IMG/VR virus record: IMGVR_UViG_3300028920_000002 | Coordinates: 122,724 to 186,723 of that record | DNA from: a virus | DNA: 64,000 nucleotides | Reading direction: 5' to 3' (one strand) | Part shown: piece after piece, positions 1 to 64,000 of the stretch | Numbering within the stretch: the stretch's first letter is position 1 | Layout: each line of letters opens with the position of its first letter | Translations under genes and position numbers: made by a program | Notes under the pieces: generated by a model | What the model saw: only the letters and a program-made list of their open reading frames with translations | What the model was told of the DNA's origin: nothing | Database searches by the model: none

Positions 1-2826
1 GTGACGCCCGTCTCCAACTTAGCCCCTCTTGCTAACGCTAGGAGTGCTCTACAAGCCCTTTCGTCGGCAACGGCAGAGCGCATCACACCCCTCGCACGCG
101 TGGAGGACTCGGCTGCGTACAACCGTTTCGAGAGCAACACTACTCGCTTCCTGCGTGACTCGAGCAAGAACATCCGTAGCTCTGGTGCCATCGTACGGAC
201 CCCGCAAGAGTCCAAGAGCTTGCTCGCCGGCTACGTTTCTAGCCTCAAGTCTCAGCATGAAGCTCTGCTCCAGCGTGTGGGCTACCTGACTGGCGGGATT
301 GACGAGTTCAACTCGATGAACCTGCCGGCGACGCTGAGCGCCAGCATCATCGCCAACGCCCAGTCCGTGCTCGCTGAGCACTACGATACCCTCGCCGACC
401 TGACCGACGCCCAGCGACTGGCAAGGATGCGGGAGGTGACGCTGGATGTACTGGCAGCTCGAGCCGTGGTTCGTGGCTTCGGAGCGCTGCCTCCACTGAC
501 CACCTTCGTGGTGATGGAAGGCTTCGGCTCGCCCTATGCTGATGCCGACCACCCAGCTACTCCAGCCAGCCTCGCCTCCGACAAGTACGGTCCGTACATC
601 ATCGTGGAAGGGGGCAATCAGCTCTACTTCCAGGTGGACAGCTCTGAGAACATCAACGTCCAGGTCCCCGGCTCCTATTCGGCGCAGGTGGCGTCGCAGC
701 TAGTCGAGACCTATGATGTCGACACCGGCGGGGACTACCTCTACATCTTCTCCGAGGCGGATAGCGGGAGCTGGTTCTACGGCGTGAACGTCACGTTGAG
801 TCATGGAAGCGCGCAGAGTGCCCAGGACATCGCTGACGACATCAACGGGGCGGTGACTACCGAACCCATCTTCGCCGAGCCATACAACCAGCGGGTGAAG
901 TTCAGCGGGCCCGTCTACATCAAGAATCCCTCTGGGGCCAACGCCGACTTCGAGAAGGCGGTGGACCCGCCCGCCACCACTGGGGACTGGGGCGACCTGA
1001 CCTATCAGCCCGAGGCAGGAGACTACTTCTACGTCGACAGCAGCGTGGAGCCCAGCAACACTGGCTGGTGGGTCATCAACAACGTCACTGGCTTGCCTAC
1101 CTCCTTCAACGCCGACCGGGTGGCGGGTGGCACCGTCGTGGAGGAGATAGCCCCGTTGACCGCTCCTAGCCTGGAGCTAGGACAAGATGCTCGGGGCGTG
1201 CTCATCCGCTTCACGGATGCGGTCATTCGAGACTCCATTGAGGAGCGGGCCAAGTTGAGGGTGAGCGGCAATGCGTGCGCCACGTTGGGCTACGCAGAGT
1301 CTGCCGTATTCACTTCTCAGCCTACTCCAGTAGCCGATGTGGTGAGGGCCCTGAACGACTCCTTCTCCATCGCACCTGTAGGCACGGCGAGGATGCGAGC
1401 AGACGTGGGGTACACGGCCAACGTCTACGACGGCACGATTCGTACTGTGCCTACGAATCCACTCAAGGTGGTGGCGAGTGTCGCCGAGGGTACGGGTGAC
1501 CTCATCACCAACTCAGGCATTCACCGATTCAACAACCTGAGCTTCGCCGCAAGTGAGGCCACCATCTACAGAACCGTGTTGGTCGCCCGAGGTAGTACGC
1601 AGGAGGGCGTTGTAGACACCTGGGGAATCGTTGTGGGCGTGGGCGCTGACTACCTGGATGTGGACTGGCAGGGCCCAGACATTCCAGCGCTGGAGACTGG
1701 CATGCAGCTCGAGCTGGGGTGGCACCTGCGCTCCGGGTCTCAGCCAGCTATCAAGCACATCGTGATGGTCATCGAGGATGATGGGTTGAACGACGGCACC
1801 TACCTCGAGTGTGAGGCAGAGCCACTCATACCTTCGTGCGAACTGACGCTGACCCGCCCGCTGCCGGTGCCCTACGACCTGGGCTCTCAGCCGCTGAGGC
1901 ACACAGGCTCGATGGGGCAGCAGCGTGCCGTCTTTGCCAGCACCAGCGTGTTGGCCGACAGCGCCATCGAGATGCAGAGTGGTGATGACGATGCCTACGA
2001 CGAGTTCTTCAACCCCGCCACTCCCCTGCCGTCTGCTGTAGGCTCCACGCGTTTCTTCCAGACGCCAGAAGAGCCCAAGCAGGTGGAGCCAGATGACCTG
2101 CTCGAGCTCTACGATACGAACGCCATCACAGCGAGCTACATCTGCACCATCGACAACGTCGAGGTGGACGACTCATTGGTTCGAGTGGAGGAGGGCAGTG
2201 AGCTGGACCTGGACCTGGGCTCCTTTGACCTCGACCCGGACAACGGCATCCCGCTGGCCCGCATTCGCAAGGGTAGGCTGAACAACTTCACCGAGTTCGC
2301 CGACCAGGCAAACGATTGGGTAGAGCTGCCTGTCAACGAAACCGTGGCCTACTTCCGTGAGCTCAACCGGCTGGTGAACGTCCTGGCGGTGAACGCCAAT
2401 CCCACACCAGGGCAAATCAACACCGTGGTGGGCACCCTGCAGAGTCTCAGCAATACGCTGGACCAGCTCGAGCCCATCTTGGCCATCTACGAAGCCGACA
2501 CGGTGGAGCAGGTGGATGCCCTACTTGCCGCCTACAAAGAGAAGGGCTCGGACCGAGCTTCAGACATCTTGCTCGAAGGCAGGTTCAGGGACTTCTTCAA
2601 CCTCAGCCAGGATGAGGTGAGCTACGCCGGCGCTGTGCAGGCAGGGGTCAAGGAAGTGATGCGCGCCGACCTACCCGTCAGGCGCTACGACCGTCCTCGA
2701 GATGGCTACATCGTCGCCGAGTACGAGGAGAAGGACTTCGAGTACGACTGGAGCGACGCCGAGGATGATTATGAGGACGTGAGTGCTCCAGCTGAGGACG
2801 TCGTTTTCCCCCGCTCGGCCTTCTAG
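1..2826 (+). CDS. Large virion structural protein, probably tail/baseplate-associated; may be 5'-truncated by the window
   Basis: 941-aa ORF. Acidic, beta-rich composition like the baseplate proteins at 25-40 kb; very acidic C-terminus; no enzyme motif seen. Confidence 0.55.
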   Translation: MTPVSNLAPLANARSALQALSSATAERITPLARVEDSAAYNRFESNTTRFLRDSSKNIRSSGAIVRTPQESKSLLAGYVSSLKSQHEALLQRVGYLTGGIDEFNSMNLPATLSASIIANAQSVLAEHYDTLADLTDAQRLARMREVTLDVLAARAVVRGFGALPPLTTFVVMEGFGSPYADADHPATPASLASDKYGPYIIVEGGNQLYFQVDSSENINVQVPGSYSAQVASQLVETYDVDTGGDYLYIFSEADSGSWFYGVNVTLSHGSAQSAQDIADDINGAVTTEPIFAEPYNQRVKFSGPVYIKNPSGANADFEKAVDPPATTGDWGDLTYQPEAGDYFYVDSSVEPSNTGWWVINNVTGLPTSFNADRVAGGTVVEEIAPLTAPSLELGQDARGVLIRFTDAVIRDSIEERAKLRVSGNACATLGYAESAVFTSQPTPVADVVRALNDSFSIAPVGTARMRADVGYTANVYDGTIRTVPTNPLKVVASVAEGTGDLITNSGIHRFNNLSFAASEATIYRTVLVARGSTQEGVVDTWGIVVGVGADYLDVDWQGPDIPALETGMQLELGWHLRSGSQPAIKHIVMVIEDDGLNDGTYLECEAEPLIPSCELTLTRPLPVPYDLGSQPLRHTGSMGQQRAVFASTSVLADSAIEMQSGDDDAYDEFFNPATPLPSAVGSTRFFQTPEEPKQVEPDDLLELYDTNAITASYICTIDNVEVDDSLVRVEEGSELDLDLGSFDLDPDNGIPLARIRKGRLNNFTEFADQANDWVELPVNETVAYFRELNRLVNVLAVNANPTPGQINTVVGTLQSLSNTLDQLEPILAIYEADTVEQVDALLAAYKEKGSDRASDILLEGRFRDFFNLSQDEVSYAGAVQAGVKEVMRADLPVRRYDRPRDGYIVAEYEEKDFEYDWSDAEDDYEDVSAPAEDVVFPRSAF

Positions 2827-2850
2827 CTGGATAGCTAGTTGAGCGGAGAC

Positions 2851-2879
2851 CAGAGCGATTATAGCTATAATTGGCTCTG
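2851..2879. repeat. Inverted repeat with a perfect 14-bp palindromic core
   Basis: CAGAGC-g-ATTATAGCTATAAT-tg-GCTCTG; core at 2858-2871. Confidence 0.85.
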
Positions 2880-2913
2880 TAAGAAGCCACCGGATCGTGG
2901 AGCCTGTTTTTAC

Positions 2914-2920
2914 GGTATAA
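2914..2920 (+). promoter_or_regulatory. GGTATAA -10-like promoter element
   Basis: Intergenic, upstream of the SD-led gene at 2944; same 7-mer at 8218, 20348 and 21794. Confidence 0.5.
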
Positions 2921-2943
2921 AGGCTGTGCGGTGAGGACACGCC

Positions 2944-3315
2944 GTGGATTGGAGCGCTATGACGAACAGGCAAACAGAGGACAAGTATGAGTTCGACGTC
3001 GAGCTGAGCATCCCCGTACTGGAGCAGCTCTTGGAGATGGCCAAGGAGGCCAAGCGCGCCGGTACGATGCGGCGCAACCGTAAGGGCGAGGAGGTCTTCC
3101 CGGTCTTCACCGTATCGACCGACCGTTCCTTCGGTCGCCACTGCCCGGGGCGCAAGGGCGTCTGCAAGTGCGGTGGCAAGTTCGCCTTCGTGGAAGACGT
3201 CGGCTGGCGCACGGTGGTGGAGTACACCGAAGTACGCACCCTCAAGGGTGTTGAAAAGCGAGTGTCTAGGGTCATGGTCCGCGACCAACCCTGCTGCAAG
3301 CTCTGTAGGAGGTAG
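2944..3315 (+). CDS. Cys-rich hypothetical protein (possible Zn-binding)
   Basis: HCPGRKGVCKCG and CCKLC motifs; GAGG upstream. Confidence 0.7.
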   Translation: MDWSAMTNRQTEDKYEFDVELSIPVLEQLLEMAKEAKRAGTMRRNRKGEEVFPVFTVSTDRSFGRHCPGRKGVCKCGGKFAFVEDVGWRTVVEYTEVRTLKGVEKRVSRVMVRDQPCCKLCRR

Positions 3316-3317
3316 CC

Positions 3318-3635
3318 ATGTCGACGGTCTACGAGAACATTCCGGTCTACATGCCTCGCTACAAGTGGGTGATGCTGCGCTGCCTTCTCAAAGTAGCTGC
3401 AGACACCCTCTACGCTAGCGGTGACCACCTCATCGACGTGAGCACGCTCAGCGACGAGGAGCGTAGAGCTCTGGACGACTCCATCAAGGAAGCGTTCGAC
3501 GTAGAGGATGAACCGGTAGTACTGCTCAGGGCGCCGGATGAGCAGGACCCACTCTGTATGTACGAGATGGTAGAGCGCAGCCTGGCTTCTCAGTTGGGAG
3601 GAGACCCGTTGGAGGTGGGGCTAAAGCAAGGTTGA
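3318..3635 (+). CDS. Hypothetical protein
   Basis: 105-aa ORF closely following the previous gene, with GGAGG SD. Confidence 0.7.
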   Translation: MSTVYENIPVYMPRYKWVMLRCLLKVAADTLYASGDHLIDVSTLSDEERRALDDSIKEAFDVEDEPVVLLRAPDEQDPLCMYEMVERSLASQLGGDPLEVGLKQG

Positions 3636-3636
3636 G

Positions 3637-3665
3637 TTCAAAAACGGCAATCGTGCTGGTAGACT
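3637..3665 (+). promoter_or_regulatory. Sigma70-type promoter, leaderless geometry
   Basis: TTCAAA-N17-TAGACT with extended TG; 6 nt to the GTG at 3672. Confidence 0.6.
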
Positions 3666-3671
3666 GAGCTG

Positions 3672-4505
3672 GTGAACTACTCCAGCATGCGGGACGAGTT
3701 TTACAAGATTGCCAAGGAGAAGAAGCCGCCGGTGCCCGGTGAGCGAGATGTACTGCTGGGTACCGGTGGATGGCTTGGCTCTAAGGCCATGAAGGCGGTT
3801 GGCAGAAAGGGCAACGCCGCTCTCGTTGAAGAGCTCATGAACGAGACTCCCACCCCGTCAGACGTTCGCACCAGGCAAATCAACCTCTTCAAAAAGATGG
3901 TCGGTGGTTCCGGTGTGGACGTCTACGGCAAGCAGCTTACTGGTCACGGCCCAGCTGCCATCCAAGCTCTGAAGACTAAGCCGGCCATGCACATCGCCCC
4001 AGAGATGATTGGCATGCCGGGCATCATCGCTCATGAGCTCGGCCATGTTGACGTAGCCAAGGGTCGCATCGGCAAATTCGTCGGGGGCCTTCCCGGTGTG
4101 CTTGGTGGGATGGCTGCAAGAAAGGTGTCTCCCTACACAGCACTAGCTGGCGGACTACTCACTGGAGCCAGCAAGGAAGAGGATGAAGGGAAGCGGCGTA
4201 CCGGCACGGCGATGGCTGCGGCCCCTACTGTGTTGGGCCAAGGTCAACAGTTGGCCGATGAGGCCGGGGCAAGCTTGTACGGTCTGCGTCGTCTACGCCA
4301 AGCAGGGGCTACTCCGGCGGAGATGTCGGCAGCCCGCAAGCACATGACCAAGGCGTTCGGCACCTATGGCACCGCTGCGCTGGTACCTGCGGGTACTGCT
4401 CTTGGGCTGTACGGGATAGGTCGTGGCGCGGCAGGTATGGTGCGCAGGCGAGCACATCTGAATTCCAGAGCTAGAGAAGAAGCGCCCCCGGACGCTTCTT
4501 CCTAG
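3672..4505 (+). CDS. HEXXH zinc-metallopeptidase-like protein with Gly/Ala-rich hydrophobic segments
   Basis: IIAHELGH (aa 118-125) plus a distal DEAGAS glutamate (gluzincin pattern); N-terminal RDEFYKIA motif. Confidence 0.65.
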   Translation: MNYSSMRDEFYKIAKEKKPPVPGERDVLLGTGGWLGSKAMKAVGRKGNAALVEELMNETPTPSDVRTRQINLFKKMVGGSGVDVYGKQLTGHGPAAIQALKTKPAMHIAPEMIGMPGIIAHELGHVDVAKGRIGKFVGGLPGVLGGMAARKVSPYTALAGGLLTGASKEEDEGKRRTGTAMAAAPTVLGQGQQLADEAGASLYGLRRLRQAGATPAEMSAARKHMTKAFGTYGTAALVPAGTALGLYGIGRGAAGMVRRRAHLNSRAREEAPPDASS

Positions 4506-4508
4506 CCC

Positions 4509-4925
4509 TCAGTTGTTCGGGCTGTGTGCCTTGGCGGCGTCCCCGACAACCTTCTCCTCTACTGGGCGAATGATGCGCTGAAGTAGGCCGCCCACCATTC
4601 GGCGAGCCTCCTCATCACGAACTGCCTCGTACGCCTCTACTGCCTCCTTGGTGAAGTTCGGGCAGCCGACCGTGAACAGGGTGCGGGCAGCCTCGAGCAG
4701 TAGGGCCTCTGCCACCCTGTGCGCCGCCCAGGACATCGCCGCATCATGCGTCTCCTTGTCGTCGGTCTCGTCGTCCACCATGTCCTCACAGTCCTCGACC
4801 ATCTTCGAGAGCTGATTGCTCAGCGCAGTGCGGATGTGGACCCCGAGCTTGACGACGAACTCCTCGCTCGTCGCTTCGGTGAGTTTGCAGGTGGCGCAGT
4901 CACACTTCTTCTCTTCGTTGGACAT
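4509..4925 (-). CDS. Hypothetical protein
   Basis: 138-aa ORF with AGGAGG SD; N-terminal CDCATC. Confidence 0.7.
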   Translation of the reverse strand: MSNEEKKCDCATCKLTEATSEEFVVKLGVHIRTALSNQLSKMVEDCEDMVDDETDDKETHDAAMSWAAHRVAEALLLEAARTLFTVGCPNFTKEAVEAYEAVRDEEARRMVGGLLQRIIRPVEEKVVGDAAKAHSPNN

Positions 4926-5077
4926 ACTTCCTCCTTTCCACTGTTGTTATTCCTTACTTGTGCTCAAGTTGTTGTAGCAGTACATCGACTGGCCCGCTGT
5001 CCGCTTGACCTACACTTCGGCGTCCGTGTACAACCGTCTGGCTTGGTGGGAAGGTCTCTCTCGAAAGGAGCAGAGCT

Positions 5078-5683
5078 GTGGAGAACTTGTCGACGTTCGA
5101 GATGGGGTTGATTCTGGTGGCTGCCATCACCGTCATCCCGTTGGTGGTGTGGTGGACCAGGAAGATGGATGCTGTGCACAAGGAGCGGCAGTCCGCTGCC
5201 ATGGCAGAGCTCGAGGAGAAGGCAGCTGAGGTCCGTCAGCAGCAGATGCGCAAGGGCACCCACGACCAGTACGGCCACCGCTTGTGTGTCACCTGCAATG
5301 ACAAGATGACTCGAGCCACCCAGCCGGCGTTCGTGGTCAAACAGAGCGAGGGCTTCTGGGACTTGGTCAGGCGCCGATTCGGAGCTCCAGCCCGCTACAT
5401 CGTCACTCAGCTCAAGAAGGGCGACGATACCACTGACGTCTACTGTGACCAGTGTGCTGACCTGGTGCGCTTGGCGCACGAGGACTACATCCTCCGTTAC
5501 GAAAAGAAGGTCCGTGAGTTCAAGCGTGATGCTGCGGTAGAGCTCAGGCGTTGGCTCATTCATGGCTGCAATGACACCGTGGCCCTGCTCATCGAGAAGC
5601 ATGACGAGCGCATCAAGCAGACCGAGCCTCAGCCCAAGCGGGCTACGGTCGTGCCACTGAAGACCGACGCCAACGGAGGGTAG
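5078..5683 (+). CDS. Membrane-anchored hypothetical protein with two CxxC motifs
   Basis: N-terminal TM helix (LILVAAITVIPLVVWW); CVTC and CDQC; AAGGAG SD. Confidence 0.7.
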   Translation: MENLSTFEMGLILVAAITVIPLVVWWTRKMDAVHKERQSAAMAELEEKAAEVRQQQMRKGTHDQYGHRLCVTCNDKMTRATQPAFVVKQSEGFWDLVRRRFGAPARYIVTQLKKGDDTTDVYCDQCADLVRLAHEDYILRYEKKVREFKRDAAVELRRWLIHGCNDTVALLIEKHDERIKQTEPQPKRATVVPLKTDANGG

Positions 5684-6328
5684 ATGCCCAAGCATCTGCT
5701 CATCCTGGTCGCACTGCTGTGCGCCCTGGGGGCCACTTTGCCTTCAGTGGTGTCCCAGGCCCGTGTCGTATCGACGACCCGTATCGAGCGGGCGTGGAAG
5801 AAGACCTGCCCGCATCTCAACACGGCGCTGGCTAGGTCTTGGGCCAAGGTGCTGCAGAAGGAGGCGAAGAAGCGCTCCTTCTGTCCCTACACCGTCATCG
5901 CCATCGTCAAGCATGAGACTGGCGGAACGTGCAATCCCAGACTCGTCTACAACAATCTGCCTCGGGAGTATTCGGTGGGCCTGGGGCAGGTCAACGTCAT
6001 ACACCATCGAGATTGCAAAGCAGGAGGCATCCAGTCGCCGGGCTGCCAGGCATACATCGGAATGCTCATGGATGGAGGCTCCAACCTGCGGGTGGTGTCC
6101 TCACTCATCACGGCGAATCGGAAGTTCTGTAGAAAGAAGACGGGGAGGTCGGCTCTGTTTGCTCGGTGGTTGAGCTCCTATCAGGGGCTCAACAACAGCC
6201 GAGGGAGGAAGGGCGTATGGTGCAACATGCGGCAAGACAAGAACGGCCGCTGGAGCGACGTGAAGACCCCGTGGTCCACGAAGAGAGTCATCGACTACCG
6301 TCGGTATCTCGTTCGGACCTTGGGCTAA
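5684..6328 (+). CDS. Exported lytic transglycosylase (SLT / lysozyme-like fold)
   Basis: Signal peptide; IAIVKHETGG (catalytic Glu), SVGLGQVN (GLMQ-like motif), SNLRV motif. Confidence 0.75.
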   Translation: MPKHLLILVALLCALGATLPSVVSQARVVSTTRIERAWKKTCPHLNTALARSWAKVLQKEAKKRSFCPYTVIAIVKHETGGTCNPRLVYNNLPREYSVGLGQVNVIHHRDCKAGGIQSPGCQAYIGMLMDGGSNLRVVSSLITANRKFCRKKTGRSALFARWLSSYQGLNNSRGRKGVWCNMRQDKNGRWSDVKTPWSTKRVIDYRRYLVRTLG

Positions 6329-6618
6329 GCGAATTCTACGTCGAGAGCGAAGCGAGGCGTGAAGAGGAGCGCCTCGAGTCGGAGTCCGTCGCCCGCGTCG
6401 TCACCACTTTCTTGGTCATCGCCCTGCTTGGATTGCTGGTCCTCGTGGCCATCATCAAGATAGCTACGGCGAGAGGGTTACGTGACGCTCGCCCAGTGGA
6501 GCTGTCTTCGCTACACTGTCTGCATGAAGAATGGTCGGCGGCCCCGCTCCATTGCAGTGAAGAGCTTGATGCTGGGCTACCGACACACCGAGCCGGTGTC
6601 TCCGTACTGGCGTCCTGA
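6328..6618 (+). other. Coding-like TM segment with no nearby start codon
   Basis: Frame encodes SEFYVESEARREEERLE followed by a TM helix, but no ATG/GTG/TTG near 6328. Confidence 0.3.
6512..6517 (+). promoter_or_regulatory. -10 element TACACT, leaderless geometry
   Basis: TACACT-gtctgc-ATG (6524). Confidence 0.5.
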
Positions 6619-6961
6619 GACGCGTGCTGACTGCAGCAGAGTTCCTCGTCCTTGCCCCTACGTCGGGTGCCAGTACAACCTCTACCTGGACGTGCTTCGT
6701 AGTGGGTCGCTGAAGTACAACTTCCCGCATCTCGAACCCAGCCAGATGGTGGTGTCTTGCGTACTGGACATGGCAGAGGATGAGTGCGGCTGCACGTTGG
6801 AAGCGGTGGGCTCGGTGATGAACCTCACCAGAGAGCGGGTGAGGCAGATTGAAGCTCGAGCTCTGATGAAGCTGGAGCGGATGAACCCTCAGTTGAAAGA
6901 GTTCGTTCTGAACCGTCAGACTCCGTTAAGCCCCTCTGCTGAAGCGGCCGAGTCTGGATAA
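6524..6961 (+). CDS. Sigma70 region-4 HTH protein with Cys-rich N-terminal part (myxobacterial-type)
   Basis: RPETRADC..PRPCPYVGCQYNLYLDV followed by TLEAVGSVMNLTRERVRQIEARALMKL; no sigma region 2. Confidence 0.8.
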   Translation: MKNGRRPRSIAVKSLMLGYRHTEPVSPYWRPETRADCSRVPRPCPYVGCQYNLYLDVLRSGSLKYNFPHLEPSQMVVSCVLDMAEDECGCTLEAVGSVMNLTRERVRQIEARALMKLERMNPQLKEFVLNRQTPLSPSAEAAESG

Positions 6962-7263
6962 CGCCCTTGCTGAACAAGGGCCTTTCAGGGGTACCTCCGA
7001 AATCGGTGACCATACATGTATGTTCTCCAAATCCGCTCCTTGAATTGGTCGGACCAGGGCTGCAAATAGAAATCCAGCATCTTTTCCCACTTCACTACGA
7101 GCTCTCTCGTTTGTTGTTCTCCTTCGGAGAACTTCCCGCCGGCGACAGAAAAAGTTTAGACGCCCCAGCAAGGGCCCTTAACGACCCTCCCAGAACTTTT
7201 TCTTCAGCGCCGGAGAAGTGGAGCTAGCGAATGATGCGTCCAGAGACACACCACCCGCTGCCC

Positions 7264-8034
7264 TCAGTCGACCGCCAGGCAGATGGCCTTGGCAGTCGCC
7301 AACACGTAGCCGCTTGCGCCGACTGAGCAGACCCAACCCTGAGCGGAGGCGTTGCCGCTGTCGATGTCCGACTGCGTGAGCGGGTAGCTCGTGCGTACGA
7401 TGCCTCCTTGTCCAGCGTTGGTTAGGCACCCGCCGGTCAGCACGATGTCCCCAGCGTCACAGTAGACGAACAGGTTAGTCGTGTCATTTGAGACACCGGC
7501 GCTGTCGCTGCGCTCGTACAGCATGCTGGGGTCCACGACCCCGTCAGCGCCATCCACTCCTGGGGCTCCCGGAACGCCGGTGGCGCCACGCTCTCCTGGA
7601 ACCCCCTGAGCGCCGGTGGCTCCGACAGGGCCAGCCGGACCGACTGACCCCGTCTCTCCACGCTCACCCCTTTCACCGGCAGGGCCGGCCGGGCCCTCGC
7701 TCCCCGAGGGGACGACAACGCTCTGGTCGCCACATGTGACGAGGGCGCCCGCTGGGTCGGGCTGGACGGTGCACGACGCCCCCGGCTCTCCCGCTGGCCC
7801 CGGCTCGCCAGGAGGCGCCGCCGGACACTCGAGCGTACAGGCCGCTGCGATTTCGTCGGGGGTGAGGTCCTGCAGCTCGGTGTAGCCGGTAGTCCCCGCA
7901 GACCCCGTAGCAGTTGGGTCCGGTGCAGGAGCAGGAGTACCGGACGACGGTAAAGGGCCGTAGCTCCCGTCGTTCGAGCAGCCCGCCAGGGCGAGCAGGG
8001 TTGCGACGATGAGGCCCAGCTTGTGCGTGGTCAT
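7264..8034 (-). CDS. Collagen-like lipoprotein
   Basis: Lipobox LAG|C after a hydrophobic signal; two G-X-Y tracts; small Cys-containing C-terminal domain; GAGGTG SD. Confidence 0.8.
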   Translation of the reverse strand: MTTHKLGLIVATLLALAGCSNDGSYGPLPSSGTPAPAPDPTATGSAGTTGYTELQDLTPDEIAAACTLECPAAPPGEPGPAGEPGASCTVQPDPAGALVTCGDQSVVVPSGSEGPAGPAGERGERGETGSVGPAGPVGATGAQGVPGERGATGVPGAPGVDGADGVVDPSMLYERSDSAGVSNDTTNLFVYCDAGDIVLTGGCLTNAGQGGIVRTSYPLTQSDIDSGNASAQGWVCSVGASGYVLATAKAICLAVD

Positions 8035-8153
8035 GATGTCACCTCGTGATTGTAGTACCAATGCTGCGTGCGAGCACGTCAGCTTTTACTCTTTCCACTA
8101 CTGTTATCCCCGAACGCCTCTCTGAATTGAGGGCTACGACGGCGGCCCCGAAG

Positions 8154-8185
8154 GGCCGTGGGAGTCGAACCCAGTAACAACGGCC
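8154..8185 (-). other. tRNA-like mini-element (acceptor-like stem + T-arm) followed by a UUCG hairpin
   Basis: Minus strand reads GGCCGT-tgttact-GGGTTCGACTCCC-ACGGCC; no D or anticodon arm. Confidence 0.35.
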
Positions 8186-8217
8186 ATCTCCGTCACCACT
8201 ACTTTTATCCCCGAAAC

Positions 8218-8224
8218 GGTATAA
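8218..8224 (+). promoter_or_regulatory. GGTATAA -10-like promoter element
   Basis: In the divergent intergenic region upstream of 8261. Confidence 0.5.
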
Positions 8225-8260
8225 GGATTGTGGACACCTTGTAGGGTTGAAGGAGGACGG

Positions 8261-8482
8261 ATGGACAAGCCACTCTGGCGCTGCATTGGCGTCTTGAACG
8301 AGTCCACGGATTCGGTGGGCAAATCCCTCGAACGAGCGCTCAACAGGCTCGAGGATGAGGGCTACGATGTACGTGACCCTCTGCCCATCGGCGAGACCGG
8401 TCACTTCTTGGTGTACGGTAGGGTGCTACAGAAGACGAGGAGGAAACGTGGGGACAGTATGCCACCTTCCAGTCGCGGATAG
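8261..8482 (+). CDS. Small hypothetical protein
   Basis: AGGAGG SD then ATG (MDKPLW...). Confidence 0.65.
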   Translation: MDKPLWRCIGVLNESTDSVGKSLERALNRLEDEGYDVRDPLPIGETGHFLVYGRVLQKTRRKRGDSMPPSSRG

Positions 8483-8645
8483 ACCGAAGTCGAGGACCCT
8501 GCGCCTGCACTTCACGGCCACAGACGCCGAGCTTCGGGATATCCTCATCTACATCTCAGAGCTGCTATCAGAAGAAGTGGGCCCGCACGCCATGAGCGAA
8601 GAGGTCAGCGACCTACTTGAAAGAGACGCTGACTCAGCCAGCTGA
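8448..8645 (+). CDS. Small hypothetical protein
   Basis: AGGAGG SD 4 nt before GTG. Confidence 0.55.
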   Translation: MGTVCHLPVADRPKSRTLRLHFTATDAELRDILIYISELLSEEVGPHAMSEEVSDLLERDADSAS

Positions 8646-8933
8646 TGCCTTCTTGCTTGTAGAACTGAGCTGAGCTACATCGAGGTTGTTCACCCCCATG
8701 AGGGGCCTGGTCAATTCAGCAGTGAGAAAAAGCCTCCCGCCTGCTTCGGCACGCGCAAGTGCTTGGGCGAAGACAGTGTGGCTGAGCGCTGTCGGGGTTG
8801 CGCAGCCCCAGTCCTGTCGGCATTTGTGAGCACTGCTCACACCCGTCGATTAACTCGCTTGGCCAGTCCCACTCATGGGGGTGAGCAAAGCCTTCTGCTC
8901 TTCCGGGATAAAAGCCGTGGACAGGAGGACACC

Positions 8934-10031
8934 ATGAAAGAATCTCAGAAGCGAGCGCGTCAGGATGTGGTGGCAACTGCATTGAAGACATTGCTCGCCA
9001 ACGAGGGCAGCGGGCTCACCCGCAAGACCTTCTTTTTACCGACTAGCTCGACTCCATCGGAGGCCGAGATTGAGGCGTGCAAGGGCAGGCGTTGGCAGAA
9101 GCCTGTTCTCGATAGGCTCGTGGACAAGGGCCTCTTGGTGGTGGCCAAGGTCGGAGACGATATGGGCTACGGCCCTGGCGACAGAACCCTCATCCGCAAA
9201 GTGCTTCGTGACTACGAGGATGATGGGCTGCTGCTCGCCTCTCTGGTCTTTCCCAACGAGGTTCGTGGGGTCGAGCTGCCCAGCGTTCGAGATGCTCTCG
9301 AAGAGGAAGAAGCTCTGACACGCCAGCATCAGGTGGACGACGTTTTGGACAAGGTCACTGATACCAAGGCGATGGATAAGATGGGCAAGGACCTTCAAGA
9401 GGCCATCGACAAGCACGGACCGGGTCTCGTGTTGGCTGATGCTCTGACCCGGTTCACCTTGGCTGTGAACGAGCAGCACACTACTGCTCGGGAGTCCTAC
9501 AACAGACTCGTGCTGTCTATGGAGAGTATGGCCAAGGCGTACGGGGACCACACCAAAAGGATGGAGGCCATGCTCTCTGCACAGAGCGCCCGTACAGGTA
9601 CGGTCGAGACCAAGGTGGGTGGGTACAACAAGCGCCTGGACGCTCTCGAGAAGCGTGAGCAGGAGCACACTGCTGCCATTCACCGGTTGGTCAACATCCT
9701 TCAGGAGTACCACGTTCGTGAGAAGACCAACGGTTCGGGCTTCGACGTCAGCGAGGTAGCAGAGAAGATGGCGGCTGCAGTGGCAGTAGAGGTGAAGCCC
9801 CTACTTGACGCCAACACCGAGAACTTCTCGAAGGTCACAGCGCTCATGTACGCCCTGCAGGGCAGCACCGAGACGCTGGCTGGTCACTTGAAATCGAAGG
9901 AGGCGGACAGGCTCTCTGACCTCAATCGTAGGTTGGAGGCACACATCAAGGACGGGCAGGAGTTGCAGGAACTTCTGTCTGAGGTATGGCTCAAGATGGA
10001 TGGAGACAAGGATGGCCCAGCGACTGAGTGA
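8934..10031 (+). CDS. Coiled-coil protein, possibly with an N-terminal winged-helix-like region
   Basis: AGGAGG SD at the ATG (MKESQK...); long helical C-terminal half. Confidence 0.7.
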   Translation: MKESQKRARQDVVATALKTLLANEGSGLTRKTFFLPTSSTPSEAEIEACKGRRWQKPVLDRLVDKGLLVVAKVGDDMGYGPGDRTLIRKVLRDYEDDGLLLASLVFPNEVRGVELPSVRDALEEEEALTRQHQVDDVLDKVTDTKAMDKMGKDLQEAIDKHGPGLVLADALTRFTLAVNEQHTTARESYNRLVLSMESMAKAYGDHTKRMEAMLSAQSARTGTVETKVGGYNKRLDALEKREQEHTAAIHRLVNILQEYHVREKTNGSGFDVSEVAEKMAAAVAVEVKPLLDANTENFSKVTALMYALQGSTETLAGHLKSKEADRLSDLNRRLEAHIKDGQELQELLSEVWLKMDGDKDGPATE

Positions 10032-10896
10032 GCTGGTCGCCCGCTACAAGCGAGAGTCAGACAAGCTCTCACAGCGGGAACTGGCCGAGCTGGAACGAGA
10101 CATCTACGAAGCCTACTGCTTCGAGAACCCCAGGAGGCCGAGTGACGGCCCGTTCAGCCGTACTCACCGCAATACGCTGGTGGAGCTGCTGGGCATCACT
10201 TCCGGCTACGCAGACAACCGCCTCTACTTGCTGAGGTGTGGGCGAGCCGCAGAGCCTCTTTGGAAGCTTGTGGATGAGGGTAAGTACACCCTCTCTGCCG
10301 TGGTCATGCTGCTGCGCAATGCGCGCAAGGAGGCTCAGAGCAAAGGCGTCTCCCTGCCCGACGTGCTGGAGCGCATGTTGGCGGAGCCGAAGAAGCGCAA
10401 GTTCAACCGCAGCAATGGTTCTGCCAAGCCGCTCAATGCCCAGGACGCCAAGGACTTCGAGGAAGAGGCAGCCGAGTTGATTCGGGCCTACGTTGCTCGG
10501 AGAGCTGTCGACCTGGACGAGCTCGAGCGGGACATGCTGCTCACGAACTTCCTGGGCATGCTGCGCATCGCTCATGAGGAGTTTCGGGAGAGCCTGCAGC
10601 GGGAGCAGCGCAGCCTTCGTCAGCAACGACGAGAACGAGAAACGATTGGTAAGGCGCTGTTCCTACGCGCCTGTGAAGTCCTGAGCTTGGACCTGCCCTA
10701 CGGCAAGGAGCTCAGTGACAAGAAGAGGGACTCGATATTGAAGCTGGTACGTAGGCGTAAAGCTGAGCGAGTCCGTGAATTGCATCCCGACCTCAACCCG
10801 GGTCAGACGACCACGAGTGAGGTCATCCAAGAGCTCAACGCTGCGAAGGAGGCGGGCGACCTCTTGGTGAAGTACTTCAGCCAAGGAGCAAGGTAA
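10012..10896 (+). CDS. ParB/Spo0J-type HTH fused to a C-terminal J-domain
   Basis: THRNTLVELLGITSGYADNRLYLL..LVDEGKYTLS resembles the Spo0J HTH; ACEVLSL..ELHPDLNPG..IQELNAAKE matches J-domain helices with HPD. Confidence 0.7.
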   Translation: MAQRLSELVARYKRESDKLSQRELAELERDIYEAYCFENPRRPSDGPFSRTHRNTLVELLGITSGYADNRLYLLRCGRAAEPLWKLVDEGKYTLSAVVMLLRNARKEAQSKGVSLPDVLERMLAEPKKRKFNRSNGSAKPLNAQDAKDFEEEAAELIRAYVARRAVDLDELERDMLLTNFLGMLRIAHEEFRESLQREQRSLRQQRRERETIGKALFLRACEVLSLDLPYGKELSDKKRDSILKLVRRRKAERVRELHPDLNPGQTTTSEVIQELNAAKEAGDLLVKYFSQGAR

Positions 10897-11417
10897 TGGC
10901 ATCACGCAAGCTGAACGGGGCGAGCACCAAGGACCTGCTTGCCAAGGTGGATATGGACCAGACAATCCCGCATCGTGCGGCCGACATCCTCAACGAGGCG
11001 GCCCGGCTGATGCCCAAGCGCTGCATAGACAAGCGCGACTTCGTCAAGATGGTGTTGGCACTGGGCCGGCGCCCGGCAGAGGACTCCAAGGACGTGGAGT
11101 TCTTCTTCAAGAGCAAGTGGGGTCGTGTGAAGGTCGTGCTCTACGAGAAGCACGGTCGTGCTGGCATCACCGTCCCGGGTAAGGGCGTGCGCGCCACTAC
11201 CAGTGACGAGGATGCAGCCGGCACCGACCTGCGCGGAAAGGTCAGGCGCTTCAAGAGCGCTGCTGCTGGAGTGCGGCGCTCGGCAGAGCTGGTCAATCCG
11301 ACCAAGGTCAAGAACCCCGAGCTGAAGAAGTTCGCGAAGGACGTCCACTCCTTCAAGAAGGTCATCAGCGAGGACGAGCTCGAGCGGCGCCTGCGTCTGC
11401 CCGACAAGACAGACTGA
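10896..11417 (+). CDS. Basic hypothetical protein
   Basis: 173-aa ORF, TAATG-coupled to the previous gene. Confidence 0.7.
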   Translation: MASRKLNGASTKDLLAKVDMDQTIPHRAADILNEAARLMPKRCIDKRDFVKMVLALGRRPAEDSKDVEFFFKSKWGRVKVVLYEKHGRAGITVPGKGVRATTSDEDAAGTDLRGKVRRFKSAAAGVRRSAELVNPTKVKNPELKKFAKDVHSFKKVISEDELERRLRLPDKTD

Positions 11418-11554
11418 GCCGCCGTGAGGCGGTTTGGCCCACTCGGCTTGAGTGGGTGGAAGCGCGCTCTCAACCTCTCTTCGGGCGCGCTTCCTTTAGC
11501 TACAAGTTGGAGCTAGCGAAAACGAGCGGGTGTGCAACCCACTCGTTTCTGCTG
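11418..11554. terminator. Cluster of hairpins between convergent genes (probable bidirectional terminator)
   Basis: GGAAGCGCGC/GCGCGCTTCC (11458-11494) followed by TTT, plus CCCACTC/GAGTGGG and other stems. Confidence 0.6.
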
Positions 11555-12613
11555 TCAGGCGCGCTTCTTCCCCTTTTTGCTCACGGGCTTCTTAGGCATC
11601 GTCTTCACAAGGCCGGGCTTCTGCTTCAGAGTGGCCCTGTCCCTGCTGAAGTAGCGCACAGCCGGTTCATCGAGGAGCTTCCTGGGCTTGTTCCTCCCCT
11701 TGACTTTGGCCTTGCTGGCGTCTGATAGGCCCTGCCATCCTACCAGCGGAACTCCCTCCAGCTCCGCTTTCAGCGCACGAAGCACTGCCAGGATGTTGGC
11801 TTCCTGCGCCGCACCACCGACCATCTTCTTCCCGTTCTTTCTGTTGCCATACTGGAACCATTGGTTGAGGGTGTACATCGGAGTCCCAGGCTTGAGTTCA
11901 CTGCCTTCGATTGCCGACTTGATGGCAGCGTGCACTCGCTTGGGGTTTCTCCACATCGCGTAGTAGACGGCGGCCCATACGCTGGGGGCTTTGCCTTCCT
12001 TCCCGACTTTGCAGTACAGGTTGTACAACCCTTGCAGGGCCAACATCTCTTCCTTGTACTTCCTCTCCGTCTTGGTGATGTCGTCTTGCAGAGCTCGTGC
12101 GCTCCACCCTTGGGTCAGCCTGTACAGGACGGAGAAGCACTCGGTGTAGTGCTTGGTCCAGCGTGTGGCGGCGTCCTTGTCCCCCATCATGGATAGGTGG
12201 TCAGCTATGGTCCGCTTGGTACCACCATCCAATCGAGCGACCTCCTTGGGGGACATGTTGAACACCACGAGGGCAGGAAACGCTGCCTTGGCCTTCACGG
12301 CAGCGTGCATGCGGTTCTGTCCATTCACGATGGTGCCGTCGTAGCCGCTGGCGATTGGGTCATGGGTGAAGACGAACTTGCCTTCCTTCATCTCCCTGGT
12401 CATGGAGTTGATTCCCGAGGGCTTCTTGCGCCGCTGATTCGGGTGCTGTTGCTGGAGACCAGCCAGACTCAACTCCAAGGGGATGACTGTCTCAAATGCG
12501 CAGGAACCGTCCTTGTACTGAGTGACGTACTTCACCTTCTTGAGGAGAGGCAGGAACGGTGTTGCGGCGCGTAGCAGTGCAGCGCTCAGGCTGCTAACCT
12601 TGATTTGCCTCAT
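11555..12613 (-). CDS. ParB-like N-terminal (DGQHR-type) domain protein
   Basis: DPIASGYDGTIVNGQNRMHAAV..LDGGTKRTIADHL; Lys-rich tail. Confidence 0.7.
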   Translation of the reverse strand: MRQIKVSSLSAALLRAATPFLPLLKKVKYVTQYKDGSCAFETVIPLELSLAGLQQQHPNQRRKKPSGINSMTREMKEGKFVFTHDPIASGYDGTIVNGQNRMHAAVKAKAAFPALVVFNMSPKEVARLDGGTKRTIADHLSMMGDKDAATRWTKHYTECFSVLYRLTQGWSARALQDDITKTERKYKEEMLALQGLYNLYCKVGKEGKAPSVWAAVYYAMWRNPKRVHAAIKSAIEGSELKPGTPMYTLNQWFQYGNRKNGKKMVGGAAQEANILAVLRALKAELEGVPLVGWQGLSDASKAKVKGRNKPRKLLDEPAVRYFSRDRATLKQKPGLVKTMPKKPVSKKGKKRA

Positions 12614-12628
12614 GATGCTTGTCCTTCC

Positions 12629-13246
12629 TTATGGGAAATTGGGGCAGCTGGCACAGTGCTTGAAGATGTAGTCTGCTGCCTCAGCGTGTGTTTTGACGCC
12701 GAGACGTTGCTTGATGACGGAGAGATGACGCTTCCACACATCTACGCGTGGAATGGTGTCCCTGAAGACGATACCTGCTGTGCCCGAACCTTTGGAGCCC
12801 TCTCTGCCCTGGGCCCGCTTCACCTTTTCCTTCAGCTCCATCAAGGGGAGGATGGCCGCCAGCTTCAGCCACTTCCTCGCATCCTTCAGGCTGTTGATGA
12901 CCGGTTGGATGAGAACGAGTCGCTCGAAGCTTACTCGGGCGATGAGGTTCATCAAGCTCTTGTTGCGCGCACACTTGAGCTTGAGACCAAACTTCTCCCA
13001 GAGCACGATGCACGATGTCACCTCGTGGGCTTCCAGACACAGCTCCTTGAACGCCCACTCTTCGACGGACTCGTAGCCCCAGGCGATGTACAGCGTTCGC
13101 AGTCCTCCCTGGAACTGCATCACATCCACGCTGGCACTGTAGACCAGACGCGCGATGGTAAGGATTTTCTCCCTGTGGCGGTTGTGGGCTGCCACCTTCG
13201 CGTCCTTACGTACCTTGTCGGCTCTCGACTTGGTTAGTGTTGCCAT
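12629..13246 (-). CDS. Basic hypothetical protein
   Basis: AGGAG SD before MATLTK. Confidence 0.65.
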   Translation of the reverse strand: MATLTKSRADKVRKDAKVAAHNRHREKILTIARLVYSASVDVMQFQGGLRTLYIAWGYESVEEWAFKELCLEAHEVTSCIVLWEKFGLKLKCARNKSLMNLIARVSFERLVLIQPVINSLKDARKWLKLAAILPLMELKEKVKRAQGREGSKGSGTAGIVFRDTIPRVDVWKRHLSVIKQRLGVKTHAEAADYIFKHCASCPNFP

Positions 13247-13347
13247 CCGTATTCTCCTGACGTGCTGGTTCTTGACCGGTCCTCGGTCTTCTCTTTGCAC
13301 TTCTCTTATCTCCGCAAACCTCTCCGCTTTGCGGCATAATGCTCCCG

Positions 13348-13581
13348 ATGTCACAAGCTAGCCGTGAGCTGTACGTGATGCGGTTGGAGGGAGTCCTCTC
13401 CGCAACCGAGACTCAGACTGGACGCAAGCCAACCATTGACACATTCCCCATCCGCAAGTGTGATGCGGAGCGTCTGGTGAAGGACCGGAGTGTTCTGCTC
13501 GACAACATCATGGACAGCGGCATAGAGCCGTCGCTGCCCTACTGGCCGTGCGGGCCGGGGAAGGTCGTGAAGGTAGGATGA
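13348..13581 (+). CDS. Small hypothetical protein (leaderless geometry)
   Basis: CATAAT (13335-13340), 7 nt, then ATG. Confidence 0.55.
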   Translation: MSQASRELYVMRLEGVLSATETQTGRKPTIDTFPIRKCDAERLVKDRSVLLDNIMDSGIEPSLPYWPCGPGKVVKVG

Positions 13582-14186
13582 AGACAGCGGTCGTATCGTC
13601 GAAAGAGCTGGACCCGAAGAAGGGTCTGCGCGCCGAGAACTACATTGCAGGAGCAAGGAGTCGGAAGATTCCAGGCAAGGGCTCAAAGCACTACAAGGCA
13701 GTGCGCATCGCCATGAGGTTGGCTGAGGGATTGAACGTCAATTTCTTCTACCCACCCGAGGAGCAGCAGCTTGAGCTCTACAGGGCTGGCTTGCCCATGC
13801 CCGCACGCGCTTCTCTGCGGCTGTGGGAGGGCATGGACACCATCAACTACTGGGCTGGCGTCGTACACGCTTGGTCGAAGCGCAAGGGCTGGTGGAAGAA
13901 GCCCCAGGGTGACGTGGCCAAGAAGCTACTCATGCTCCACAGCGAAGTCGCAGAGATGACTGAGGACCTCAGGGTGACGGAGGAGAAGGACCTCAACATC
14001 ATCAACTGGGAGTACGACAAGCACGGGCAGCTCAAGCCCATCGGCTTCGCCAGTGAGCTCGCCGACCTATTCATTCGCATGGCGGACCTGGCTGGCAAGC
14101 TCGACATTGACCTGTCTGCAGCTGTCGCCCTCAAGATGAGGTTCAACGAAGACCGGCCCTATCAACATGGAGGCAAGAAGCTGTGA
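13578..14186 (+). CDS. MazG-like NTP pyrophosphohydrolase
   Basis: LLMLHSEVAEMTEDLR..ELADLFIRMADLAGKLDIDL..KMRFNEDRPYQHG. Confidence 0.85.
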   Translation: MKTAVVSSKELDPKKGLRAENYIAGARSRKIPGKGSKHYKAVRIAMRLAEGLNVNFFYPPEEQQLELYRAGLPMPARASLRLWEGMDTINYWAGVVHAWSKRKGWWKKPQGDVAKKLLMLHSEVAEMTEDLRVTEEKDLNIINWEYDKHGQLKPIGFASELADLFIRMADLAGKLDIDLSAAVALKMRFNEDRPYQHGGKKL

Positions 14187-14734
14187 CCGAGAACAAGTCG
14201 TTCGGCGCCCCGTTCTGGTTCGTGGTGGTCTCGTTGGCCGTCGTCCTGCTGGCCATCGTCCCGATGGCCATGTGCAGAGGGGAGCCGCCGACGCCCGCTC
14301 CTGGGCCGTCAGTTCAGGTGGTAGAACCTGTCCCCTCCACGTCGGGCAGCGCCGAGCTGTTGGAGCCGGCTCCCGAGTCGACTGTCTTGCTCGAGCTCGA
14401 GGACGGCGATTGGGGTGGCCCTGGCGGGCAGGTGAAGCTGCAGCTCCGCTCTCGGGCGGCCACCGACGGTCCCTGGGACTGGCAGCCGTACCCGTGGGTG
14501 CTCATCCTGACGCCTGACGACCCCGAGGTCATGGAGGTGTGCGGCTTCTACCCTCAGCTCCACGATGGCTTCTGGCGCCAGGCTCACTGCCTGACGGGGG
14601 ACCCGGGGCGCCCCCACGACTTGCGGCGCCTGCGGCTCTCTGTGACGCCCAGTGGGCTCCTGGAGGCTCAGCTGGGGGAGGACCGGCTCCTGCTCTCCAT
14701 GGAGCGCATCGGGCAGCCGGAGAAGGCGCCCTGA
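14183..14734 (+). CDS. Membrane-anchored/exported hypothetical protein
   Basis: N-terminal hydrophobic helix and Pro-rich linker; overlaps the previous stop. Confidence 0.65.
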   Translation: MTENKSFGAPFWFVVVSLAVVLLAIVPMAMCRGEPPTPAPGPSVQVVEPVPSTSGSAELLEPAPESTVLLELEDGDWGGPGGQVKLQLRSRAATDGPWDWQPYPWVLILTPDDPEVMEVCGFYPQLHDGFWRQAHCLTGDPGRPHDLRRLRLSVTPSGLLEAQLGEDRLLLSMERIGQPEKAP

Positions 14735-14953
14735 CCGAGGGCTGCGACGACACGTGTCGCTGACACAAGAGGCGCATACGGCTCAGATTCAGTAGCCTTC
14801 CCCCGCTCCCCCCAGCAGAGGGAACCAGATACGCGCGTTTCAGGGGAGCTGACACAACGGCCGCCCGTGGGCGCGGCGGCGTGCAAACATCCACAGGCCC
14901 AGGGCATAAGGCCCGGGGTCGGCTGACCAAGTTGGTCGGCCGGAAGGACGACG

Positions 14954-15448
14954 ATGGAGATAGTGAACAAGGAGATGCGCATCTGGTGCGCAGACGAGAA
15001 GCAGCTCACGGCCGAGGTGGCGACGAAGCCGTATGTTCTGAAGCTTGAGCTGCCGGTGGGCGCCCAGTTCCTGGGGGCGTTCAACCTACCCAACCTGATG
15101 ACCGTGCTTGGCTTCGGCCAAGGCGGCCCGCCTGGGTACGCGTTCTTGGTGGACCCGGAGGAGGACGCCACTTGCGTCCGCTACTTCGCTTCTCAGACAG
15201 CCGATGCGCCGTTCCTATGGAAGACGACTGAGGTGGAGTGCTGGAATCGCGGTCTGCTCACGCTGCTGGGAGTGCCGGTGGTGGTTCTGGAGTTGGTGTA
15301 CGACATGTCTACGCCCGGCATTCAAGAAGCGCTGGAGCGGGGGCTCAAGATGAACGGAGTGGTCATCGATGGCGTGCGCTATCACACGCCTCCGTCACTG
15401 CTGAAGGCGGTGGCATCTGGTGGGGTGGATGACGAAGAAGCAGGCTAG
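14954..15448 (+). CDS. Hypothetical protein
   Basis: 164-aa ORF with GGAAGG SD. Confidence 0.7.
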   Translation: MEIVNKEMRIWCADEKQLTAEVATKPYVLKLELPVGAQFLGAFNLPNLMTVLGFGQGGPPGYAFLVDPEEDATCVRYFASQTADAPFLWKTTEVECWNRGLLTLLGVPVVVLELVYDMSTPGIQEALERGLKMNGVVIDGVRYHTPPSLLKAVASGGVDDEEAG

Positions 15449-16199
15449 TCACGACGACAGCGACGGACTTGTTGGTCAGGTAAATCTGGCTGACATCCCC
15501 TTCGTAGAAGTGGCTTGGTCTTCGATAGCCCAGCTCTCAGAGAAGAGTGACGCAGAGCTGCTTGGGATTCTGTCTCACTACGCCCCCGGCCTGTGGGAGC
15601 TGAGTACTCATCAGCAGCACCAGCTCATCGAGTACCTGCGAAATTGGCTGACGGCTCTTCGTGGAGCGGAGAGCGTGCGCACCGAGCTTTCCGAGAAGCT
15701 CTCCAGCGTGGCCGTGGAGCTGGCGCGTTTGCGCTACGTGGTGCGAGAGCTCGGTACGAAGATGTACGAGAAGGGCGCCTTCACCGAGCGCATCGAGCTT
15801 GATGACGACCTGGCCTTCGCTCTCTTCCGCGCAGCTAAGCCACTGATGCTCAAGCACACAGCTCGAGAGTTGGGTGGGTTCAAGGCACCAGAGGACATTG
15901 GGGACCACAGCCCGTTCAGGATGGGCAACAAGAGAGAGTTCGAGGCTGCTTTTGCCTCCGGGACTTCGGCGCTCGAGTGTATGGGCTTTCAGGTGGTGGG
16001 CACAGACATTGAGACGAAGAACGAGGTTGGGCCCAATACCGTCAGCTACGTACTGGTATTCGACTGTGAGCTCTTACCCACGCACGTCTCTCAGGTTGGA
16101 CAACGCCCACAGCTCAACAAGGAGCAGCTCGAGGAGGCGGTGCGTGCTTACATGCCGTCTACTACGACGGTTTCCTGCAAGGTCAGAGTGACGCTGTGA
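15429..16199 (+). CDS. Hypothetical protein
   Basis: Long ORF overlapping the previous stop; phage-like codon usage. Confidence 0.7.
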   Translation: MTKKQASHDDSDGLVGQVNLADIPFVEVAWSSIAQLSEKSDAELLGILSHYAPGLWELSTHQQHQLIEYLRNWLTALRGAESVRTELSEKLSSVAVELARLRYVVRELGTKMYEKGAFTERIELDDDLAFALFRAAKPLMLKHTARELGGFKAPEDIGDHSPFRMGNKREFEAAFASGTSALECMGFQVVGTDIETKNEVGPNTVSYVLVFDCELLPTHVSQVGQRPQLNKEQLEEAVRAYMPSTTTVSCKVRVTL

Positions 16200-16214
16200 C
16201 TGGTAGACTGACGC

Positions 16215-16520
16215 ATGTTCGAGTGGCGGCATCTGCTGAGTGGGAAGACCTTACGAATCTCCTGCCTTTACTATGGCCACACCTACTTGGGGTGCATCAC
16301 GTATCCGAAGGGGCAGAGCTGCCGAGGCATTCCGTACGACCCGCAGAAGCCAAGCCGGGTTGTGTACACAGGGGGCTACGCTCAGGTAGCCGACAACATG
16401 GAAGGGCACGCCCGTGAACGACTTGAAGCTTTGGTTGGCAGACCTGCTACACGACCTGGCCTGGACGCTAGAGCGCTCAGCCATCAGCGAGACCCTGACG
16501 ACGATATTCCGACGTCATAA
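16215..16520 (+). CDS. Hypothetical protein (leaderless geometry)
   Basis: TGGTAGACT (-10 at 16204-16209), 5 nt, then ATG. Confidence 0.55.
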   Translation: MFEWRHLLSGKTLRISCLYYGHTYLGCITYPKGQSCRGIPYDPQKPSRVVYTGGYAQVADNMEGHARERLEALVGRPATRPGLDARALSHQRDPDDDIPTS

Positions 16521-16662
16521 GTCATCCGCAGCAGAGAAGATGCAGAGGTGGCTCGAGTTGCTACCTCCCGACGAACAACGACGTGTGCGAGCACACCTCA
16601 AGCACAGGCGACGAAAGCAAGCAGTCTACGGGGGTCCCAGGGATGAGCGACAAATCCACTGA
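16414..16662 (+). CDS. Small hypothetical protein
   Basis: 82-aa ORF filling the gap before the deaminase; overlaps both neighbours. Confidence 0.5.
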   Translation: MNDLKLWLADLLHDLAWTLERSAISETLTTIFRRHKSSAAEKMQRWLELLPPDEQRRVRAHLKHRRRKQAVYGGPRDERQIH

Positions 16663-17110
16663 GTTGCTGAGGAGGAAAGGGCGCAACGGTCCGCAGCGCC
16701 CTAGCTTCGAGGAGATTCACATGCGGATGGCGGGGTTGCTCGTAGGTAGGAGCACTTGCGCCCGCCTGAAGGTTGGTTGCGTCATCGCCAGCGCCGACTT
16801 CAGGAAGGTTTTGGCGATGGGCTACAACGGCAACGCTAGCGGTCTACCCAATCTCTGTGACAGCGAGGAGCCTGGCAAGTGCGGTTGCCTGCACGCTGAA
16901 GAGAATGCGGTCATCAACTGCGACTCGCCGAGGCACTGGCCCAAGATTGTGTTCTGTACCCACGAACCCTGCAAGATGTGCGCTAAGCGCCTGGTGAATC
17001 TGGGTGGGGTGCAGAAGGTCTACTACAACGAACCATACCGGCTCCATGAGGGGCTGGAGGTATTCAAGCTCGCTGGCATACCGTGCGAGCAGATGGAGAT
17101 TCGCTGGTGA
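16643..17110 (+). CDS. dCMP deaminase
   Basis: STCARLKVGCVI, HAEENAV and EPCKMCAK zinc motifs. Confidence 0.9.
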   Translation: MSDKSTELLRRKGRNGPQRPSFEEIHMRMAGLLVGRSTCARLKVGCVIASADFRKVLAMGYNGNASGLPNLCDSEEPGKCGCLHAEENAVINCDSPRHWPKIVFCTHEPCKMCAKRLVNLGGVQKVYYNEPYRLHEGLEVFKLAGIPCEQMEIRW

Positions 17111-18366
17111 CTGAAGAGAAGAAGCCTCCAAAGGGGCTGACAACGGAGCAAGAGCTTAGGCTGTGGCGAGAGCTCACCATGTTGCTGCCTCACAACTTCG
17201 AGGAGTGCAACAGCCCGCCGTGGTCCCAGATTGAGGACCACATCAAGAAGCTTGAAAAAGTGAAGGAAGCCTTCGACCGTGAGAGCGGCAAGGTAGCGGG
17301 CGAAGTTCTCAGGCAGCTCGAGAAGGACGGGAGCCGTGTGGTCGATAAGAGCGTCTACGACCAGATGCAGCGCATCGACTACTACGCCCGCAAGGTCTAC
17401 AAGCAGCTCGAAGAGAACGCCAAGAACGAAGGGGTGTACAACACGCCTACGGGTTTGGAAGCCAAGCTGTGGGAGAACTTCGGCAGGGCGCTGTTTGACG
17501 GCACCTGGCAACCCCACGAAGTAAGTCCAGCCTCAACCCACGAGGAGGTCATGGCCAGCGACAACAAGGTCATCAAGGATGCGTACGAGGAGTCCAGGGT
17601 AGTAGGAGAGGTCGTCTCTGGTACTGGTGGCAGCTTGTACTACCGAGACAGGCGAAGTGGGCATACCTACAGCATCAAGAAGCTGGACATCGTGAATGAC
17701 GAGGAGCCTGTCGAGACGATGTTCGGGAAGGAATTCCCTACCCCCAGGGCGGACTCGGCCCGGCCCGTGCTGAAGGTCAAGCAGGACTTCGTTCCCAAAA
17801 CCGTCGAGTGGCCCAGTCCTCAGAAGCCCCTGGACAAGCTCGTCCAGAAGGCTCTGAACGTAGCTCGCTTGCCCGACATCTACATGACCCAGGACCAGCA
17901 GCTCGTGGACCGAACCATCGGTGAGCTGCGCAAGGCCGCTGGGGAGTACGAGGCAGAGCAGAAGAAGCAGGAGTCCTTCCCTGATGAGTGGTACGTGGAA
18001 GCCTGCGCCGGTGAAATAGTCGACAAGGCCGTGAAGGTGTACCGGGTCAGACCTATTCAATTTGGCCCGCAGACGCAGCCATTCTACCGAGCCATCCAGG
18101 ACCTACTTGAGTCTGTCGAGGAGTTCGAGAGAGTACGTCGTGGGCGCATCATCGACGACGCGCACCACGAGAAGAAGAGCTCCGCACCCGAATCACCCGG
18201 CATGTTTCAGCGACTCATGTGCGCTGGGGGCAAGCACGAGCCCGAGGGCGAGAAGTACGCTCAGACGCCCTACTATGACCTAAGCCTGAAGGTGAATGGG
18301 TGGGCTGGGCACTTCAAAGTCAGGAAGTGCAAGCACTGCAAGTGCCTGTACGTGGAGGAGAAGTAA
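17107..18366 (+). CDS. Hypothetical protein with C-terminal Zn-ribbon
   Basis: Ends CAGGKH...RKCKHCKCLYVEEK. Confidence 0.7.
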   Translation: MTEEKKPPKGLTTEQELRLWRELTMLLPHNFEECNSPPWSQIEDHIKKLEKVKEAFDRESGKVAGEVLRQLEKDGSRVVDKSVYDQMQRIDYYARKVYKQLEENAKNEGVYNTPTGLEAKLWENFGRALFDGTWQPHEVSPASTHEEVMASDNKVIKDAYEESRVVGEVVSGTGGSLYYRDRRSGHTYSIKKLDIVNDEEPVETMFGKEFPTPRADSARPVLKVKQDFVPKTVEWPSPQKPLDKLVQKALNVARLPDIYMTQDQQLVDRTIGELRKAAGEYEAEQKKQESFPDEWYVEACAGEIVDKAVKVYRVRPIQFGPQTQPFYRAIQDLLESVEEFERVRRGRIIDDAHHEKKSSAPESPGMFQRLMCAGGKHEPEGEKYAQTPYYDLSLKVNGWAGHFKVRKCKHCKCLYVEEK

Positions 18367-18386
18367 CTGTCAGCTAGGGAGGCATC

Positions 18387-18475
18387 GTGGAATACATCGT
18401 GATGGTCGTTGGGCTCGTGCTGCTGCCGGTCTGTGGATGCAGTACAACATGCTCACCAAGCGACGGCCCTGGTAA
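18387..18475 (+). pseudogene. Small TM-peptide gene with an apparent 1-nt frameshift
   Basis: GGAGG-GTG MEYIVMVVGLVL continues best in another frame as AAGLWMQYNMLTKRRPW*, ending at the TAACTGTCA boundary motif. Confidence 0.4.
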
Positions 18476-18492
18476 CTGTCAGACAGGGAGCC

Positions 18493-18912
18493 ATGCGTAG
18501 CTACAGCACAACTCGTTTCACCCAATGCGAACAGGAGTTACTCGTCCAGGCGCAGACGCTAGTGGAAGCTGTCCCCTCGACCGTCGGGGAACAGGTGCGT
18601 TGCCACGAGCTTGCTCGCGCGGTCGCAACCATTCTGTCGCTTCCCGTGCAAGACGGAAGATTTGAGGCCGTTGAGCATTCATGGATATGGGCGAAGTCCG
18701 GCTGGGAGTACCACTCGGACTATCGGGATTTCTGTGGCGCTCCACCGATTCTGGACGTGTACGTGCCCGGCTGTCTGCCTCAAGTGCAGCTTGTGGACTG
18801 GTCGCATTGGGGGCTTCCCTACAAGCGGGTGTACGTGCCTGGAGAACTCCGCAACGACATAGACGATGAGATGTTGAAGCGGCTCGTCGCCATGATGGGC
18901 GACACCAAGTAA
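18493..18912 (+). CDS. Hypothetical protein
   Basis: GGGAG SD; CHELARAV..HSW..ILDVY pattern. Confidence 0.7.
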   Translation: MRSYSTTRFTQCEQELLVQAQTLVEAVPSTVGEQVRCHELARAVATILSLPVQDGRFEAVEHSWIWAKSGWEYHSDYRDFCGAPPILDVYVPGCLPQVQLVDWSHWGLPYKRVYVPGELRNDIDDEMLKRLVAMMGDTK

Positions 18913-18935
18913 CTGTCATTGCTAGAGGAGGAGAC

Positions 18936-19247
18936 ATGAGCGACGAGAATGAGCTGAAGTTCACCGACCCGGACCAGGGAATGATGAAGCTCAATCTGCG
19001 CCCCAAGGTGGTGCAGCGAGGAAAGTGCTCCACCGAAGTCTACGACAACGGTCAGGTGGTAGTACGCGAGGAGCACGAGCCCGACGAGGAGTTGGAGAAG
19101 ACAGTGTGGGCTGACCAGCCAGTGTGTCTCTTCGACTTGTACAAGTACGGTAGTACCCCAGTCGAAGGTGCGTACAGGAAGGAAGACAAGGTGGCTTCAG
19201 TGCGCATCTGCAAACACTGTGGCTGCTTGTATGCGGAGAAGTCATGA
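18936..19247 (+). CDS. Hypothetical protein with C-terminal Zn-ribbon
   Basis: RICKHCGCLYAEK, resembling the C-terminus of 17107-18366; GAGGAG SD. Confidence 0.7.
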   Translation: MSDENELKFTDPDQGMMKLNLRPKVVQRGKCSTEVYDNGQVVVREEHEPDEELEKTVWADQPVCLFDLYKYGSTPVEGAYRKEDKVASVRICKHCGCLYAEKS

Positions 19248-19408
19248 AGCGCCGCAAGCGCTGCAGTTGGTGCAACGAGCTGATTGAGGTCGGCCAGGAG
19301 CTTCGCAGGAAGGATGCTGCCGACCTCACTCACTACTTCCACAAGAAGTGCTGGAAGGCACACTGTGATTGGTTGAACGAGATTAGTTCACGGAAGAAGA
19401 GACGATGA
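19244..19408 (+). CDS. Small Zn-finger protein (54 aa, absent from the ORF track)
   Basis: MKRRKRCSWCNELIEVG..YFHKKCWKAHC; ATGA overlaps at both ends. Confidence 0.65.
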   Translation: MKRRKRCSWCNELIEVGQELRRKDAADLTHYFHKKCWKAHCDWLNEISSRKKRR

Positions 19409-19620
19409 GCGAAGGGTACGAGTATCCCAACGAGGTCGAGGTGATAAGAGAGTCGGACTCCGGCAAAGCCCTCCTGGTCAAGGACGACGAGGGTGAGGAG
19501 TTTTGGGTGCCCAAGTCTCAGATTCACGAGGACAGCGAGGTCTTCAAAGTAGCTGGCAGCAACAGCTACGGGCGCCTCATCGTTACCGAATGGTTAGCGA
19601 AGGAGAAGGGTTGGTTGTGA
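19405..19620 (+). CDS. Small acidic hypothetical protein
   Basis: 71-aa ORF with EEFWVPKSQI motif. Confidence 0.7.
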   Translation: MSEGYEYPNEVEVIRESDSGKALLVKDDEGEEFWVPKSQIHEDSEVFKVAGSNSYGRLIVTEWLAKEKGWL

Positions 19621-19826
19621 CAGACCAGAAGTTCATGCTTGCACAGGAGGCGGCCGAGGAGGTCGTACGCATTGAGCCCGACGGTAGGGTCTTTCTGTAT
19701 GGTGAGCTCGTGGAGACTGACGAGCAGCGCCTTGCTGCGTTCTCGCTGATTGTCGACTGCAGTCGTGGCAATTACGAGCCGCATGGGTACAAGGACATCG
19801 TTGAGATTGAGGAGCCCGACCAGTGA
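19617..19826 (+). CDS. Small hypothetical protein
   Basis: GTGA overlap with the previous stop. Confidence 0.6.
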   Translation: MTDQKFMLAQEAAEEVVRIEPDGRVFLYGELVETDEQRLAAFSLIVDCSRGNYEPHGYKDIVEIEEPDQ

Positions 19827-20026
19827 AGAAGACCATCTGGTACATGGCCAAGCCTGGCGAAGAGCGGGACTACGCCATGACCAAGCCTCCGAATCCCTGG
19901 TGGGCCGAAGAGTGCAAGAAGCAGGGCTACGTCATCTTCTCGGTTGAAGTCGACCTGCCTTTGGGATGGGATAGTGCCGACCACGAGCTCAAGGGGCGCA
20001 TTGCAGGAAGGGAGCTGCCGGAATGA
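19823..20026 (+). CDS. Small hypothetical protein
   Basis: Coupled 67-aa ORF. Confidence 0.6.
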   Translation: MKKTIWYMAKPGEERDYAMTKPPNPWWAEECKKQGYVIFSVEVDLPLGWDSADHELKGRIAGRELPE

Positions 20027-20328
20027 AGAAGGTGACGTGGGAAGCCACGACTGAGCGCATGTACGTTCAGCTAGTGCAGGAAGTACCCGAGGAGAAAGAC
20101 CTGACCATGTCCAACGGGATGATGGCCATGACTGATTCGTTTCCTACTTCCTACCTCATGATTGGCAAGCCGGGGTCCAAGGAGCGCACGCGTGTGGAGG
20201 GACCTGACGCCGAGCTGCTGCTTCTGGCGCTCGGCAAGGTGATGTCCATGAGGCCCGGGGCCGGGATGCATACTATGGGTCGCATTCCCATGCCGCCGGG
20301 TACTAGCCCCTTCGGCTCTGTAGGCTAG
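20023..20328 (+). CDS. Hypothetical protein
   Basis: ATGA-coupled 101-aa ORF. Confidence 0.65.
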   Translation: MKKVTWEATTERMYVQLVQEVPEEKDLTMSNGMMAMTDSFPTSYLMIGKPGSKERTRVEGPDAELLLLALGKVMSMRPGAGMHTMGRIPMPPGTSPFGSVG

Positions 20329-20347
20329 CAAAGTAGGCGGGGGCTGA

Positions 20348-20355
20348 GGTATAAC
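20348..20355 (+). promoter_or_regulatory. Probable tmRNA promoter (-10 TATAAC within GGTATAA)
   Basis: About 30 nt upstream of the mature 5' end; leader hairpin GAGTGA/TCACTC. Confidence 0.55.
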
Positions 20356-20385
20356 AGGGGTGGAGTGAGAACCACTTCACTCTTT

Positions 20386-20752
20386 GGGCCTGAACTGGTT
20401 TCGACGTGGAGGAATCAAAGTAGTTGCGTGCAGGCGGTGCTCGACCCGCCTTGACCAATCGAGCAACGGCAGTTGCCAACGACAACGCCACCCCCGCTCT
20501 CGCAGTCGACAAGGCTGCGTGAGCCGTTCGCCTGGGTAGGAGCCCAAGTACCCCAGGGGACGTCATCAGAACATGGGTGGACAGCGGGAAAGACTGCTGA
20601 CTCTCAGGAAAGACTGAGTGGTGGAGGTGCCTACCAACCCCCGAGGCGCCAATCGGTTGCTGGATGAACCAAAACCAATCGCCAGCTACGCACGTGAACG
20701 AGACTACTGAGTGAACTTCGCGGACCCGGGTTCGATTCCCGGCGGGTCCACC
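20386..20752 (+). ncRNA. ssrA: tmRNA; tag peptide ANDNATPALAVDKAA encoded at 20475-20522
   Basis: 5' GGGCCUG pairs with 3' CGGGUCC-ACC, giving a G3-U70 Ala determinant; ACTGGTTTCGACG after the 5' stem; T-arm CCGGGTTCGATTCCCGG; ANDN resume motif; CCA not fully encoded. Confidence 0.95.
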
Positions 20753-21390
20753 GGGTTCTGTCAGGTGTGGGTAAAGGAGGGGATGTAGCGCTCCCTCCCA
20801 GCAAACCTCGGGAAGTGGTGCACCACTTTCTGCTGTTAGGCTGCCTGACAGAGCACGAGACTTGTCCCCATCAGTCTCGCAGTATTCTGGTGGGGGCACG
20901 ACGGAAGGTAGGAAACACGTCAGTTAGCTGCTGTCGCAAGCCCTACTGAAAGTGAGGTCGCTAGGAGGACATCCTGGAGAAGGCCCTGTAGGCAATTAGA
21001 GCTCAATGGTTCGCCCAGTCCTCGAAAGCCGACCTTCTCCCTGTTGTGTCGTACGGTGTACCTCGGGCCCCATCAACACAGGGTATGGTGTGGGCCCCAA
21101 CTCTATCCCGGGTACTAGATACCCCGGTGGGTAGGTCAGCGAGACGCTCTTGGTAGCTGACCAACAACGGTTCTCTCTTTTGGGAGGCCGACAAGGAGCC
21201 GGGGGTCAGGTGAAGACGGTTAGCCTGACCACCGAACACCATGATGTGACCGCTCCCCAGCAGGGTTTGCACGCTTTCCCCACTGATGTTAGAAGTGTGC
21301 GCCCCCGACGTCCCGCAAGGCGTCGGGGGCACCAGCAGCGGGTTCGATGCGGCCTACCCCCCAAGGCTCACGGGCCCGCTGCCTTTTCTT
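20753..21390 (+). ncRNA. Candidate large structured ncRNA (or array of small RNAs) directly after tmRNA
   Basis: No credible ORF; at least 10 predicted helices of 6-11 bp, plus possible pseudoknots; ends in a hairpin + U-rich tract. Confidence 0.55.
21335..21390 (+). terminator. Terminator-like hairpin closing the tmRNA/ncRNA unit
   Basis: GCAGCGGG (21335-42) / CCCGCTGC (21375-82) followed by CTTTTCTT; loop unusually long. Confidence 0.5.
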
Positions 21391-21412
21391 AGCTCTCTGC
21401 TAGACTGGCGTC

Positions 21413-21793
21413 GTGGCCATCAGCGAAAAAGAGCAGGGCGAGGACAAAGCCCGAGAGGACTTTCACTTCGTTGAGCGTAGGGCAGTCAACAACGCCTACG
21501 CCGCCCTTGTGGGTCGGCAGTACACAGAGTCGCAGCAGGCGTTCACCTTCGAGGAGGCGTTGGACGCCCATATCGAAGCCATCGAGGGGAAGGATGACCC
21601 TCTGCATCCCAACGAGCTCAACCGGGTGAGGCGCATTCGCAACGAGCTCAATGCCGCTGTGGATGCCATCAAGGCGCTGCCTCCCGAAGCGTTCGTGCTC
21701 GAGGCCAGCGAAGAGGACGTCAACACCGAAGAGGTCCTCGAGGAGCGCACCGCCGCCAAGGAAGCGGCGAATGAGCAAGCCTTCGGCTCCTAG
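21413..21793 (+). CDS. Acidic helical hypothetical protein (leaderless geometry)
   Basis: TGCTAGACT (-10 at 21401-21406), 6 nt, then GTG. Confidence 0.65.
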   Translation: MAISEKEQGEDKAREDFHFVERRAVNNAYAALVGRQYTESQQAFTFEEALDAHIEAIEGKDDPLHPNELNRVRRIRNELNAAVDAIKALPPEAFVLEASEEDVNTEEVLEERTAAKEAANEQAFGS

Positions 21794-21810
21794 GGTATAA
21801 GCACCCCAGT

Positions 21811-22359
21811 ATGACTACGTCTCTCTACTGGGAGAGTGCTCCTGACCCCGACGGGGACCATGAGGAGACAGAAGAAGAGCGGCGCAAGCGTTTCGACCGC
21901 AACATGGAGAACGCTGTGCACGCGATGCTGGTGTGGGCGGAGGAGGTGAGCAAGTCCAACGCTCAGCTCAGCAGGGCGCTGTCTGGTAAGGACGAGTATG
22001 GCACTCCTGACTACAACCCCGACAATCCGTTGGCCAAGATTGCGGACAAGTTGGGTGATATCGTCAACATGCTAGGTGGCTACGGTGGCACCAGTCCGTT
22101 CCAAGGTATCGAGACGGCCATCAGCGAAATCTCCGAGGCAGCTAACTCGGCCAAGACTGCGATGGACAAGACCTTGGGCAACGCCGCGCTCGATGCCCTA
22201 CGCTCCGAGAATCAACGACTCACGCACTTACTGTTCCAGGTTCTTGGCAAGGACCTAGAGCGTTCGGATGAGCCGTTCATGACCGCCCTTCGCCGAGCGA
22301 TGAGGGAAGCCGAGGAGTCTCCAGCCCAGTCGGAATCTCCTCCTGACCAAACCGATTGA
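21811..22359 (+). CDS. Helical hypothetical protein
   Basis: 182-aa ORF; GGTATAAG ends 9 nt upstream of the ATG. Confidence 0.7.
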   Translation: MTTSLYWESAPDPDGDHEETEEERRKRFDRNMENAVHAMLVWAEEVSKSNAQLSRALSGKDEYGTPDYNPDNPLAKIADKLGDIVNMLGGYGGTSPFQGIETAISEISEAANSAKTAMDKTLGNAALDALRSENQRLTHLLFQVLGKDLERSDEPFMTALRRAMREAEESPAQSESPPDQTD

Positions 22360-22503
22360 AGCTGCCAACTTCAGCTACGCTCAGCCAGTTGTGCTCGCAA
22401 CTCAGACAGCGGCACGAGTGAACCAGATTGACGCCGTCTTGGTAGAGGCGTTTGCACTCGCAGTTCCTATGTTCGCAGGCCACGCTGCATTGTACAATGA
22501 GCC

Positions 22504-23619
22504 ATGGCAACTGCAGCAGACATCGGTTGGGGTTCTTACAGAAGCTACGAGGGTCCGTTCTACCGTGGCAAGGTACGTTACCACCTGCCTTCGAGGCCGA
22601 CGGAAGAGGACAAGATTCTTGCCGTCATCACTGCAACGGAAGGCGGTCACTTGGACGCGTACAATGGCTACGACCGTTGCATCCGTACCAGTGGGCTAAT
22701 TCAGTGGTGCGACCGCGCCCCTCAGCACAGTGTGGACGACATGCTCGGCAAGGTCGCCGAGGAGGACCGAAGTCTCATCCTTCCGGTGGACCAGCTGATG
22801 AAGACCACTGGCTACGAGTTCAAGAAGGGTAGCAATGGTAAGTGGAGGGCCCACAAGGGCGGGGTTCCCATCAACACGGCCGAGCTGCAGCGCCGCCTCT
22901 ACTTCCTGAACAGCGATGGCAAGAAGGGTAACTGGGACACCGCCTCGAAGCAGCGGGCCAAGGAATGGGCTGCGGCAACCTCGACGGTCTGGGAGTTCAC
23001 CGAAGCTCAGAAGGTCCAGCGGGCCTACACGGGCAAACGGCTGCTGAGCTTCGCTCTGCCCAAGGCGCGCCGCATCATCAACCAGGCGCCAGGTAATGGC
23101 GTCGGCAGGGCTTTCACGGCTGCCTACCTCAGCTTCGCCGCCAACAACCCCACCTGGGCCTGGCGCGCTCTGGAGGCCGCGCTCAAGGAGTGGAACGGCC
23201 GGCCGCTCTGGAATGAGCAGTGGCTCATCCACGCGTTGAAGAGCCTGACCTTCCATCCGAGCGTGGCCATCTACCCTCATCGGTACAAGGCCATCCGCCC
23301 GGTGCTCGAGCGGCTCTACGGGGTGCAGCTACCGGACTTCCCCAACGAGCTCAAGGCGTGGACGACCAAGCACAACTACAAGGGCTACATCACTACCCTG
23401 CGCCTGCAGGAGGCGCTCATCACCCTCGGCTACGACCTTGGGCCCGCCGGCGCCGACGACCGTTTCGGCAAGATGACCCGTGATGCCCTCCGAGAGTTCG
23501 AGGAAGACGCGGGCATTCCTGGGGCGTATCGGGATGGCTCGCCAGATGAGTTCACGGTACCCTCACTGGAGAAGGCGTTGGAGAAGCGGGGAGCTCAGCT
23601 CCTTTGGGAGAACGAGTGA
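22504..23619 (+). CDS. Endolysin: lysozyme-like catalytic domain + C-terminal peptidoglycan-binding domain
   Basis: ITATEGGHLDAYNGYD..SGLIQW; LQEALITLGYDLGPAGADDRFGKMTRDALREFE matches the PG_binding_1 pattern; TACAAT 5 nt before the ATG. Confidence 0.8.
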   Translation: MATAADIGWGSYRSYEGPFYRGKVRYHLPSRPTEEDKILAVITATEGGHLDAYNGYDRCIRTSGLIQWCDRAPQHSVDDMLGKVAEEDRSLILPVDQLMKTTGYEFKKGSNGKWRAHKGGVPINTAELQRRLYFLNSDGKKGNWDTASKQRAKEWAAATSTVWEFTEAQKVQRAYTGKRLLSFALPKARRIINQAPGNGVGRAFTAAYLSFAANNPTWAWRALEAALKEWNGRPLWNEQWLIHALKSLTFHPSVAIYPHRYKAIRPVLERLYGVQLPDFPNELKAWTTKHNYKGYITTLRLQEALITLGYDLGPAGADDRFGKMTRDALREFEEDAGIPGAYRDGSPDEFTVPSLEKALEKRGAQLLWENE

Positions 23620-24224
23620 GCCAGAAGGAATCTAGCGACATGCCGGGCTACATCGGAGTAGCTCAGGACGAGAACAAGTACTTGTCTGGTGGAGAGCCGG
23701 TGGTACGTCCGGGTGTGTACGTCGAGGAACTCCCGGCAAGCTTGGCAGCGCTGTCTGGGCTGCCTAAGGCGGACAATACTCTCAACAAGATGCTGAAGCA
23801 GGCTTACGACGGGAGCAATGTCGCTGCCTGGGAGGACAAGAAGATGGCCGCGCAGCAGAAGCTGGTAGAGCAGCTACGTGCCATCGAAGAGAAGAAGCTT
23901 CAGGAGGGCATCGCTAAGATGGTGGAGGAAGCGGTAGAGCGCAAAGATACGCTACTCGCTGCCACCAACGACGTCCTCGCTCGGCAGAACAAGCAGCTGC
24001 TTGAGCGGGAGCAGGGGCTACAAGACCAGGTCACCAAGCTATCGAAGCAACTTGATGAAGCACACGAGCGAATCTTCAAGCTCACTGACTTGGTGTACTC
24101 GAAGTGGATGAATGACGGACGACAAGAGGGACCTCCTGGAGGCCACGAACAAGGTTCTGCGCAAGAAGAACAGGGAACTTCAGAAGGCGCTGGACAACGA
24201 GACACTTCTTCGCACGGTACTTGA
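23616..24224 (+). CDS. Coiled-coil hypothetical protein
   Basis: GTGA overlap with the endolysin stop; heptad-rich. Confidence 0.65.
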   Translation: MSQKESSDMPGYIGVAQDENKYLSGGEPVVRPGVYVEELPASLAALSGLPKADNTLNKMLKQAYDGSNVAAWEDKKMAAQQKLVEQLRAIEEKKLQEGIAKMVEEAVERKDTLLAATNDVLARQNKQLLEREQGLQDQVTKLSKQLDEAHERIFKLTDLVYSKWMNDGRQEGPPGGHEQGSAQEEQGTSEGAGQRDTSSHGT

Positions 24225-24495
24225 GCGCAATGAGGCGCTCCGCATTGCCAAGATGGAAGGCGTGGAGAATCGGTTCACCGGTCTCTTCTATGCCATCGAG
24301 GTTCTGGCAGCTGAGGTACCTAGCAACACACAAGCTGGGCGTCAGGCTAGAGCTCAGGCGCGTACATTGCTGTCCAAAAGGGGCGTGAAGCCGCCAGCGA
24401 GCCTCGGCGCTCCGAGAAAGTCCAAGCCGCGGAAGAAGCGGAAAACCAAGGCGAAGCGTGCTTCTAAGGCCAGCCGGCCAAAGAAGTCGAGTTGA
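24112..24495 (+). CDS. Hypothetical protein with K/R-rich C-terminal tail
   Basis: Ends RKSKPRKKRKTKAKRASKASRPKKSS. Confidence 0.65.
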   Translation: MTDDKRDLLEATNKVLRKKNRELQKALDNETLLRTVLERNEALRIAKMEGVENRFTGLFYAIEVLAAEVPSNTQAGRQARAQARTLLSKRGVKPPASLGAPRKSKPRKKRKTKAKRASKASRPKKSS

Positions 24496-24551
24496 CAAGG
24501 GGAGCGCCCCGGGCACACTGAAGGTCGGAAGGCGTTCCCTTCGTCGGTCAG

Positions 24552-24593
24552 GCCCACCCGCTTCCCCATGTGCGGGTGGGCTTTCGTCTTTTT
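24552..24593 (+). terminator. Rho-independent terminator
   Basis: Perfect 10-bp stem GCCCACCCGC/GCGGGTGGGC followed by TTTCGTCTTTTT. Confidence 0.85.
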
Positions 24594-24626
24594 CTAGCTC
24601 CATGTCCGTGGTGATAGAATCGGCAC

Positions 24627-25289
24627 ATGGCGATTGACTTCCAGGTCGTCTATCCGCAGGAGTCTGTGCAGCTCAACAAGGTTGAGCTGACCAATGGGGC
24701 TGGCATCGACGCCCTCGACATCCGCGGTCAGGACTTCCGCTCTGTCGACGAGGTGCTCATCAACGATTTGCCCTCGCCCGATGTCATCGTGGTGAGCAAG
24801 AGTCAGCTTCTGGCTCAGCTCCCAGACCGTCTTCAGGGGGCACCGGGTCAGGTCAATACGGTGATGGTACTCTCGAAACGCCTGACGGTGAGCGAGCGCA
24901 GCATCATTCGATTCCGTATCAGCGATACCCCGGGGCGGGTTCGCGGTCTGCTCCGTCTCATCCAGCTCTTTCTGAAGACATTGTTCACCACCCCTGGTAG
25001 CGACATCTTCGACCAAGACGCTGGAGGTGGAGCGTTGAGGAAGGTCGGCGAGACGTTTGGGGCTGACGAGGGTGGAAACATCGTGAGCAGCTTTGTGGTT
25101 TCCGTGAATCAGACGGCTCGGCAAATTGTCGCTCGGCAGAGCCGTGACTCGAGCCTGCCGCTCGATGAACGGTTGATGTCCGCCCGTGTCATCCGAGCGA
25201 ACTTCGACAAGAACCAGGGCGCATTGTTCATCGGTGTAGAGCTACTTTCCCAGGCGGGTCAGCAGGCCATCGCCAATATGGAGCTGTAA
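24627..25289 (+). CDS. Baseplate wedge subunit (gp25-like) with Ig-like N-terminal domain
   Basis: LIQLFLKTLFTTPGSDIF..GG motif; directly precedes the baseplate J-like gene; TGATAGAAT 6 nt before the ATG. Confidence 0.7.
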   Translation: MAIDFQVVYPQESVQLNKVELTNGAGIDALDIRGQDFRSVDEVLINDLPSPDVIVVSKSQLLAQLPDRLQGAPGQVNTVMVLSKRLTVSERSIIRFRISDTPGRVRGLLRLIQLFLKTLFTTPGSDIFDQDAGGGALRKVGETFGADEGGNIVSSFVVSVNQTARQIVARQSRDSSLPLDERLMSARVIRANFDKNQGALFIGVELLSQAGQQAIANMEL

Positions 25290-28200
25290 TGGCAGTCAGA
25301 GACGTAGAAGCCTTCGTCCGTCAGCGCGCCGTCATCTACGACGGTAATCTGGATGTCACCCCAGGAGCGCCCTTCGACGTTCAAGTCATCCAGCCTCTGG
25401 TTCGTCGGTTGGGCCCAGACCCGTTCACCGTAGACCTGTCCACGTTCATCAATGCTCGGATGGCTCAGGCATACCCGGAGCTCGCCAGCAAAGACGGCGA
25501 CACTATCACCGACTTGCTCAACAAGCCGGCCACGCTGCTCTGGGACCCGATTGTTCGGGAGAATACACGCGTAGCTCGCAACGCGTCTTTCGCCGACCCC
25601 AGCACACTGACTGATGAAGAAGCCGATGCGCTCGGCGCCAACTTCTTCTCTATCCGTCGTCGTGGCGCCCTATCGAGGGGCTTGGCCCGCATTCTGTTCG
25701 CCCAGCCGCAGAACGTTGCGGTGAGCCCGGTGAACTTCTTCACCTCTCGAGGCGGTCTGCACTTCTTCCCTCAGGAGACACAGAGCATTCGTACGGAGGA
25801 GATGCTCCTCAACGTGACAGAGGGAGGTCTCTACTACTTCGACGTCAACGCGGTCGCCGAGTCACCTGGCATCTCGTACAACATCGCCAAAGACAACCTC
25901 ATCTCGGTGGCCAACGTGCCCTCGGCGGTGCAGGTGACCAATCCCCGTCGGTTCCGGTCTGGTGAGGTGGAGGAGACCGGACGGGAGTTCATCGAGCGTA
26001 TTCGCCAAGAGATTGGCGAGCGCTCGTTGGTCACGCTTCGAGGCATCGCTGCCAAGACCGTGGATGCCTTCCCAGAGGTGAATCGCCTCAACGTAGTGGG
26101 CTTCAACGACGCTGAGATGCAGCGCGACATCATCGTGGGTGGCGGCCTCGGCTCCATCCAGGCTGCTGGTAATCAGGGCGTCATCATCTCCGACGGTACG
26201 GGAGCTGCGTTCAGCAGCTACTTCAACACCACCGAGGAGGACTTCTCTGCTCTCATCGGTAGCGTGGGCGCCACTTCCGGTTGGGTGCTCACTGTGTTCG
26301 ACGCCCTCACGGGGTTGGATGTGGTCAAGGACCTCAGTGTGGTGCGCGTGGTGAGTGCAGATACCATCGAGGTTGACGGCCAGGAATTGGTCATTGGTAC
26401 CAGCAGCGTACGCTGGACGCTACGACGACGTGAGCTGACGCTCAGCCACATCCCAGGCGGAATTCTGTTCCCCGAGGGGCTCGGTGAGACCACGGTGACG
26501 GTGCCAGACGACACCATTCACGTGGGCGGCTGCTACGACCTATACACACGTGGCTCGGACTTCGAGGAGTCGACTACGGTGTTCGAGTCGGTCGTCGATG
26601 ACCTGCCAATTCTCAGTGGTACGCAAGCGTCCAACCCGGCCATCATCTCGCAGTTCATCCTCTTCGGTCTGCGCCAGGGAGTCGACTACGAAATTGGAGA
26701 CGCCACCTACACGGCTCTGCAGAATGCCGCCCGCTTCAACTACTCCTTTCAGATGCAGGCCGGTCCCACCGCTGGGACGTACCGAATCATCGATGTGGAC
26801 TTCGGTGCACCTGGTAGCGCAGTCGAGCTGACAGTCGACCCAACACCTCCGGTGCTGAGTGGTCTACTGCAACGTTGGCGTTTGTTCGATGAGCTCAACA
26901 TCGACCTTCTCGAGCCGAAGGAGACTCGATACTCAGGCAGCGATTTGCAGACGGTGTTGGGCAGCGACATCGTAGAGACTGATTCTGGGGTGGACTTCGA
27001 CGAGTATGGCGTGGCGGAAGGTGACGTCCTGCGCGTTGATGTCGGCGAGGACGCCGGCGACTACACGGTTGTGGCCGCCCCGCTCCCACCCACCAACAGC
27101 CGCCTACAACTCGACCGTCCTATGACTCGTACGGCCTCGGGGCTGTCGTTCAGCGTCTTCCGTTCTGGTGTTGGGGAGATTGTCCCTCCGTTCGTGCGCA
27201 TCAAACAGATTGAGCTGCTCGACTCATCCTCGCAGCCTCTCGGCTCCATCGTTCCCTACGCCAAGCCAGTGGATGTACAGAGCCGCGCTTTCCAGAACCC
27301 AGCTCGTGGAGTGGACCACGAGTTTGGCGACGCTCGTCTGGGATTGGTCAGCGCTGAACTCACGAGCGTCACCATTGGAGCGGGCAACAACGGCCTCAAG
27401 TTCCTCATCGATGGCGCTGCGGTCAACATCACGCTAACCAATGGGACGTACGACCTGGATGGCATCGTCGCTGAGCTCAACACGCAGCTGTCTTCCTACT
27501 ACCCGGAGATGGCGTTGGTCATCTCGGGCAGCCGGTTCGGTATCCGGCCCGTTGGGGAGAGCGGCTATGTGGTTCTGGTGGATGGTTCTGCCCGAACCGA
27601 CTTGTTCGGAGATACTGAAGTACGCACCACCGGGGATGTTCGCTCAAGCGACGCTTCTAGTGAGGGTGGTTGGGGAAGCCTTGAGCCGGCTATCGACACC
27701 GTCAGTGGTTTGGACGTGATTCAGGTCCTCGATGGGTACAACATCGGCTTCTACTCCGCCCCGTTCGAGTTGGACCTCGACATGTCGAGCGTCTATCCGT
27801 CAACAGCCTCGACTGCTCTCATTGTGGGCACACCTCACCCAACGACGCCGCTGACGTTCGTTCCAGAGAAGACCTTTCAGCCACAGGCCAATCGCAGAGT
27901 GCAGATTGGTACGAGGTCCATCGGCTCGGCGCGCGTCTACTTCTTGGAGCCTACATCCTTCGAGGTCGACCAGGACAGCCGATTCTCTGCGACCAGCGAG
28001 GATGGGGGCACCATCTACTTCTTGCCAGACCCGACGCTGGACCATCAGCGCATCCCTCCGCTGCCAGAGGGAGATAGCCCCACCGACGGAGAGAGTGCCG
28101 CGGGTGGTTCGAGCTTCATCTCGTCCTCGCAGGACTTCACGACCGCCGGCATTCAGCCAGGGGACAAACTGGTCGTCGAGTACCACCCCATAGAGGGCTC

Positions 28201-29365
28201 GATAGTGCTCACCAACCCGGTATCCGACCTCGTGGGCAAGATACTGACCTTCGCTATCGACGACGGTCCAGACAAGGTACTGACCTTCATCCGTGATGAC
28301 CTGTCCCTGGAGGCAGATGAGGTCTCGCAGCTTGGTGTGGTGAGCCAAATCAACGCCGCCGCCGGTCGTACCATCTGCAGCCTCGTCTCCAGCCGACTTC
28401 GGTTCGAGGGAGACTTTTCCATCATCATCCGCAAGGGCAGCAGTACGATTGTGCACGCCAATCCGTACATCCTTGGGGACGTGCAAGGGACGTCGCCGAC
28501 TCAGAGCTTCTTGACGGATGACCAGAACAACCGGTCTCCTCACGCTGGTACCTACGGTATCTTGGTGGCCAGCGGCTCCAATCTGATAGTGGACGATGCC
28601 TTTATTTCGGCTACGCCATTCACGTCCCCGATTCAGGAGCAGACGTACAAGGTGCTCCGTTCGGGTGTGCAGCGCATAAGCACGACGGAGATGGCAGAGA
28701 ACGAAGCTGAGGCAGACCTGTACTACTTCGACGTAGAGTTGGTGAGTGAAGGCGCTGGTGACTTCTGGAACATTGACGCTCAGCAGCAGCTGACTCCTAC
28801 CGGCTACCGCTCTGACGGCTACTACCTCACCACCGACGATGAGAATCTGACTTTCTCACCTGTCGAGCGCCCGCGGCTGGTGATGTCCAGGAGCATCCTC
28901 GAAGAAGGTGTGGACGACGCTCCCGAGAACGCCACGCAGCTCACTGGGGCCAGCGTGCAGATTACCTATGACCGCTCGAGCCTGGTGACCGATATCCAGA
29001 ACTTCGCAGCCTCTGAGGTAGAGCGAGTCGTGTGCTCCAGCCCACTCAGCAGGCATCTCATTCCACACTTCGTACGCTTCGACCTCGAATACACCGGTGG
29101 CTCGAAAGAAGACGTCGTGGTGCCCGAGCTCGAGAACTACATCACCCGTCTCTACCCGAATGACACGCTCGATGCGAGCGACCTGCAGAAGATTGTCACC
29201 GACCGAGGCGCCAACTATATCAGGAACCCGCTGGACCTCATCGCCGTAGTTCACAACATCGACCGCACCATCTGGGTGCAGCGCTCGCAGGACAACCTCT
29301 CTACTGGGAGACTGAGCGCCTTCATTCCAGACGTGCTCAACGTGCAGAGGAACACGACTGGATGA
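25289..29365 (+). CDS. Baseplate J / gp6-like wedge protein
   Basis: FDVNAVAESPG..YNI..VTNPRRFRSGEVEETGREFIERIRQ pattern; 1358 aa. Confidence 0.75.
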   Translation: MAVRDVEAFVRQRAVIYDGNLDVTPGAPFDVQVIQPLVRRLGPDPFTVDLSTFINARMAQAYPELASKDGDTITDLLNKPATLLWDPIVRENTRVARNASFADPSTLTDEEADALGANFFSIRRRGALSRGLARILFAQPQNVAVSPVNFFTSRGGLHFFPQETQSIRTEEMLLNVTEGGLYYFDVNAVAESPGISYNIAKDNLISVANVPSAVQVTNPRRFRSGEVEETGREFIERIRQEIGERSLVTLRGIAAKTVDAFPEVNRLNVVGFNDAEMQRDIIVGGGLGSIQAAGNQGVIISDGTGAAFSSYFNTTEEDFSALIGSVGATSGWVLTVFDALTGLDVVKDLSVVRVVSADTIEVDGQELVIGTSSVRWTLRRRELTLSHIPGGILFPEGLGETTVTVPDDTIHVGGCYDLYTRGSDFEESTTVFESVVDDLPILSGTQASNPAIISQFILFGLRQGVDYEIGDATYTALQNAARFNYSFQMQAGPTAGTYRIIDVDFGAPGSAVELTVDPTPPVLSGLLQRWRLFDELNIDLLEPKETRYSGSDLQTVLGSDIVETDSGVDFDEYGVAEGDVLRVDVGEDAGDYTVVAAPLPPTNSRLQLDRPMTRTASGLSFSVFRSGVGEIVPPFVRIKQIELLDSSSQPLGSIVPYAKPVDVQSRAFQNPARGVDHEFGDARLGLVSAELTSVTIGAGNNGLKFLIDGAAVNITLTNGTYDLDGIVAELNTQLSSYYPEMALVISGSRFGIRPVGESGYVVLVDGSARTDLFGDTEVRTTGDVRSSDASSEGGWGSLEPAIDTVSGLDVIQVLDGYNIGFYSAPFELDLDMSSVYPSTASTALIVGTPHPTTPLTFVPEKTFQPQANRRVQIGTRSIGSARVYFLEPTSFEVDQDSRFSATSEDGGTIYFLPDPTLDHQRIPPLPEGDSPTDGESAAGGSSFISSSQDFTTAGIQPGDKLVVEYHPIEGSIVLTNPVSDLVGKILTFAIDDGPDKVLTFIRDDLSLEADEVSQLGVVSQINAAAGRTICSLVSSRLRFEGDFSIIIRKGSSTIVHANPYILGDVQGTSPTQSFLTDDQNNRSPHAGTYGILVASGSNLIVDDAFISATPFTSPIQEQTYKVLRSGVQRISTTEMAENEAEADLYYFDVELVSEGAGDFWNIDAQQQLTPTGYRSDGYYLTTDDENLTFSPVERPRLVMSRSILEEGVDDAPENATQLTGASVQITYDRSSLVTDIQNFAASEVERVVCSSPLSRHLIPHFVRFDLEYTGGSKEDVVVPELENYITRLYPNDTLDASDLQKIVTDRGANYIRNPLDLIAVVHNIDRTIWVQRSQDNLSTGRLSAFIPDVLNVQRNTTG

Positions 29366-29367
29366 GT

Positions 29368-29676
29368 TCACTTCAGCTGGGGAGAGACCTCGACGGGAAT
29401 CTTGGCGGGGCTGCCGCTCTCAACGACGAGACCGGTGTGCGGGTCTATGAGGCAGCGACAGCTCTGACAGCGCAGCAGCGCTCGGGGCAAGAGGTCGTCG
29501 GTCTCATGCGCCGTTCGACTGTCGAACTCCTTGTGCATCACCTCTCCACAGCGGGGGCATTTGCTCTTTTGGCGGTAAAATGCCTCTTGGCGATGTGTCT
29601 CACCAACGAGTTCGTCCTCGTAGCCCTCGATGGCCTTGGCGACCAGTCGTGGGTCCATCTCCTTGAAAACGCCCAT
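29368..29676 (-). CDS. Zn-ribbon protein in opposite orientation inside the structural cluster
   Basis: CPRC..CQSC; fills the gap exactly. Confidence 0.7.
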   Translation of the reverse strand: MGVFKEMDPRLVAKAIEGYEDELVGETHRQEAFYRQKSKCPRCGEVMHKEFDSRTAHETDDLLPRALLRCQSCRCLIDPHTGLVVESGSPAKIPVEVSPQLK

Positions 29677-29695
29677 CGAGAACTAGGGTAGCAGA

Positions 29696-32600
29696 ATGGC
29701 GCTCAACGCACTCATCAAATTCGTTCAGGGTTCGAGTGTCGGCAACGGCAAGGCGCTCATCATCAGCGACAGCGCCGACGTGAACATCGGCGTCGTCGAC
29801 AACGACCTCGTAGCGAGCTGGCGCATCGAGCTGTTGTGCGGACCTCCCGGTTCCCCCTCCTACACTCGCCTTCCAGGAGACCCGCTGGTACTTGGCCAGC
29901 AGGCCAATAGCGATACGCCGAGCTACAACTTGACCCCGGACGTTGGTTACCCGGGCTGCTACCGCATCCGCGTCACCACCTACCCGGAAGTCGATTATGG
30001 CGGTGTGCCCAGCGTGGACATCCGCAACGTCTGCGTGCTCACCCCGAATCTGTTCTTCGTGCTACCTCCGTACCAGGAGCTTCCCGAGCCTCTGCCGCTG
30101 GTAGGTGCAGGCGCCCAGCCAGACGAACTCAACTTCGACTCACAGCCCTACGGTTGGATTGGTGACGCCAACGCCAGCCGCAAGTTGCTCAATCGCGCGC
30201 TGCTCGAGATGGATAGCTTCCTCTCTGGAGGAGGGAGCATCGACTGGCAAGACAGCGTACTCGAGCGGAGGAGTGCGCCACCGGTGTCCCCACCGACTGG
30301 CGGCCGGTACATCATCATCGCCACTGCTACAGGTGCGTGGTCTGGACACGAGGACAAGATTGTCGAGTGGAATGGTTCCTCTTGGGAGTTCACGGACCCC
30401 GACATTGGTATGACGACCTACGTTGAGGACGTCAAGAAGCAGTACACCTACAACGGCACGGCGTGGGTGGTGACCGGAACTGGGTCTGGACTGGTGGGTC
30501 CCACGACTCCTGGGCAGGATGACCAGCTCTGCTTTGCCAACGCTGGTGTGCAGGATTACACGGCGGGCATCAAGGTGCTCAACGTTGGCAGCGCAGAAGA
30601 TGGTCTGGAGCTGTCTCGTGTGCAGGCACCTAGTGCAGGCACGCTCACGCTGGCTGTAGCAGCAACAGCTTTCATGCTTTTGGGGTCTACGTCGGTCGCA
30701 AGTCTACCTGCGTCGGATGAGGACCAGCTGGCGTACGACTCCGGTTCCGGGGAGGTGGTGTGGTGGAGACATCCGTGGACGGATGTCACCACACCCAGTT
30801 ACGGCACCGCGTACGGATTGGTCTACGCAAATGCCACGCCGGATGACCTGTCCTACTCCAGCACCATCACCGTTCAGAATGGTGGTGGAGTGTTGGCGTG
30901 GACCGGCACCACCAGCTACGCAAGCAAGCTCAACTTCGGTCCGGGCAGCACAATCATCGGTGCGGAGGACTCGAGCAACAACAACACCTGGCTGTTTCGG
31001 TGGGGGACAGTCACATCTGACGTGCTCACCATCGGCGACGACAACTACGCTGCGGGCGTAGAGTACCGTGTTGGCACAGGGGGTGAGCATGTCTTCTACT
31101 ACATTGGCAGCGAGGCGGTGGCCATCGGGTATGGAGTAGGTGGCTACGTCCGCTTCTCCAAGGCCGAAGGCCGCATCTACATGGATGCGCAGACCGATGA
31201 TGTGACCACTAATGAACTAGGCATCTACGGTCAGTCTGCTGGTTCAGGTTCCGTCGGTGATATCGATGGCGGGGACATCGGTATCTACCTCGGGCAGGGA
31301 GTCAACTCTGGCGATGACGGTGCCGTGGTCTTCTACGACCTCTCTACCGAGTTCTTCCGCATCGACAACCTCGGTTCGCCCCGCCTCGTTTTCCCGTTTG
31401 GGGACTTCCACATCTTCATCCCTGGTCCCAACGTAGACTTTGCTGCGTTCGACTCTGGTACAGGCGTTGCCAGCTTTGGCAACACCACTACCGGCAATAC
31501 CGAAGTCGTTGGTTCGGGTCTCGTCAAGCTATCAACCGGCGGCGGCTCACTGGATTACGTCGGTAGTGGACTGCAGTTCACGTATAGCAGCGGAGTCTTC
31601 ATTAGCGCAGCAGCCCACGCCAGCGCCGCAGGTGACTACATCAGGATTCTGGGGCAGAGTGGCGCTAGCGGCTTTGGCGGAGGTGTTGTTGAGCTGGTTG
31701 GTGGTGCTGGTGTAGGGACAGACCAGCCTGCTGGAGGTGTTGGGCTCTACACAGGTACGCGTACTGGTACGGGAAGCTGGAACACCGTCGCTGCGTACAG
31801 CGGGTTCCCCGGGGCGGATACGCTGCTCGGTGAGTTCGGCAACGATACCAACGGCGAGTACCTAGCGCTGGGTTCGGCTGACCAAGCCGAGGATGGACTT
31901 CTGCGTCTTCCCATCGATGGCGCCATCATGGGCCGAGTCGGAGCTGGCAACACGCGCAACATGATGGTGATGACGTCAGCCTCCGCATTGGTGATAGGCG
32001 ACGTCGCCGGGTATTCACACACCGAAATTCGTACGACGGGTGGTGGTATCCGCATCAAGGATTCCAACACGGGTAGCGGCGACCTCACGTATGGTGAGTT
32101 GGCCTCCAACCGCTTCTCCATGTATGGGGATAATGGTGACGGGGTCATCGCCCAGAATGCTCGAACTACGGATGGGGACGGCTATAACATCGCCATCCAG
32201 GCACAGGATGGCGTAGATGCAGGAGCGGTAGACCGTAGAGGCGGTGGCATCTACGCGAGGACCGGGGCCCCCGCCAACGCTGGTGATGGCGGACCGTTCT
32301 GGGTCGAGATTGGCCAGTCAGGTTCGGATGTCGAGGTCTTCAGGCTAGGGCAGGACACCGTGACCAGTATGGGTTCGGTCGCCGATGGTGACACGCTCAC
32401 CTATGATGACACCAACGGTGAGGCGGTTTGGGTCAGGCACCCGTGGACTGACATCACTGTCCCGTACTCATACCAATCGGCCTACGGCTCATTGGTGTTC
32501 GTCAACGCCTCCTCTGACCCAGACGACCTGGACTATGCGAACCTCGTGTGGGCGACCGATGCGGTCATTGGGTTCTACGCTAGTGTCAGCGGAAACGCTC

Positions 32601-34453
32601 ACGGTCTACGCGGCCAGAACGTCAGCACCCTGTACAACCTGCTGAACTTCGATGCCTCCGGCTTGCGGATGGATATCGGTGGTGACCATCCCAGCGACGT
32701 ATCGAGCACAATCACGTCACTCTACCTGACTGCTTCCACGCTGATACGGCTCATCTCAGAAAGCTACGTTCAGTACGACGCTGACAGTGAGACTGGATAC
32801 CATCTGTTCAATGTGGATGGCGAAGAGATAGTACGCATCAACGATGCTCTGGTGGTCTCCGCTCCAATCGAAATGGGCACGGCTAGCATTGCTGAAGTCA
32901 GCTCGGACCTGGTCTACAACGTAGCTACCAGCCAGGCACATATCTTCAAGGTGAACAGCGTCGAGGTAGCGCGTTTCGACTCTGGTTCCAGCCCACGCTT
33001 GTTGTTTGCTGACATCGGTACCGACGGTGAGCACACCATCATCCAGGTTGATATCGATGGCGACCTAGTCAACGTAGTGATGGCAATCGAGGACGAAGGC
33101 GATAAGAAGTTGGCCTTCGGCAGTGAGGACTACACCTCCTATTTTCTCGGCGCTCGCGTTACCGTTTTTGGTAGCACCGGCTTGGAGATTGGCTCCAACG
33201 ACTCGATGAGTCTGAGCAGTACTGATTTGATGGAACTGAGTTCCGAGTCCGAAATCGACCTGAACTTCGGCAGCGGCTCGGGCTTCGTAATTCAAGAAGA
33301 TTATTCAGGGTTGCTGCGCATAGACGGTCAGGGAACTGGCAGTCTTCCTCATCTGTCATGGAGCAACAGCGCTGTCTACGAGGTGCCTGAAGATAAGGCT
33401 CACATCTTTGAGGTGGACGGTGTCGAGGTGGGTAGGTTCGATGCAGGGGGCAGCAGCCGACTGAAGCTCCCAGCGTATGACGACGTGCTCCAGTTCGGCC
33501 CTGATGCAAGCGCTGCGCCTAGTGGAAACATCCGAGCAGGTACATCATTCTACCTTCGCAACTACTACGGTGGCCATGAGGCGGATGTTCTGGGAGTCGC
33601 TAGCGGGAACATCTCGTTGGGTGACGCTGATTACTCGTCGCTAATTTTCAACTACGCTGGCACCTTCGACATCTACAACGGGGCTACACGACGACTGAGA
33701 ATTAGCAGTACAGGGTACAACTTCGATATCGATACTGGTGACAGCTGGACCTTCGATATCAATGGAAGTCAGGTAGCTGAGCTCAAGGCTTTTGGCTGGT
33801 ATCTTGAAAACGACATGTCCTTCTTCATCCATGACGGTACAAGTTCCTACTTACGCGTCATGAATGTGAACTCCCTGGGATGGGTCCAGATTGGCGTGGC
33901 CACGGCCACCAAGACTTTCGTCTTCGGCACCGAGTTCTGGATTAACTGCGGCGGTGACGTACTCAAGGTTACTACGACCACCTGGGAGTGGCAGCGCCAG
34001 ACAGTAGCTTGGAAGGCAGCGCCAGCAGGCGGAGACCCCATCCTTACCCAGTACCAGAACACCGACGGCAGCCCTGGCGACACCATGCTTATACAAGCTC
34101 AGCAGGGCGGCTCCGGAGGCGTTACCGCTGGTGGTAAGTTGCAGTTGGCGGGGGGTCTCGGGAACAGCGGTGGAGTTACTGGCGCAGTGGAGGTGCTTAG
34201 CGGGACCACAAAGCGCTTTGAGGTTGGGGCTACTGGTATCGCCTTCTTCGCCGGGAACCAGATAGCTCAGCAGTCCATCGTCAAGCTTACGGACAGCACC
34301 GGTGGAAGTACGGACGATACAGTTTCGGATGTCGGAGCTAGTTTCAACCAGGCTACTTTGAACAACAACTTCGCCGAGCTCACTACCAAGTTGAATAGCC
34401 TACTCGACAAGTTGGGCGGTGCTAGCGGCTACAACCTTCTTTCAGTTTCCTGA
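29696..34453 (+). CDS. Long tail-fibre-like protein with DUF2793-like domain and internal repeats
   Basis: WQDSVL..APPVSPPTGGRYII..GAWSGHEDKIVEWNGSSWEF; duplicated RHPWTD and HIF.V..VEV.RFD modules. Confidence 0.75.
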   Translation: MALNALIKFVQGSSVGNGKALIISDSADVNIGVVDNDLVASWRIELLCGPPGSPSYTRLPGDPLVLGQQANSDTPSYNLTPDVGYPGCYRIRVTTYPEVDYGGVPSVDIRNVCVLTPNLFFVLPPYQELPEPLPLVGAGAQPDELNFDSQPYGWIGDANASRKLLNRALLEMDSFLSGGGSIDWQDSVLERRSAPPVSPPTGGRYIIIATATGAWSGHEDKIVEWNGSSWEFTDPDIGMTTYVEDVKKQYTYNGTAWVVTGTGSGLVGPTTPGQDDQLCFANAGVQDYTAGIKVLNVGSAEDGLELSRVQAPSAGTLTLAVAATAFMLLGSTSVASLPASDEDQLAYDSGSGEVVWWRHPWTDVTTPSYGTAYGLVYANATPDDLSYSSTITVQNGGGVLAWTGTTSYASKLNFGPGSTIIGAEDSSNNNTWLFRWGTVTSDVLTIGDDNYAAGVEYRVGTGGEHVFYYIGSEAVAIGYGVGGYVRFSKAEGRIYMDAQTDDVTTNELGIYGQSAGSGSVGDIDGGDIGIYLGQGVNSGDDGAVVFYDLSTEFFRIDNLGSPRLVFPFGDFHIFIPGPNVDFAAFDSGTGVASFGNTTTGNTEVVGSGLVKLSTGGGSLDYVGSGLQFTYSSGVFISAAAHASAAGDYIRILGQSGASGFGGGVVELVGGAGVGTDQPAGGVGLYTGTRTGTGSWNTVAAYSGFPGADTLLGEFGNDTNGEYLALGSADQAEDGLLRLPIDGAIMGRVGAGNTRNMMVMTSASALVIGDVAGYSHTEIRTTGGGIRIKDSNTGSGDLTYGELASNRFSMYGDNGDGVIAQNARTTDGDGYNIAIQAQDGVDAGAVDRRGGGIYARTGAPANAGDGGPFWVEIGQSGSDVEVFRLGQDTVTSMGSVADGDTLTYDDTNGEAVWVRHPWTDITVPYSYQSAYGSLVFVNASSDPDDLDYANLVWATDAVIGFYASVSGNAHGLRGQNVSTLYNLLNFDASGLRMDIGGDHPSDVSSTITSLYLTASTLIRLISESYVQYDADSETGYHLFNVDGEEIVRINDALVVSAPIEMGTASIAEVSSDLVYNVATSQAHIFKVNSVEVARFDSGSSPRLLFADIGTDGEHTIIQVDIDGDLVNVVMAIEDEGDKKLAFGSEDYTSYFLGARVTVFGSTGLEIGSNDSMSLSSTDLMELSSESEIDLNFGSGSGFVIQEDYSGLLRIDGQGTGSLPHLSWSNSAVYEVPEDKAHIFEVDGVEVGRFDAGGSSRLKLPAYDDVLQFGPDASAAPSGNIRAGTSFYLRNYYGGHEADVLGVASGNISLGDADYSSLIFNYAGTFDIYNGATRRLRISSTGYNFDIDTGDSWTFDINGSQVAELKAFGWYLENDMSFFIHDGTSSYLRVMNVNSLGWVQIGVATATKTFVFGTEFWINCGGDVLKVTTTTWEWQRQTVAWKAAPAGGDPILTQYQNTDGSPGDTMLIQAQQGGSGGVTAGGKLQLAGGLGNSGGVTGAVEVLSGTTKRFEVGATGIAFFAGNQIAQQSIVKLTDSTGGSTDDTVSDVGASFNQATLNNNFAELTTKLNSLLDKLGGASGYNLLSVS

Positions 34454-34464
34454 TAGGAGATGAC

Positions 34465-34734
34465 ATGACTGACTATGCACACAAGGACAACAACACCATC
34501 ACTCTCACCCTTGAGGTGACTGACCTCACCATGGACCTCTACCGTGACGTCGAAACGAATGACATCATGGCAAGGATGAACGTGACGGTGTCCATCTCTG
34601 GGGGCTACAAGAAGCGCCTGTCGATGGAGGGCAAGGTTGAAGACTTCATGGACGCTGGGCAGTTCACTACCTGGAAGCAGCTTACGGCTCTCGTCAAGAA
34701 TGGTTTGCTCGCCCAGAAGTTCGATACGGTATGA
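34465..34734 (+). CDS. Small protein after the fibre gene (possible fibre chaperone)
   Basis: Position and size; AGGAG SD. Confidence 0.55.
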   Translation: MTDYAHKDNNTITLTLEVTDLTMDLYRDVETNDIMARMNVTVSISGGYKKRLSMEGKVEDFMDAGQFTTWKQLTALVKNGLLAQKFDTV

Positions 34735-35474
34735 CCCCCAAAGAGGTCTACATCGTCGTCCCTACCTGCCGACCTCGGTTCGTGCAGAACGTGCTGGACA
34801 ACTTCAACCGGCAGCGCTTCTCCGAGCGCAAGCTGGTGGTGGTGGAGAACGGTCCGGCCGTAGGCGCCTACGCCCGCTTTGCTGATGTAATCATTTCCTG
34901 CGCGCAGAATGTTGGAGTGGCTAGAGAGATGGGTGTGGCCGCCGTGAGAGAGCGTGGTGGGTACGTCGTCTTCATGGATGATGATGACTACTACGGTCCT
35001 GACTACATCACCGAAGTGGTCGAATACGCTCGGAGGGGGCAGGTGACCGCAAAGGCCAACTACTTCGTGAACGACACGGTCTCGGGGCAGCTCCGACTAT
35101 TCAAATGGGCTGAGGAGGATTCTTGGGTGGAGTTGGTGCACGGCGCCACTCTGAGCTTCTGGGCTGACGAGGCAGCGGAGTTCCTACCTGTCCGCCGTTG
35201 GGGCGAGGACCTGGACTGGTTGAGCCGGATGAAGAAGGCCGGGAAGAGCGTCTACTCCACCAGCCGGTACAACTACATGTGCGTCCGCTACAGTGCGGGC
35301 CATCGTCACTCCTGGCCCTGCAACAGTCGGACCATGGTCAACTCCTGCAAGGGCCCGGTCTACAACCTTGGGGAGGTCGACCCCTACGTAATAGACGGTC
35401 GCAAACCGTGCCCGGATGGTGTACTTCTCAACGAAGGCCGTGTGGGTCCACAAATGCCAGGAGTACAACCATGA
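34731..35474 (+). CDS. Glycosyltransferase, GT-A fold (GT2-like)
   Basis: IVVPTCRP..LVVVEN..YVVFMDDDDYYGPDY. Confidence 0.85.
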   Translation: MTPKEVYIVVPTCRPRFVQNVLDNFNRQRFSERKLVVVENGPAVGAYARFADVIISCAQNVGVAREMGVAAVRERGGYVVFMDDDDYYGPDYITEVVEYARRGQVTAKANYFVNDTVSGQLRLFKWAEEDSWVELVHGATLSFWADEAAEFLPVRRWGEDLDWLSRMKKAGKSVYSTSRYNYMCVRYSAGHRHSWPCNSRTMVNSCKGPVYNLGEVDPYVIDGRKPCPDGVLLNEGRVGPQMPGVQP

Positions 35475-35857
35475 GTGAGAAGAAGCAGAAGGTTCGTCGC
35501 GTCTTCATTCCCGCCAAGGAGGCTGAGATTCCCCTGCTTGCAGGTAGAGAGGACGGACCTCGGCAGAAGTATCCGTATGCCTACTTCATTGAGTGGGCGT
35601 TGAACACCGGCAAGGCGCTCAACAGCAATGCACAGGGAGCGCGGATGCAGGTTCATATCGACACTGCTTTCCGCAGCCCGCGAGAGAACGGTGAGGGCAA
35701 GTACTTCGACCTCGAGCAGAAGCCACAGCCGCAGTGGCAGGCGCTCAAGGAGGCTGTGGAGAACCCCGGTGAGAAGGGGTACCCCATTCCTGGGCGGTAC
35801 TTGCTCGACTACATCGACTCCATCGCGGAGGCGGAAGAGGTGGAGCTCGAGGAGTAG
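35471..35857 (+). CDS. Hypothetical protein
   Basis: 128 aa from MSEKKQK; overlaps the GT stop. Confidence 0.65.
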   Translation: MSEKKQKVRRVFIPAKEAEIPLLAGREDGPRQKYPYAYFIEWALNTGKALNSNAQGARMQVHIDTAFRSPRENGEGKYFDLEQKPQPQWQALKEAVENPGEKGYPIPGRYLLDYIDSIAEAEEVELEE

Positions 35858-35860
35858 TTC

Positions 35861-38800
35861 ATGGGCGTAGGCGGGTACGGCGGAGGTCCTGCGGGCAGAG
35901 TTCCGTGGGGAGGTGCGGGCACAGGTCCAGGCGAAGGTGCCTTCGAGACTCTTCCGTACACGAGCTCGTGGAACATCTTCGACCTGCAGCCCGACGACAT
36001 GGACCGGGTTGCTGTCTTCTACGAAGTCAGCACCAGTGGCAGCAGCTCGGGCTACGTCGTCGGCTCGTGGAGTCTGATTAGCGGAGGTGCGTACCCTCCG
36101 ACTGAGCAGGACCTCACCATCACCGGCGTTACCGTACCAGCCACTTTCACCATCGAATATCGCGTCAACTTCAAGATGCTGCCGGACAACTTCAGCAGTA
36201 CAGAAGATGACCACATCTACTTGAGCGCCACGGATATTCAGGGCCCATGCTTCGGGCTCTTCGTGTCCAAAGCTGGTCTTCGCTACACCGGCTCTGTTCA
36301 CATCGACCTCGGTACTGGAGACCTCATCACCGACCATCCGGTGCAGGACCTGCCGGGCAGCGCCACCTACATCGAAGAGGATGTACCGTTCGTCATCCGT
36401 GCCGTGGTCGACGGCCCCAACGAGCTCGTCTACCTGTTCGTCACTCGCGAGGATGAGCTTGCTACGACTGGGCACGTTCTGCGCGCCCTGCTACCTACCA
36501 TCGATGCATCGACAGCCACCTATCCGCCAGTGGAGCGCGTGCTCATCCTGGTGCGGGGTACGGTGGCCGACCAGCGTTGGGCAGAGCTCACCTCCTACCA
36601 CTTCTCTCAGAGCCTGCTCATCCCCAACCTGGCTCCTCGAGCGGACGCCGGTATCGACCAGGCCGTGCGCGCCTGTTCCATCATCCAGCTCGATGGTTCG
36701 GCCAGCTTCGACCCGGAAGGTGAGCCCATCACCTACGAGTGGAGGCTCATCGATGGGCCCACACCGAGCGAGTTCGTCTTCGAGGGAAACGACGGCTCGA
36801 CCAGCCCTCTGCCAACCCCCACCGGGTTCACCGACGAGTTCTACTCCGAGGAGCTGAAGGACGAGAACGCACTCGAGCCGATTCAGACAGGAGACGTCAT
36901 CACGGTGGGTGGTGTCTCCTACACCATCGACACTATCGTAGGAGGCCCGCCATTCCACGTTGTCGTGGAGCTACCTCAGATTCCCGACAATCTCTCGCTG
37001 GCTCCGTTCAAGCTGCTGCGACAGTCGGGCATCAGCGGCCCCACGTCGGTGAAGCCGACCTTCTACCCTGACGCGCCAGGCTTCTACGTCTTCGACCTCA
37101 GAGTGCACGATGGCGTACTCTGGAGTACGCCGAGTGGGTTGAATCGGGACATCGTCCTGGTCAACGTACTTGAGTCCCCTCTGCCTCGTGGATGCGTACC
37201 GGACCTCCGATTCGTCTTCAACTACCTCAGCGATTTCTGGTCGTTGGTCGAGGGGCGCGAACAGATTGCGACCTTCTGGAGCTCGCTGGCGCAGGTGGCT
37301 GCCACCGAGCTCATGACGCTCTGGCAGCACGAATACAACAAGAGCCACCGGGACATCCAGCGCACCTTCATACGACGGTGGTTGCACTACGACACGCTGC
37401 TGGGCGAGCCCATTCCCGAGCTCACCAGGATACGGGCCATCTGGGGCGGTGTGACCTCGAGCGCGATGAGCGGCCCCACGGCAGGTATCAGCGGCACGAC
37501 GCTCGTGGTGTCTTCGCCCCTGCTCGACGAGGACGTGACCATCACGGTCAGCTACCCGGACCCTGTGCCGCCGGAGTACCTGGCTCTGGAGCTCGGCAAC
37601 CGACTCAGGGACCGGGCGGACAGCCGGTTCAGCGTCACCGTCATCGAGGACCGTACGAGCGGCGACAGCTACGTTCGCATCGACGCTCCCTTCCCCTTCA
37701 CCATCGGGGCCGGGACCATCCCCGTGTTCACCACGGGCGACGAGGGGCGCGCCCCCAGCGGCTCTGCCGGCTCCTCCACGGCTACCAGGACCTACAAGGT
37801 GGAGCGGTCCCTGGCTGGCCTGGGGCTGCAGGAGGACGACCTCCTGGTCTTGGATGGGGTGGCCTACCGTATTGCCCGGTTGCTGGACGAGCCCACCGAC
37901 GACCTGGCCTACCAGCGCGTGGTGGTGAAGAGGGATTTGCCTGCTTCCCCCTCATCCGACTGGCGCATTTCGGGTTACATCACCTCGGAATTGTTGGACT
38001 TTTACGCCGGCCTGGTCACGGAGGGTGACCACGTCGACCTCGAGGTGGTCGAGGCCGGAGTCGAGAACGCGCCCAGCGCCGAACGTGTGGAGCTGGTGGC
38101 GTGCACTGCCTGGGGAGTCGCGGAGACCAAGCCCTCGGCCCTCGCCATGGACTTCTGGCCTGTGGGCGAGCAGTTGGCCGACGAAGACCTCGAGGTACGC
38201 CTGGCACGCGTGGTGCGCCGTTCCTACATCCCGGTCGACGAGCTCGTCACCGACGTTCCTACGCTGCAGGAGTTCATCGAGATTGAGGACGACACGGCGA
38301 CGCTCAGGCGCAATGTCGACTTCTACATCGAAGAGTTCCGAGGACAGAACTCCATCCGCTTCGTGTCAGGGCAGGGTGGAGGCTACGACGTCTTCGAGGG
38401 AGCGCGTCCGCCCAACCGCCTTTGGGCCGAGTACACCTACATCGACAACGCTCCGGTCATCGAGGCCAACTTCGGGCTGCCGGTGGAGCTCACTCGAGAC
38501 CAGCTCGCCGAGCTGCCCGGTACGGTCGACTACCTCAGCGCTGTGCGCGGTCTCTGGTACGCGTACTACAACGGTCCAACCCTCTACAACCTGCGGGTTG
38601 GCGCCCAGATTCTGTTGGGTCTGCCCTTCGCCGAGCAGGCTGGGACCATCGAGGAGATTCGAGAGGACTTCCTCAGCAAGCAGGCCCGTATGCTTATTCG
38701 GGATGAGGACCGCACGGAGATTGTGCGCTCCTACACTTACCCGAAGGCGCTCGAGCGGGAGGTCAATCCAGCGACGGGTGAACGCTATGCTGTGGGCGAC

Positions 38801-40192
38801 AGGGTGGAGAAGTTTGCCCCGTTGGTGGAGGGCGTAGAGGTCATTGACTACATCAAGGACCCGGATTGGTTCCTCGGACTCTTGAACCAAGGCACGTTCT
38901 ACGAGGTCGAGAAGCTGCACAAGTTCTTGGTGCGGGTGAGCGATGAAGCATTCAACTTGAGCGCTTTGCTGTTCGTCCAGAACTTCATCCGCAAGGTGAA
39001 GCCGACCTATACGTACCCACTCTTCCTCGTTCAGAAGAACGTAGCGGACACCGAAATCAGCGTGGTCGACGAGGTGGAATACTCCGGGTCGCTGCGTTTG
39101 TTCGACTCCCTCTGCCGTGGTCGATTGGGTGCCTCTACCATCTTCGATGAGCCGAGAGCTGGGCGTACCAACATCAGCACGCCTCACATGGGCATCCGCA
39201 ACCGGTTCGATAGCGACGACGACCCGGACAACGCTGACCCGACGTTTCCGACCCCTGACCCTGTGGCTTGGGGCTATGACAAGGAGTACCTGTGCCCCCA
39301 TGACGGTCTCACTGCCGAAGCGTCACAGTACTTCGCCGCTCCCTTCACCATTCAGTACGATTCCGTGTTCGCCTTCGACCAGGGAGCTAAGGAGCCGCTC
39401 AACTACAGTGATACGGGAGCGCCTTTCACCATCCCAGTCTCGCCTGGCTACACCGTCGATGCGGGGAAGGTGCTGACCAATACGGGCACCATCACTACGC
39501 TGCGCCTGGCCTTCATTGGCTCGCCTGGTGCTGCAGTGACCACAGAGGGCTCTACCGCTCTGTCTACGGTGCAGGCGGCGGCTGCCGACGAGACCTTCGA
39601 CATCTCTGTTGACGGCAACTTCCTAACGGTGAGCCTCGGCACCGCAGGGGTGGACCATACTGACGTCACTACCTTCCTGGCATTCATCAACGACCAGCTG
39701 CAGCCAGCCTCTCCTCCACCGGGCTTCAACCCCATCGCTGCAGTGGCCAGCCAGGGCTCGAGCGGCATCGTCTTCACCAGCGATAGCATCCTGGCTGATA
39801 CCTACATCGAGCTGGCTGAGAATGCCGGAGGGCTAGCGCTGCTCGGTTGTACGGCCGCCTTCTACACAGCTCCTACGGACTACAAGCTCGACGTAGTGCG
39901 CAACACTACGGTGGAGCAGACTATCGACCTTGAGCTCAAGAACAACACCGAGACGGTGCAGTCGCTGAGCATCTCGGCTACTGGGGGTGACACCATCTAC
40001 TTGCGCGTCTATGTAGCTTCTGGTGGGTCGAGGACCCCTGCCTGGACGCAGATTCTGGGGCAGGTAGTCTTGAACGACGGCACGGTGTGGAAGTTCGATA
40101 CTGGTCAGCCTGACTACTCGGGCTGGCCTGGCTCGGCGCCTGCGGCACTACCCGCCGGTACCTACTACCACGTGCGGGAGCTGGTGCCGTGA
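35861..40192 (+). CDS. Large baseplate/wedge protein with PKD-like Ig domain
   Basis: PRADAGIDQ..LDGSASFDPEGEPITYEW..TFYPDAPGFYVFDLRVHDG; 1443 aa. Confidence 0.7.
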   Translation: MGVGGYGGGPAGRVPWGGAGTGPGEGAFETLPYTSSWNIFDLQPDDMDRVAVFYEVSTSGSSSGYVVGSWSLISGGAYPPTEQDLTITGVTVPATFTIEYRVNFKMLPDNFSSTEDDHIYLSATDIQGPCFGLFVSKAGLRYTGSVHIDLGTGDLITDHPVQDLPGSATYIEEDVPFVIRAVVDGPNELVYLFVTREDELATTGHVLRALLPTIDASTATYPPVERVLILVRGTVADQRWAELTSYHFSQSLLIPNLAPRADAGIDQAVRACSIIQLDGSASFDPEGEPITYEWRLIDGPTPSEFVFEGNDGSTSPLPTPTGFTDEFYSEELKDENALEPIQTGDVITVGGVSYTIDTIVGGPPFHVVVELPQIPDNLSLAPFKLLRQSGISGPTSVKPTFYPDAPGFYVFDLRVHDGVLWSTPSGLNRDIVLVNVLESPLPRGCVPDLRFVFNYLSDFWSLVEGREQIATFWSSLAQVAATELMTLWQHEYNKSHRDIQRTFIRRWLHYDTLLGEPIPELTRIRAIWGGVTSSAMSGPTAGISGTTLVVSSPLLDEDVTITVSYPDPVPPEYLALELGNRLRDRADSRFSVTVIEDRTSGDSYVRIDAPFPFTIGAGTIPVFTTGDEGRAPSGSAGSSTATRTYKVERSLAGLGLQEDDLLVLDGVAYRIARLLDEPTDDLAYQRVVVKRDLPASPSSDWRISGYITSELLDFYAGLVTEGDHVDLEVVEAGVENAPSAERVELVACTAWGVAETKPSALAMDFWPVGEQLADEDLEVRLARVVRRSYIPVDELVTDVPTLQEFIEIEDDTATLRRNVDFYIEEFRGQNSIRFVSGQGGGYDVFEGARPPNRLWAEYTYIDNAPVIEANFGLPVELTRDQLAELPGTVDYLSAVRGLWYAYYNGPTLYNLRVGAQILLGLPFAEQAGTIEEIREDFLSKQARMLIRDEDRTEIVRSYTYPKALEREVNPATGERYAVGDRVEKFAPLVEGVEVIDYIKDPDWFLGLLNQGTFYEVEKLHKFLVRVSDEAFNLSALLFVQNFIRKVKPTYTYPLFLVQKNVADTEISVVDEVEYSGSLRLFDSLCRGRLGASTIFDEPRAGRTNISTPHMGIRNRFDSDDDPDNADPTFPTPDPVAWGYDKEYLCPHDGLTAEASQYFAAPFTIQYDSVFAFDQGAKEPLNYSDTGAPFTIPVSPGYTVDAGKVLTNTGTITTLRLAFIGSPGAAVTTEGSTALSTVQAAAADETFDISVDGNFLTVSLGTAGVDHTDVTTFLAFINDQLQPASPPPGFNPIAAVASQGSSGIVFTSDSILADTYIELAENAGGLALLGCTAAFYTAPTDYKLDVVRNTTVEQTIDLELKNNTETVQSLSISATGGDTIYLRVYVASGGSRTPAWTQILGQVVLNDGTVWKFDTGQPDYSGWPGSAPAALPAGTYYHVRELVP

Positions 40193-40902
40193 CGCCGAAC
40201 GTAGAGATTCGCCACTACCGGCGGGGCAAGCTGGTCTCTGAGCAGCACATCCACAACACCTGGGTGTACCGAGCGCGGGTGTACCTGGCCAAGCTCGTCA
40301 GTGCCCACGACTGGCCCCCGTCCGCGTTCTACCAGAGTACAGAGCGCGTCAAGTATATGGGGCTCGGTATCGGCGGAGTGCATCAGAGTCCGCTGTCCAC
40401 GGGCGCTCCGCTGTCCAGCGACTATCCGCCCGGTTCAGATGCGCAGTACGCTGCGGCCGGTCACGTCACTGATGGCGATGGCTACAGGCACGACTGGCCG
40501 GAGCATCCACGGCTGACCGACCCCAATCCAGACCCCATTCTGAAACCGTACACCAATCAGCTCATCCAGACGATGGAGCGGCCGGTGCGTAAGACTGGCA
40601 CGGCTGGCACAGACTACGACAGCGCGCCCGGTACGGATGTGTGGCTGCTCGGCCCGCCAGAGGTCTGGTTCACTCACCAGCAGCCTTCCGAGCTCACCGT
40701 TCACGCTTCGGTGGATGGTAGTAGCGACTACTTGCTGAGCGGTTACACGGTTGTGCCCATCACGGAGGCGGCTCTGTTCACTGACGCAGCTGATGTGAAT
40801 GCTCCATACAACCTTCTAGTTGCGTACCTGACCTTTGATACAATCCTTCTCGACGCCAACTCGCTCGTCGAGTTCATCTGGCATGTAAGGTTCGCCCCAT
40901 GA
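40189..40902 (+). CDS. Baseplate/fibre-attachment protein, paralog 1
   Basis: GKLV..HN..KYMGLGIGG..ITEAALFT..AYLTFDT..WHVRF, shared with the next gene. Confidence 0.6.
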   Translation: MTPNVEIRHYRRGKLVSEQHIHNTWVYRARVYLAKLVSAHDWPPSAFYQSTERVKYMGLGIGGVHQSPLSTGAPLSSDYPPGSDAQYAAAGHVTDGDGYRHDWPEHPRLTDPNPDPILKPYTNQLIQTMERPVRKTGTAGTDYDSAPGTDVWLLGPPEVWFTHQQPSELTVHASVDGSSDYLLSGYTVVPITEAALFTDAADVNAPYNLLVAYLTFDTILLDANSLVEFIWHVRFAP

Positions 40903-41555
40903 AGTTCAGCTACCTCTCTGACATCGAAGTCAAGCAGAATGTGCTCATCACGGTGCGCGAACGTGGCAAGCTGGTCACGGTGCGTGAGGGGCACAACATC
41001 TTCGTGGACACCGGCCGTGAGTGGATTGCCAAGCTCATCGCATACGCTTCGTTCTCTCCAGATACCTACGAGGAGGACAACCGGGTTCGGTATATGGGGT
41101 TCGGCATCGGCGGCTCCAGCCAGATTGCTCCGGCTGTGGCTGATGCCTCGCCCATCGGAGGTTCGGGCGACCCGTACGAGGCCAACAGCTACCCGGGTGT
41201 TGGTGCCTACAACCAAACCGATACCGACCCTACGGTGTTCACCGTCGAGCGCCCGGTACGAATCCTGGGCTCTGCCGCCAACTATCCCGGTATCGCTGGC
41301 GACCAATGGATTGGCCAGATTCAAGCGCCTCCCGACCACGCCGTGGCCACGGAGACGACGTTCAGGCGCCACTTCACCCAGGACGAAATCAGCTACGGGG
41401 CCTTCACCTCGGTGCCGTTGTCTGAGATTGGGTTGTTCACCAATGCGGCCGACCCGGTCAATCCGCTCAATACGCTCATCGCGTACGACACATTCGACAC
41501 CCTCAGCAAGACGCCCGCCTTCGACATCGAGGTGGTTTGGACACTGCGTTTCTAG
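40899..41555 (+). CDS. Baseplate/fibre-attachment protein, paralog 2
   Basis: GKLV..HN..RYMGFGIGG..LSEIGLFT..AYDTFDT..WTLRF. Confidence 0.6.
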   Translation: MKFSYLSDIEVKQNVLITVRERGKLVTVREGHNIFVDTGREWIAKLIAYASFSPDTYEEDNRVRYMGFGIGGSSQIAPAVADASPIGGSGDPYEANSYPGVGAYNQTDTDPTVFTVERPVRILGSAANYPGIAGDQWIGQIQAPPDHAVATETTFRRHFTQDEISYGAFTSVPLSEIGLFTNAADPVNPLNTLIAYDTFDTLSKTPAFDIEVVWTLRF

Positions 41556-41564
41556 GAGCTCGGC

Positions 41565-43691
41565 ATGGGCAACTTCCACCGTTTCGTAGACCCCAGCTAC
41601 CACCTGTTCGCCGGTGAGTCCTTCCCGGGTTCGCCGGGAGGTACGGGCACTGTCGGTGCACACACCTACGACCGCATCAACGTCATCAGTGGCGGCACTG
41701 GCGCTAGCGGTAGTGCCAACGCTGACGCACAGAAGAGTGCAGCAGGCCCTAACCAGTACACCTACTTCGTCGCCTTTGGCGAGGATGCAACTTCCTCAGA
41801 CGCCAATCGTGGCATGCGGGCCCTGGCGGAGAACTGCGATGTCATCGACGACATCTTGCGCGGAGCCTTGCCACGTTTGCTGCAGACACCTTTCGAGGAT
41901 ACGGCAGTCGGTACGGTGTCGTACGCCGACATCACCGATGACGTATTCGTCAGTGACAACGGCGATACCACGAGAAGTCCGGCGGAGTTGGCCGTAGTCA
42001 CAGACGGCAACGACAATCAGCTGGAGGTCGGCGGCACGGCGGTGGTGGTGACCGGCATCCAGCAGACCGGTGGAGGCGCGAGTGTCATCGGTACGGCGGC
42101 CGACGGCTTCTACACCGACCCGAGAATCACCTTCTCCCCCGGTATCCCCAACGGGACTACATACCGCATCTACTACGGCGAGCGTAGCAGCCTGGGGCGT
42201 AAGGTGGAGGCTGACAAACTCAGCTTCCTCGACACCCAGCTCAGTGACATACGAAATGCCTCGCTCGAAGAGAAGGTGTGGGCACAAGGTCTCAACGAGA
42301 AGTATCGGCGCTCGTCGAAGTATCCCACCACCTACAACCTCGACACGGCAGGTGACGGAGCCATCATCCAGCGAGACGGACCCGCTCCTGAGGTGGTGAA
42401 CAATGCCGTTGATTACGTCACCGCACCGAAACAGTACCAAGACCCCTACTTGGCACTGTGGAAGGCGAGCCCACAGGAGCTCGATGACGCTGCCGATAAC
42501 GATTACAGCGGCTACATCGGCTACCTGGCCATTACTCCACGGCATGATTACGGCGAGAGTTCCTCAGTAGAAGCGTCATCTAAGGGCCTGCCTTCTGCTG
42601 GGTTCCTAGCTGCAGTCCCTCGCGACATTCGCGCTGATACGTTGAATGCCAAGACTACGCTCACTCGTGTGGATAGCACTGCCTACGTCACGCTCAATCC
42701 AGAGAGCGGGTCCGGCGACGATGCACGAGTGGTCCAGCTATCTGGCAGCGACTACTTCATCAACACCAACGACCGCACAGCGGTTAGGCGTGGCGTAGAT
42801 TTGCTAGAGCTCACCTGGGATTCGGGGGACGTGGAAGTCTACGTCATTGCGGAAATCAACGTCACGGCTACAAGCGCCAAGAGACGTGCATATCTGCTCA
42901 CTCTTGGTGGAGAGAAGCCGACGTTTGCGAACAACGACGGCACGGCCAAGGCACGTTGGATTCAGCCCACTTTCTTTGCTGGTGGGTCATTGGCAGCGCA
43001 GGGATGGGCGAGTCAGGAGTACTTCCTCAACACATTCACCTCTTGCCCGCCGCCTCCCTTGGTTGAAAGCCCCACAAGCGTACAGGCTCGCGCTGGAGGG
43101 TCCCCGTTCTTTGCCGGCTGGCCATTGGACGCTGAGGAAGAGCCAGGAGTGCAGGTCGCTGCGGCCTTCGAGGTAGGGGGATTCGTCACCAGTGACAGCA
43201 GTGGAGTAGCAGACGGCCGTAAGCTATCCATGTTGCGTGCGTACGCTAATGGCGACCTACAGCACCTTCAAGGAGGGCGACATTCGGGTCATCTGGAATC
43301 TCCCGGCCGTACTAGCCAAGTGCACGCCAACGTCAGTGGTACGGATGGTAAGGAGTGGGACCCCGAATCACACTACTCCACGCCAAGTACGGCGTTGAAG
43401 GGGAGCGTCATTGGTCTGAACTTCACTGGGGCGGCTACCTATACGTTGAGTCTGCACGCCAACTACACACCACGGCACGGGGACCGTTTGGTGTGCTACC
43501 TCTACAACGAAGGTGGAGGCGCCGTGAGTATGACCTGGCCGAGCAGCTTCCGCTTCAGTGAGGGCGACGACTCCATTCCGTCTGACGCAGGTTACGTTGC
43601 CAAGCTCGAGGCCATCTACCTCAACATGGCCAGCTTCGGCGGTACCGACCAGTTCTACATCACCAAGACCGCGTACGACCTGTCTCCCTGA
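41565..43691 (+). CDS. Tail fibre-like protein
   Basis: 708 aa; C-terminal TWPSSFRF module resembles the C-terminus of 54704-56278. Confidence 0.6.
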   Translation: MGNFHRFVDPSYHLFAGESFPGSPGGTGTVGAHTYDRINVISGGTGASGSANADAQKSAAGPNQYTYFVAFGEDATSSDANRGMRALAENCDVIDDILRGALPRLLQTPFEDTAVGTVSYADITDDVFVSDNGDTTRSPAELAVVTDGNDNQLEVGGTAVVVTGIQQTGGGASVIGTAADGFYTDPRITFSPGIPNGTTYRIYYGERSSLGRKVEADKLSFLDTQLSDIRNASLEEKVWAQGLNEKYRRSSKYPTTYNLDTAGDGAIIQRDGPAPEVVNNAVDYVTAPKQYQDPYLALWKASPQELDDAADNDYSGYIGYLAITPRHDYGESSSVEASSKGLPSAGFLAAVPRDIRADTLNAKTTLTRVDSTAYVTLNPESGSGDDARVVQLSGSDYFINTNDRTAVRRGVDLLELTWDSGDVEVYVIAEINVTATSAKRRAYLLTLGGEKPTFANNDGTAKARWIQPTFFAGGSLAAQGWASQEYFLNTFTSCPPPPLVESPTSVQARAGGSPFFAGWPLDAEEEPGVQVAAAFEVGGFVTSDSSGVADGRKLSMLRAYANGDLQHLQGGRHSGHLESPGRTSQVHANVSGTDGKEWDPESHYSTPSTALKGSVIGLNFTGAATYTLSLHANYTPRHGDRLVCYLYNEGGGAVSMTWPSSFRFSEGDDSIPSDAGYVAKLEAIYLNMASFGGTDQFYITKTAYDLSP

Positions 43692-43701
43692 GGAGTGAAC
43701 A

Positions 43702-45138
43702 ATGCCTAGATTCTACGACATCACCATCGACGGAGACGGCGGAGTAGTTATCTGTGAGTCGGGTAGCAAGATGACTGGCTCACTCGACCTTGGCGATGGA
43801 GCCAACGCCTCGGCCGTGGATGTGGAGAACCTCTCGCACATCGACATCAACTCGGGGGCCTACCTCCTCGTCAACTTCGGCACCTCAACTCCTGGCGAGA
43901 TTCGGGTTGGTACATCTCCCCCGGGTAACGCGCCTGGAAGGATACGTGTCCAGGGAGTTGCTACGCTCGGTGAGGTGGGGGAGATTGTTTTGGAGGGCGC
44001 TGCTGGCGAGGGCGGTAAGCTGACGGTGGGGGAGAATGCTCACATCGACATCGATTCAGGTTCGGGTCTTGGAATCGGCCTGGTCGGTTATGGCTACACC
44101 GGCAGCAAAGCACAGCTCTACGTCAACGAGTATGGCGTCATCGACGTGCAAGCTAGTGGCGGGAACGGTGGGGAAATCCGGTTGGCTGGGTCTGGTGCTC
44201 GAATCAGTACGAAGAACGGCGCCGACGTCAACGTAGAGAACTCCTCTGGTGCCATCGGAGCTACTCTGTCAGGTGGGGCCGGTAGTGGTTCTCCAGCTCG
44301 AGCTCTGGTGGAGGTGAAGAACACCCTTGGTGAATTTGCATGCCGTGGGCCTACAGGTGACATCGTAATGTCGGATGGCTTCATGGCTGTGCAGCACGGC
44401 GCAGGGATTGTGTACGAGAGTAGCTCGGGCTCGTCCACCTACAGGCTTATCAGTGAGGCCACTGTCGACACGGACGACATCAAAGCACGGTGGTACCAGT
44501 CGTGTGAGGCTGGTGTGGGAAGTAGCCGCTCCATGCTCTTCTACACGCTCAACGCACGGTGGAACGGTTCGCTGTGGGAAAAGGACCTCTCTGGGCAGCC
44601 TGCGCTTAGGATGGCTCTGCCTGCGCGGCAGAGCGTCTCCAGCCTTCAAGTTTCGTACAGAGATTTGGACACCGACTGGACAGATGCCGCGTGGGACCTC
44701 GTGCAGGTAGAGTTGGGGATGACGGATGTAAGCGGCAATCTCGTCGGCCTACTCAAGATGGTTGGTGCGTCATTGCCAATCGCATCAACTCCACAGCCAA
44801 ACACGCTGTACGAGAACAACATGGTCAAGGCGTACATGTACGCCAGAATCAACGCCGGCTCTGTCGTTGAGGGTCCTGTCGGCTTCAATCTGGAGATTGA
44901 TGCGCTGAATTCTGACCATGTGCAGCTGGGCTTCCTGACCCCCATGAGCTCCGCGAGCTACTGCATCTTGCCCGGTTCAGCTAGGAAGTATGGTCGCTGG
45001 ACGACCGTTTCTGGCGCCACCGCAAACGACTTCGACTACTACATCAGCAGTGGGACGCACAGCGCACCCACGCAATACAACCCCAATACTGAGGCCGAGT
45101 ACTACATCGACGTCATTGTGATGGGGAACCAGACGTAG
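43702..45138 (+). CDS. Gly-rich fibre/spike-like protein
   Basis: Gly/Val-rich beta-repeat N-terminal half; structural gene context. Confidence 0.55.
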   Translation: MPRFYDITIDGDGGVVICESGSKMTGSLDLGDGANASAVDVENLSHIDINSGAYLLVNFGTSTPGEIRVGTSPPGNAPGRIRVQGVATLGEVGEIVLEGAAGEGGKLTVGENAHIDIDSGSGLGIGLVGYGYTGSKAQLYVNEYGVIDVQASGGNGGEIRLAGSGARISTKNGADVNVENSSGAIGATLSGGAGSGSPARALVEVKNTLGEFACRGPTGDIVMSDGFMAVQHGAGIVYESSSGSSTYRLISEATVDTDDIKARWYQSCEAGVGSSRSMLFYTLNARWNGSLWEKDLSGQPALRMALPARQSVSSLQVSYRDLDTDWTDAAWDLVQVELGMTDVSGNLVGLLKMVGASLPIASTPQPNTLYENNMVKAYMYARINAGSVVEGPVGFNLEIDALNSDHVQLGFLTPMSSASYCILPGSARKYGRWTTVSGATANDFDYYISSGTHSAPTQYNPNTEAEYYIDVIVMGNQT

Positions 45139-45147
45139 GAGGAGCGC

Positions 45148-45537
45148 ATGGACGACCTGCTCAAGAACCTCAGCATCCCGGGGGTACTTGCCCTCGCTGT
45201 GATGGTGGTCATCGCCGTCTTCTTCACACGGCGCATCGTCGAGCTCATCTGGCCGCACCTCAAGAAGAAGAACCCGTACGTCACCAAGTTCTCGCAGTGG
45301 TACAACCAGGTCGTCCTCTACGCCATTCCACTGGCATACGGTGCCCTCTTCGCCCTCATACCCTCGAAGTTCCTGTTCGGTGATGTCGAGGACTTCTTCG
45401 GCAAGCTCTTCGCTTCCTGCACCGTGGCGTGGTTCAGCGGCTTCCTCTACAAGGTCTTCAAGAAGCTCATCCTCAAGAACTACGACGTGGACGTGAAGTT
45501 GCCCGAGTCACCGGTGGAACTCCCGCCAGAGGTGTGA
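45148..45537 (+). CDS. Holin-like membrane protein
   Basis: Three hydrophobic helices; charged C-terminus; AGGAGG SD. Confidence 0.55.
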   Translation: MDDLLKNLSIPGVLALAVMVVIAVFFTRRIVELIWPHLKKKNPYVTKFSQWYNQVVLYAIPLAYGALFALIPSKFLFGDVEDFFGKLFASCTVAWFSGFLYKVFKKLILKNYDVDVKLPESPVELPPEV

Positions 45538-45538
45538 G

Positions 45539-45931
45539 GTGCCGATTCCAGTCTTCATGATGGGCGTCTGGAGCGGCCTGAAGAAGGTGTGGCTCTGGCT
45601 CAAGAAGTACTGGATGTGGCTGCTCTTCCCTGTCGGCATCGTGGTCTTCTTCCTGGGCCGTTGGACGAAGTCCAAGCCTCCTGATGTCGTGGTCCCAGAA
45701 CTTCTGGGTGCTGCCGACAAGAAGCTCGAGGAAGACGCCAAGGCCAGAGAAGCTGCTGAGCGGGCCAAGGCAGAGCGTGACCGTATGCGCGACGAAGTGC
45801 TGAGAGAGCACTACCGCACCATCGAGAGGCTCAGCGAGAAGCAGCAGGACAAGGTGGACGAGCTCGTGGACGACCCCGAAGCCCTGAACGAGTTCCTGCT
45901 GAGCGTTGGGCGGGAGATGCGAGATGAATGA
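45539..45931 (+). CDS. i-spanin-like protein
   Basis: Single N-terminal TM followed by a charged coiled coil; follows the holin-like gene. Confidence 0.5.
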   Translation: MPIPVFMMGVWSGLKKVWLWLKKYWMWLLFPVGIVVFFLGRWTKSKPPDVVVPELLGAADKKLEEDAKAREAAERAKAERDRMRDEVLREHYRTIERLSEKQQDKVDELVDDPEALNEFLLSVGREMRDE

Positions 45932-46469
45932 GCAAAAGTACCTCGAGTTGGTGTCCGAGGTGGAAGCGGAGTTCCCCGACTTCTCCATCAAGAACAAGGA
46001 GGAGAGCCGGCTGATGAAGGTGTGCGACTTCTGCTTGAAGCTCATCACCTTCTGGCAGATGAAGACCTTCATGACGGAGTTCTTCACGACCATCGGCTAC
46101 ACCATCTACGTTCCCTCGAAGCGTTGGACGGAGATGGACCCACCCAGCAAGGCCAGCCTACTTCGCCATGAGCGCGTTCACATGCGCCAGCGCAAGAAGT
46201 ACGGGATGGTCCTGTTCGCCTTCCTCTTTCTCTTCTTTCCTGTGCCGACCATTTGGGCCTACTACCGCAAGAAGTTCGAGCAGGAAGCCTACGAGGAGAG
46301 CATCCGTGCCTGGTATGAGTACTACGGACTCTCTTACGTGCAGCACAGCAAGACTCGCCGCTACACCATCAACCACTTCACCAGCGCCGAGTACTTCTGG
46401 ATGTGGCCCTGGCGGGGCGGCCTCGAGAGTTGGTATGACGACCTCGTGGCCCACCTGTCGAGTGGTTGA
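45924..46469 (+). CDS. HEXXH zinc-metallopeptidase-like protein
   Basis: LLRHERVHMRQ..FEQEAY; internal hydrophobic helix. Confidence 0.7.
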   Translation: MNEQKYLELVSEVEAEFPDFSIKNKEESRLMKVCDFCLKLITFWQMKTFMTEFFTTIGYTIYVPSKRWTEMDPPSKASLLRHERVHMRQRKKYGMVLFAFLFLFFPVPTIWAYYRKKFEQEAYEESIRAWYEYYGLSYVQHSKTRRYTINHFTSAEYFWMWPWRGGLESWYDDLVAHLSSG

Positions 46470-46492
46470 ACGTCCCGTTACAGACCTCTTTC

Positions 46493-46501
46493 TGGTAGCC
46501 T
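46493..46501 (+). promoter_or_regulatory. Extended -10, leaderless geometry
   Basis: TGGTAGCCT-gatgca-GTG (46508). Confidence 0.5.
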
Positions 46502-46507
46502 GATGCA

Positions 46508-49500
46508 GTGCCGGACCGCGAATTCGCCCCAGGAATACCGGCAAGTCGCGCGGTGCGCGCTCTGCCGAAGTTCAAGAAGCCTCAAACCTGGGAGATGGGG
46601 CTTCACCGCCATCAGGCTGAGCGCGCCGGCGAACACTTCGACCTGAGGTTAGGAGACCCATCCACCGGACGCGCTCATTCCTGGGCGCTGCGCAAGGGTC
46701 TGCCAGGCCCTGGGGAGCGGCGCCTGGCGGTGCAGCAGCCTACTCATACCCTGGCCTACATGGATTTCAAGGGCCCCATCAGTGAGGGCTATGGCAAGGG
46801 CAACGTAGAGCTCGCACAGCGGGACAAGACCGAGGTACTTCGCTCCGGTGACAACGAGGTCCGGTTCAACGTCTACCGAGGCAAGGAGAACCAGGAGTTC
46901 GCCCTCAGGCGCATGAAGAGCGCTGGTAACTGGTTCATTCAGAACGTCACCCCCAGTCGTAATACAGGTCCAGCCCAGAAGCTGCCTTCGAGCAAGCCGA
47001 AGTACAAACTCGTGGCGCCTGAGAAGCTGGACCCGGACGACCCGAATACGGAGATGCAGGCCAAGCTGGATGGGGCGCACGTGCTCTACCAGTTCAAGGA
47101 GCCGGGCAGTACGCCCAGGGTCTTCAGCTACCGACCTACCGAACGGGCTACCGGAATCATCGACCACACCCAGAAGCTCGAGGGTTTTGGCAAGCTCAGG
47201 ACGCCCAAGGCGCTCGCCAACACCACTCTGCGCGGCGAGCTCTACGCCGTGGATGAGCAAGGCAAGGCTCTACCGGCCGCTCGGGTCGGAGGGATTCTGA
47301 ACGCGGGAGTTTGGAAGAGTCGTGAGAAACAGAAGCAAGAAGGCCGGCTTGTCCCAGCCGTCTTCGACGTTGTCCAGCATCAAGGCAAGAACGTCGAGGA
47401 GCAGCCCTACGCCGAGAAGAAGAGAATACTCTCAGCGGCAACTCGAGCAGCTCCTTGGCTACAACGGCCTCGGACTGCGACCACGCCCGACGAGAAGCGA
47501 AGACTGATTGCCGACATCCAGGAGGGGCGGGAACCCTCTACAGATGAAGGCGTCGTCGTTTGGCACAAGGACAAGCCTGTACCCGCCAAGAGCAAATTCC
47601 AGGAAGAGAGGGATGTGTACGTCCGCCGCATCTTCGCCGAGGCCGGTGAGAAGCGGCGGGGCACGATGGCCGGTGGCTTCGAGTACAGCACGACGCCGAA
47701 GGGCCCCATCGTCGGGCGCATTGGGACTGGTTTGTCTCATGCCATGAAGAAGGACATGCTCGAGAATCCCTCGAAGTATGAGGGGCTGCACGCCCGCGCG
47801 AAAGCGCTCAAGACGCCGAAGGGTTACGCTCCGCGCAACCCAGTGTTCAAGAGCTTCCACCTCGACCAGGACATCCCGGAGGACGCGAAGACTGCCATGA
47901 AGAAGACAGCAGGCGCCGCCACTGAGTTCGTAGCTGGAGTAGACCCGTTCGGTGTCCTCTCTGGGAGGCTCGGTCAGGAGGCAGAGCGGGAGCAGGCGAG
48001 TGCGGCGCGCCATTACCGAGCCAGGGCGCTCGGGGCCGCCGGCGGTATGGTCGGCAGTGGGCTCATGGTGCCCTCTGTGGTGAGCGGCATCGTCCAGGGC
48101 GCGCAGGCTGCGGGCGGCGGTGGGGGCGGCGTACGGCAGCGTCTGGCACGCGGAGCGGCGGGTTTTGCCCAGGGCTTTCAACGACCCGTTCGAGGACTGG
48201 CCGACGCGGCCAGGACCACCAAGTTCCTCGGCCGAGCGGCCAGGACGCCCGGCGGTTCGACGGCTACAGCCGGTGAGCTCGCCGCTATCCAGAGGACTCT
48301 GAAGGAGACGCCGCTGGGGGCTCTGGCGCCCCACGTGGCCGGTGCCAAGGCTACTCCAGAGGCCACTGGCGAGGCGGGCCAGAGGATGCTTCAGGCCCTA
48401 CAGCGCTACAAGGCGACCGGCAAGCTCCATTTGAGCCCGGAGGAGGCGGCGAAATTCCATGGCCAGGCTAAGGGCGAGACCGCCAAGTTCATGGCCGGCT
48501 TGGGCCTCGGTGGCGCGGTAGGGGCTGGAGGGGCAGTCGCGCAGTACGAGAAGGGCAGGTCAGCGGAGAAGGGTATGCAGCAGCGACTCGAGGAAAAGAA
48601 GGCTGCGGTTCGAGGCTACTACAAGGGCCAGCCGGCGAGTCCTAGCACGGTCAAGTTCAAGACTGAGTATCAAGGCATCCCTATACATGTGGACCGACCA
48701 CGCGGCTTCATCATGATGGGTGAGGACGACAAGGGGAACTCTTGGAAGCGTCGCTACAAATACGACTACGGCTTCATCCCCAAGACCCTGGGCGGGGACG
48801 GTGATGGCCTCGACGTATTCATCGGCCCTCAGAAGAAGGCTGAACATGCCTACTGGGCGGTGCAGAAGAAGTCGGATGGCAGCTTCGATGAGTACAAGGT
48901 CTTCTTGGGCTTCGACAGCCGGGATGAGGCGGCAGCGGTCTACCGTAAGCACATCCCGAAGAAGCTCCTCGCTGGTCTGCTCACCATGCGGGTGGAGATG
49001 ATGAAGGCTATGCTTGGTGGCCAGGAGCCTGCAGAACGGATGCAGAAGGCGGCGATGGCGTTCGGTTTCGTCGATGAGCTGCAGAAGCTGGCCAAGATTA
49101 AGACCGAGCTCGAACCCCATCAGAGACGCGTGGTGGAGAGGATGAAGAAACAGCCGGGCTTGGTGGTAGCCCATGGGCTTGGCTCGGGAAAAACACTTAG
49201 CTCCATCGCGGCGCAGGACGCGTTGGGGCTACCATCCACTGTCATCGTTCCTGCATCTCTGAAGGCCAACTACGAGAAGGAGAGGGAGAAGCACATCGTC
49301 GGCACTTCTCCTGAAGCTGCGCTATCCACTCTGCAGCGTATCGCCCGTGCTGGTGAGGCACCGGCATCGCCGATGATGATTATCGACGAGGCCCACCGGG
49401 CGCGCGAAATTGGCACTAAGACCTACAAGGCTCTGAAAAATAACATCGCTGAGAAACGAATGCTGCTGACGGCTAGCCCCTTCTACAACCGCCCGAGTGA

Positions 49501-50497
49501 CATCGCCCCGTTGGTCAACATCGCCGCGGGCGACCAGGTCCTCCCAGGCGACCCCCAAGCGTTCAAGCAGAAGTACATTCGGGAGCGCACAATCAAGCCT
49601 GGGCTCATCAACAGGATTCGTGGCGTCAAGCCTGGGGTGGTGGCGGAGCTGAACCCTTGGCAGAAGAAGGACCTCAGCAAAGTGCTGCGAGAGTGGGTCG
49701 ATTACCACCCGAACAACCAAGAGGGTTACCCGCAGGTGCAGCGGGAGACCGTCGAAGTCCCGATGACGTCGAAGCAGCTCAAGCTGTACGACGGCCTCAT
49801 CGGTCAGGCGCCTCCGTGGGTAGCCATGAAAGTCAAGGCCGGGCTGCCACCATCGAAGCAGGAGTCTAAGGACCTCAATGCGTTCATGAGCGCCGTACGG
49901 CAGGTTTCTCTCTCGACTAGAGCTCACGCCCCAAAGGAGCCACCGCAGGAGCCCAAGATTGATATGGCCTTCACGCGTATGCATCAGGGGCTCGAGGGCA
50001 ACCCCAGGTTCAAGGGCCTGGTCTACTCGAACTACCTCGAATCGGGCATCAAGCCCTACCGTGAGCGACTCGAGCGTGCTGGCATCCCATACGGCGAGTT
50101 CACTGGTGACATGAAGAAGAAAGAGCGCGACCAGATGGTGCGCGACTACAACGAGGGCAGGAAGAAGGTGCTGTTGGTGAGCTCGGCCGGTGGCGAAGGT
50201 CTGGACTTGCAGGGCACGCGCCTGATTCAGATGATGGAGCCGCACTGGAACGCCGAGAAGCTCCGGCAGGTGGAAGGTCGTGGCATCCGCTTCAAGAGCC
50301 ATGAGCATCTGCCCAAGAACGAGCAGAGCGTGAAGGTCGAGAGCTACTTGGCCACGCGCCCGAGGGCAGGCATACTCGAGAAGATTCGGCTCAAGAAGCC
50401 TGGTGGCGGTGCTGATGAATACCTGACCACGTTATCGGGGCAGAAGGAACAGCTCATCGAGCAGTTCCGCGGTCTCATGAAGGAGGATGCAGCATGA
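46508..50497 (+). CDS. Polyvalent protein: LigD 3'-phosphoesterase + ATP-dependent DNA ligase (NTase+OB) + Gly-zipper region + inorganic-pyrophosphatase-like domain + SNF2 ATPase
   Basis: PE: HQAERAGEHFDLRL..SWALRKG..RLAVQQPTH..Y. Ligase: KLDG (K186), RGELY, VFDVV, EGVV, KSK, IGTG. PPase-like: DYGFIPKTLGGDGDGLDVFIG..DEYKVFLGF. SNF2: HGLGSGKT, IIDEAH, LLTASP, SAGGEGLDL, QVEGRGIR. Confidence 0.85.
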   Translation: MPDREFAPGIPASRAVRALPKFKKPQTWEMGLHRHQAERAGEHFDLRLGDPSTGRAHSWALRKGLPGPGERRLAVQQPTHTLAYMDFKGPISEGYGKGNVELAQRDKTEVLRSGDNEVRFNVYRGKENQEFALRRMKSAGNWFIQNVTPSRNTGPAQKLPSSKPKYKLVAPEKLDPDDPNTEMQAKLDGAHVLYQFKEPGSTPRVFSYRPTERATGIIDHTQKLEGFGKLRTPKALANTTLRGELYAVDEQGKALPAARVGGILNAGVWKSREKQKQEGRLVPAVFDVVQHQGKNVEEQPYAEKKRILSAATRAAPWLQRPRTATTPDEKRRLIADIQEGREPSTDEGVVVWHKDKPVPAKSKFQEERDVYVRRIFAEAGEKRRGTMAGGFEYSTTPKGPIVGRIGTGLSHAMKKDMLENPSKYEGLHARAKALKTPKGYAPRNPVFKSFHLDQDIPEDAKTAMKKTAGAATEFVAGVDPFGVLSGRLGQEAEREQASAARHYRARALGAAGGMVGSGLMVPSVVSGIVQGAQAAGGGGGGVRQRLARGAAGFAQGFQRPVRGLADAARTTKFLGRAARTPGGSTATAGELAAIQRTLKETPLGALAPHVAGAKATPEATGEAGQRMLQALQRYKATGKLHLSPEEAAKFHGQAKGETAKFMAGLGLGGAVGAGGAVAQYEKGRSAEKGMQQRLEEKKAAVRGYYKGQPASPSTVKFKTEYQGIPIHVDRPRGFIMMGEDDKGNSWKRRYKYDYGFIPKTLGGDGDGLDVFIGPQKKAEHAYWAVQKKSDGSFDEYKVFLGFDSRDEAAAVYRKHIPKKLLAGLLTMRVEMMKAMLGGQEPAERMQKAAMAFGFVDELQKLAKIKTELEPHQRRVVERMKKQPGLVVAHGLGSGKTLSSIAAQDALGLPSTVIVPASLKANYEKEREKHIVGTSPEAALSTLQRIARAGEAPASPMMIIDEAHRAREIGTKTYKALKNNIAEKRMLLTASPFYNRPSDIAPLVNIAAGDQVLPGDPQAFKQKYIRERTIKPGLINRIRGVKPGVVAELNPWQKKDLSKVLREWVDYHPNNQEGYPQVQRETVEVPMTSKQLKLYDGLIGQAPPWVAMKVKAGLPPSKQESKDLNAFMSAVRQVSLSTRAHAPKEPPQEPKIDMAFTRMHQGLEGNPRFKGLVYSNYLESGIKPYRERLERAGIPYGEFTGDMKKKERDQMVRDYNEGRKKVLLVSSAGGEGLDLQGTRLIQMMEPHWNAEKLRQVEGRGIRFKSHEHLPKNEQSVKVESYLATRPRAGILEKIRLKKPGGGADEYLTTLSGQKEQLIEQFRGLMKEDAA

Positions 50498-50964
50498 ACT
50501 GGCGCGTTTTTCTACTGGTCTTCCTCTTGCCCTCCATCGTCTGCGCCCAAGCTCTTCCGCCCATTCCGCCAGGCGAAGACCGCATCGTCCCGCTGCCCAA
50601 GGGTGAGAAGGCCCCCTACAGTGGTCAGCTCTTCGACCAGGATACGGCTCTGCGCTGGGCCAATTGGCTGCAGCAGTACAAGTTGAGGCTCAAAGAAGAG
50701 CAGAAGATGTGCTCGAAGTTGAGCTCTATCGAGCTGCGCTACCAGAGCAAGTTGCTCAACATCGAGAAGCGGCGTGCCAACGCTATAGAGAGCGACCTGC
50801 GTGCTAGGCTGAAGCGCTCGGAAGAGGCGAGGCTACAGGCCGAACACGAGGCCAGGAACCCGCCTTGGTACACGACGAGGACGTTCGGTATCATAGTGGG
50901 TGTGGTTGGCACCGCGGCCATCTTCAGCGCCTCCATCTGGGCCTTCAGCGCGACGAGTAACTAG
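50494..50964 (+). CDS. Exported coiled-coil protein with C-terminal TM (spanin-like partner)
   Basis: N-terminal signal, KAPYSG motif, coiled coil, PPWY + TM; no canonical lipobox. Confidence 0.5.
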   Translation: MNWRVFLLVFLLPSIVCAQALPPIPPGEDRIVPLPKGEKAPYSGQLFDQDTALRWANWLQQYKLRLKEEQKMCSKLSSIELRYQSKLLNIEKRRANAIESDLRARLKRSEEARLQAEHEARNPPWYTTRTFGIIVGVVGTAAIFSASIWAFSATSN

Positions 50965-51191
50965 TGGCTGAAATCACCATCGGCAGGGTCCTCGACAAGG
51001 ACACCGACAGCGTCTCGAGCTTCGAGAAGCACATCCTGGTGCCTGAAGAGTATGACCACATGGACCTGAGCTACACGGCCGGCAAGGTCAGCCAGGTGGT
51101 CTACAGGCAGGGTGGAGCAGGCGGTACCATCGTGGCTACCCTCACGCTGGGCTATACCTCTGGCCGCCTCAGCTCCGTGACGAGGACCTGA
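50964..51191 (+). CDS. Small virion-associated protein
   Basis: 75 aa; coupled; beta-hairpin-like sequence. Confidence 0.6.
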   Translation: MAEITIGRVLDKDTDSVSSFEKHILVPEEYDHMDLSYTAGKVSQVVYRQGGAGGTIVATLTLGYTSGRLSSVTRT

Positions 51192-51610
51192 TGGGCGAGC
51201 CGGCACTGGAGTTCAACCCATTCACCGGTACGCTGGATTGGGTTGCGCAGCCCGATGACGTGTCGGCGCCTGGGGAGTTCACCGTGCCCTCCGGCGCCAA
51301 CGTCGGTGACCTGGTCTACCCGTCGGGAGACCTGGCCATGGCGCAGGCCGACTACTCCAGTGCAGCCACGCGTGCCGTAGCGTTGATTGTAGACAAGCCC
51401 ACGAGTGCGACCGCCACTCTGCTCTTCGGTGGGAAGGTCAGTGGGTTCGCTGGGCTTACGGCGGGAGACGAACTATTCTTGGGTAGCACAGGAGCCTTCG
51501 TGAACAAGACCGGGCTGCCCTCGACCGATGGCTACATCATTCAGAGCATCGGCTCGGCCGTGGACCCCACGACCATCATCTTCAACCCCCAGATTCCGAT
51601 TGTACTCTGA
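51191..51610 (+). CDS. Head decoration/fibre-like protein
   Basis: C-terminal GLTAGDELFL..IQSIGSAVDPTTIIFNP resembles the C-terminus of 51943-53874. Confidence 0.55.
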   Translation: MGEPALEFNPFTGTLDWVAQPDDVSAPGEFTVPSGANVGDLVYPSGDLAMAQADYSSAATRAVALIVDKPTSATATLLFGGKVSGFAGLTAGDELFLGSTGAFVNKTGLPSTDGYIIQSIGSAVDPTTIIFNPQIPIVL

Positions 51611-51930
51611 TGGCACAGAAGAAGTACCGGCTCACGGACAAGGCGGACCCGTTCCTCAGGGAGGGGCAATTCAAGTTCACTGTCGGCTACGACAAAAACT
51701 ACGGCACTCCGCCTCTGCACGTTCGTGTGAAGAACCTGCCCGTCGTTACACTCCCAGACGACGGGATTGTGGTCACCACCAATGAGTTCACTCAGAAGGC
51801 ACTGGCTCTAATGATGGTTCCGCAAAGGACTGAGCGGAACGGTCAGAAGTGGCCTTCTGGATACCTGTTTGAAGACATCACAGGTCAGCCCGGTAACCCA
51901 GATGTCGACCTCGACACCATCCTGACATGA
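51610..51930 (+). CDS. Hypothetical protein
   Basis: TGATG-coupled 106-aa ORF. Confidence 0.65.
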   Translation: MAQKKYRLTDKADPFLREGQFKFTVGYDKNYGTPPLHVRVKNLPVVTLPDDGIVVTTNEFTQKALALMMVPQRTERNGQKWPSGYLFEDITGQPGNPDVDLDTILT

Positions 51931-51942
51931 GGTAGTTTTACA

Positions 51943-53874
51943 ATGTCATTCGCACTATTCGTAAATGCAGACGGCAACCTTGAGCAGATTGGTGTCGGCG
52001 ATACCCTGAATGTCGACGACATCGACGTTGCGGGTACTGGCAACATGACCATAGGTGCCAGTCTTGGTACCGGTGATGAGCTACAACTCGGAGCAGGTAC
52101 GAGTGGGGATGGAGACGTTCGGGTTCTGAGCGACCTCTACGTTGACAATGACCTCTACGTCACCGGCTCCTCAGCTATCTCGGTGGATGAGACGGTCACT
52201 GGTACGTTCAACGCCAACGGCAACGTCAACCTGGGCGACAACGTCTCCGCTGGAACCATCAACCTGGGTGGTGGCTCCAACGATTCGGTCTATCTGCTGG
52301 GCGACGCGCTCATCATGGGCAACAACACCAGGGGTATCGGCACCAGTGCTACGGACGCTGCTGATGAAATCTGGTTGAGCAGCGTTGTTGGTGGGGCGGG
52401 CAGCGGTATCAACCTAAACGCTACGGGAAACGGTACATCCGGTGCGGAAGCCATCGGCGTCTACACTGGGGGGCTGACCATCTCCCCGGCAACTGATGAC
52501 CTGCAGACGGTCATCGAGGCGCTGGATGCCGCTATCTCTGCGGGAGGTGGAGAAAGTCTTCAGCAGACCTACGCCATTGGCAACACCATCTCGGTGACGA
52601 CGGCCAACGGTGCGCTGCAGTTCAGCAACTCGACGGACGCCACCGATGTACTCGAGGTGTCACGCACGTTCGTGGGTGCGGGCATCGGCATCGACCTACA
52701 GATGGGCCCTGGCAACGAAGCCGTCACCGGCATCGGCATGAGTATCACGAGCGGCACCGGTGCTACCGGGGATATGCTGTTCATCAACAACCTCGGTAGC
52801 GGCGACGCAATCGAGATTCAGGATGGTGGCAACACGGTCTTTAGAATCTCTGGCAGCGGCGCCGTAACAGTGGGCAACAATTCGGTCGGCAGCACCACTA
52901 TCAACGGTACCTTCGTACAGATTTCGCCGCAGACGAACATCGACATGCTCCCTGGCGCCAACAGCGACGTCAACATGACGGTGGGTGGGTCAGGCAGCGT
53001 CGATATCACTAACAGCAGTACTCCCACGGGTACTCTGGTCCGAATCAACAACACAGGTACCGGGCTCGCGCTGGACGTTCAGGATGGTGGCACCCCTGTA
53101 CTACAGGTCGATGGCGCCGGTGCCGTGGATATCACTCCTACCTCTGGGCAGTCGCTGACCATGACGACTGCTGGGGTGGGTGACGTTGACATCAACGTTG
53201 GTGGGAACTTCACGGTCGATGCCTCGTCGAACCTGTCCCTCGACGCGGCGGGGGCAGTGAATCTGACTGCATCCGGCTCGAGCAGCGTGACGGTGAACGC
53301 GTCCGGGACCGGCAACGTGACTGTCGACGCTGTAGGTGGTGAGCTCTTCCTCGACGATACTGGCAGTTGGGGCGGCTCACTCTCTCAGTCTGGCGACCGT
53401 ACCCTCACTCAGACTGGTGCTGGTGAAGTCCTCAACGGCGCTACTTCTCTCATCGGCGCCATCAACCGCCTGGCGGACAACATCGAGGATGAGGGCGTTG
53501 AGCAGTTTGTCTCATATCCCATCGAGAACGGTGTGACTCTCGCCGCTGGAGATTGCGTGTCTCGAGGGGCCACCGCTGGTCGGGTGCAGCTGTCCGATGC
53601 TGATGGCACTGCTGACCAGAAGAAGTTCGTGGGTATCTGCAGAACTGGTGGAACCGGTGATGCTGGAGGTACGGTCATAGCTACCGTGTGGACTCCGGGT
53701 GCTCTGTGCACCGGCGCGGGCTTCACAGCAGGTGGAGCTCTGTTCGTGCCGGATACTCCGGGAGACCCCACAAATGCGGCTCCTTCTACTACCGGTGACC
53801 TGCTACAGCGCGTGGGCTGGGCTCTTTCCACAACCCAGTTCATCCTCGACCCGGGTCCGCCTGTCATCTTGTAG
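51943..53874 (+). CDS. Gly/Thr-rich fibre protein with capsid-cement-like C-terminal domain
   Basis: Beta-repeat shaft with a duplicated DGG..V..I.G.GAV module; C-terminal GFTAGGALFV..LQRVGWALSTTQFILDP. Confidence 0.6.
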   Translation: MSFALFVNADGNLEQIGVGDTLNVDDIDVAGTGNMTIGASLGTGDELQLGAGTSGDGDVRVLSDLYVDNDLYVTGSSAISVDETVTGTFNANGNVNLGDNVSAGTINLGGGSNDSVYLLGDALIMGNNTRGIGTSATDAADEIWLSSVVGGAGSGINLNATGNGTSGAEAIGVYTGGLTISPATDDLQTVIEALDAAISAGGGESLQQTYAIGNTISVTTANGALQFSNSTDATDVLEVSRTFVGAGIGIDLQMGPGNEAVTGIGMSITSGTGATGDMLFINNLGSGDAIEIQDGGNTVFRISGSGAVTVGNNSVGSTTINGTFVQISPQTNIDMLPGANSDVNMTVGGSGSVDITNSSTPTGTLVRINNTGTGLALDVQDGGTPVLQVDGAGAVDITPTSGQSLTMTTAGVGDVDINVGGNFTVDASSNLSLDAAGAVNLTASGSSSVTVNASGTGNVTVDAVGGELFLDDTGSWGGSLSQSGDRTLTQTGAGEVLNGATSLIGAINRLADNIEDEGVEQFVSYPIENGVTLAAGDCVSRGATAGRVQLSDADGTADQKKFVGICRTGGTGDAGGTVIATVWTPGALCTGAGFTAGGALFVPDTPGDPTNAAPSTTGDLLQRVGWALSTTQFILDPGPPVIL

Positions 53875-53902
53875 TTCTTCCTGGCATGACTAGAATGGCG
53901 AC

Positions 53903-54700
53903 ATGGCCGCTAGGAAGAACGCCAAGAAGGCAGTAGGCAAGAAGAAGACTTCATCGAAGTCGTCACAACCGGTGTCTTCGGCACCGTCACAACAGGCCGA
54001 GCTCGACGAGCTCAGAGCCATGAAAGAAGAAGCCGCCAAAGAGCTTGCTGAGCTCAAGAAGGCCAGAGAGGACTTCAAGAGAGAGCAGGACTTGGCCCGC
54101 ATCAACCAGGAGATGGCAGCGGGTAACGCCCCTCCCATTCAGCCTCCTCAGCCGCAGGAGACAGAGAAGGAGCGGGAGGAGCGAGAGAGGAAGCAGGAGC
54201 TCGAGGAGCGTGCTCGAGCACGAGAGGAGCGGCGCCTAAGGCGCATGGAAGAGCGTGAGCGGGCAGCAAAGGCTGCAGAGCCATCTCCGGTCTCCAGCTT
54301 GGATGAGGCTCGGGCTAAGAAGGCCAAGCCACCGGCCCCTGAGAAGGAGCCAGTCACCCTGCCGATGGATGAGCTCCACAAGTACAAGCTCGCCACTTTC
54401 AACCGCGCCTACCAGGACGCGGTAGAGAAGCTCAAGGGTCCGCTGGTTCAGAAGTACAACCAGCTGCTCAACGAGGAGCTGCAAGAAGTAGCTAAGAACG
54501 ACCCAGAGTGCATCCAGGCTCGTAGGGACCAGATTGGGTGCATCAACGAGCTCGTGAAATTGCTCGACCCTCAACTACCTGAGGGCTACGCCATCACTCA
54601 GTGCTTGACTGACAAGGGCGTGGTCGTGGCCCAGTACGTTCCTGACCGAGCCGGGAAGCCGCTGCCACTACCAGAGGAGCTGGCTCCGAAAGAGGGGTAA
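53903..54700 (+). CDS. Charged coiled-coil protein with Lys-rich N-terminus
   Basis: TAGAAT 6 nt before the ATG; ERER-rich. Confidence 0.7.
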   Translation: MAARKNAKKAVGKKKTSSKSSQPVSSAPSQQAELDELRAMKEEAAKELAELKKAREDFKREQDLARINQEMAAGNAPPIQPPQPQETEKEREERERKQELEERARAREERRLRRMEERERAAKAAEPSPVSSLDEARAKKAKPPAPEKEPVTLPMDELHKYKLATFNRAYQDAVEKLKGPLVQKYNQLLNEELQEVAKNDPECIQARRDQIGCINELVKLLDPQLPEGYAITQCLTDKGVVVAQYVPDRAGKPLPLPEELAPKEG

Positions 54701-54703
54701 TCT

Positions 54704-56278
54704 GTGGCTGATGTCACCGTCCTATATGTCAACTCAGACGGTAGCCTGACGCAGCTTCAGGACGGCGACAATCTGCTCACCGACAACCTCAACCGGAAGT
54801 CCTCTTCTGGTAACATCACCATCGGTGGGAATGTCACTGGTGCCGGTGAAGACGTTGTAATCGGTGCCAGTCTATCTGCCACTGGCGAGGTCCTCCTGGG
54901 CTCGGTTGCCTCACAGGCTCGAGTCTTGGGGGACTTCGTGGTGGATGGTGCGTTGGGTGCTGACCTGGATGGTGGCGCATTCGACATTTCCAATATCACC
55001 GTACTGACGTTTGCTGGTTCTAGTGCCACCAGTGGTGACATCAACCTGCCAGACGACGGAAGCATCTTCAGCTACGGAGGGGGTGCTGAGAGACGGCTCT
55101 TCAACGTAACTGGCTCGGCTGTCTTCCTGGGTGAAAACGGTGCGGGGGGAGCTTCAGGTGTAGTCTCAGCGTTCGACATTGAAGCCTCTACCAACGTCGA
55201 CTTCAGTATCGGAGCAGCGGATGACGTAATAGTCTCCATCCAATCTGGCTTCATACAAATTCTAGAAGCGGGTGGTACCCCTAGCAGCCTGCGCTTCTAC
55301 GATGGAGATACCTCCAACTACGTTGCCTTTCGTGCGCCTAGCACCATCGGTGCAGATGTAACGTGGATTCTGCCAACGACAGATTCTACTGGCACTCAGT
55401 ATCTGCGCAGTGACGGTGCTGGTAATCTGTCGTGGGGAACCATAGCAGGTGGTGGTGACGTAACTGGCCCCGCGTCTTCCCTAGACAACGTAGTCTGCCG
55501 GTTCGACGGAACCACAGGCAAGGCTATCCAGGGCGGCACGTACGCACCAACCTACGACGACCTGGGGAACTTCTACGTCAACGCAGATGGTGGGACCATC
55601 AGCCCGTATGACCCTAAGCTCATGGGGTTCGCCAACCTCAGCTCTGGGGAGGCTGGTCGGTTCCAGTTTGGCGACGCAGCGAATGCATTGCAAAACGGTT
55701 ACGACCAGTGCATGCAGCTCTACTCGTACCACACGCTTGTTCTGATGGGGGACAGGCAGAGCGGAACCGGCCCTGCATTCGTTGCTGGCACTGCAGAAGA
55801 TATCAGCCTACTCGTCCTGAACTCAGTGGCGGGCGATGTGGTTGAGGTTGTGCGCGGTGCTGCAGGTCAGACGGCTGATTTGCAACAGTGGCAAAACAGC
55901 GCTGGGACTTCGCTGGCGTCCATCACCTCGGCTGGTCACCTGAACCTCATCAATCACGACGTCGACAACGCCCGTACCGTCTCCTTCAACGCCGCCATCA
56001 CCGGCAGTGGTGCTGGAGGCGGCATCAACTGGACCAATGGGCAGAAGCAGCAGTTCACCATGACTGGCGCCGGTGCGCTGACCTTCACGGCGCCGCCCGG
56101 ACCCTGCCAGCTCACGCTCGTGCTCATCAACGCCGGTACCTACGCGCCTACCTGGCCGGCGGCGGTGGGCTGGGCTGGGCAGACCGAGCCACCGTGGACG
56201 CTGACCGGCACCGACATCGTGACCTTCTACTACGACGGCACAACCTACTGGGGCGTCGCCTCCCTCAACTTCGGATAG
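54704..56278 (+). CDS. Fibre-like virion protein
   Basis: N-terminus LYVNSDGSL.Q...GD.L matches 51943 (LFVNADGNLEQ...GDTL); C-terminal TWP..V.W..DIVTFYYDG module. Confidence 0.6.
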   Translation: MADVTVLYVNSDGSLTQLQDGDNLLTDNLNRKSSSGNITIGGNVTGAGEDVVIGASLSATGEVLLGSVASQARVLGDFVVDGALGADLDGGAFDISNITVLTFAGSSATSGDINLPDDGSIFSYGGGAERRLFNVTGSAVFLGENGAGGASGVVSAFDIEASTNVDFSIGAADDVIVSIQSGFIQILEAGGTPSSLRFYDGDTSNYVAFRAPSTIGADVTWILPTTDSTGTQYLRSDGAGNLSWGTIAGGGDVTGPASSLDNVVCRFDGTTGKAIQGGTYAPTYDDLGNFYVNADGGTISPYDPKLMGFANLSSGEAGRFQFGDAANALQNGYDQCMQLYSYHTLVLMGDRQSGTGPAFVAGTAEDISLLVLNSVAGDVVEVVRGAAGQTADLQQWQNSAGTSLASITSAGHLNLINHDVDNARTVSFNAAITGSGAGGGINWTNGQKQQFTMTGAGALTFTAPPGPCQLTLVLINAGTYAPTWPAAVGWAGQTEPPWTLTGTDIVTFYYDGTTYWGVASLNFG

Positions 56279-56287
56279 GAACGGACC

Positions 56288-56908
56288 ATGGCTAGCACTA
56301 CCACCAGGCGCGATTACGCAACCTCTGAGTTCACTTCAGCGACCGAGGTGAACGTGGGCATCTTTGCCCAAGAGCTTCAGGACGACGCCAGCGTCGTCGA
56401 GAAGCCTACCAACGTCTACAAGTCTGGCACGACCGTGACTGTGGAGTGGGTTGCAGTGACCGTCTCCCAAGGCACCATCGACGCAGTAGACGCTGATGTA
56501 GCTGCGCACGTTGGTGGCGGCTACGCCACTCCGCCAGTCACCGAGAACTTGGAGGCCGAAACCAGCGACGACAGTGGGGACGAGCAGACGCGGCTGGAGC
56601 TGGACTCTGGGCTGCTCCCTGCTGGCAACTACCTGCTCGGGTGGTATTCCGAGGTGAAGTTGGACGCAGAGGTGGCGAACAGTGCAGTGGCCGTCCGGCT
56701 GTACGTCACCAAGAACGGCGGGACCGAGCAGGAGCGCGGCACTTGCGTCTGGCCCTACTCTCAGTACCACGACTTCGCCGGCAGCTTCCCGTTCGTGGCG
56801 GCGGACGGAGACCGGTATGAGCTGCGCCTAGCGTGGGAACGGCTGGGAGCGAGTAGCAACCCGGCCTTCATCCAGCGCGCCCGCTTGTTCGTTCAGCGGG
56901 ACAACTGA
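56288..56908 (+). CDS. Virion accessory protein
   Basis: 206 aa, beta-sandwich-like; structural gene context. Confidence 0.55.
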   Translation: MASTTTRRDYATSEFTSATEVNVGIFAQELQDDASVVEKPTNVYKSGTTVTVEWVAVTVSQGTIDAVDADVAAHVGGGYATPPVTENLEAETSDDSGDEQTRLELDSGLLPAGNYLLGWYSEVKLDAEVANSAVAVRLYVTKNGGTEQERGTCVWPYSQYHDFAGSFPFVAADGDRYELRLAWERLGASSNPAFIQRARLFVQRDN

Positions 56909-56917
56909 GGTGCGTGG

Positions 56918-58606
56918 ATGGCGGTGAACATCCAGACGGGGCTGGCATCGTTCGGTGATTCGGTTACCAACGTAACGGTCTCGTCCTACACCGCCTCCAA
57001 GACCTGGCTGCGCTACAGCATGCGGGTCGATGGCAACGACAACGCCTGGGACTGCCAAGTCATCGCGCGTAAGGTTGATTCTACTACCGTCCAATTCGAG
57101 CGCCGGGGGAACACCGGCACGGCTTACGTTCGCTGGTGGCTCATCGAGTGCGACGATTTCTCGGTGCAGGACATCGACTCTGCTGCTCCGTTGGCCAGCA
57201 CTACTTACGAGGACCACACCATCAGCGCGGTTACCACCAGTCGTACCTTCGTGGACGTATCGGCGCGCATGAGCGGGGACCGCGAAAGCGACACCCATCC
57301 TCGCGTGAGGCTGACCAGCTCAACCAATGTGCGCATTGAGCTGGGTGCTGGGGCTAGTGGGGACTTCGAGTACTTCATCCAGGTGGTGCAGCTGGCGGCC
57401 GGCTTGAACCCGGTGGTGCAGCAGCTCGTGGTGGATGACTCGACCAGCGACGAGGAAATCGCCATCACTCGTGTCGACCCACTGAAGACACTCCTGGTCG
57501 CTTCGGCTACCTATGACAACAGTGGCACTTGGGCAAACACCGGTCTGCATACCGTCCGCCTGAACCCGGCGGGGAGCGCAGTGGAGATGGTGCGCACCTC
57601 CCAGACTGGCGAGAACGTCGATGCGGTGGTCTACGTGGTGACCGCCGACATCTTCTCGGTGCAGCGGCGCACTGTCACCACGACTGGCACCACAGGTACG
57701 GTCAAGTTCTTTCCACCCGGCAGCATGGACCGCACCTTCTTCGTGGGCGGTGGCTACTACAACGGGGGCAGCCAGTACGCCGTGAGCAGCGGCGGGCCGG
57801 ATTCTGCTGGGTTCACACTCACTCCAGATGGGTCATTCAGTACCATCACGGCGCAGCGCGAGGTTGCCACAGGAACGGCGACAGTCGAAGTGCAGATGGT
57901 AGAGCTGCGCGGGGTGTTCGTGGAGTTGGACAACATCGCCACCGGCAACGCCGGCGCCAGCGTCTCACACACGCTTACGGACAAGGACCACCGAGTGGTG
58001 CTGGTGTTCGTCGACGACGAGAGCGAGACGCAGGCCAGTGGCGTTACTTATGACGGAGAGGCGATGACGCAGGTGGTGGCTTCCACCTCCACTCCTGGCG
58101 CTGGCAACGCCTCATCCATGTGGGCCATCCTCGACGCGGACTTGCCAGGGAGCGCGGGCAGCTACTCCGTCGTCGTGAGCGGCCTTGACGCGGGCGCGTC
58201 GGTGACGGTGGTGGAGCTGAACAACGTGGCGCAGATTATCCCCACCGGCAACCGTATCGACAACACTGAGACCGGTGCTACCAACGTCTCAACCTCCACC
58301 GCTACCGCGGGTCCACGCGACAGCATCGCTGTCGGTGCGCTGGGCATGGGGGATACTGCTGATACCATCTTGGACCCGCCCACTGGCACTGGCACCTGGA
58401 CGCGCCTGTTCTCGAACGACGCCAGCTCCGCTCGGTACAAGGGCGCCTACTCCAAGCTCTTCAACAACCCGGGGGACAAGGACTACACCGAGACGGGAAG
58501 TAGCTCCGACTGGTTCCGCTCGTCGCAGACCCTGGCCATCTTCATGGCCCACACCATGCCCAACGTCCAGCACTTCAACGCACCCTGGTTCGGAACCAAC
58601 TCTTGA
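56918..58606 (+). CDS. Putative receptor-binding/lectin-like virion protein with internal repeats
   Basis: Three similar modules (V..SRTFV / V.PLKTLL / MDRTFF) plus a C-terminal domain. Confidence 0.5.
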   Translation: MAVNIQTGLASFGDSVTNVTVSSYTASKTWLRYSMRVDGNDNAWDCQVIARKVDSTTVQFERRGNTGTAYVRWWLIECDDFSVQDIDSAAPLASTTYEDHTISAVTTSRTFVDVSARMSGDRESDTHPRVRLTSSTNVRIELGAGASGDFEYFIQVVQLAAGLNPVVQQLVVDDSTSDEEIAITRVDPLKTLLVASATYDNSGTWANTGLHTVRLNPAGSAVEMVRTSQTGENVDAVVYVVTADIFSVQRRTVTTTGTTGTVKFFPPGSMDRTFFVGGGYYNGGSQYAVSSGGPDSAGFTLTPDGSFSTITAQREVATGTATVEVQMVELRGVFVELDNIATGNAGASVSHTLTDKDHRVVLVFVDDESETQASGVTYDGEAMTQVVASTSTPGAGNASSMWAILDADLPGSAGSYSVVVSGLDAGASVTVVELNNVAQIIPTGNRIDNTETGATNVSTSTATAGPRDSIAVGALGMGDTADTILDPPTGTGTWTRLFSNDASSARYKGAYSKLFNNPGDKDYTETGSSSDWFRSSQTLAIFMAHTMPNVQHFNAPWFGTNS

Positions 58607-58623
58607 AGTGCTAGGATGTACAC

Positions 58624-59163
58624 ATGTCCATCGGAGTACAGGTAGACAAGGCTACTACTTCGCTGCCGCTATTCCTGACGGTGAATAGGGCTGGTGCTGG
58701 TGGCATTACGGGCCTAAGCCCCACAGTGGCTGTGCGGGATGCGTCTACGCTCAACAGCTACCTGGACTTCAATGATGGAACCTTCAAGACCTCGGGGTGG
58801 ACCACCAAGTACGCTGCCCTATCAGAAGTCGAGCGGGGACACTACCAGCGCTCTCTCGACGTCTCTGCTCTACCCGTCAGCGCCTTCGATGTGCTCATGG
58901 CGGAGTACCACGTGGACAACGGCGCTGACGTTGTGGGAGATGCGTCAGACGTTCTCATCGTGGTGGAGTTTGAAGGCGACCTGAAGCTCGTACGTCAGAG
59001 CATCACCAACCGCATGGAGGAGTTCCCCGGCAATCCTGGGCAGCTCGTATTGTGGGACGATGATGGCATCACCCCACTCAAGACGTGGCAGCTCAGGGAT
59101 TCTACCGGTGGTGGCATCGTGGCTACGGTGGGCTCTCCTGCCAAGAGGAGTGCGGCTACGTGA
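58624..59163 (+). CDS. Virion structural protein
   Basis: TGCTAGGAT 6 nt before the ATG; ends a structural cluster. Confidence 0.6.
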   Translation: MSIGVQVDKATTSLPLFLTVNRAGAGGITGLSPTVAVRDASTLNSYLDFNDGTFKTSGWTTKYAALSEVERGHYQRSLDVSALPVSAFDVLMAEYHVDNGADVVGDASDVLIVVEFEGDLKLVRQSITNRMEEFPGNPGQLVLWDDDGITPLKTWQLRDSTGGGIVATVGSPAKRSAAT

Positions 59164-59378
59164 GTACTCGGTCCGGCTTCGTCATGCGGACCTTTTTGCC
59201 CATTGGTCCGCTAGTAGTGAGTCGAGGGTTTGGCGCATTGGGTGAGGTGCTGGTTGAGGAAGAGCCGGACTTGTTCAAGACCGGCCCCACTCAAACGACG
59301 GTCAAGGCCGTCACGAAGAGAGCACCGTGTGCCGTCATCGTTGTGGAAAGCGACGATGACGACGATACCTGTGGCTAA
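59160..59378 (+). CDS. Small hypothetical protein
   Basis: GTGA overlap; 72 aa. Confidence 0.5.
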   Translation: MSTRSGFVMRTFLPIGPLVVSRGFGALGEVLVEEEPDLFKTGPTQTTVKAVTKRAPCAVIVVESDDDDDTCG

Positions 59379-59437
59379 GAGAAAGCTGTGCGGACTGCGC
59401 AACTTTCTCCCCCGGGCGCGGACTGCGCTACCGGAGC

Positions 59438-59839
59438 TCAGGTGGCGGACAACCCTCTGAGAAACTCTGTCAGCTGCTGAGGGGGACGTTCGGCTGCACC
59501 ACGGATGACGCAGCCGGCAGCGAAAATCATCTGGTTCAGCAGTGTCCCGTACTCCGCTGGCTGCGGCAGCGACTGCCGCCGCTGCAAGTAGAACGCAATG
59601 CTGTGTGTGAGGAAGTCGACCGGGTGCACTATCGGGTAGTGCTGCGTGTAGCTGCTCCACCCGACGTACCCGCACTTCCTACACCACCAGTAACGACTCG
59701 TGCCCTCCCACTCAATCTGGCCGTCGCAGAACTGCATCTGCGGCTGCCAGTCCAGCTGAAGAGCGTTGCGAGGCTGTCCGATACCCAGGCGCCAAGGCTC
59801 CTGGTCCACTAGAGCTTGGACTTGTGAGACGCCTTCCAT
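59438..59839 (-). CDS. Zn-ribbon-containing hypothetical protein
   Basis: FCDG..WCRKCGY; GGAGGTG SD. Confidence 0.65.
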   Translation of the reverse strand: MEGVSQVQALVDQEPWRLGIGQPRNALQLDWQPQMQFCDGQIEWEGTSRYWWCRKCGYVGWSSYTQHYPIVHPVDFLTHSIAFYLQRRQSLPQPAEYGTLLNQMIFAAGCVIRGAAERPPQQLTEFLRGLSAT

Positions 59840-59895
59840 GAAGTTTCACCTCCTTGGGTGGCGTCCCTCCGTCGTGTCTCGGGCCCTTCCCTAGG

Positions 59896-60009
59896 CTATG
59901 TCTCGGCCAGCTGCGCACGACACAGTATGTCGACGAGCTGAGCTTTGGACGCCTTTGGCGGGAGCGGGAGTCCCAGCGCTACGACGACTTCGCAGAGCTG
60001 GGATTCCAT
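59896..60009 (-). CDS. Small helix-extension-helix (SAP/Rho-N-like) peptide; start uncertain
   Basis: MESQLCEVVVALGLPLPPKASKAQLVDIL; the frame stays open further upstream. Confidence 0.4.
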   Translation of the reverse strand: MESQLCEVVVALGLPLPPKASKAQLVDILCRAQLAET

Positions 60010-60092
60010 CGCCTCACTCAGACCTGCGGCATCAGGCAGATAGCGCAGGTCCTCGTTCTTAGGTAGTACCGCCCCTGGCCAAACTGGCGTCT

Positions 60093-61046
60093 CTATTCTT
60101 TTCCCTCCGCACCCAACGTGGCCAGGATGCTCTCGACGAGGTTCGGGTCCTGTGCCTTGAGCAGTTGCGTGACCATGTGAGCGCTCAGGCCCTGCTGTTC
60201 AAGCTGTAGCAGCTGCAGCTGCAAGGAGAGCTTCAGCATGCGCGCCACGCCGAGGATGTCCGAGTGAACTTCTTGCACCAGCGCGTTGTTGCCACTGTGG
60301 ACTTCTGCCAAGGCGGCGAGAACCCTGCTGGCCGCCTCTTGTTTGGCCATGATGCCCCGCAGAGTATCGAGCAGAGCTGGCGCCGCCTGCCCAGCGTCGG
60401 CGGACGTCACCGGGGTCGGCGCGGGCGGAACCGCGGCGGGCGGCGATGGAGCGACTGGCTGGGCGGCCGGAGGTGCCTGTGGGGGCATCTGGGGCGGCAT
60501 CTGCGGTGGGGTGGCCATGGGCACTGGGGCGGCTGGGGGCGGCACCGGCGGCGGCATGGCAGGCGCCACAGGGGCGGCCGGGGGCGCTTGGGGAGCCGGC
60601 ATCTGCGGCACCTGCGGAGGCATCTGCGGCGCCATCTGGGGCGCTGGGGCGCCCGGTGCGACCGGAGGTGCCTGCGGTACGCTGGGCATCTGCGGCGGCA
60701 TCTGGAGAGGCATCTGCGGGGCCTGCTGCTGAGGCGGGACGGGGGCCTGCGGCATCATGGCCGGTGCCGCGGGCGCTACCGGCGCGGCGGCCGGAGACAT
60801 GGCAATCTGGGTGGCCGGCGCGGGCGCCGCTCCTCCCTGGGCGTCCCTGGCTTGGAGGGCTGCGGCGACGGTGGTCGCCATCTGCTCTTCGGACTGTCCG
60901 AGGAAGGCCGTCTCTGCGGCGTCATCGGAGAAGAGCTGCAGCTGGCTCGCCAGGCGGAAGAGCACGCCGCGGCTGTACGGCGGGTTCTTCTTGAGCTCGT
61001 TCACGTCACGGGGTGCGTTGTCGAGAGTGATTTCCAGTACGGTCAT
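60093..61046 (-). CDS. Protein with long Pro/Ala/Gln/Met-rich disordered linker
   Basis: Repeated PQMP units (12-nt GGCATCTGCGGC-type repeats, 60480-60730) between helical termini. Confidence 0.75.
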   Translation of the reverse strand: MTVLEITLDNAPRDVNELKKNPPYSRGVLFRLASQLQLFSDDAAETAFLGQSEEQMATTVAAALQARDAQGGAAPAPATQIAMSPAAAPVAPAAPAMMPQAPVPPQQQAPQMPLQMPPQMPSVPQAPPVAPGAPAPQMAPQMPPQVPQMPAPQAPPAAPVAPAMPPPVPPPAAPVPMATPPQMPPQMPPQAPPAAQPVAPSPPAAVPPAPTPVTSADAGQAAPALLDTLRGIMAKQEAASRVLAALAEVHSGNNALVQEVHSDILGVARMLKLSLQLQLLQLEQQGLSAHMVTQLLKAQDPNLVESILATLGAEGKE

Positions 61047-61047
61047 T

Positions 61048-61452
61048 TCATCCTCTTGGCTTGTACTGCTGGATTCGCTGTTCGTTGCTCGAGTTCGCGC
61101 TCAGGCAAGTGATGACCTGAGCGTCTAGGCACCCGAAGCATGGGTTTGGGTTGTCCGTCATGAGTCCTTTGGCAGGACACTTGAGTTGGGGTTGCACCGT
61201 GTGCCAGTAGTCTCGAAGGAAGTTGATGATGCCGACCCTCCACGAGTCGATGGGGTGCAGCCCGGTATTCATCTCTGGTGGGTCTGCCTTACCGAGCAAG
61301 TAGGCCATCAGCCACTCCCTCGGCGTGCCTGGGTGTACACGAATGCCGGCACGCCCGCACATCTGGTAGAGCTCAGTGTGGTTGAGCCGCTGGAGCGGCG
61401 TGGAGATTCCTGAGCTCTCTGACGATGTCGCTGATGGGGTTGTTTGGGACAT
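61048..61452 (-). CDS. Helix-extension-helix-like domain + Cys-rich domain protein
   Basis: LNHTELYQMCGRAGI..PREWLMAYL; CP..NPCFGC..C. Confidence 0.55.
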   Translation of the reverse strand: MSQTTPSATSSESSGISTPLQRLNHTELYQMCGRAGIRVHPGTPREWLMAYLLGKADPPEMNTGLHPIDSWRVGIINFLRDYWHTVQPQLKCPAKGLMTDNPNPCFGCLDAQVITCLSANSSNEQRIQQYKPRG

Positions 61453-61882
61453 CTTCCTCATTCCACGCCCATACATGGGTCGCGTCTTCTGGGCCGTGCT
61501 CTTTGCGGACCGTGACACACCAGTGATGCGAGTCGTCCACTCCGGTGGCCTCACACAGCGCGTCCTCGAACAGCTTGAGCCTATTGCCTACATCGAGTTT
61601 CTTATACCGGCTCTCAGCCTTGCTTGGCCAGGTGGTGTTGTAGACAGCTTTCTCGTCGCCAAAGACGAAGAGGATGACCAGTACGTACGGCACGTTCGGC
61701 TTGAAGTAGCGCATCTCTCGTGGGTAGGTTCGAGCTAGATGGGTCTTCGTTGCCACCTTGTACTTCTTGCCCTTCTCCGTCAGGATGCGCAGCGGGACCG
61801 TCTTCTTACCCTGCCTCTTCATCTTGGTGAAGTAGGCATTGTTGACGCTGATGGGGACGCTGGGAACGTGCAGATGAATCAT
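61373..61882 (-). CDS. RusA-like Holliday junction resolvase
   Basis: PISVNNAY..YKKLDVGNRLKLFEDALCEATGVDDSH. Confidence 0.75.
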   Translation of the reverse strand: MIHLHVPSVPISVNNAYFTKMKRQGKKTVPLRILTEKGKKYKVATKTHLARTYPREMRYFKPNVPYVLVILFVFGDEKAVYNTTWPSKAESRYKKLDVGNRLKLFEDALCEATGVDDSHHWCVTVRKEHGPEDATHVWAWNEEDVPNNPISDIVRELRNLHAAPAAQPH

Positions 61883-62463
61883 CCGAATTGCCGCCCCAGA
61901 TTGTGGCCGCGCCTGCCCTGCTCAATCTCCTGGCCCCGGATGGTGACCTGTCGGGAGAGCATCTTCAAGTTGCGCGATAGGCGGTCCATCTGGGACTTCA
62001 CCACCAGCCGCTTCTGCTGAAGCATCTGTAGGTACAACCGAAGCTGCATGTAACGAGGGTCGCACTTGGCGACCTCCTTCATGTAGTCCTCGGAGGGCTT
62101 TTTGGCCTTTGGCTCTGCCTTCGACTCTTCGCGCAGGCGCTCCTTCGTCTTGAGAGTGATGACATCCATCTCGTTCTCGGTCTGGATGACGGCGAAGTCG
62201 ATGCAGGCCAGGCAGTATTCACTGTAGTTCTGCCAGGCGTTCACCTGAGCGTAGAGGTTGGTGTACCTCGTCGTGTCCTGGTCTGTCAGCTGCTCAGCTG
62301 AGACGTACGGAGGACACGGGAAACTCGGAGCAGGGATGGGTTGGAAGCCTTCTCGTGCCAGCTGACCCATGACGCTGTTGTAGGTGTCCCAGTTGTCATG
62401 GATGTTCTGGTGGGCTCCTTGCCCCAGTCCCATCTGCTGCGGGAGTTCGAGTTCGTTGTTCAT
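61879..62463 (-). CDS. UvsY-like recombination mediator (tentative)
   Basis: Helical; KKPSEDYMKEVAKCDPRY..L..K..V.SQMDRL; recombination gene context. Confidence 0.45.
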   Translation of the reverse strand: MNNELELPQQMGLGQGAHQNIHDNWDTYNSVMGQLAREGFQPIPAPSFPCPPYVSAEQLTDQDTTRYTNLYAQVNAWQNYSEYCLACIDFAVIQTENEMDVITLKTKERLREESKAEPKAKKPSEDYMKEVAKCDPRYMQLRLYLQMLQQKRLVVKSQMDRLSRNLKMLSRQVTIRGQEIEQGRRGHNLGRQFG

Positions 62464-63320
62464 AGCTCTCTGGCTGACGGCGCAGCCTGAACGCGCCCAG
62501 ACGTGCGCAGGTAGTTGGGTTGGCAGGTATGTGCGAATGCACACCAGCTGCAGGGCTTACCCTCTTCTCTGGCTGGGAGCTGCCCGGCCGACGCCATCTG
62601 AGTGGCCGTCTGGAAGCGTGGCTGCAGCTTGGTCTCCCACAGGCGCTGATTGAACTGGAAGAGCCAGGGCGCCTCGGTGTGGGTGAACAGGGAGTTGCTC
62701 TTGTTGTACGCGAGATACCACATCAGAGGCAGGTCCAGCGTGACCATGTAGATGCACATCTGGTCCTGGTGGTAATCCTTCGGTTCCTTGAGCTTCTCGA
62801 ACTCGGGGGCCGACATGGTCTTGATTTCTAGCCCGACGCGAAGGTACGGCTGTCCCTGTGAACAGAACTCGAAGATGCCGTCGCAGTGCGAGTGGACATT
62901 CCACTGGGCGGCAACACCTCCGAGCTTCGGGCTCACCTTGGCCTCGGGGCTGAAGTAGATTTCAACCCCACCGCTGCGCAGCCACTTGCACATCTCCTCC
63001 AGCTCGTACTGGATGAGCGCATGTTGCAGCGTACCTACGTCGAAGCGTCGCTGCATGTTCACGTCTTTCTGGTCGGGCAGCACAATGCGCTCGGTACCGA
63101 GGATGCCGTAGACCAGCTTGCGCAAGCAGCCGGATGACTCAGAGGCATGGATGCCCGTAGAGCGACCGCCCTCTCCGAAGAAGTCGACCTCGAGCTTGTA
63201 GCTGCCGCTCTGCTGAGCCTTCCACTGCTCCCAAAGTCGGGAGAGTTGCTTGGCGTGTTCGATGTACTGTGCCTTGGAGCCGCCTACGGTCTGTAGGTCA
63301 GCTATCGTCAGAAGTGTCAC
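62460..63320 (-). CDS. Cas4-like PD-(D/E)XK exonuclease
   Basis: HASESSGCLRK..GTLQHA..SHCDG..LEIKT..QMCIY..CSWCAF..C. Confidence 0.85.
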   Translation of the reverse strand: MTLLTIADLQTVGGSKAQYIEHAKQLSRLWEQWKAQQSGSYKLEVDFFGEGGRSTGIHASESSGCLRKLVYGILGTERIVLPDQKDVNMQRRFDVGTLQHALIQYELEEMCKWLRSGGVEIYFSPEAKVSPKLGGVAAQWNVHSHCDGIFEFCSQGQPYLRVGLEIKTMSAPEFEKLKEPKDYHQDQMCIYMVTLDLPLMWYLAYNKSNSLFTHTEAPWLFQFNQRLWETKLQPRFQTATQMASAGQLPAREEGKPCSWCAFAHTCQPNYLRTSGRVQAAPSAREL

Positions 63321-63828
63321 GTATCAGCTTCCTCCACACCTGTTCGGGGATGAGCACCCACGAGTCTTCCAGGCGGTTGAATGCGGGGTCACGGAAGTCG
63401 ATTTGGAAGACTGGGGTCTCCCGCCCTTGGCACTCAGCACGAATCTTGTCCAGGTCCGAGCGCTTGACCGAGTACGACTTCTTGGTGGTGAACTTGTTCT
63501 CGATTCGGAGGCGTCCGTAGACGCGACCATCACCCTTATTCCCGGGAAGTGCCCCGGACCCGCACTGAGCCCGGCCGCCAACGCCTTCGGCTACTCGCCG
63601 CTCCTGCTTCTTGGAGAGGCGCCGGCGGTGCTTCTTGCTGAACTCACGGACTTCAGGGTCTGCCAGAATGCCGACGTGGTCCTTCGTGAAGAACTCCTTG
63701 TGCTTGATGCACACCATGCACGGGGTGGTGAAGCCATCCACCCGGACAGTGGCCCAGATGTCTGGTTCGCTATCTGGCGTGAGTTTGGTGTCTGGCGTCA
63801 GGAAGCTAAGTCTTACCTGTACAGGCAT
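63298..63828 (-). CDS. Holliday-junction-resolvase-like PD-(D/E)XK nuclease
   Basis: QERRVAE..GGRAQCGSGAL..KGDG..IENKFTTKKSYSV. Confidence 0.7.
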   Translation of the reverse strand: MPVQVRLSFLTPDTKLTPDSEPDIWATVRVDGFTTPCMVCIKHKEFFTKDHVGILADPEVREFSKKHRRRLSKKQERRVAEGVGGRAQCGSGALPGNKGDGRVYGRLRIENKFTTKKSYSVKRSDLDKIRAECQGRETPVFQIDFRDPAFNRLEDSWVLIPEQVWRKLIRDTSDDS

Positions 63829-63998
63829 TGAATTCCCGCAGCAGCCAGAACCTCACGACGGACGGCGAGTTCGTACTCGAAGTCCATCTCCATCATCTTC
63901 TTCATGTTGGCATAGTTTCTGGCTTGTAGGGCTGTGACTTCCGTGCCGTCAGGTCGGATGATGCACACCTTGTTTTTGACTTGTTGGATGACGCCTCG
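63813..63998 (-). CDS. C-terminal fragment of an upstream gene (RecA/UvsX-like is plausible from context only)
   Basis: Open frame RGVIQQVKNKVCIIRPDG..AGIQCLYR* running off the window edge. Confidence 0.35.
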   Translation of the reverse strand, partial: RGVIQQVKNKVCIIRPDGTEVTALQARNYANMKKMMEMDFEYELAVRREVLAAAGIQCLYR

Positions 63999-64000
63999 CT

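Follow-up and report, generated by a model that had tools for sequence, protein, structure and literature searches.

The tmRNA gene of an uncultured phage is followed by about 640 nt that we read as a structured RNA confined to one lineage, transcribed together with the tmRNA as its 3′ trailer and then probably set free as a stable RNA; taken as a whole, we give this reading an even chance of being right. The window, that is, the whole stretch of DNA that was analysed, comprises 64,000 nt of the 187-kb genome, and the trailer occupies 20753-21390 in it as a single copy. To judge from folding and comparison, the two halves of the trailer differ. The 3′ core, about 21103-21390, is strongly structured and is conserved in L012, a metagenome contig and the sole homologue found, and the 5′ half is modestly structured and has no counterpart. 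The features are collected in Table 1.

The stretch had been described at the outset as ORF-free, which does not hold literally, as mechanical ORFs of up to 109 aa can be drawn in it; what does hold is that they have no Pfam family and no conservation with the homologue. A search of all trailer ORFs against Pfam and PHROGs returned no family, and in a six-frame comparison of the window with L012 no frame was both open and conserved. Because of these two results, 20753-21390 is best regarded as non-coding, and a hidden protein gene is ruled out on the same grounds. A perfect Shine-Dalgarno sequence with an ATG-TAG start-stop is found at 20775-20789, and it could be the remnant of a gene.

Neither could the trailer be assigned to a known RNA. 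Among the Rfam 15 covariance models, judged by the gathering score of each family and scanned also at E up to 10, only the tmRNA reaches threshold, which agrees with the suggestion of an uncatalogued structured RNA; the trailer of L012 likewise matches no family at gathering score. The best sub-threshold scores in the trailer, given with the gathering scores, were Scr3202 (29.7/52), CcsR1 (21.8/65) and tmRNA_permuted (18.8/47). A second or permuted tmRNA was considered and rejected: the model RF04321 scores 18.8 bits in the window and 23.1 in L012 against the required 47, and in either case the T-arm of the genuine tmRNA anchors the alignment. The trailer bears no internal similarity to the tmRNA. 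Internal repeats are limited to 10-nt matches to the tmRNA T-arm, none of which L012 retains; these, together with the single copy of the trailer in the genome, dispose of a repeat or mobile element. An origin-like DNA site was also set aside, as the stretch shows no skew switch and its pairing is specific to one strand.

Table 1. Features of the tmRNA unit and of the start of the next gene (window coordinates; pair changes are relative to L012).
Feature	Position	Strand	Basis or character
Putative promoter -10 hexamer TATAAC	20350-20355	+	~30 nt upstream of tmRNA 5′ end; inferred by reading
tmRNA	20386-20752	+	ARAGORN; Rfam RF00023, 104.4 bits
Lineage-specific 5′ trailer domain	20753-21039	+	Helices read from sequence and folds
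Y-shaped element	20755-20854	+	11-bp closing stem 20755-65/20844-54 (one G.U), hairpins 20776-98 and 20811-30
Competing hairpin/pseudoknot pairings	20856-20898	+	Stem 20856-62/20873-79
Long hairpin	20976-21040	+	Stem 20976-83/21033-40
Hinge	21040-21102	+	Alignability to L012 starts here; structure not clearly shared (alignment, folds of both)
Hairpin b	21107-21127	+	5-bp core stem, invariant pentaloop CUAGA; 3 pairs changed on both sides
Hairpin c	21131-21165	+	Stem GGTCAGC/GCTGACC (21134-40/21156-62); 3 pairs changed on both sides
Hairpin d	21168-21190	+	Conserved GGTTCTC... / ...GGGAG; 1 pair changed on both sides, 2 on one side; 100% paired
Hairpin e and outer helix	21195-21256	+	Hairpin 21204-21230 (stem 21204-10/21224-30); A/C-rich single strand
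Hairpin g	21269-21300	+	8-9 bp stem, 13-16 nt loop; 2 pairs changed on both sides; 100% paired
Hairpin h	21301-21334	+	12-bp stem, 6-nt loop, then ACCA directly
Intrinsic terminator	21335-21390	+	~19-bp imperfect hairpin 21335-82, then CTTTTCTT
-10-like TAGACT, 6-nt spacer, GTG start of 126-aa gene	21399-21415	+	Leaderless-type promoter; outside the RNA, boundary of the feature

ARAGORN and Rfam agree in placing a tmRNA immediately 5′ of the stretch, as had been claimed. It encodes the tag ANDNATPALAVDKAA, and the phage itself encodes no SmpB. The trailer lies on the tmRNA strand, with no terminator between the two and one after it, and the same layout is seen in L012; the hairpin and U-tract at 21335-21390 are the only such combination between the tmRNA and the next gene. 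Since this single terminator stands at the end of the trailer, the trailer appears to be co-transcribed with the tmRNA, and the unit would run from a promoter near 20350 through tmRNA and trailer to the terminator, about 1 kb in total. One promoter and one terminator had been proposed for the unit. The single terminator stands, but the promoter is a weak consensus match, and a sigma-70 consensus scan called none before the tmRNA; GGTATAAG, which resembles TATAAC, precedes both the tmRNA of a more distant relative, L013, and gene 21811 of the window. The terminator itself, missed between 21335 and 21382 by a simple scanner because its loop exceeds 8 nt, is a GC-rich hairpin with a stem of ~19 bp, directly followed by the U-tract CUUUUCUU, and in L012 the corresponding stem is followed by GUUUUCU. 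Four of its pairs have changed on both sides between the two phages, and the outer 12 bp are 100% paired. The terminator-like stem of the preliminary description is thus confirmed, with a U-tract after it and covariation within it.

It is worth considering whether the trailer could belong to what comes after it, as a regulatory leader in which the folded RNA controls read-through of the terminator by attenuation or antitermination. It is 22 nt from the end of the terminator to the start codon that opens a block made up of the 126-aa gene, a 182-aa gene of no assigned function and an endolysin-like gene, and thus including a peptidoglycan-binding, lysis-type protein; a terminator adjoining this gene is conserved in L012, L013 and L021. 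Against such a leader stands a -10 hexamer belonging to the gene itself, at leaderless spacing in five phages: the window, L013 and L021, and roughly so L012 and L033. The motif TAnnnT shows a genome-wide peak at spacer 6, and many genes of this clade appear to be of the leaderless type, in which case an absent Shine-Dalgarno sequence does not mean an absent gene. Moreover, in L033 a tRNA directly precedes the gene without a terminator, in L016 and L034 a divergent gene precedes it and the sequence at hand contains no such RNA, and Rfam gave no match to a riboswitch, T-box or other leader family. A regulatory leader is accordingly very unlikely in our estimation. As the next gene has a -10 box of its own, 6 nt ahead of the start codon, the trailer is assigned to the tmRNA transcription unit and not to the next gene, as far as the arrangement of signals can tell.

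The folding energies already separate the two halves. On the + strand, the whole stretch folds with a z of -4.9 (0/20 shuffles as good), and the - strand folds more weakly, with a z of -2.0. The 3′ core (21100-21392) reaches a z of -4.35, with none of 200 shuffles equalling it; for the 5′ half (20753-21040), the value is -2.1, and 7 of 200 shuffles fold equally well. The dense structure attributed to the entire stretch is therefore well beyond shuffled controls in the 3′ core and modest in the 5′ half. The L012 trailer folds with a z of -4.6. The helices listed in the preliminary description can be found at their positions by reading the sequence, except that the stem at 21301-21330, correctly located, is 12 bp long where 10 bp had been given.

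The last ~290 nt are made up of seven local hairpins in a row, which we label b, c, d, e, g, h and i. Hairpin b is predicted independently in the window and in L012. The 15-nt loop of hairpin c contains the conserved GAGA...TTGGTAGC, and the loop of hairpin g, CCCCACYGATGTTA, is nearly invariant. Hairpin e is folded by both sequences with different stem letters, as exemplified by the pair 21205/21229, which goes from G-C to C-G; its outer helix, GGAGC/GCTCC (21195-99/21252-56), was read by eye. In hairpin h, the 12 bp, the 6 nt and the ACCA are all kept in L012, at 414-447, and CGGGGGCACCAGCA in this region is an invariant block of 14 nt, second in length to a run of 18 nt in the linker from e to g.

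Since L012 is the only homologue, the covariation described here is that of two sequences; within this scope it is clear in the 3′ ~290 nt. The trailer core is 57-67% identical to L012, against 35-46% at the 4-fold sites of three flanking genes, which are near saturation, and blastn aligns 21249-21337 with an E of 1e-9. RNAalifold gives a consensus energy of -97.2 kcal/mol, compared with -52.7 +/- 5.2 for column shuffles and -68.4 for the reverse complement. The structure conservation index, which is the consensus energy divided by the mean single-sequence energy, is 0.56 compared with 0.36 +/- 0.03 for column shuffles. When the two sequences are folded independently, they have 59 homologous pairs in common, 12 of them changed on both sides. 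Across the named helices, pairing is present in 98-99% of cells, and 7 + 7 = 14 pairs have changed on both sides, while slid partners give 0-1. A covariance model built from the window alone (R1) aligns L012 at 41 bits. Each sequence contains 11 G.U pairs, which the opposite strand would turn into A.C mismatches. Unpaired positions are conserved at least as well as paired ones (75% vs 67%), and the most conserved letters include the loops CUAGA, GAGA..TTGGTAGC and CCCCACYGATGTTA and the ACCA linker. Because the stems are kept by compensatory substitutions and the loops are conserved in sequence, the last ~290 nt are, on this comparison, under selection as a folded + strand RNA.

The conserved loops also weigh against the possibility that the trailer is a purely cis-acting tail, which would serve termination, block 3′ exonucleases, aid maturation of the tmRNA precursor and insulate the leaderless promoter, and would yield no functional product. 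Its place directly behind the tmRNA and its ending in a strong terminator with a covarying stem fit such a role, and so does L013, which has just small hairpins and a terminator here. Protection and termination, however, need stems and not specific loops, yet loops and ACCA linker are among the most conserved parts; and seven hairpins over 290 nt far exceed the needs of a terminator. We regard the cis-acting tail as the less probable reading, with an appreciable chance nonetheless.

The 5′ half is a different matter. Where it would lie, L012 has some 35-50 nt of unrelated sequence, no counterpart of 20753-21039 was found anywhere, and a covariance model of the Y-shaped element (R3) found no further copy in the fetched loci or in five whole relatives. 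The 10-bp pairing proposed between 20888-20897 and 21066-21075 can be formed, but it contains one mismatch and one wobble. The first ~290 nt are, on present comparisons, phage-specific, any function of theirs being without comparative support, and they may be an insertion. This is relevant to a further explanation, in which the place behind the tmRNA serves as a slot for variable cargo, such as decaying remains of small genes or tRNAs, or for a DNA-level site, and has hairpins only by coincidence. The contents of the slot do vary among phages (mini-ORFs, tRNAs, nothing), the start-stop with its Shine-Dalgarno sequence could be a gene remnant, and the 5′ half is unconserved and modestly structured. 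For 20753-21039 alone, decaying cargo may indeed be the correct description. The 3′ core, however, has an identity well above that of saturated silent sites, at least 14 compensatory pairs, strand-asymmetric folding and the G.U pairs, and no tRNA remnant in the trailer was recognized by ARAGORN or Rfam. For the trailer as a whole, incidental hairpins in decaying cargo are therefore unlikely.

Another candidate is a single large ornate RNA of the GOLLD/ROOL class, ~640 nt long, or else a ribozyme that releases the 3′ end of the tmRNA by cleaving itself. The size, the phage origin, the place beside a tRNA-like gene and the overall fold z would suit it, and a pseudoknot can be drawn at 20856-20898. 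Such a pseudoknot would have a loop 1 of zero length, however, and the MFE prefers a competing 12-bp hairpin. No match to GOLLD, ROOL, HEARO, raiA, hammerhead, HDV-like, twister, pistol or hatchet models was obtained at E up to 10. By inspection, the Y-shaped element lacks the letters of a hammerhead core and the helices behind the tmRNA follow an order unlike that of the nested double pseudoknot in HDV-like ribozymes. The homologue lacks half of the RNA. The long-range pairs of the MFE structures are not common to the window and L012, every pair supported by the comparison is local, and the kissing pair suggested between GGGTAGG (21129-35) and CCTACCC (21353-59) is not conserved in L012. We consider this the least probable of the explanations, although a weak or novel ribozyme may be present. 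Between the “large ncRNA” and the “RNA array” that had been offered as candidates, it is the array, a chain of hairpins, that is supported and not the single large ornate RNA.

The distribution of the RNA is very narrow. Neither blastn nor tblastn found a homologue of the trailer in cultured phages. Five DNA-pattern scans of the conserved blocks, covering viral, metagenome and genome collections, led to the contig of L012 only, apart from 16 chance matches that were rejected by model R1. The protein families of the neighbouring genes led to 20-odd loci (a count that leaves out the contig of P0003/P0013, with an 82% identical endolysin; Logan SRR26538809), and the RNA is present only in L012. 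With the covariance models R1, R2 and R3, nothing more distant was picked up, either in the fetched loci or in the five whole relatives. The trailer RNA thus appears restricted to one lineage, represented by two phages. Four more distant relatives have a tmRNA, and in three of them it occupies the same slot and is followed by unrelated sequence: ~100 nt with small hairpins and a terminator in L013, two mini-ORFs and ~590 nt in L021, and a mini-ORF and two tRNAs in L033. The fourth, G001, has its tmRNA at another place in the genome, with an ORF ~45 nt behind it. L016 has no tmRNA in the 161 nt of sequence upstream of the gene, and L034 has none anywhere on its 11-kb contig. Because the relatives that bear a tmRNA have unrelated sequence after it, the RNA is dispensable for tmRNA function in general.

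How would a structured trailer RNA be released? It would be cut from the tmRNA by the host nucleases that process tRNA ends. The tmRNA ends in ACC-G, with the CCA incompletely encoded; since this end abuts an 11-bp stem, an endonuclease cut and CCA repair would be needed. Hairpin h and its ACCA may provide a second tRNA-like site, for processing or end protection, ahead of the terminator; the released RNA would then persist as a stable RNA, and its conserved loops may bind a protein or another RNA. Known RNase P substrates of the minihelix type include the C4 antisense RNA precursor of phages P1/P7 and 4.5S RNA. With 12 bp, hairpin h has the length of a stacked acceptor and T stem, and it is followed by ACCA in both phages. 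Unlike a tRNA, however, it has no T-loop motif (UUCRANY), its 6-nt loops, CCGCAA and UUGACC, are not conserved, and a hairpin followed by NCCA occurs by chance 21 times on the + strand of the genome, i.e., ~1 per 9 kb per strand. That the trailer is a second tRNA-like RNA (matured, CCA-repaired or even charged), or a decoy for RNase P, the CCA-adding enzyme, EF-Tu or SmpB, is accordingly a speculative proposal with a small chance of being correct.

There are several known systems with which the trailer can be compared. Species 1 and 2 of the T4 tRNA region (bands C and D) are structured non-coding RNAs with unassigned function, single units of ~120-140 nt that are transcribed in one unit along with tRNA-type genes and set free by host tRNA-processing nucleases. 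The trailer would not be expected to resemble them in sequence or structure. In strand and terminator layout, the trailer and its L012 counterpart are arranged as these co-transcribed RNAs are; the difference is that here a hairpin chain of 290-640 nt stands behind a tmRNA, and that the processing is only inferred. The 3′ETS-leuZ of E. coli, an sRNA sponge of ~50 nt that binds Hfq and pairs with RyhB and RybB, similarly comes from the trailer of a stable-RNA precursor and ends at the operon terminator, which in the phage is a predicted one. For the trailer no partner was found, and its conserved loops show complementarity to the phage tmRNA no better than that of shuffled loops. GOLLD and ROOL (RF01998, RF03087) share with the trailer that they are large, structured, non-coding, phage-borne and placed beside tRNA-type genes; the trailer, known from two sequences only, has neither a match to their models nor conserved multi-helix junctions or pseudoknots. 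Scr3202, a Streptomyces sRNA (RF02833), has a GC-rich hairpin and then a terminator hairpin, as does 21298-21386, where its sub-threshold score was obtained; with no match in L012, the likeness is that of a generic two-hairpin shape.

Phage-borne tmRNAs are common, and the RNAs that travel with them have hardly been studied. In this large clade of uncultured phages of ~180-200 kb, the slot behind the tmRNA appears to be a variable cargo site for RNAs and mini-genes, and in two of the phages it apparently holds a folded RNA that is selectively maintained within the tmRNA transcription unit, a finding whose value is limited by its two-sequence distribution. The conserved loops and the tRNA-like end make it a candidate for a phage RNA that acts on the translation or RNA-processing machinery of the host. 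Should the tRNA-like or decoy role be true, the phage would deliver, along with its tmRNA, a partner RNA that retunes the ribosome-rescue or tRNA-processing machinery of its host.

The trailer, the gene-free stretch 20753-21390 behind the tmRNA, is a real structured RNA: a new element, narrowly distributed, whose general kind is already known. It lies, as a single copy within the genome, in the final 64 kb of a 186,723-bp IMG/VR virus record bearing direct terminal repeats, and it occupies most of the 660 nt separating the tmRNA from gene 21413. It belongs to no described RNA family: at Rfam gathering scores nothing matched within this interval, and the permissive mode gave weak generic matches only (Scr3202, 29.7/52 bits; tmRNA_permuted, 18.8/47 bits). 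Mechanical ORFs of up to 109 aa can be drawn in the trailer, none with a Pfam family.

The preliminary description saw dense structure over about 640 nt, and every helix that it listed is indeed present where it was placed. The whole stretch also folds better than its dinucleotide shuffles on the + strand (z -4.9), the - strand being much weaker (z -2.0). The density, however, holds for 21100-21392 (z -4.35; 0/200 shuffles equally stable), while 20753-21040 is modest (z -2.1; 7/200).

Comparative evidence on the 3' core (about 21103-21390) comes from two sequences, too few for a phylogeny-aware statistic: the window and L012, a metagenome contig carrying the only homologue found. The two can be aligned from about 21040 onward. 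Their trailers are 57-67% identical with few gaps, compared with 35-46% at the 4-fold degenerate sites of three flanking genes; this places neutral sites close to saturation and shows the trailer to be under constraint. No reading frame is both open and conserved between them, the similarity running across all frames and being interrupted by stops. Folded separately, the two sequences give an identical hairpin order, and a structure-aware alignment of these independent folds has 59 homologous pairs in common: 36 have the same letters in both, 12 differ on both sides and 11 on a single side. The joint RNAalifold energy is -97.2 kcal/mol, against -52.7 +/- 5.2 for column-shuffled alignments and -68.4 for the reverse complement; the structure conservation index, the ratio of consensus fold energy to average single-sequence energy, reaches 0.56 (column shuffles, 0.36 +/- 0.03). 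Pairing holds in 98-99% of cells of the helices specified beforehand. Hairpins b, c and d have seven pairs changed on both sides, and g, h and i another seven; sliding the partners by 1-3 columns leaves 0-1. A model made only from the window sequence detects L012, its hairpins aligned in register, at 41 bits (E ~1e-9), and each sequence has 11 G.U pairs, where the opposite strand would have mismatches. An incidental spacer or gene graveyard, improbable for the trailer overall, is untenable for this core and possible for the 5' half.

Features of the tmRNA locus in the window, and contents of the corresponding place in relatives
Feature	Coordinates	Description
Plausible candidate promoter	20350-55	TATAAC
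One-piece tmRNA	20386-20752, +	tag ANDNATPALAVDKAA; ARAGORN; Rfam RF00023, 104 bits
5' half, Y-shaped element	20755-20854	11-bp closing stem enclosing two hairpins
5' half, competing pairings	20856-98	hairpin / pseudoknot
5' half, long hairpin	20976-21040	
Hairpin b	21107-27	invariant pentaloop CUAGA
Hairpin c	21131-65	loop containing GAGA...TTGGTAGC
Hairpin d	21168-90	
Hairpin e	21204-30	within closing helix 21195-99/21252-56; A/C-rich single strand
Hairpin g	21269-21300	loop CCCCACYGATGTTA
Hairpin h	21301-30	exactly 12 bp, 6-nt loop; then ACCA at 21331-34
Hairpin i	21335-82	terminator; then CUUUUCUU
Next convincing gene	21413-21793	GTG start; 126 aa
Endolysin-like gene	22504-23619	PG_binding_1 domain
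Leaderless-type boxes	3660-3674, 21399-21415, 24615-24629, 29684-29698, 46496-46510, 53891-53905, 58612-58626	
L013, behind tmRNA		about 100 nt, small hairpins and terminator
L021, behind tmRNA		two Shine-Dalgarno-led mini-ORFs, about 590 nt non-coding (z -3.0), strong terminator
L033, behind tmRNA		36-aa CxxC mini-ORF, about 350 nt unstructured spacer (z -0.35), tRNA-Gln, tRNA-Thr

Since unpaired positions of the core are conserved at least as well as paired ones (75% and 67%), its loops appear to have a job of their own. This weakens the view of the trailer as a purely cis-acting tail for protection and termination, which is unlikely but keeps an appreciable chance. The longest invariant run (18 nt) lies in the e-to-g linker; the second, the 14-nt CGGGGGCACCAGCA, extends from the 3' strand of h across the ACCA into the terminator foot. 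In geometry, hairpin h with its ACCA matches a tRNA acceptor/T-arm minihelix (a 12-bp helix, then NCCA), kept in L012 at 414-447; h has no T-loop motif, and 21 chance hairpins followed by NCCA occur on the + strand of the genome. The tRNA-like minihelix is a lead rather than a finding. A proposed loop–loop pairing, 21129-35 with 21353-59, is absent from L012, and the conserved loops pair with the tmRNA no better than shuffled loops do.

At the position of the 5' half, L012 has only about 35-50 nt of unrelated sequence, and nothing similar was found in the phage's own genome, the fetched loci or related genomes. This half may be an insertion in the window phage or a loss in L012, and there is no case to be made for a function. 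The tmRNA's first downstream hairpin contains, at 20775-20789, a perfect AAGGAGG, 3 nt and ATG-TAG, which may be the remnant of a mini-gene like those of L021 or a start-stop mini-ORF. The suggestion of a giant ornate RNA or ribozyme has become highly improbable, as no model matches, the conserved pairs are local only and half of the element is missing from the homologue.

No cultured phage resembles the trailer region or its neighbours; relatives were reached through homologues of the 126-aa gene in metagenome contigs and IMG/VR records. L012 (JGI sample 3300031585; 63% identity in the 126-aa protein, 80% in the endolysin-like protein) begins within its tmRNA, and a 424-nt trailer precedes its 126-aa gene homologue. 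The homologues anticipated downstream of tmRNA in related phages amount to this one, with covarying pairs in the 3' core and no counterpart of the 5' half. In L013, L021 and L033 a tmRNA also lies just upstream of the 126-aa gene homologue, and the sequence behind it differs. L016, the closest by the 126-aa protein (77%), offers just 161 nt upstream, holding a divergent gene; L034 likewise has a divergent gene there and no tmRNA on its entire 11-kb contig; in a 427-kb relative the tmRNA lies elsewhere, with an ORF 45 nt behind. Because its contents differ among relatives, the position downstream of the tmRNA is a slot for variable cargo. Among the loci found, only the window phage and L012 have the trailer: conserved blocks, used in five pattern scans, returned only L012's own contig and 16 chance matches that the model rejects, and covariance models of the conserved parts and the 5' Y element found nothing in the other loci or five whole related genomes.

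The slot has curiosities of its own. The L021 mini-ORFs (2037-2392) overlap and encode tiny Cys-rich products, and the L033 peptide (2257-2367), CxxC...CxxC, is zinc-ribbon-like. TTGAC occurs three times, at spacings of 11 to 22 nt, just before the terminator preceding the 126-aa homologue of L021 (2840-2900); the cluster may bind a protein, serve as a promoter or be due to chance. AAGGCTCACGGG is common to this region and window 21363-21374.

The family of the 126-aa protein shows a conserved AFTFEEALDAHI motif and, in our alignment A3, an invariant A(F/Y)TFEEALDA(H/Q)I..IEG and an acidic DVNT tail, without a Pfam or PHROG match. Its gene heads an endolysin-type block and lies directly upstream of it in every fetched locus with a readable block. 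At E<1e-40 the endolysin-like protein finds 412 homologues, of which many lie on 146-203 kb contigs; they mark out a large clade of uncultured phages, and the phage collection searched contained no cultured member of it.

The only hairpin with a U-tract between the tmRNA and gene 21413 is the last one, likewise in L012, and TAGACT stands exactly 6 nt upstream of the gene's GTG. Since the last hairpin is the sole terminator and the gene has a leaderless-type -10, we take the trailer for the end of the tmRNA unit rather than a 5' leader of that gene. Co-transcription with the tmRNA, as proposed, is favoured by the terminator; its upstream promoter is a plausible candidate. An attenuator or leader of the lysis-type block is quite improbable: the leaderless promoter speaks against it, as do the relatives without the RNA.

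The encoded tmRNA 3' end reads ACC-G (20749-20756) and abuts the 11-bp stem, so that maturation, by established tRNA 3' processing, should need an endonuclease cut and CCA repair; in L012, where ACCA is encoded (101-110), the repair may be unneeded. Nearest in kind to the trailer are two groups: the small stable RNAs derived from the tRNA operon of phage T4, and the 3' external transcribed spacers that have a function in bacterial tRNA operons. In the best reading, which has about an even chance, the trailer would be transcribed together with the tmRNA, cut from it by tRNA-end nucleases, and persist as a stable hairpin-chain RNA whose conserved loops do its work. The phage itself encodes no SmpB.

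Upstream of their homologues of gene 21413, L013 and L021 have a -10-like box in the same arrangement, L012 and L033 one that agrees roughly. TAnnnT at a 6-nt spacing is a signature of leaderless mRNAs, and crude genome-wide ORF calls peak at this spacing (8 cases, about 1.5 background). In many genes of the window such a box (TAGACT, TAGAAT, TAGGGT, TAGCCT, TAGGAT) stands exactly 6 nt from the start codon without a Shine-Dalgarno sequence, where other genes of the phage have a clear GGAGG instead. The phage, and hence its host, appears to use leaderless mRNAs widely, a trait that narrows the candidate hosts and bears on gene calling.

Follow-up and report, generated by a model that had tools for sequence, protein, structure and literature searches.

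A single gene in the window (the whole 64,000-nucleotide stretch of viral DNA analysed here) most probably encodes, with a likelihood of about 65%, a capsid-cargo precursor that would be cut by a prohead protease into four proteins, and we infer both its cleavage and its packaging from the junctions between its modules. Because these junctions share a Lys-x-Ala (K-x-A) motif with capsid proteins, packing into the head followed by cutting is the more probable fate of the chain than action as one repair machine. The gene and its parts are as follows.

46508..50497, + strand: polyprotein ORF P0001, 1329 aa, GTG start (G000:C1:169231-173220)
46508..47896, + strand: module 1, aa 1-463, ~52 kDa, phosphoesterase (PE, ~20-148) and minimal ATP-dependent DNA ligase
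47888..47911, + strand: junction 1, two K-x-A sites, K461-T-A and K466-T-A, predicted protease sites
47912..48607, + strand: module 2, aa 469-700, ~23 kDa, basic Gly/Ala-rich protein
48596..48607, + strand: junction 2, K697/K698-x-A, profile score 6.3
48608..49054, + strand: module 3, aa 701-849, ~17 kDa, InPase-family pyrophosphatase-like domain
49046..49093, + strand: junction 3, K847-A-A, putative tag aa 850-859, K860-L-A
49094..50494, + strand: module 4, aa 863-1329, ~52 kDa, compact SNF2-type ATPase

The ORF is genuine, and so are its domains, whose catalytic residues are intact. As first described, the 1329 aa are encoded in one uninterrupted frame, across which GC3 is uniform. The source genome (G000) is that of a complete 187-kb RNA-polymerase-encoding myovirus, kin of the cultured Salmonella phage Arash, and the gene lies within its late operon of tail genes, on the strand that carries the structural genes. 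A chimeric assembly, the danger raised in the preliminary description, is scarcely credible: no Logan contig covers P0001 end to end and a contig break coincides with junction 1, but identical 31-base breaks also occur within the domains, read depth is flat (about 4000-4660) with zero mismatches, a single contig contains the InPase/SNF2 joint (junction 3), and sequences from three other, independent studies run across the joint between the Gly module and InPase (junction 2). At none of the module boundaries did the Logan contigs show an alternative joint, and the open frame and uniform GC3 argue in the same direction.

Pfam searches recognized LigD_N at 33-144 (6.5e-13), ATP ligase at 183-315 (weak, 1.2e-4), InPase (PF18823) at 716-835 (1.4e-26, above the cut-off), SNF2 at 940-1100 and Helicase_C at 1164-1262, and together with a Foldseek match for the ligase they bear out the domain identities proposed earlier. 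The predicted structure of the PE and ligase (pLDDT 89) matched ATP-dependent DNA ligases (Foldseek E down to 1.6e-13; TM 0.74 for LigE), and the PE matched PDB 3p4h (E 2e-12). In an alignment of 41 homologs, the PE residues H35/H43/D45/R47/H80/Y84 and the ligase K186, all picked out beforehand, were invariant. Ligase motifs I, III, IIIa, IV and V are all present on an NTase+OB fold (aa ~160-456), with residues K186, D188, R209, E244, D287, E347, K361 and K363 conserved, and motif VI reads H-x-D, the His replacing the customary Arg. The suspected loss of the Glu82 equivalent (P78) was upheld and, as Pro occupies this position in 34/41 homologs, is common to the whole family; no clear Glu21 equivalent was found in the same alignment. 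Judged by the residue roles reported for LigD (PMC8656161), the PE does not have the full set for vigorous 3'-phosphomonoesterase activity (Arg14, Asp15, Glu21, Glu82). Neither a polymerase (POL) domain in the ORF (Pfam domain search) nor a Ku gene in G000 or 38 related records was detected, in agreement with the preliminary description, though a host may supply Ku. In almost all homologs the PE comes joined to the ligase; the two form one unit, which makes four working modules (PE+ligase, Gly/Ala-rich, InPase and SNF2) of the five domains first counted. Homologs of the PE-ligase in IMG/VR were gathered with an alignment query, and the phage-encoded family comprises more than 400 proteins; none was found in GenBank phage records, and the literature searched (with incomplete coverage) held no description of a phage LigD-type PE-ligase in virions.

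In the Gly/Ala-rich module, for which no usable match to the Atlas was obtained, the two hydrophobic helices reported earlier do exist as hydrophobic stretches, but their Kyte-Doolittle peaks (1.5 and 1.2) are too moderate to establish membrane helices; another phage encodes a counterpart by itself, as a gene of 221 aa that starts with a tag leader (L116:9061-9726). The InPase residues Y754, D764, D769, D794, E795 and K797 are invariant among homologs, and the SNF2 module carries GKT (894-896), DEAH (960-963) and motif VI (1254-1261).

The K-x-A junctions are not mentioned in the preliminary description. Counted at up to 25 aa from a module edge in 101 non-redundant homologs, K-x-A was found at SNF2 edges in 59/78 (N) and 38/57 (C) cases, at InPase edges in 25/29 (N) and 18/22 (C), at the ligase C edge in 27/31 and at the PE N edge in 10/24, that is, in 42-87% at module edges versus 4.9% within modules. 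The PE/ligase joint was not enriched (4/38 and 5/39), and the RxA, KA and AxK controls were flat at module edges. The fuller form of the motif is K-x-[A/S/G], and the SNF2 core starts exactly 7 aa past it in 65 of 86 scored edges. Junction 2 is weaker, its score lying under the profile threshold, and corresponds in position to the second KTA of the relative P0122. Between the two putative sites of junction 3, aa 850-859 form an acidic, amphipathic stretch of the F-x-D-E-L type, a candidate capsid-targeting peptide. On 60 stand-alone PE-ligases the tag occurred only as an N-leader in 24, only as a C-tail in 23 and at both ends in 3, versus 11.7 expected if independent; its absence from both ends in the other 10 counts against a cargo reading. 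The motif always separates the tag from the module, and on a PE-ligase tree built with FastTree the tag has changed ends 10 times or more. The window holds a second instance of tag plus K-x-A, in a separate gene:

3672..4505, + strand: 277-aa product, tag leader ending K-I-A, HExxH, Gly-rich helices

The motif is common to the capsid protein, scaffold-like head proteins, a candidate protease and the cargo joints. It reads K-[ILMV]-[AS] at about position 26-28 in 80/80 major capsid proteins, is repeated in the scaffold-like proteins and flanks the protease domain on either side, the middle residue being free. Head genes and non-virion genes could not be told apart by the raw number of K-x-A per gene, so a profile trained on the junctions was used in its place, which scored the G000 head block 26 versus 3.5 shuffled and tail genes 3 versus 3.3; its 8 versus 3.6 for non-virion genes counts against head specificity, and the absence of K-x-A enrichment in G000's RNAP against a cargo reading. 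The gene of the candidate protease directly precedes those for the scaffold-like proteins and the capsid protein:

G000 C1:42261-43961: candidate T4-gp21-like protease

Its H117/H118/S174 and K30-x-A32 are invariant, and its best VIA match was T4 gp21 (Z 4.8, 140 aligned; a weak match, from a model of pLDDT 57). The nearest named Atlas clusters were S77/S80/S78, Foldseek against the PDB reached gp21 only at E 0.6, no S77 or S78 prohead protease was matched in G000 by Pfam/HMM search, and a profile of the protease alignment gave only chance matches among PDB sequences. With fold matches this weak (Z under 5), the gp21-like assignment is that of a candidate.

Probable packaging in the virion, as proposed earlier, is supported by Arash, whose gp217 is a stand-alone, full-length ortholog of the SNF2 module 4 (38%, E 4e-101) and abundant in virion preparations with 1148 spectra (PMC10585845). 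Unlike module 4, gp217 adjoins RNAP beta' and is present in the preparation although it starts without a K-x-A leader, which counts against the precursor reading. Arash head proteins bear the motif found in G000, the capsid protein as K27-E-A before Gly30; the candidate protease of Arash, gp222, is unannotated, and no PE-ligase was detected in this phage. The K-x-A-rich Arash proteins gp220/221/223/225.1 have 95-100% coverage in the published proteome (PMC10585845), which is unexpected under complete degradation. The coverage column itself looks unreliable, listing 100% from 2 peptides. Beyond Arash, we found no description of this phage family in the literature, our coverage of which was incomplete, and no earlier case of processing at K-x-A either, which counts against the precursor reading.

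In the precursor reading, the chain would be made late, and its acidic helical tag would bring it into the prohead. There the protease would cut at K-x-A, after Ala if other enzymes of this kind are a guide, yielding proteins of about 52, 23, 17 and 52 kDa that would enter the cell with the DNA and act separately once released. The PE-ligase would trim 3' ends, probably by ribonucleotide resection, strong 3'-phosphatase activity being doubtful, and would seal nicks or breaks without Ku; the SNF2 protein would be a DNA translocase, most likely in the service of the virion RNA polymerase, and the InPase would hydrolyse PPi or a nucleotide signal. The string would have originated in gene fusion at linkers, allowing several cargoes to share one tag. 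A broader scheme is tentative: Arash-like phages might possess a prohead protease of undescribed Lys-x-Ala specificity and a position-independent helix for plug-and-play loading, with whole enzymes chained, shuffled and released in the capsid, and an injected Ku-independent PE-ligase repairing the incoming genome.

The preliminary description saw in the domains one coherent pathway that heals, seals, drives and translocates, possibly to repair restriction or CRISPR breaks; the parts of such a machine would be selected together. The near-constant union of PE and ligase favors this, as do the retention of PE-ligase+InPase in 25/31 members of the P0001 subclade and its separate appearance elsewhere, recurrent SNF2 fusion to PE-ligase in several clades, an SNF2 fused to the PE-ligase or at no more than 6 kb from it in 10 of 56 loci, and the presence of other phosphoesterases (2H, histidine phosphatase) among the fusion partners. 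However, each of the four modules is also found apart from the other three in relatives, where module order is free and unrelated partners are common (GNAT, C39 and C92 peptidases, SET, GGCT, DUF5661), and the complete set occurs in one chain only in P0001, 1 of ~240 homologs, consistent with the unfamiliarity of the architecture remarked upon earlier. Of the 15 genomes nearest to G000, all 15 have InPase, 2 have PE-ligase, 2 have P0001-type SNF2 and none has all three; of 20 genomes with PE-ligase, 13 gave no match to InPase, and 2 have PE-ligase, InPase and SNF2 together, as separate genes. In an unbiased set of 56 PE-ligase loci, 27 stand alone and only 2 are fused to InPase. The nearest relative, P0122 (85%), is PE-ligase-InPase only; P0001 differs from it by a Gly module placed into junction 1 and an SNF2 module attached behind the InPase tail, and by this comparison the string appears to be a recent accretion, with additions exactly at K-x-A linkers. 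With the Arash SNF2 beside RNAP, in a phage where PE-ligase went undetected, a single repair machine is improbable, and the modules, by their distribution, are independent accessory genes.

A polyvalent protein packaged and ejected as one uncut chain, with tethered but independent modules and K-x-A as a docking or recombination-friendly linker, is unlikely but deserves more credit than the repair machine. The N4 virion RNAP is packaged unprocessed (PMC5512222), and the motif-rich Arash proteins show high coverage; against this, the fixed register at the capsid-protein start, the ends of the protease domain and the scaffold-like repeats is the pattern of prohead-protease sites, and the tag is always outside the motif. 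Many viruses use minimal ATP ligases in replication, and no second ligase gene was noticed in an unsystematic look at G000, as would suit a late cytoplasmic fusion outside the virion in which the PE-ligase routinely seals nicks in replication or recombination and the motifs are relics. Such a role is very improbable given the place of the gene among late tail genes, on the same strand as the structural genes, the lack of PE-ligase in 13/15 nearest genomes and the tags kept across the PE-ligase family.

The exact domain string of P0001 is a one-off of little importance in itself. The evidence points to a K-x-A rule of head maturation and a movable packaging tag in a large group of phages with hardly any cultured members; Arash (candidate protease gp222) makes both open to test. 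If true, this would show how unrelated domains join in 'polyvalent' proteins and whether these are cut, and the tag could be used for loading proteins into capsids. The analysis also brought to light the phage phosphoesterase-ligases, which have neither Ku nor a polymerase domain beside them and no description in the literature searched; DNA repair after injection is a candidate role for these enzymes.

Several known systems resemble parts of this one. G000 shares beta and beta' RNAP subunits with the mReC phages (PMC7481178), in G000 fused as a 2151-aa protein, but does not have their PF07068 capsid protein, its own giving no Pfam match at E 0.05 and matching phrog_2522 instead. T4 internal proteins and Alt carry a capsid-targeting sequence and are processed by gp21, and the ejection proteins of SPN3US and phiKZ are cut by gp245 and gp175, at A-X-E in SPN3US (PMC5694885, PMC10052503). 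P0001 has a similar layout, with a short, putatively removable propeptide or tag by a three-residue predicted protease motif common to capsid and core proteins; in G000, however, the gp21-like protease is only a candidate, the motif is K-x-[A/S/G] whereas those proteases cut past Glu, the tag is N-terminal, C-terminal or internal and not strictly N-terminal as in T4, and the predicted cuts would free several folded enzymes instead of trimming a propeptide. Polyvalent proteins (Iyer et al. 2017, PMC5512222), predicted to be virion-packaged, likewise combine unrelated domains per chain, including InPase and SWI2/SNF2; their MPTase hub and methylase-SNF2 dyad are common, not obligatory, and LigD goes unmentioned there. 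No MPTase, adenine methylase or LPD domain was found in the P0001 chain, and since its junctions bear the head-protein motif, a prohead protease is indicated rather than autoproteolysis. Finally, the PE has the fold of bacterial NHEJ LigD (PE-LIG-POL) and of the archaeal stand-alone PE (PMC3082917, PMC8656161), retains all six metal- and phosphate-binding residues and is joined, as in LigD, to an ATP-dependent ligase. In contrast to LigD and Ku, the phage system has neither polymerase domain nor Ku, Glu82 is replaced by Pro, the N-peptide differs, and the minimal ligase is divergent, its motif VI reading H-x-D.

The open reading frame at window 46508-50497 runs through 1329 codons without interruption, and searches of Pfam, NCBIfam, PHROG and PDB placed along it, in the order proposed by the preliminary description, a LigD-type 3'-phosphoesterase (PE), an ATP-dependent ligase, a pyrophosphatase (InPase) and a SNF2 module. 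The structure predicted for aa 1-460 is confident (pLDDT 89) and resembles ATP-dependent DNA ligases. Homologs share without exception every catalytic position named in that description, along with the InPase acidic residues and the SNF2 motifs, and the contig evidence speaks against a chimeric assembly, the danger that it had raised. In ligase motif VI (window 47858-47866, aa 451-453) a conserved H-x-D stands in place of the R-x-D usual in ATP ligases.

The phage comes from marine sediment; its genome is complete at 186.7 kb, the window being the final third, and its genes include a fused beta-beta' RNA polymerase, terminase, major capsid protein and tail sheath. In one marine sediment run (X1; window 45800-51200) the word depth of the phage was about 4000, and traces were present in marsh and sediment runs. 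Among GenBank phage records, its capsid protein matched only those of Salmonella phage Arash and three Vibrio phages. The claim that Ku is missing from the window holds, and extends to the whole genome and 38 related records. The polyprotein gene lies among late tail genes, with these features in the window:

45148-45931 and 50494-50964, +, short genes for hydrophobic proteins on either side of the locus, without Pfam match, resembling lysis or membrane proteins (holin/spanin-like)
45906-46469, +, HExxH gene directly upstream of the polyprotein; weak PhageMetallopep match (E 1e-3, below cut-off)
3672-4505, +, gene whose 277-aa product has a tag leader (short acidic helical peptide), zincin-like HExxH motif and Gly-rich helices, without Pfam match; by sequence a probable cargo metallopeptidase

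Among about 240 homologs, PE and ligase were almost never apart, and PE-ligase, InPase and SNF2 occurred singly, paired and in either order, or fused to GNAT, peptidase, SET, GGCT, 2H, NUDIX, histidine-phosphatase or DUF5661 modules; all three share one chain solely in the polyprotein studied here. In 56 viral loci selected on PE-ligase alone, this unit was stand-alone in 27 and fused to other modules in 22, to SNF2 in five and to InPase in two. Capsid sequence identified 15 nearest genomes, all of which encode InPase; two encode PE-ligase and two this type of SNF2, and none has all three. The Gly/Ala-rich segment counts as a fourth module because a stand-alone form, a 221-aa gene carrying a tag leader, also exists. 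Comparison with the nearest relative (85% identity, identical downstream gene sizes, PE-ligase-InPase plus a short tail) shows that the Gly module entered at the first linker and that SNF2 joined past the tail. The coherent five-domain repair pathway envisaged earlier thus dissolves into separately occurring modules; only its ligase-InPase link keeps some weight, being the common state of the polyprotein's clade.

Several homologs are unusual in other ways. At L143:3085-7509 one open frame encodes both PE-ligase and the C-terminal domain of an RNA polymerase beta' subunit; intein/LAGLIDADG-type insertions split SNF2 and PE-ligase modules in P0053, P0054, P0084, P0114, P0076 and locus L160, a set with cargo chains up to about 3000 aa long. 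The PE-ligase match L159 (G032:C1:70971-72269) holds 13 in-frame TAG codons and probably marks a TAG-recoded phage of this group, and Pseudanabaena phage PA-SR01 encodes a full-length SNF2-module homolog (36%; MT234670 25105-26451).

At 42-87% of module edges a Lys-any-Ala motif (K-x-A) lay no more than 25 residues away, whereas 5% of windows within modules contained one, in statistics that include related sequences. Three control motifs were flat at the edges, the PE/ligase joint showed no enrichment, and the motif keeps exact register before SNF2; the polyprotein has it at all three junctions. When a junction profile trained on other phages' proteins was applied to this genome (G000), the head block scored 7.4-fold over shuffles and tail genes were not picked out. 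Of the capsid protein homologs, 80 of 80 have K-x-A about 28 residues in, the middle residue varying. In Arash the motif is borne by the capsid protein, the scaffold-like proteins and the homolog of the protease. Some packaged or tagged-family members lack it. Stand-alone PE-ligases carry outside the motif a short, often acidic amphipathic peptide at either end, seldom both, and its side switches repeatedly on the tree, which is how a removable targeting tag needed once would behave. In the polyprotein the tag is internal, lying between K847 and K860. The relevant genes elsewhere are:

G000:C1:42261-43961, unannotated candidate prohead protease; in Arash gp222 (OQ632216, L175:31738-33213)
G000:C1:23816-30271, fused beta-beta' RNA polymerase, 2151 aa, no enrichment in the K-x-A profile
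G000:C1 14644-16545, 50299-53956, 54848-55228, 59340-59726, 62150-62770 and 98253-101576, numerous basic Gly/Ala-rich proteins of no known family that bear tag leaders or K-x-A sites and may be inner-head or ejection proteins

Analogy with SPN3US processing and the T4 capsid-targeting sequence suggests that the chain would most likely be loaded into the prohead and cut into four proteins. The candidate protease, common to this phage, Arash and Vibrio phages D69, D148 and D181, is encoded immediately before the genes for scaffold-like and capsid proteins and has invariant His and Ser; its top fold match (T4 gp21) and its closest named Atlas clusters (prohead protease families) are both weak, and they agree. 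Its N-terminal protease domain bears K-x-A at each end, which suggests self-processing. The 277-aa HExxH protein is a possible alternative cutter. Complete degradation of motif-rich proteins is, if anything, disfavored by the Arash coverage table, whose values are internally odd.

Outside support exists for packaging of the SNF2 module at least: its Arash ortholog, gp217, is among the most-detected proteins of virion preparations, although the authors warn of contamination. Its detection together with the RNA polymerase of the adjoining gene points SNF2 toward early transcription and not repair, and PE-ligase is the only dedicated end-processing unit.

Our literature search found no paper on phage PE-ligases or K-x-A processing, and no precedent for a K-x-A rule, a reading that is directly testable in the cultured phage Arash. 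Set beside known systems, the polyprotein is not a LigD/Ku end-joining system; it resembles polyvalent proteins in its build and, in the way we propose that the chain works, T4-type head cargo.
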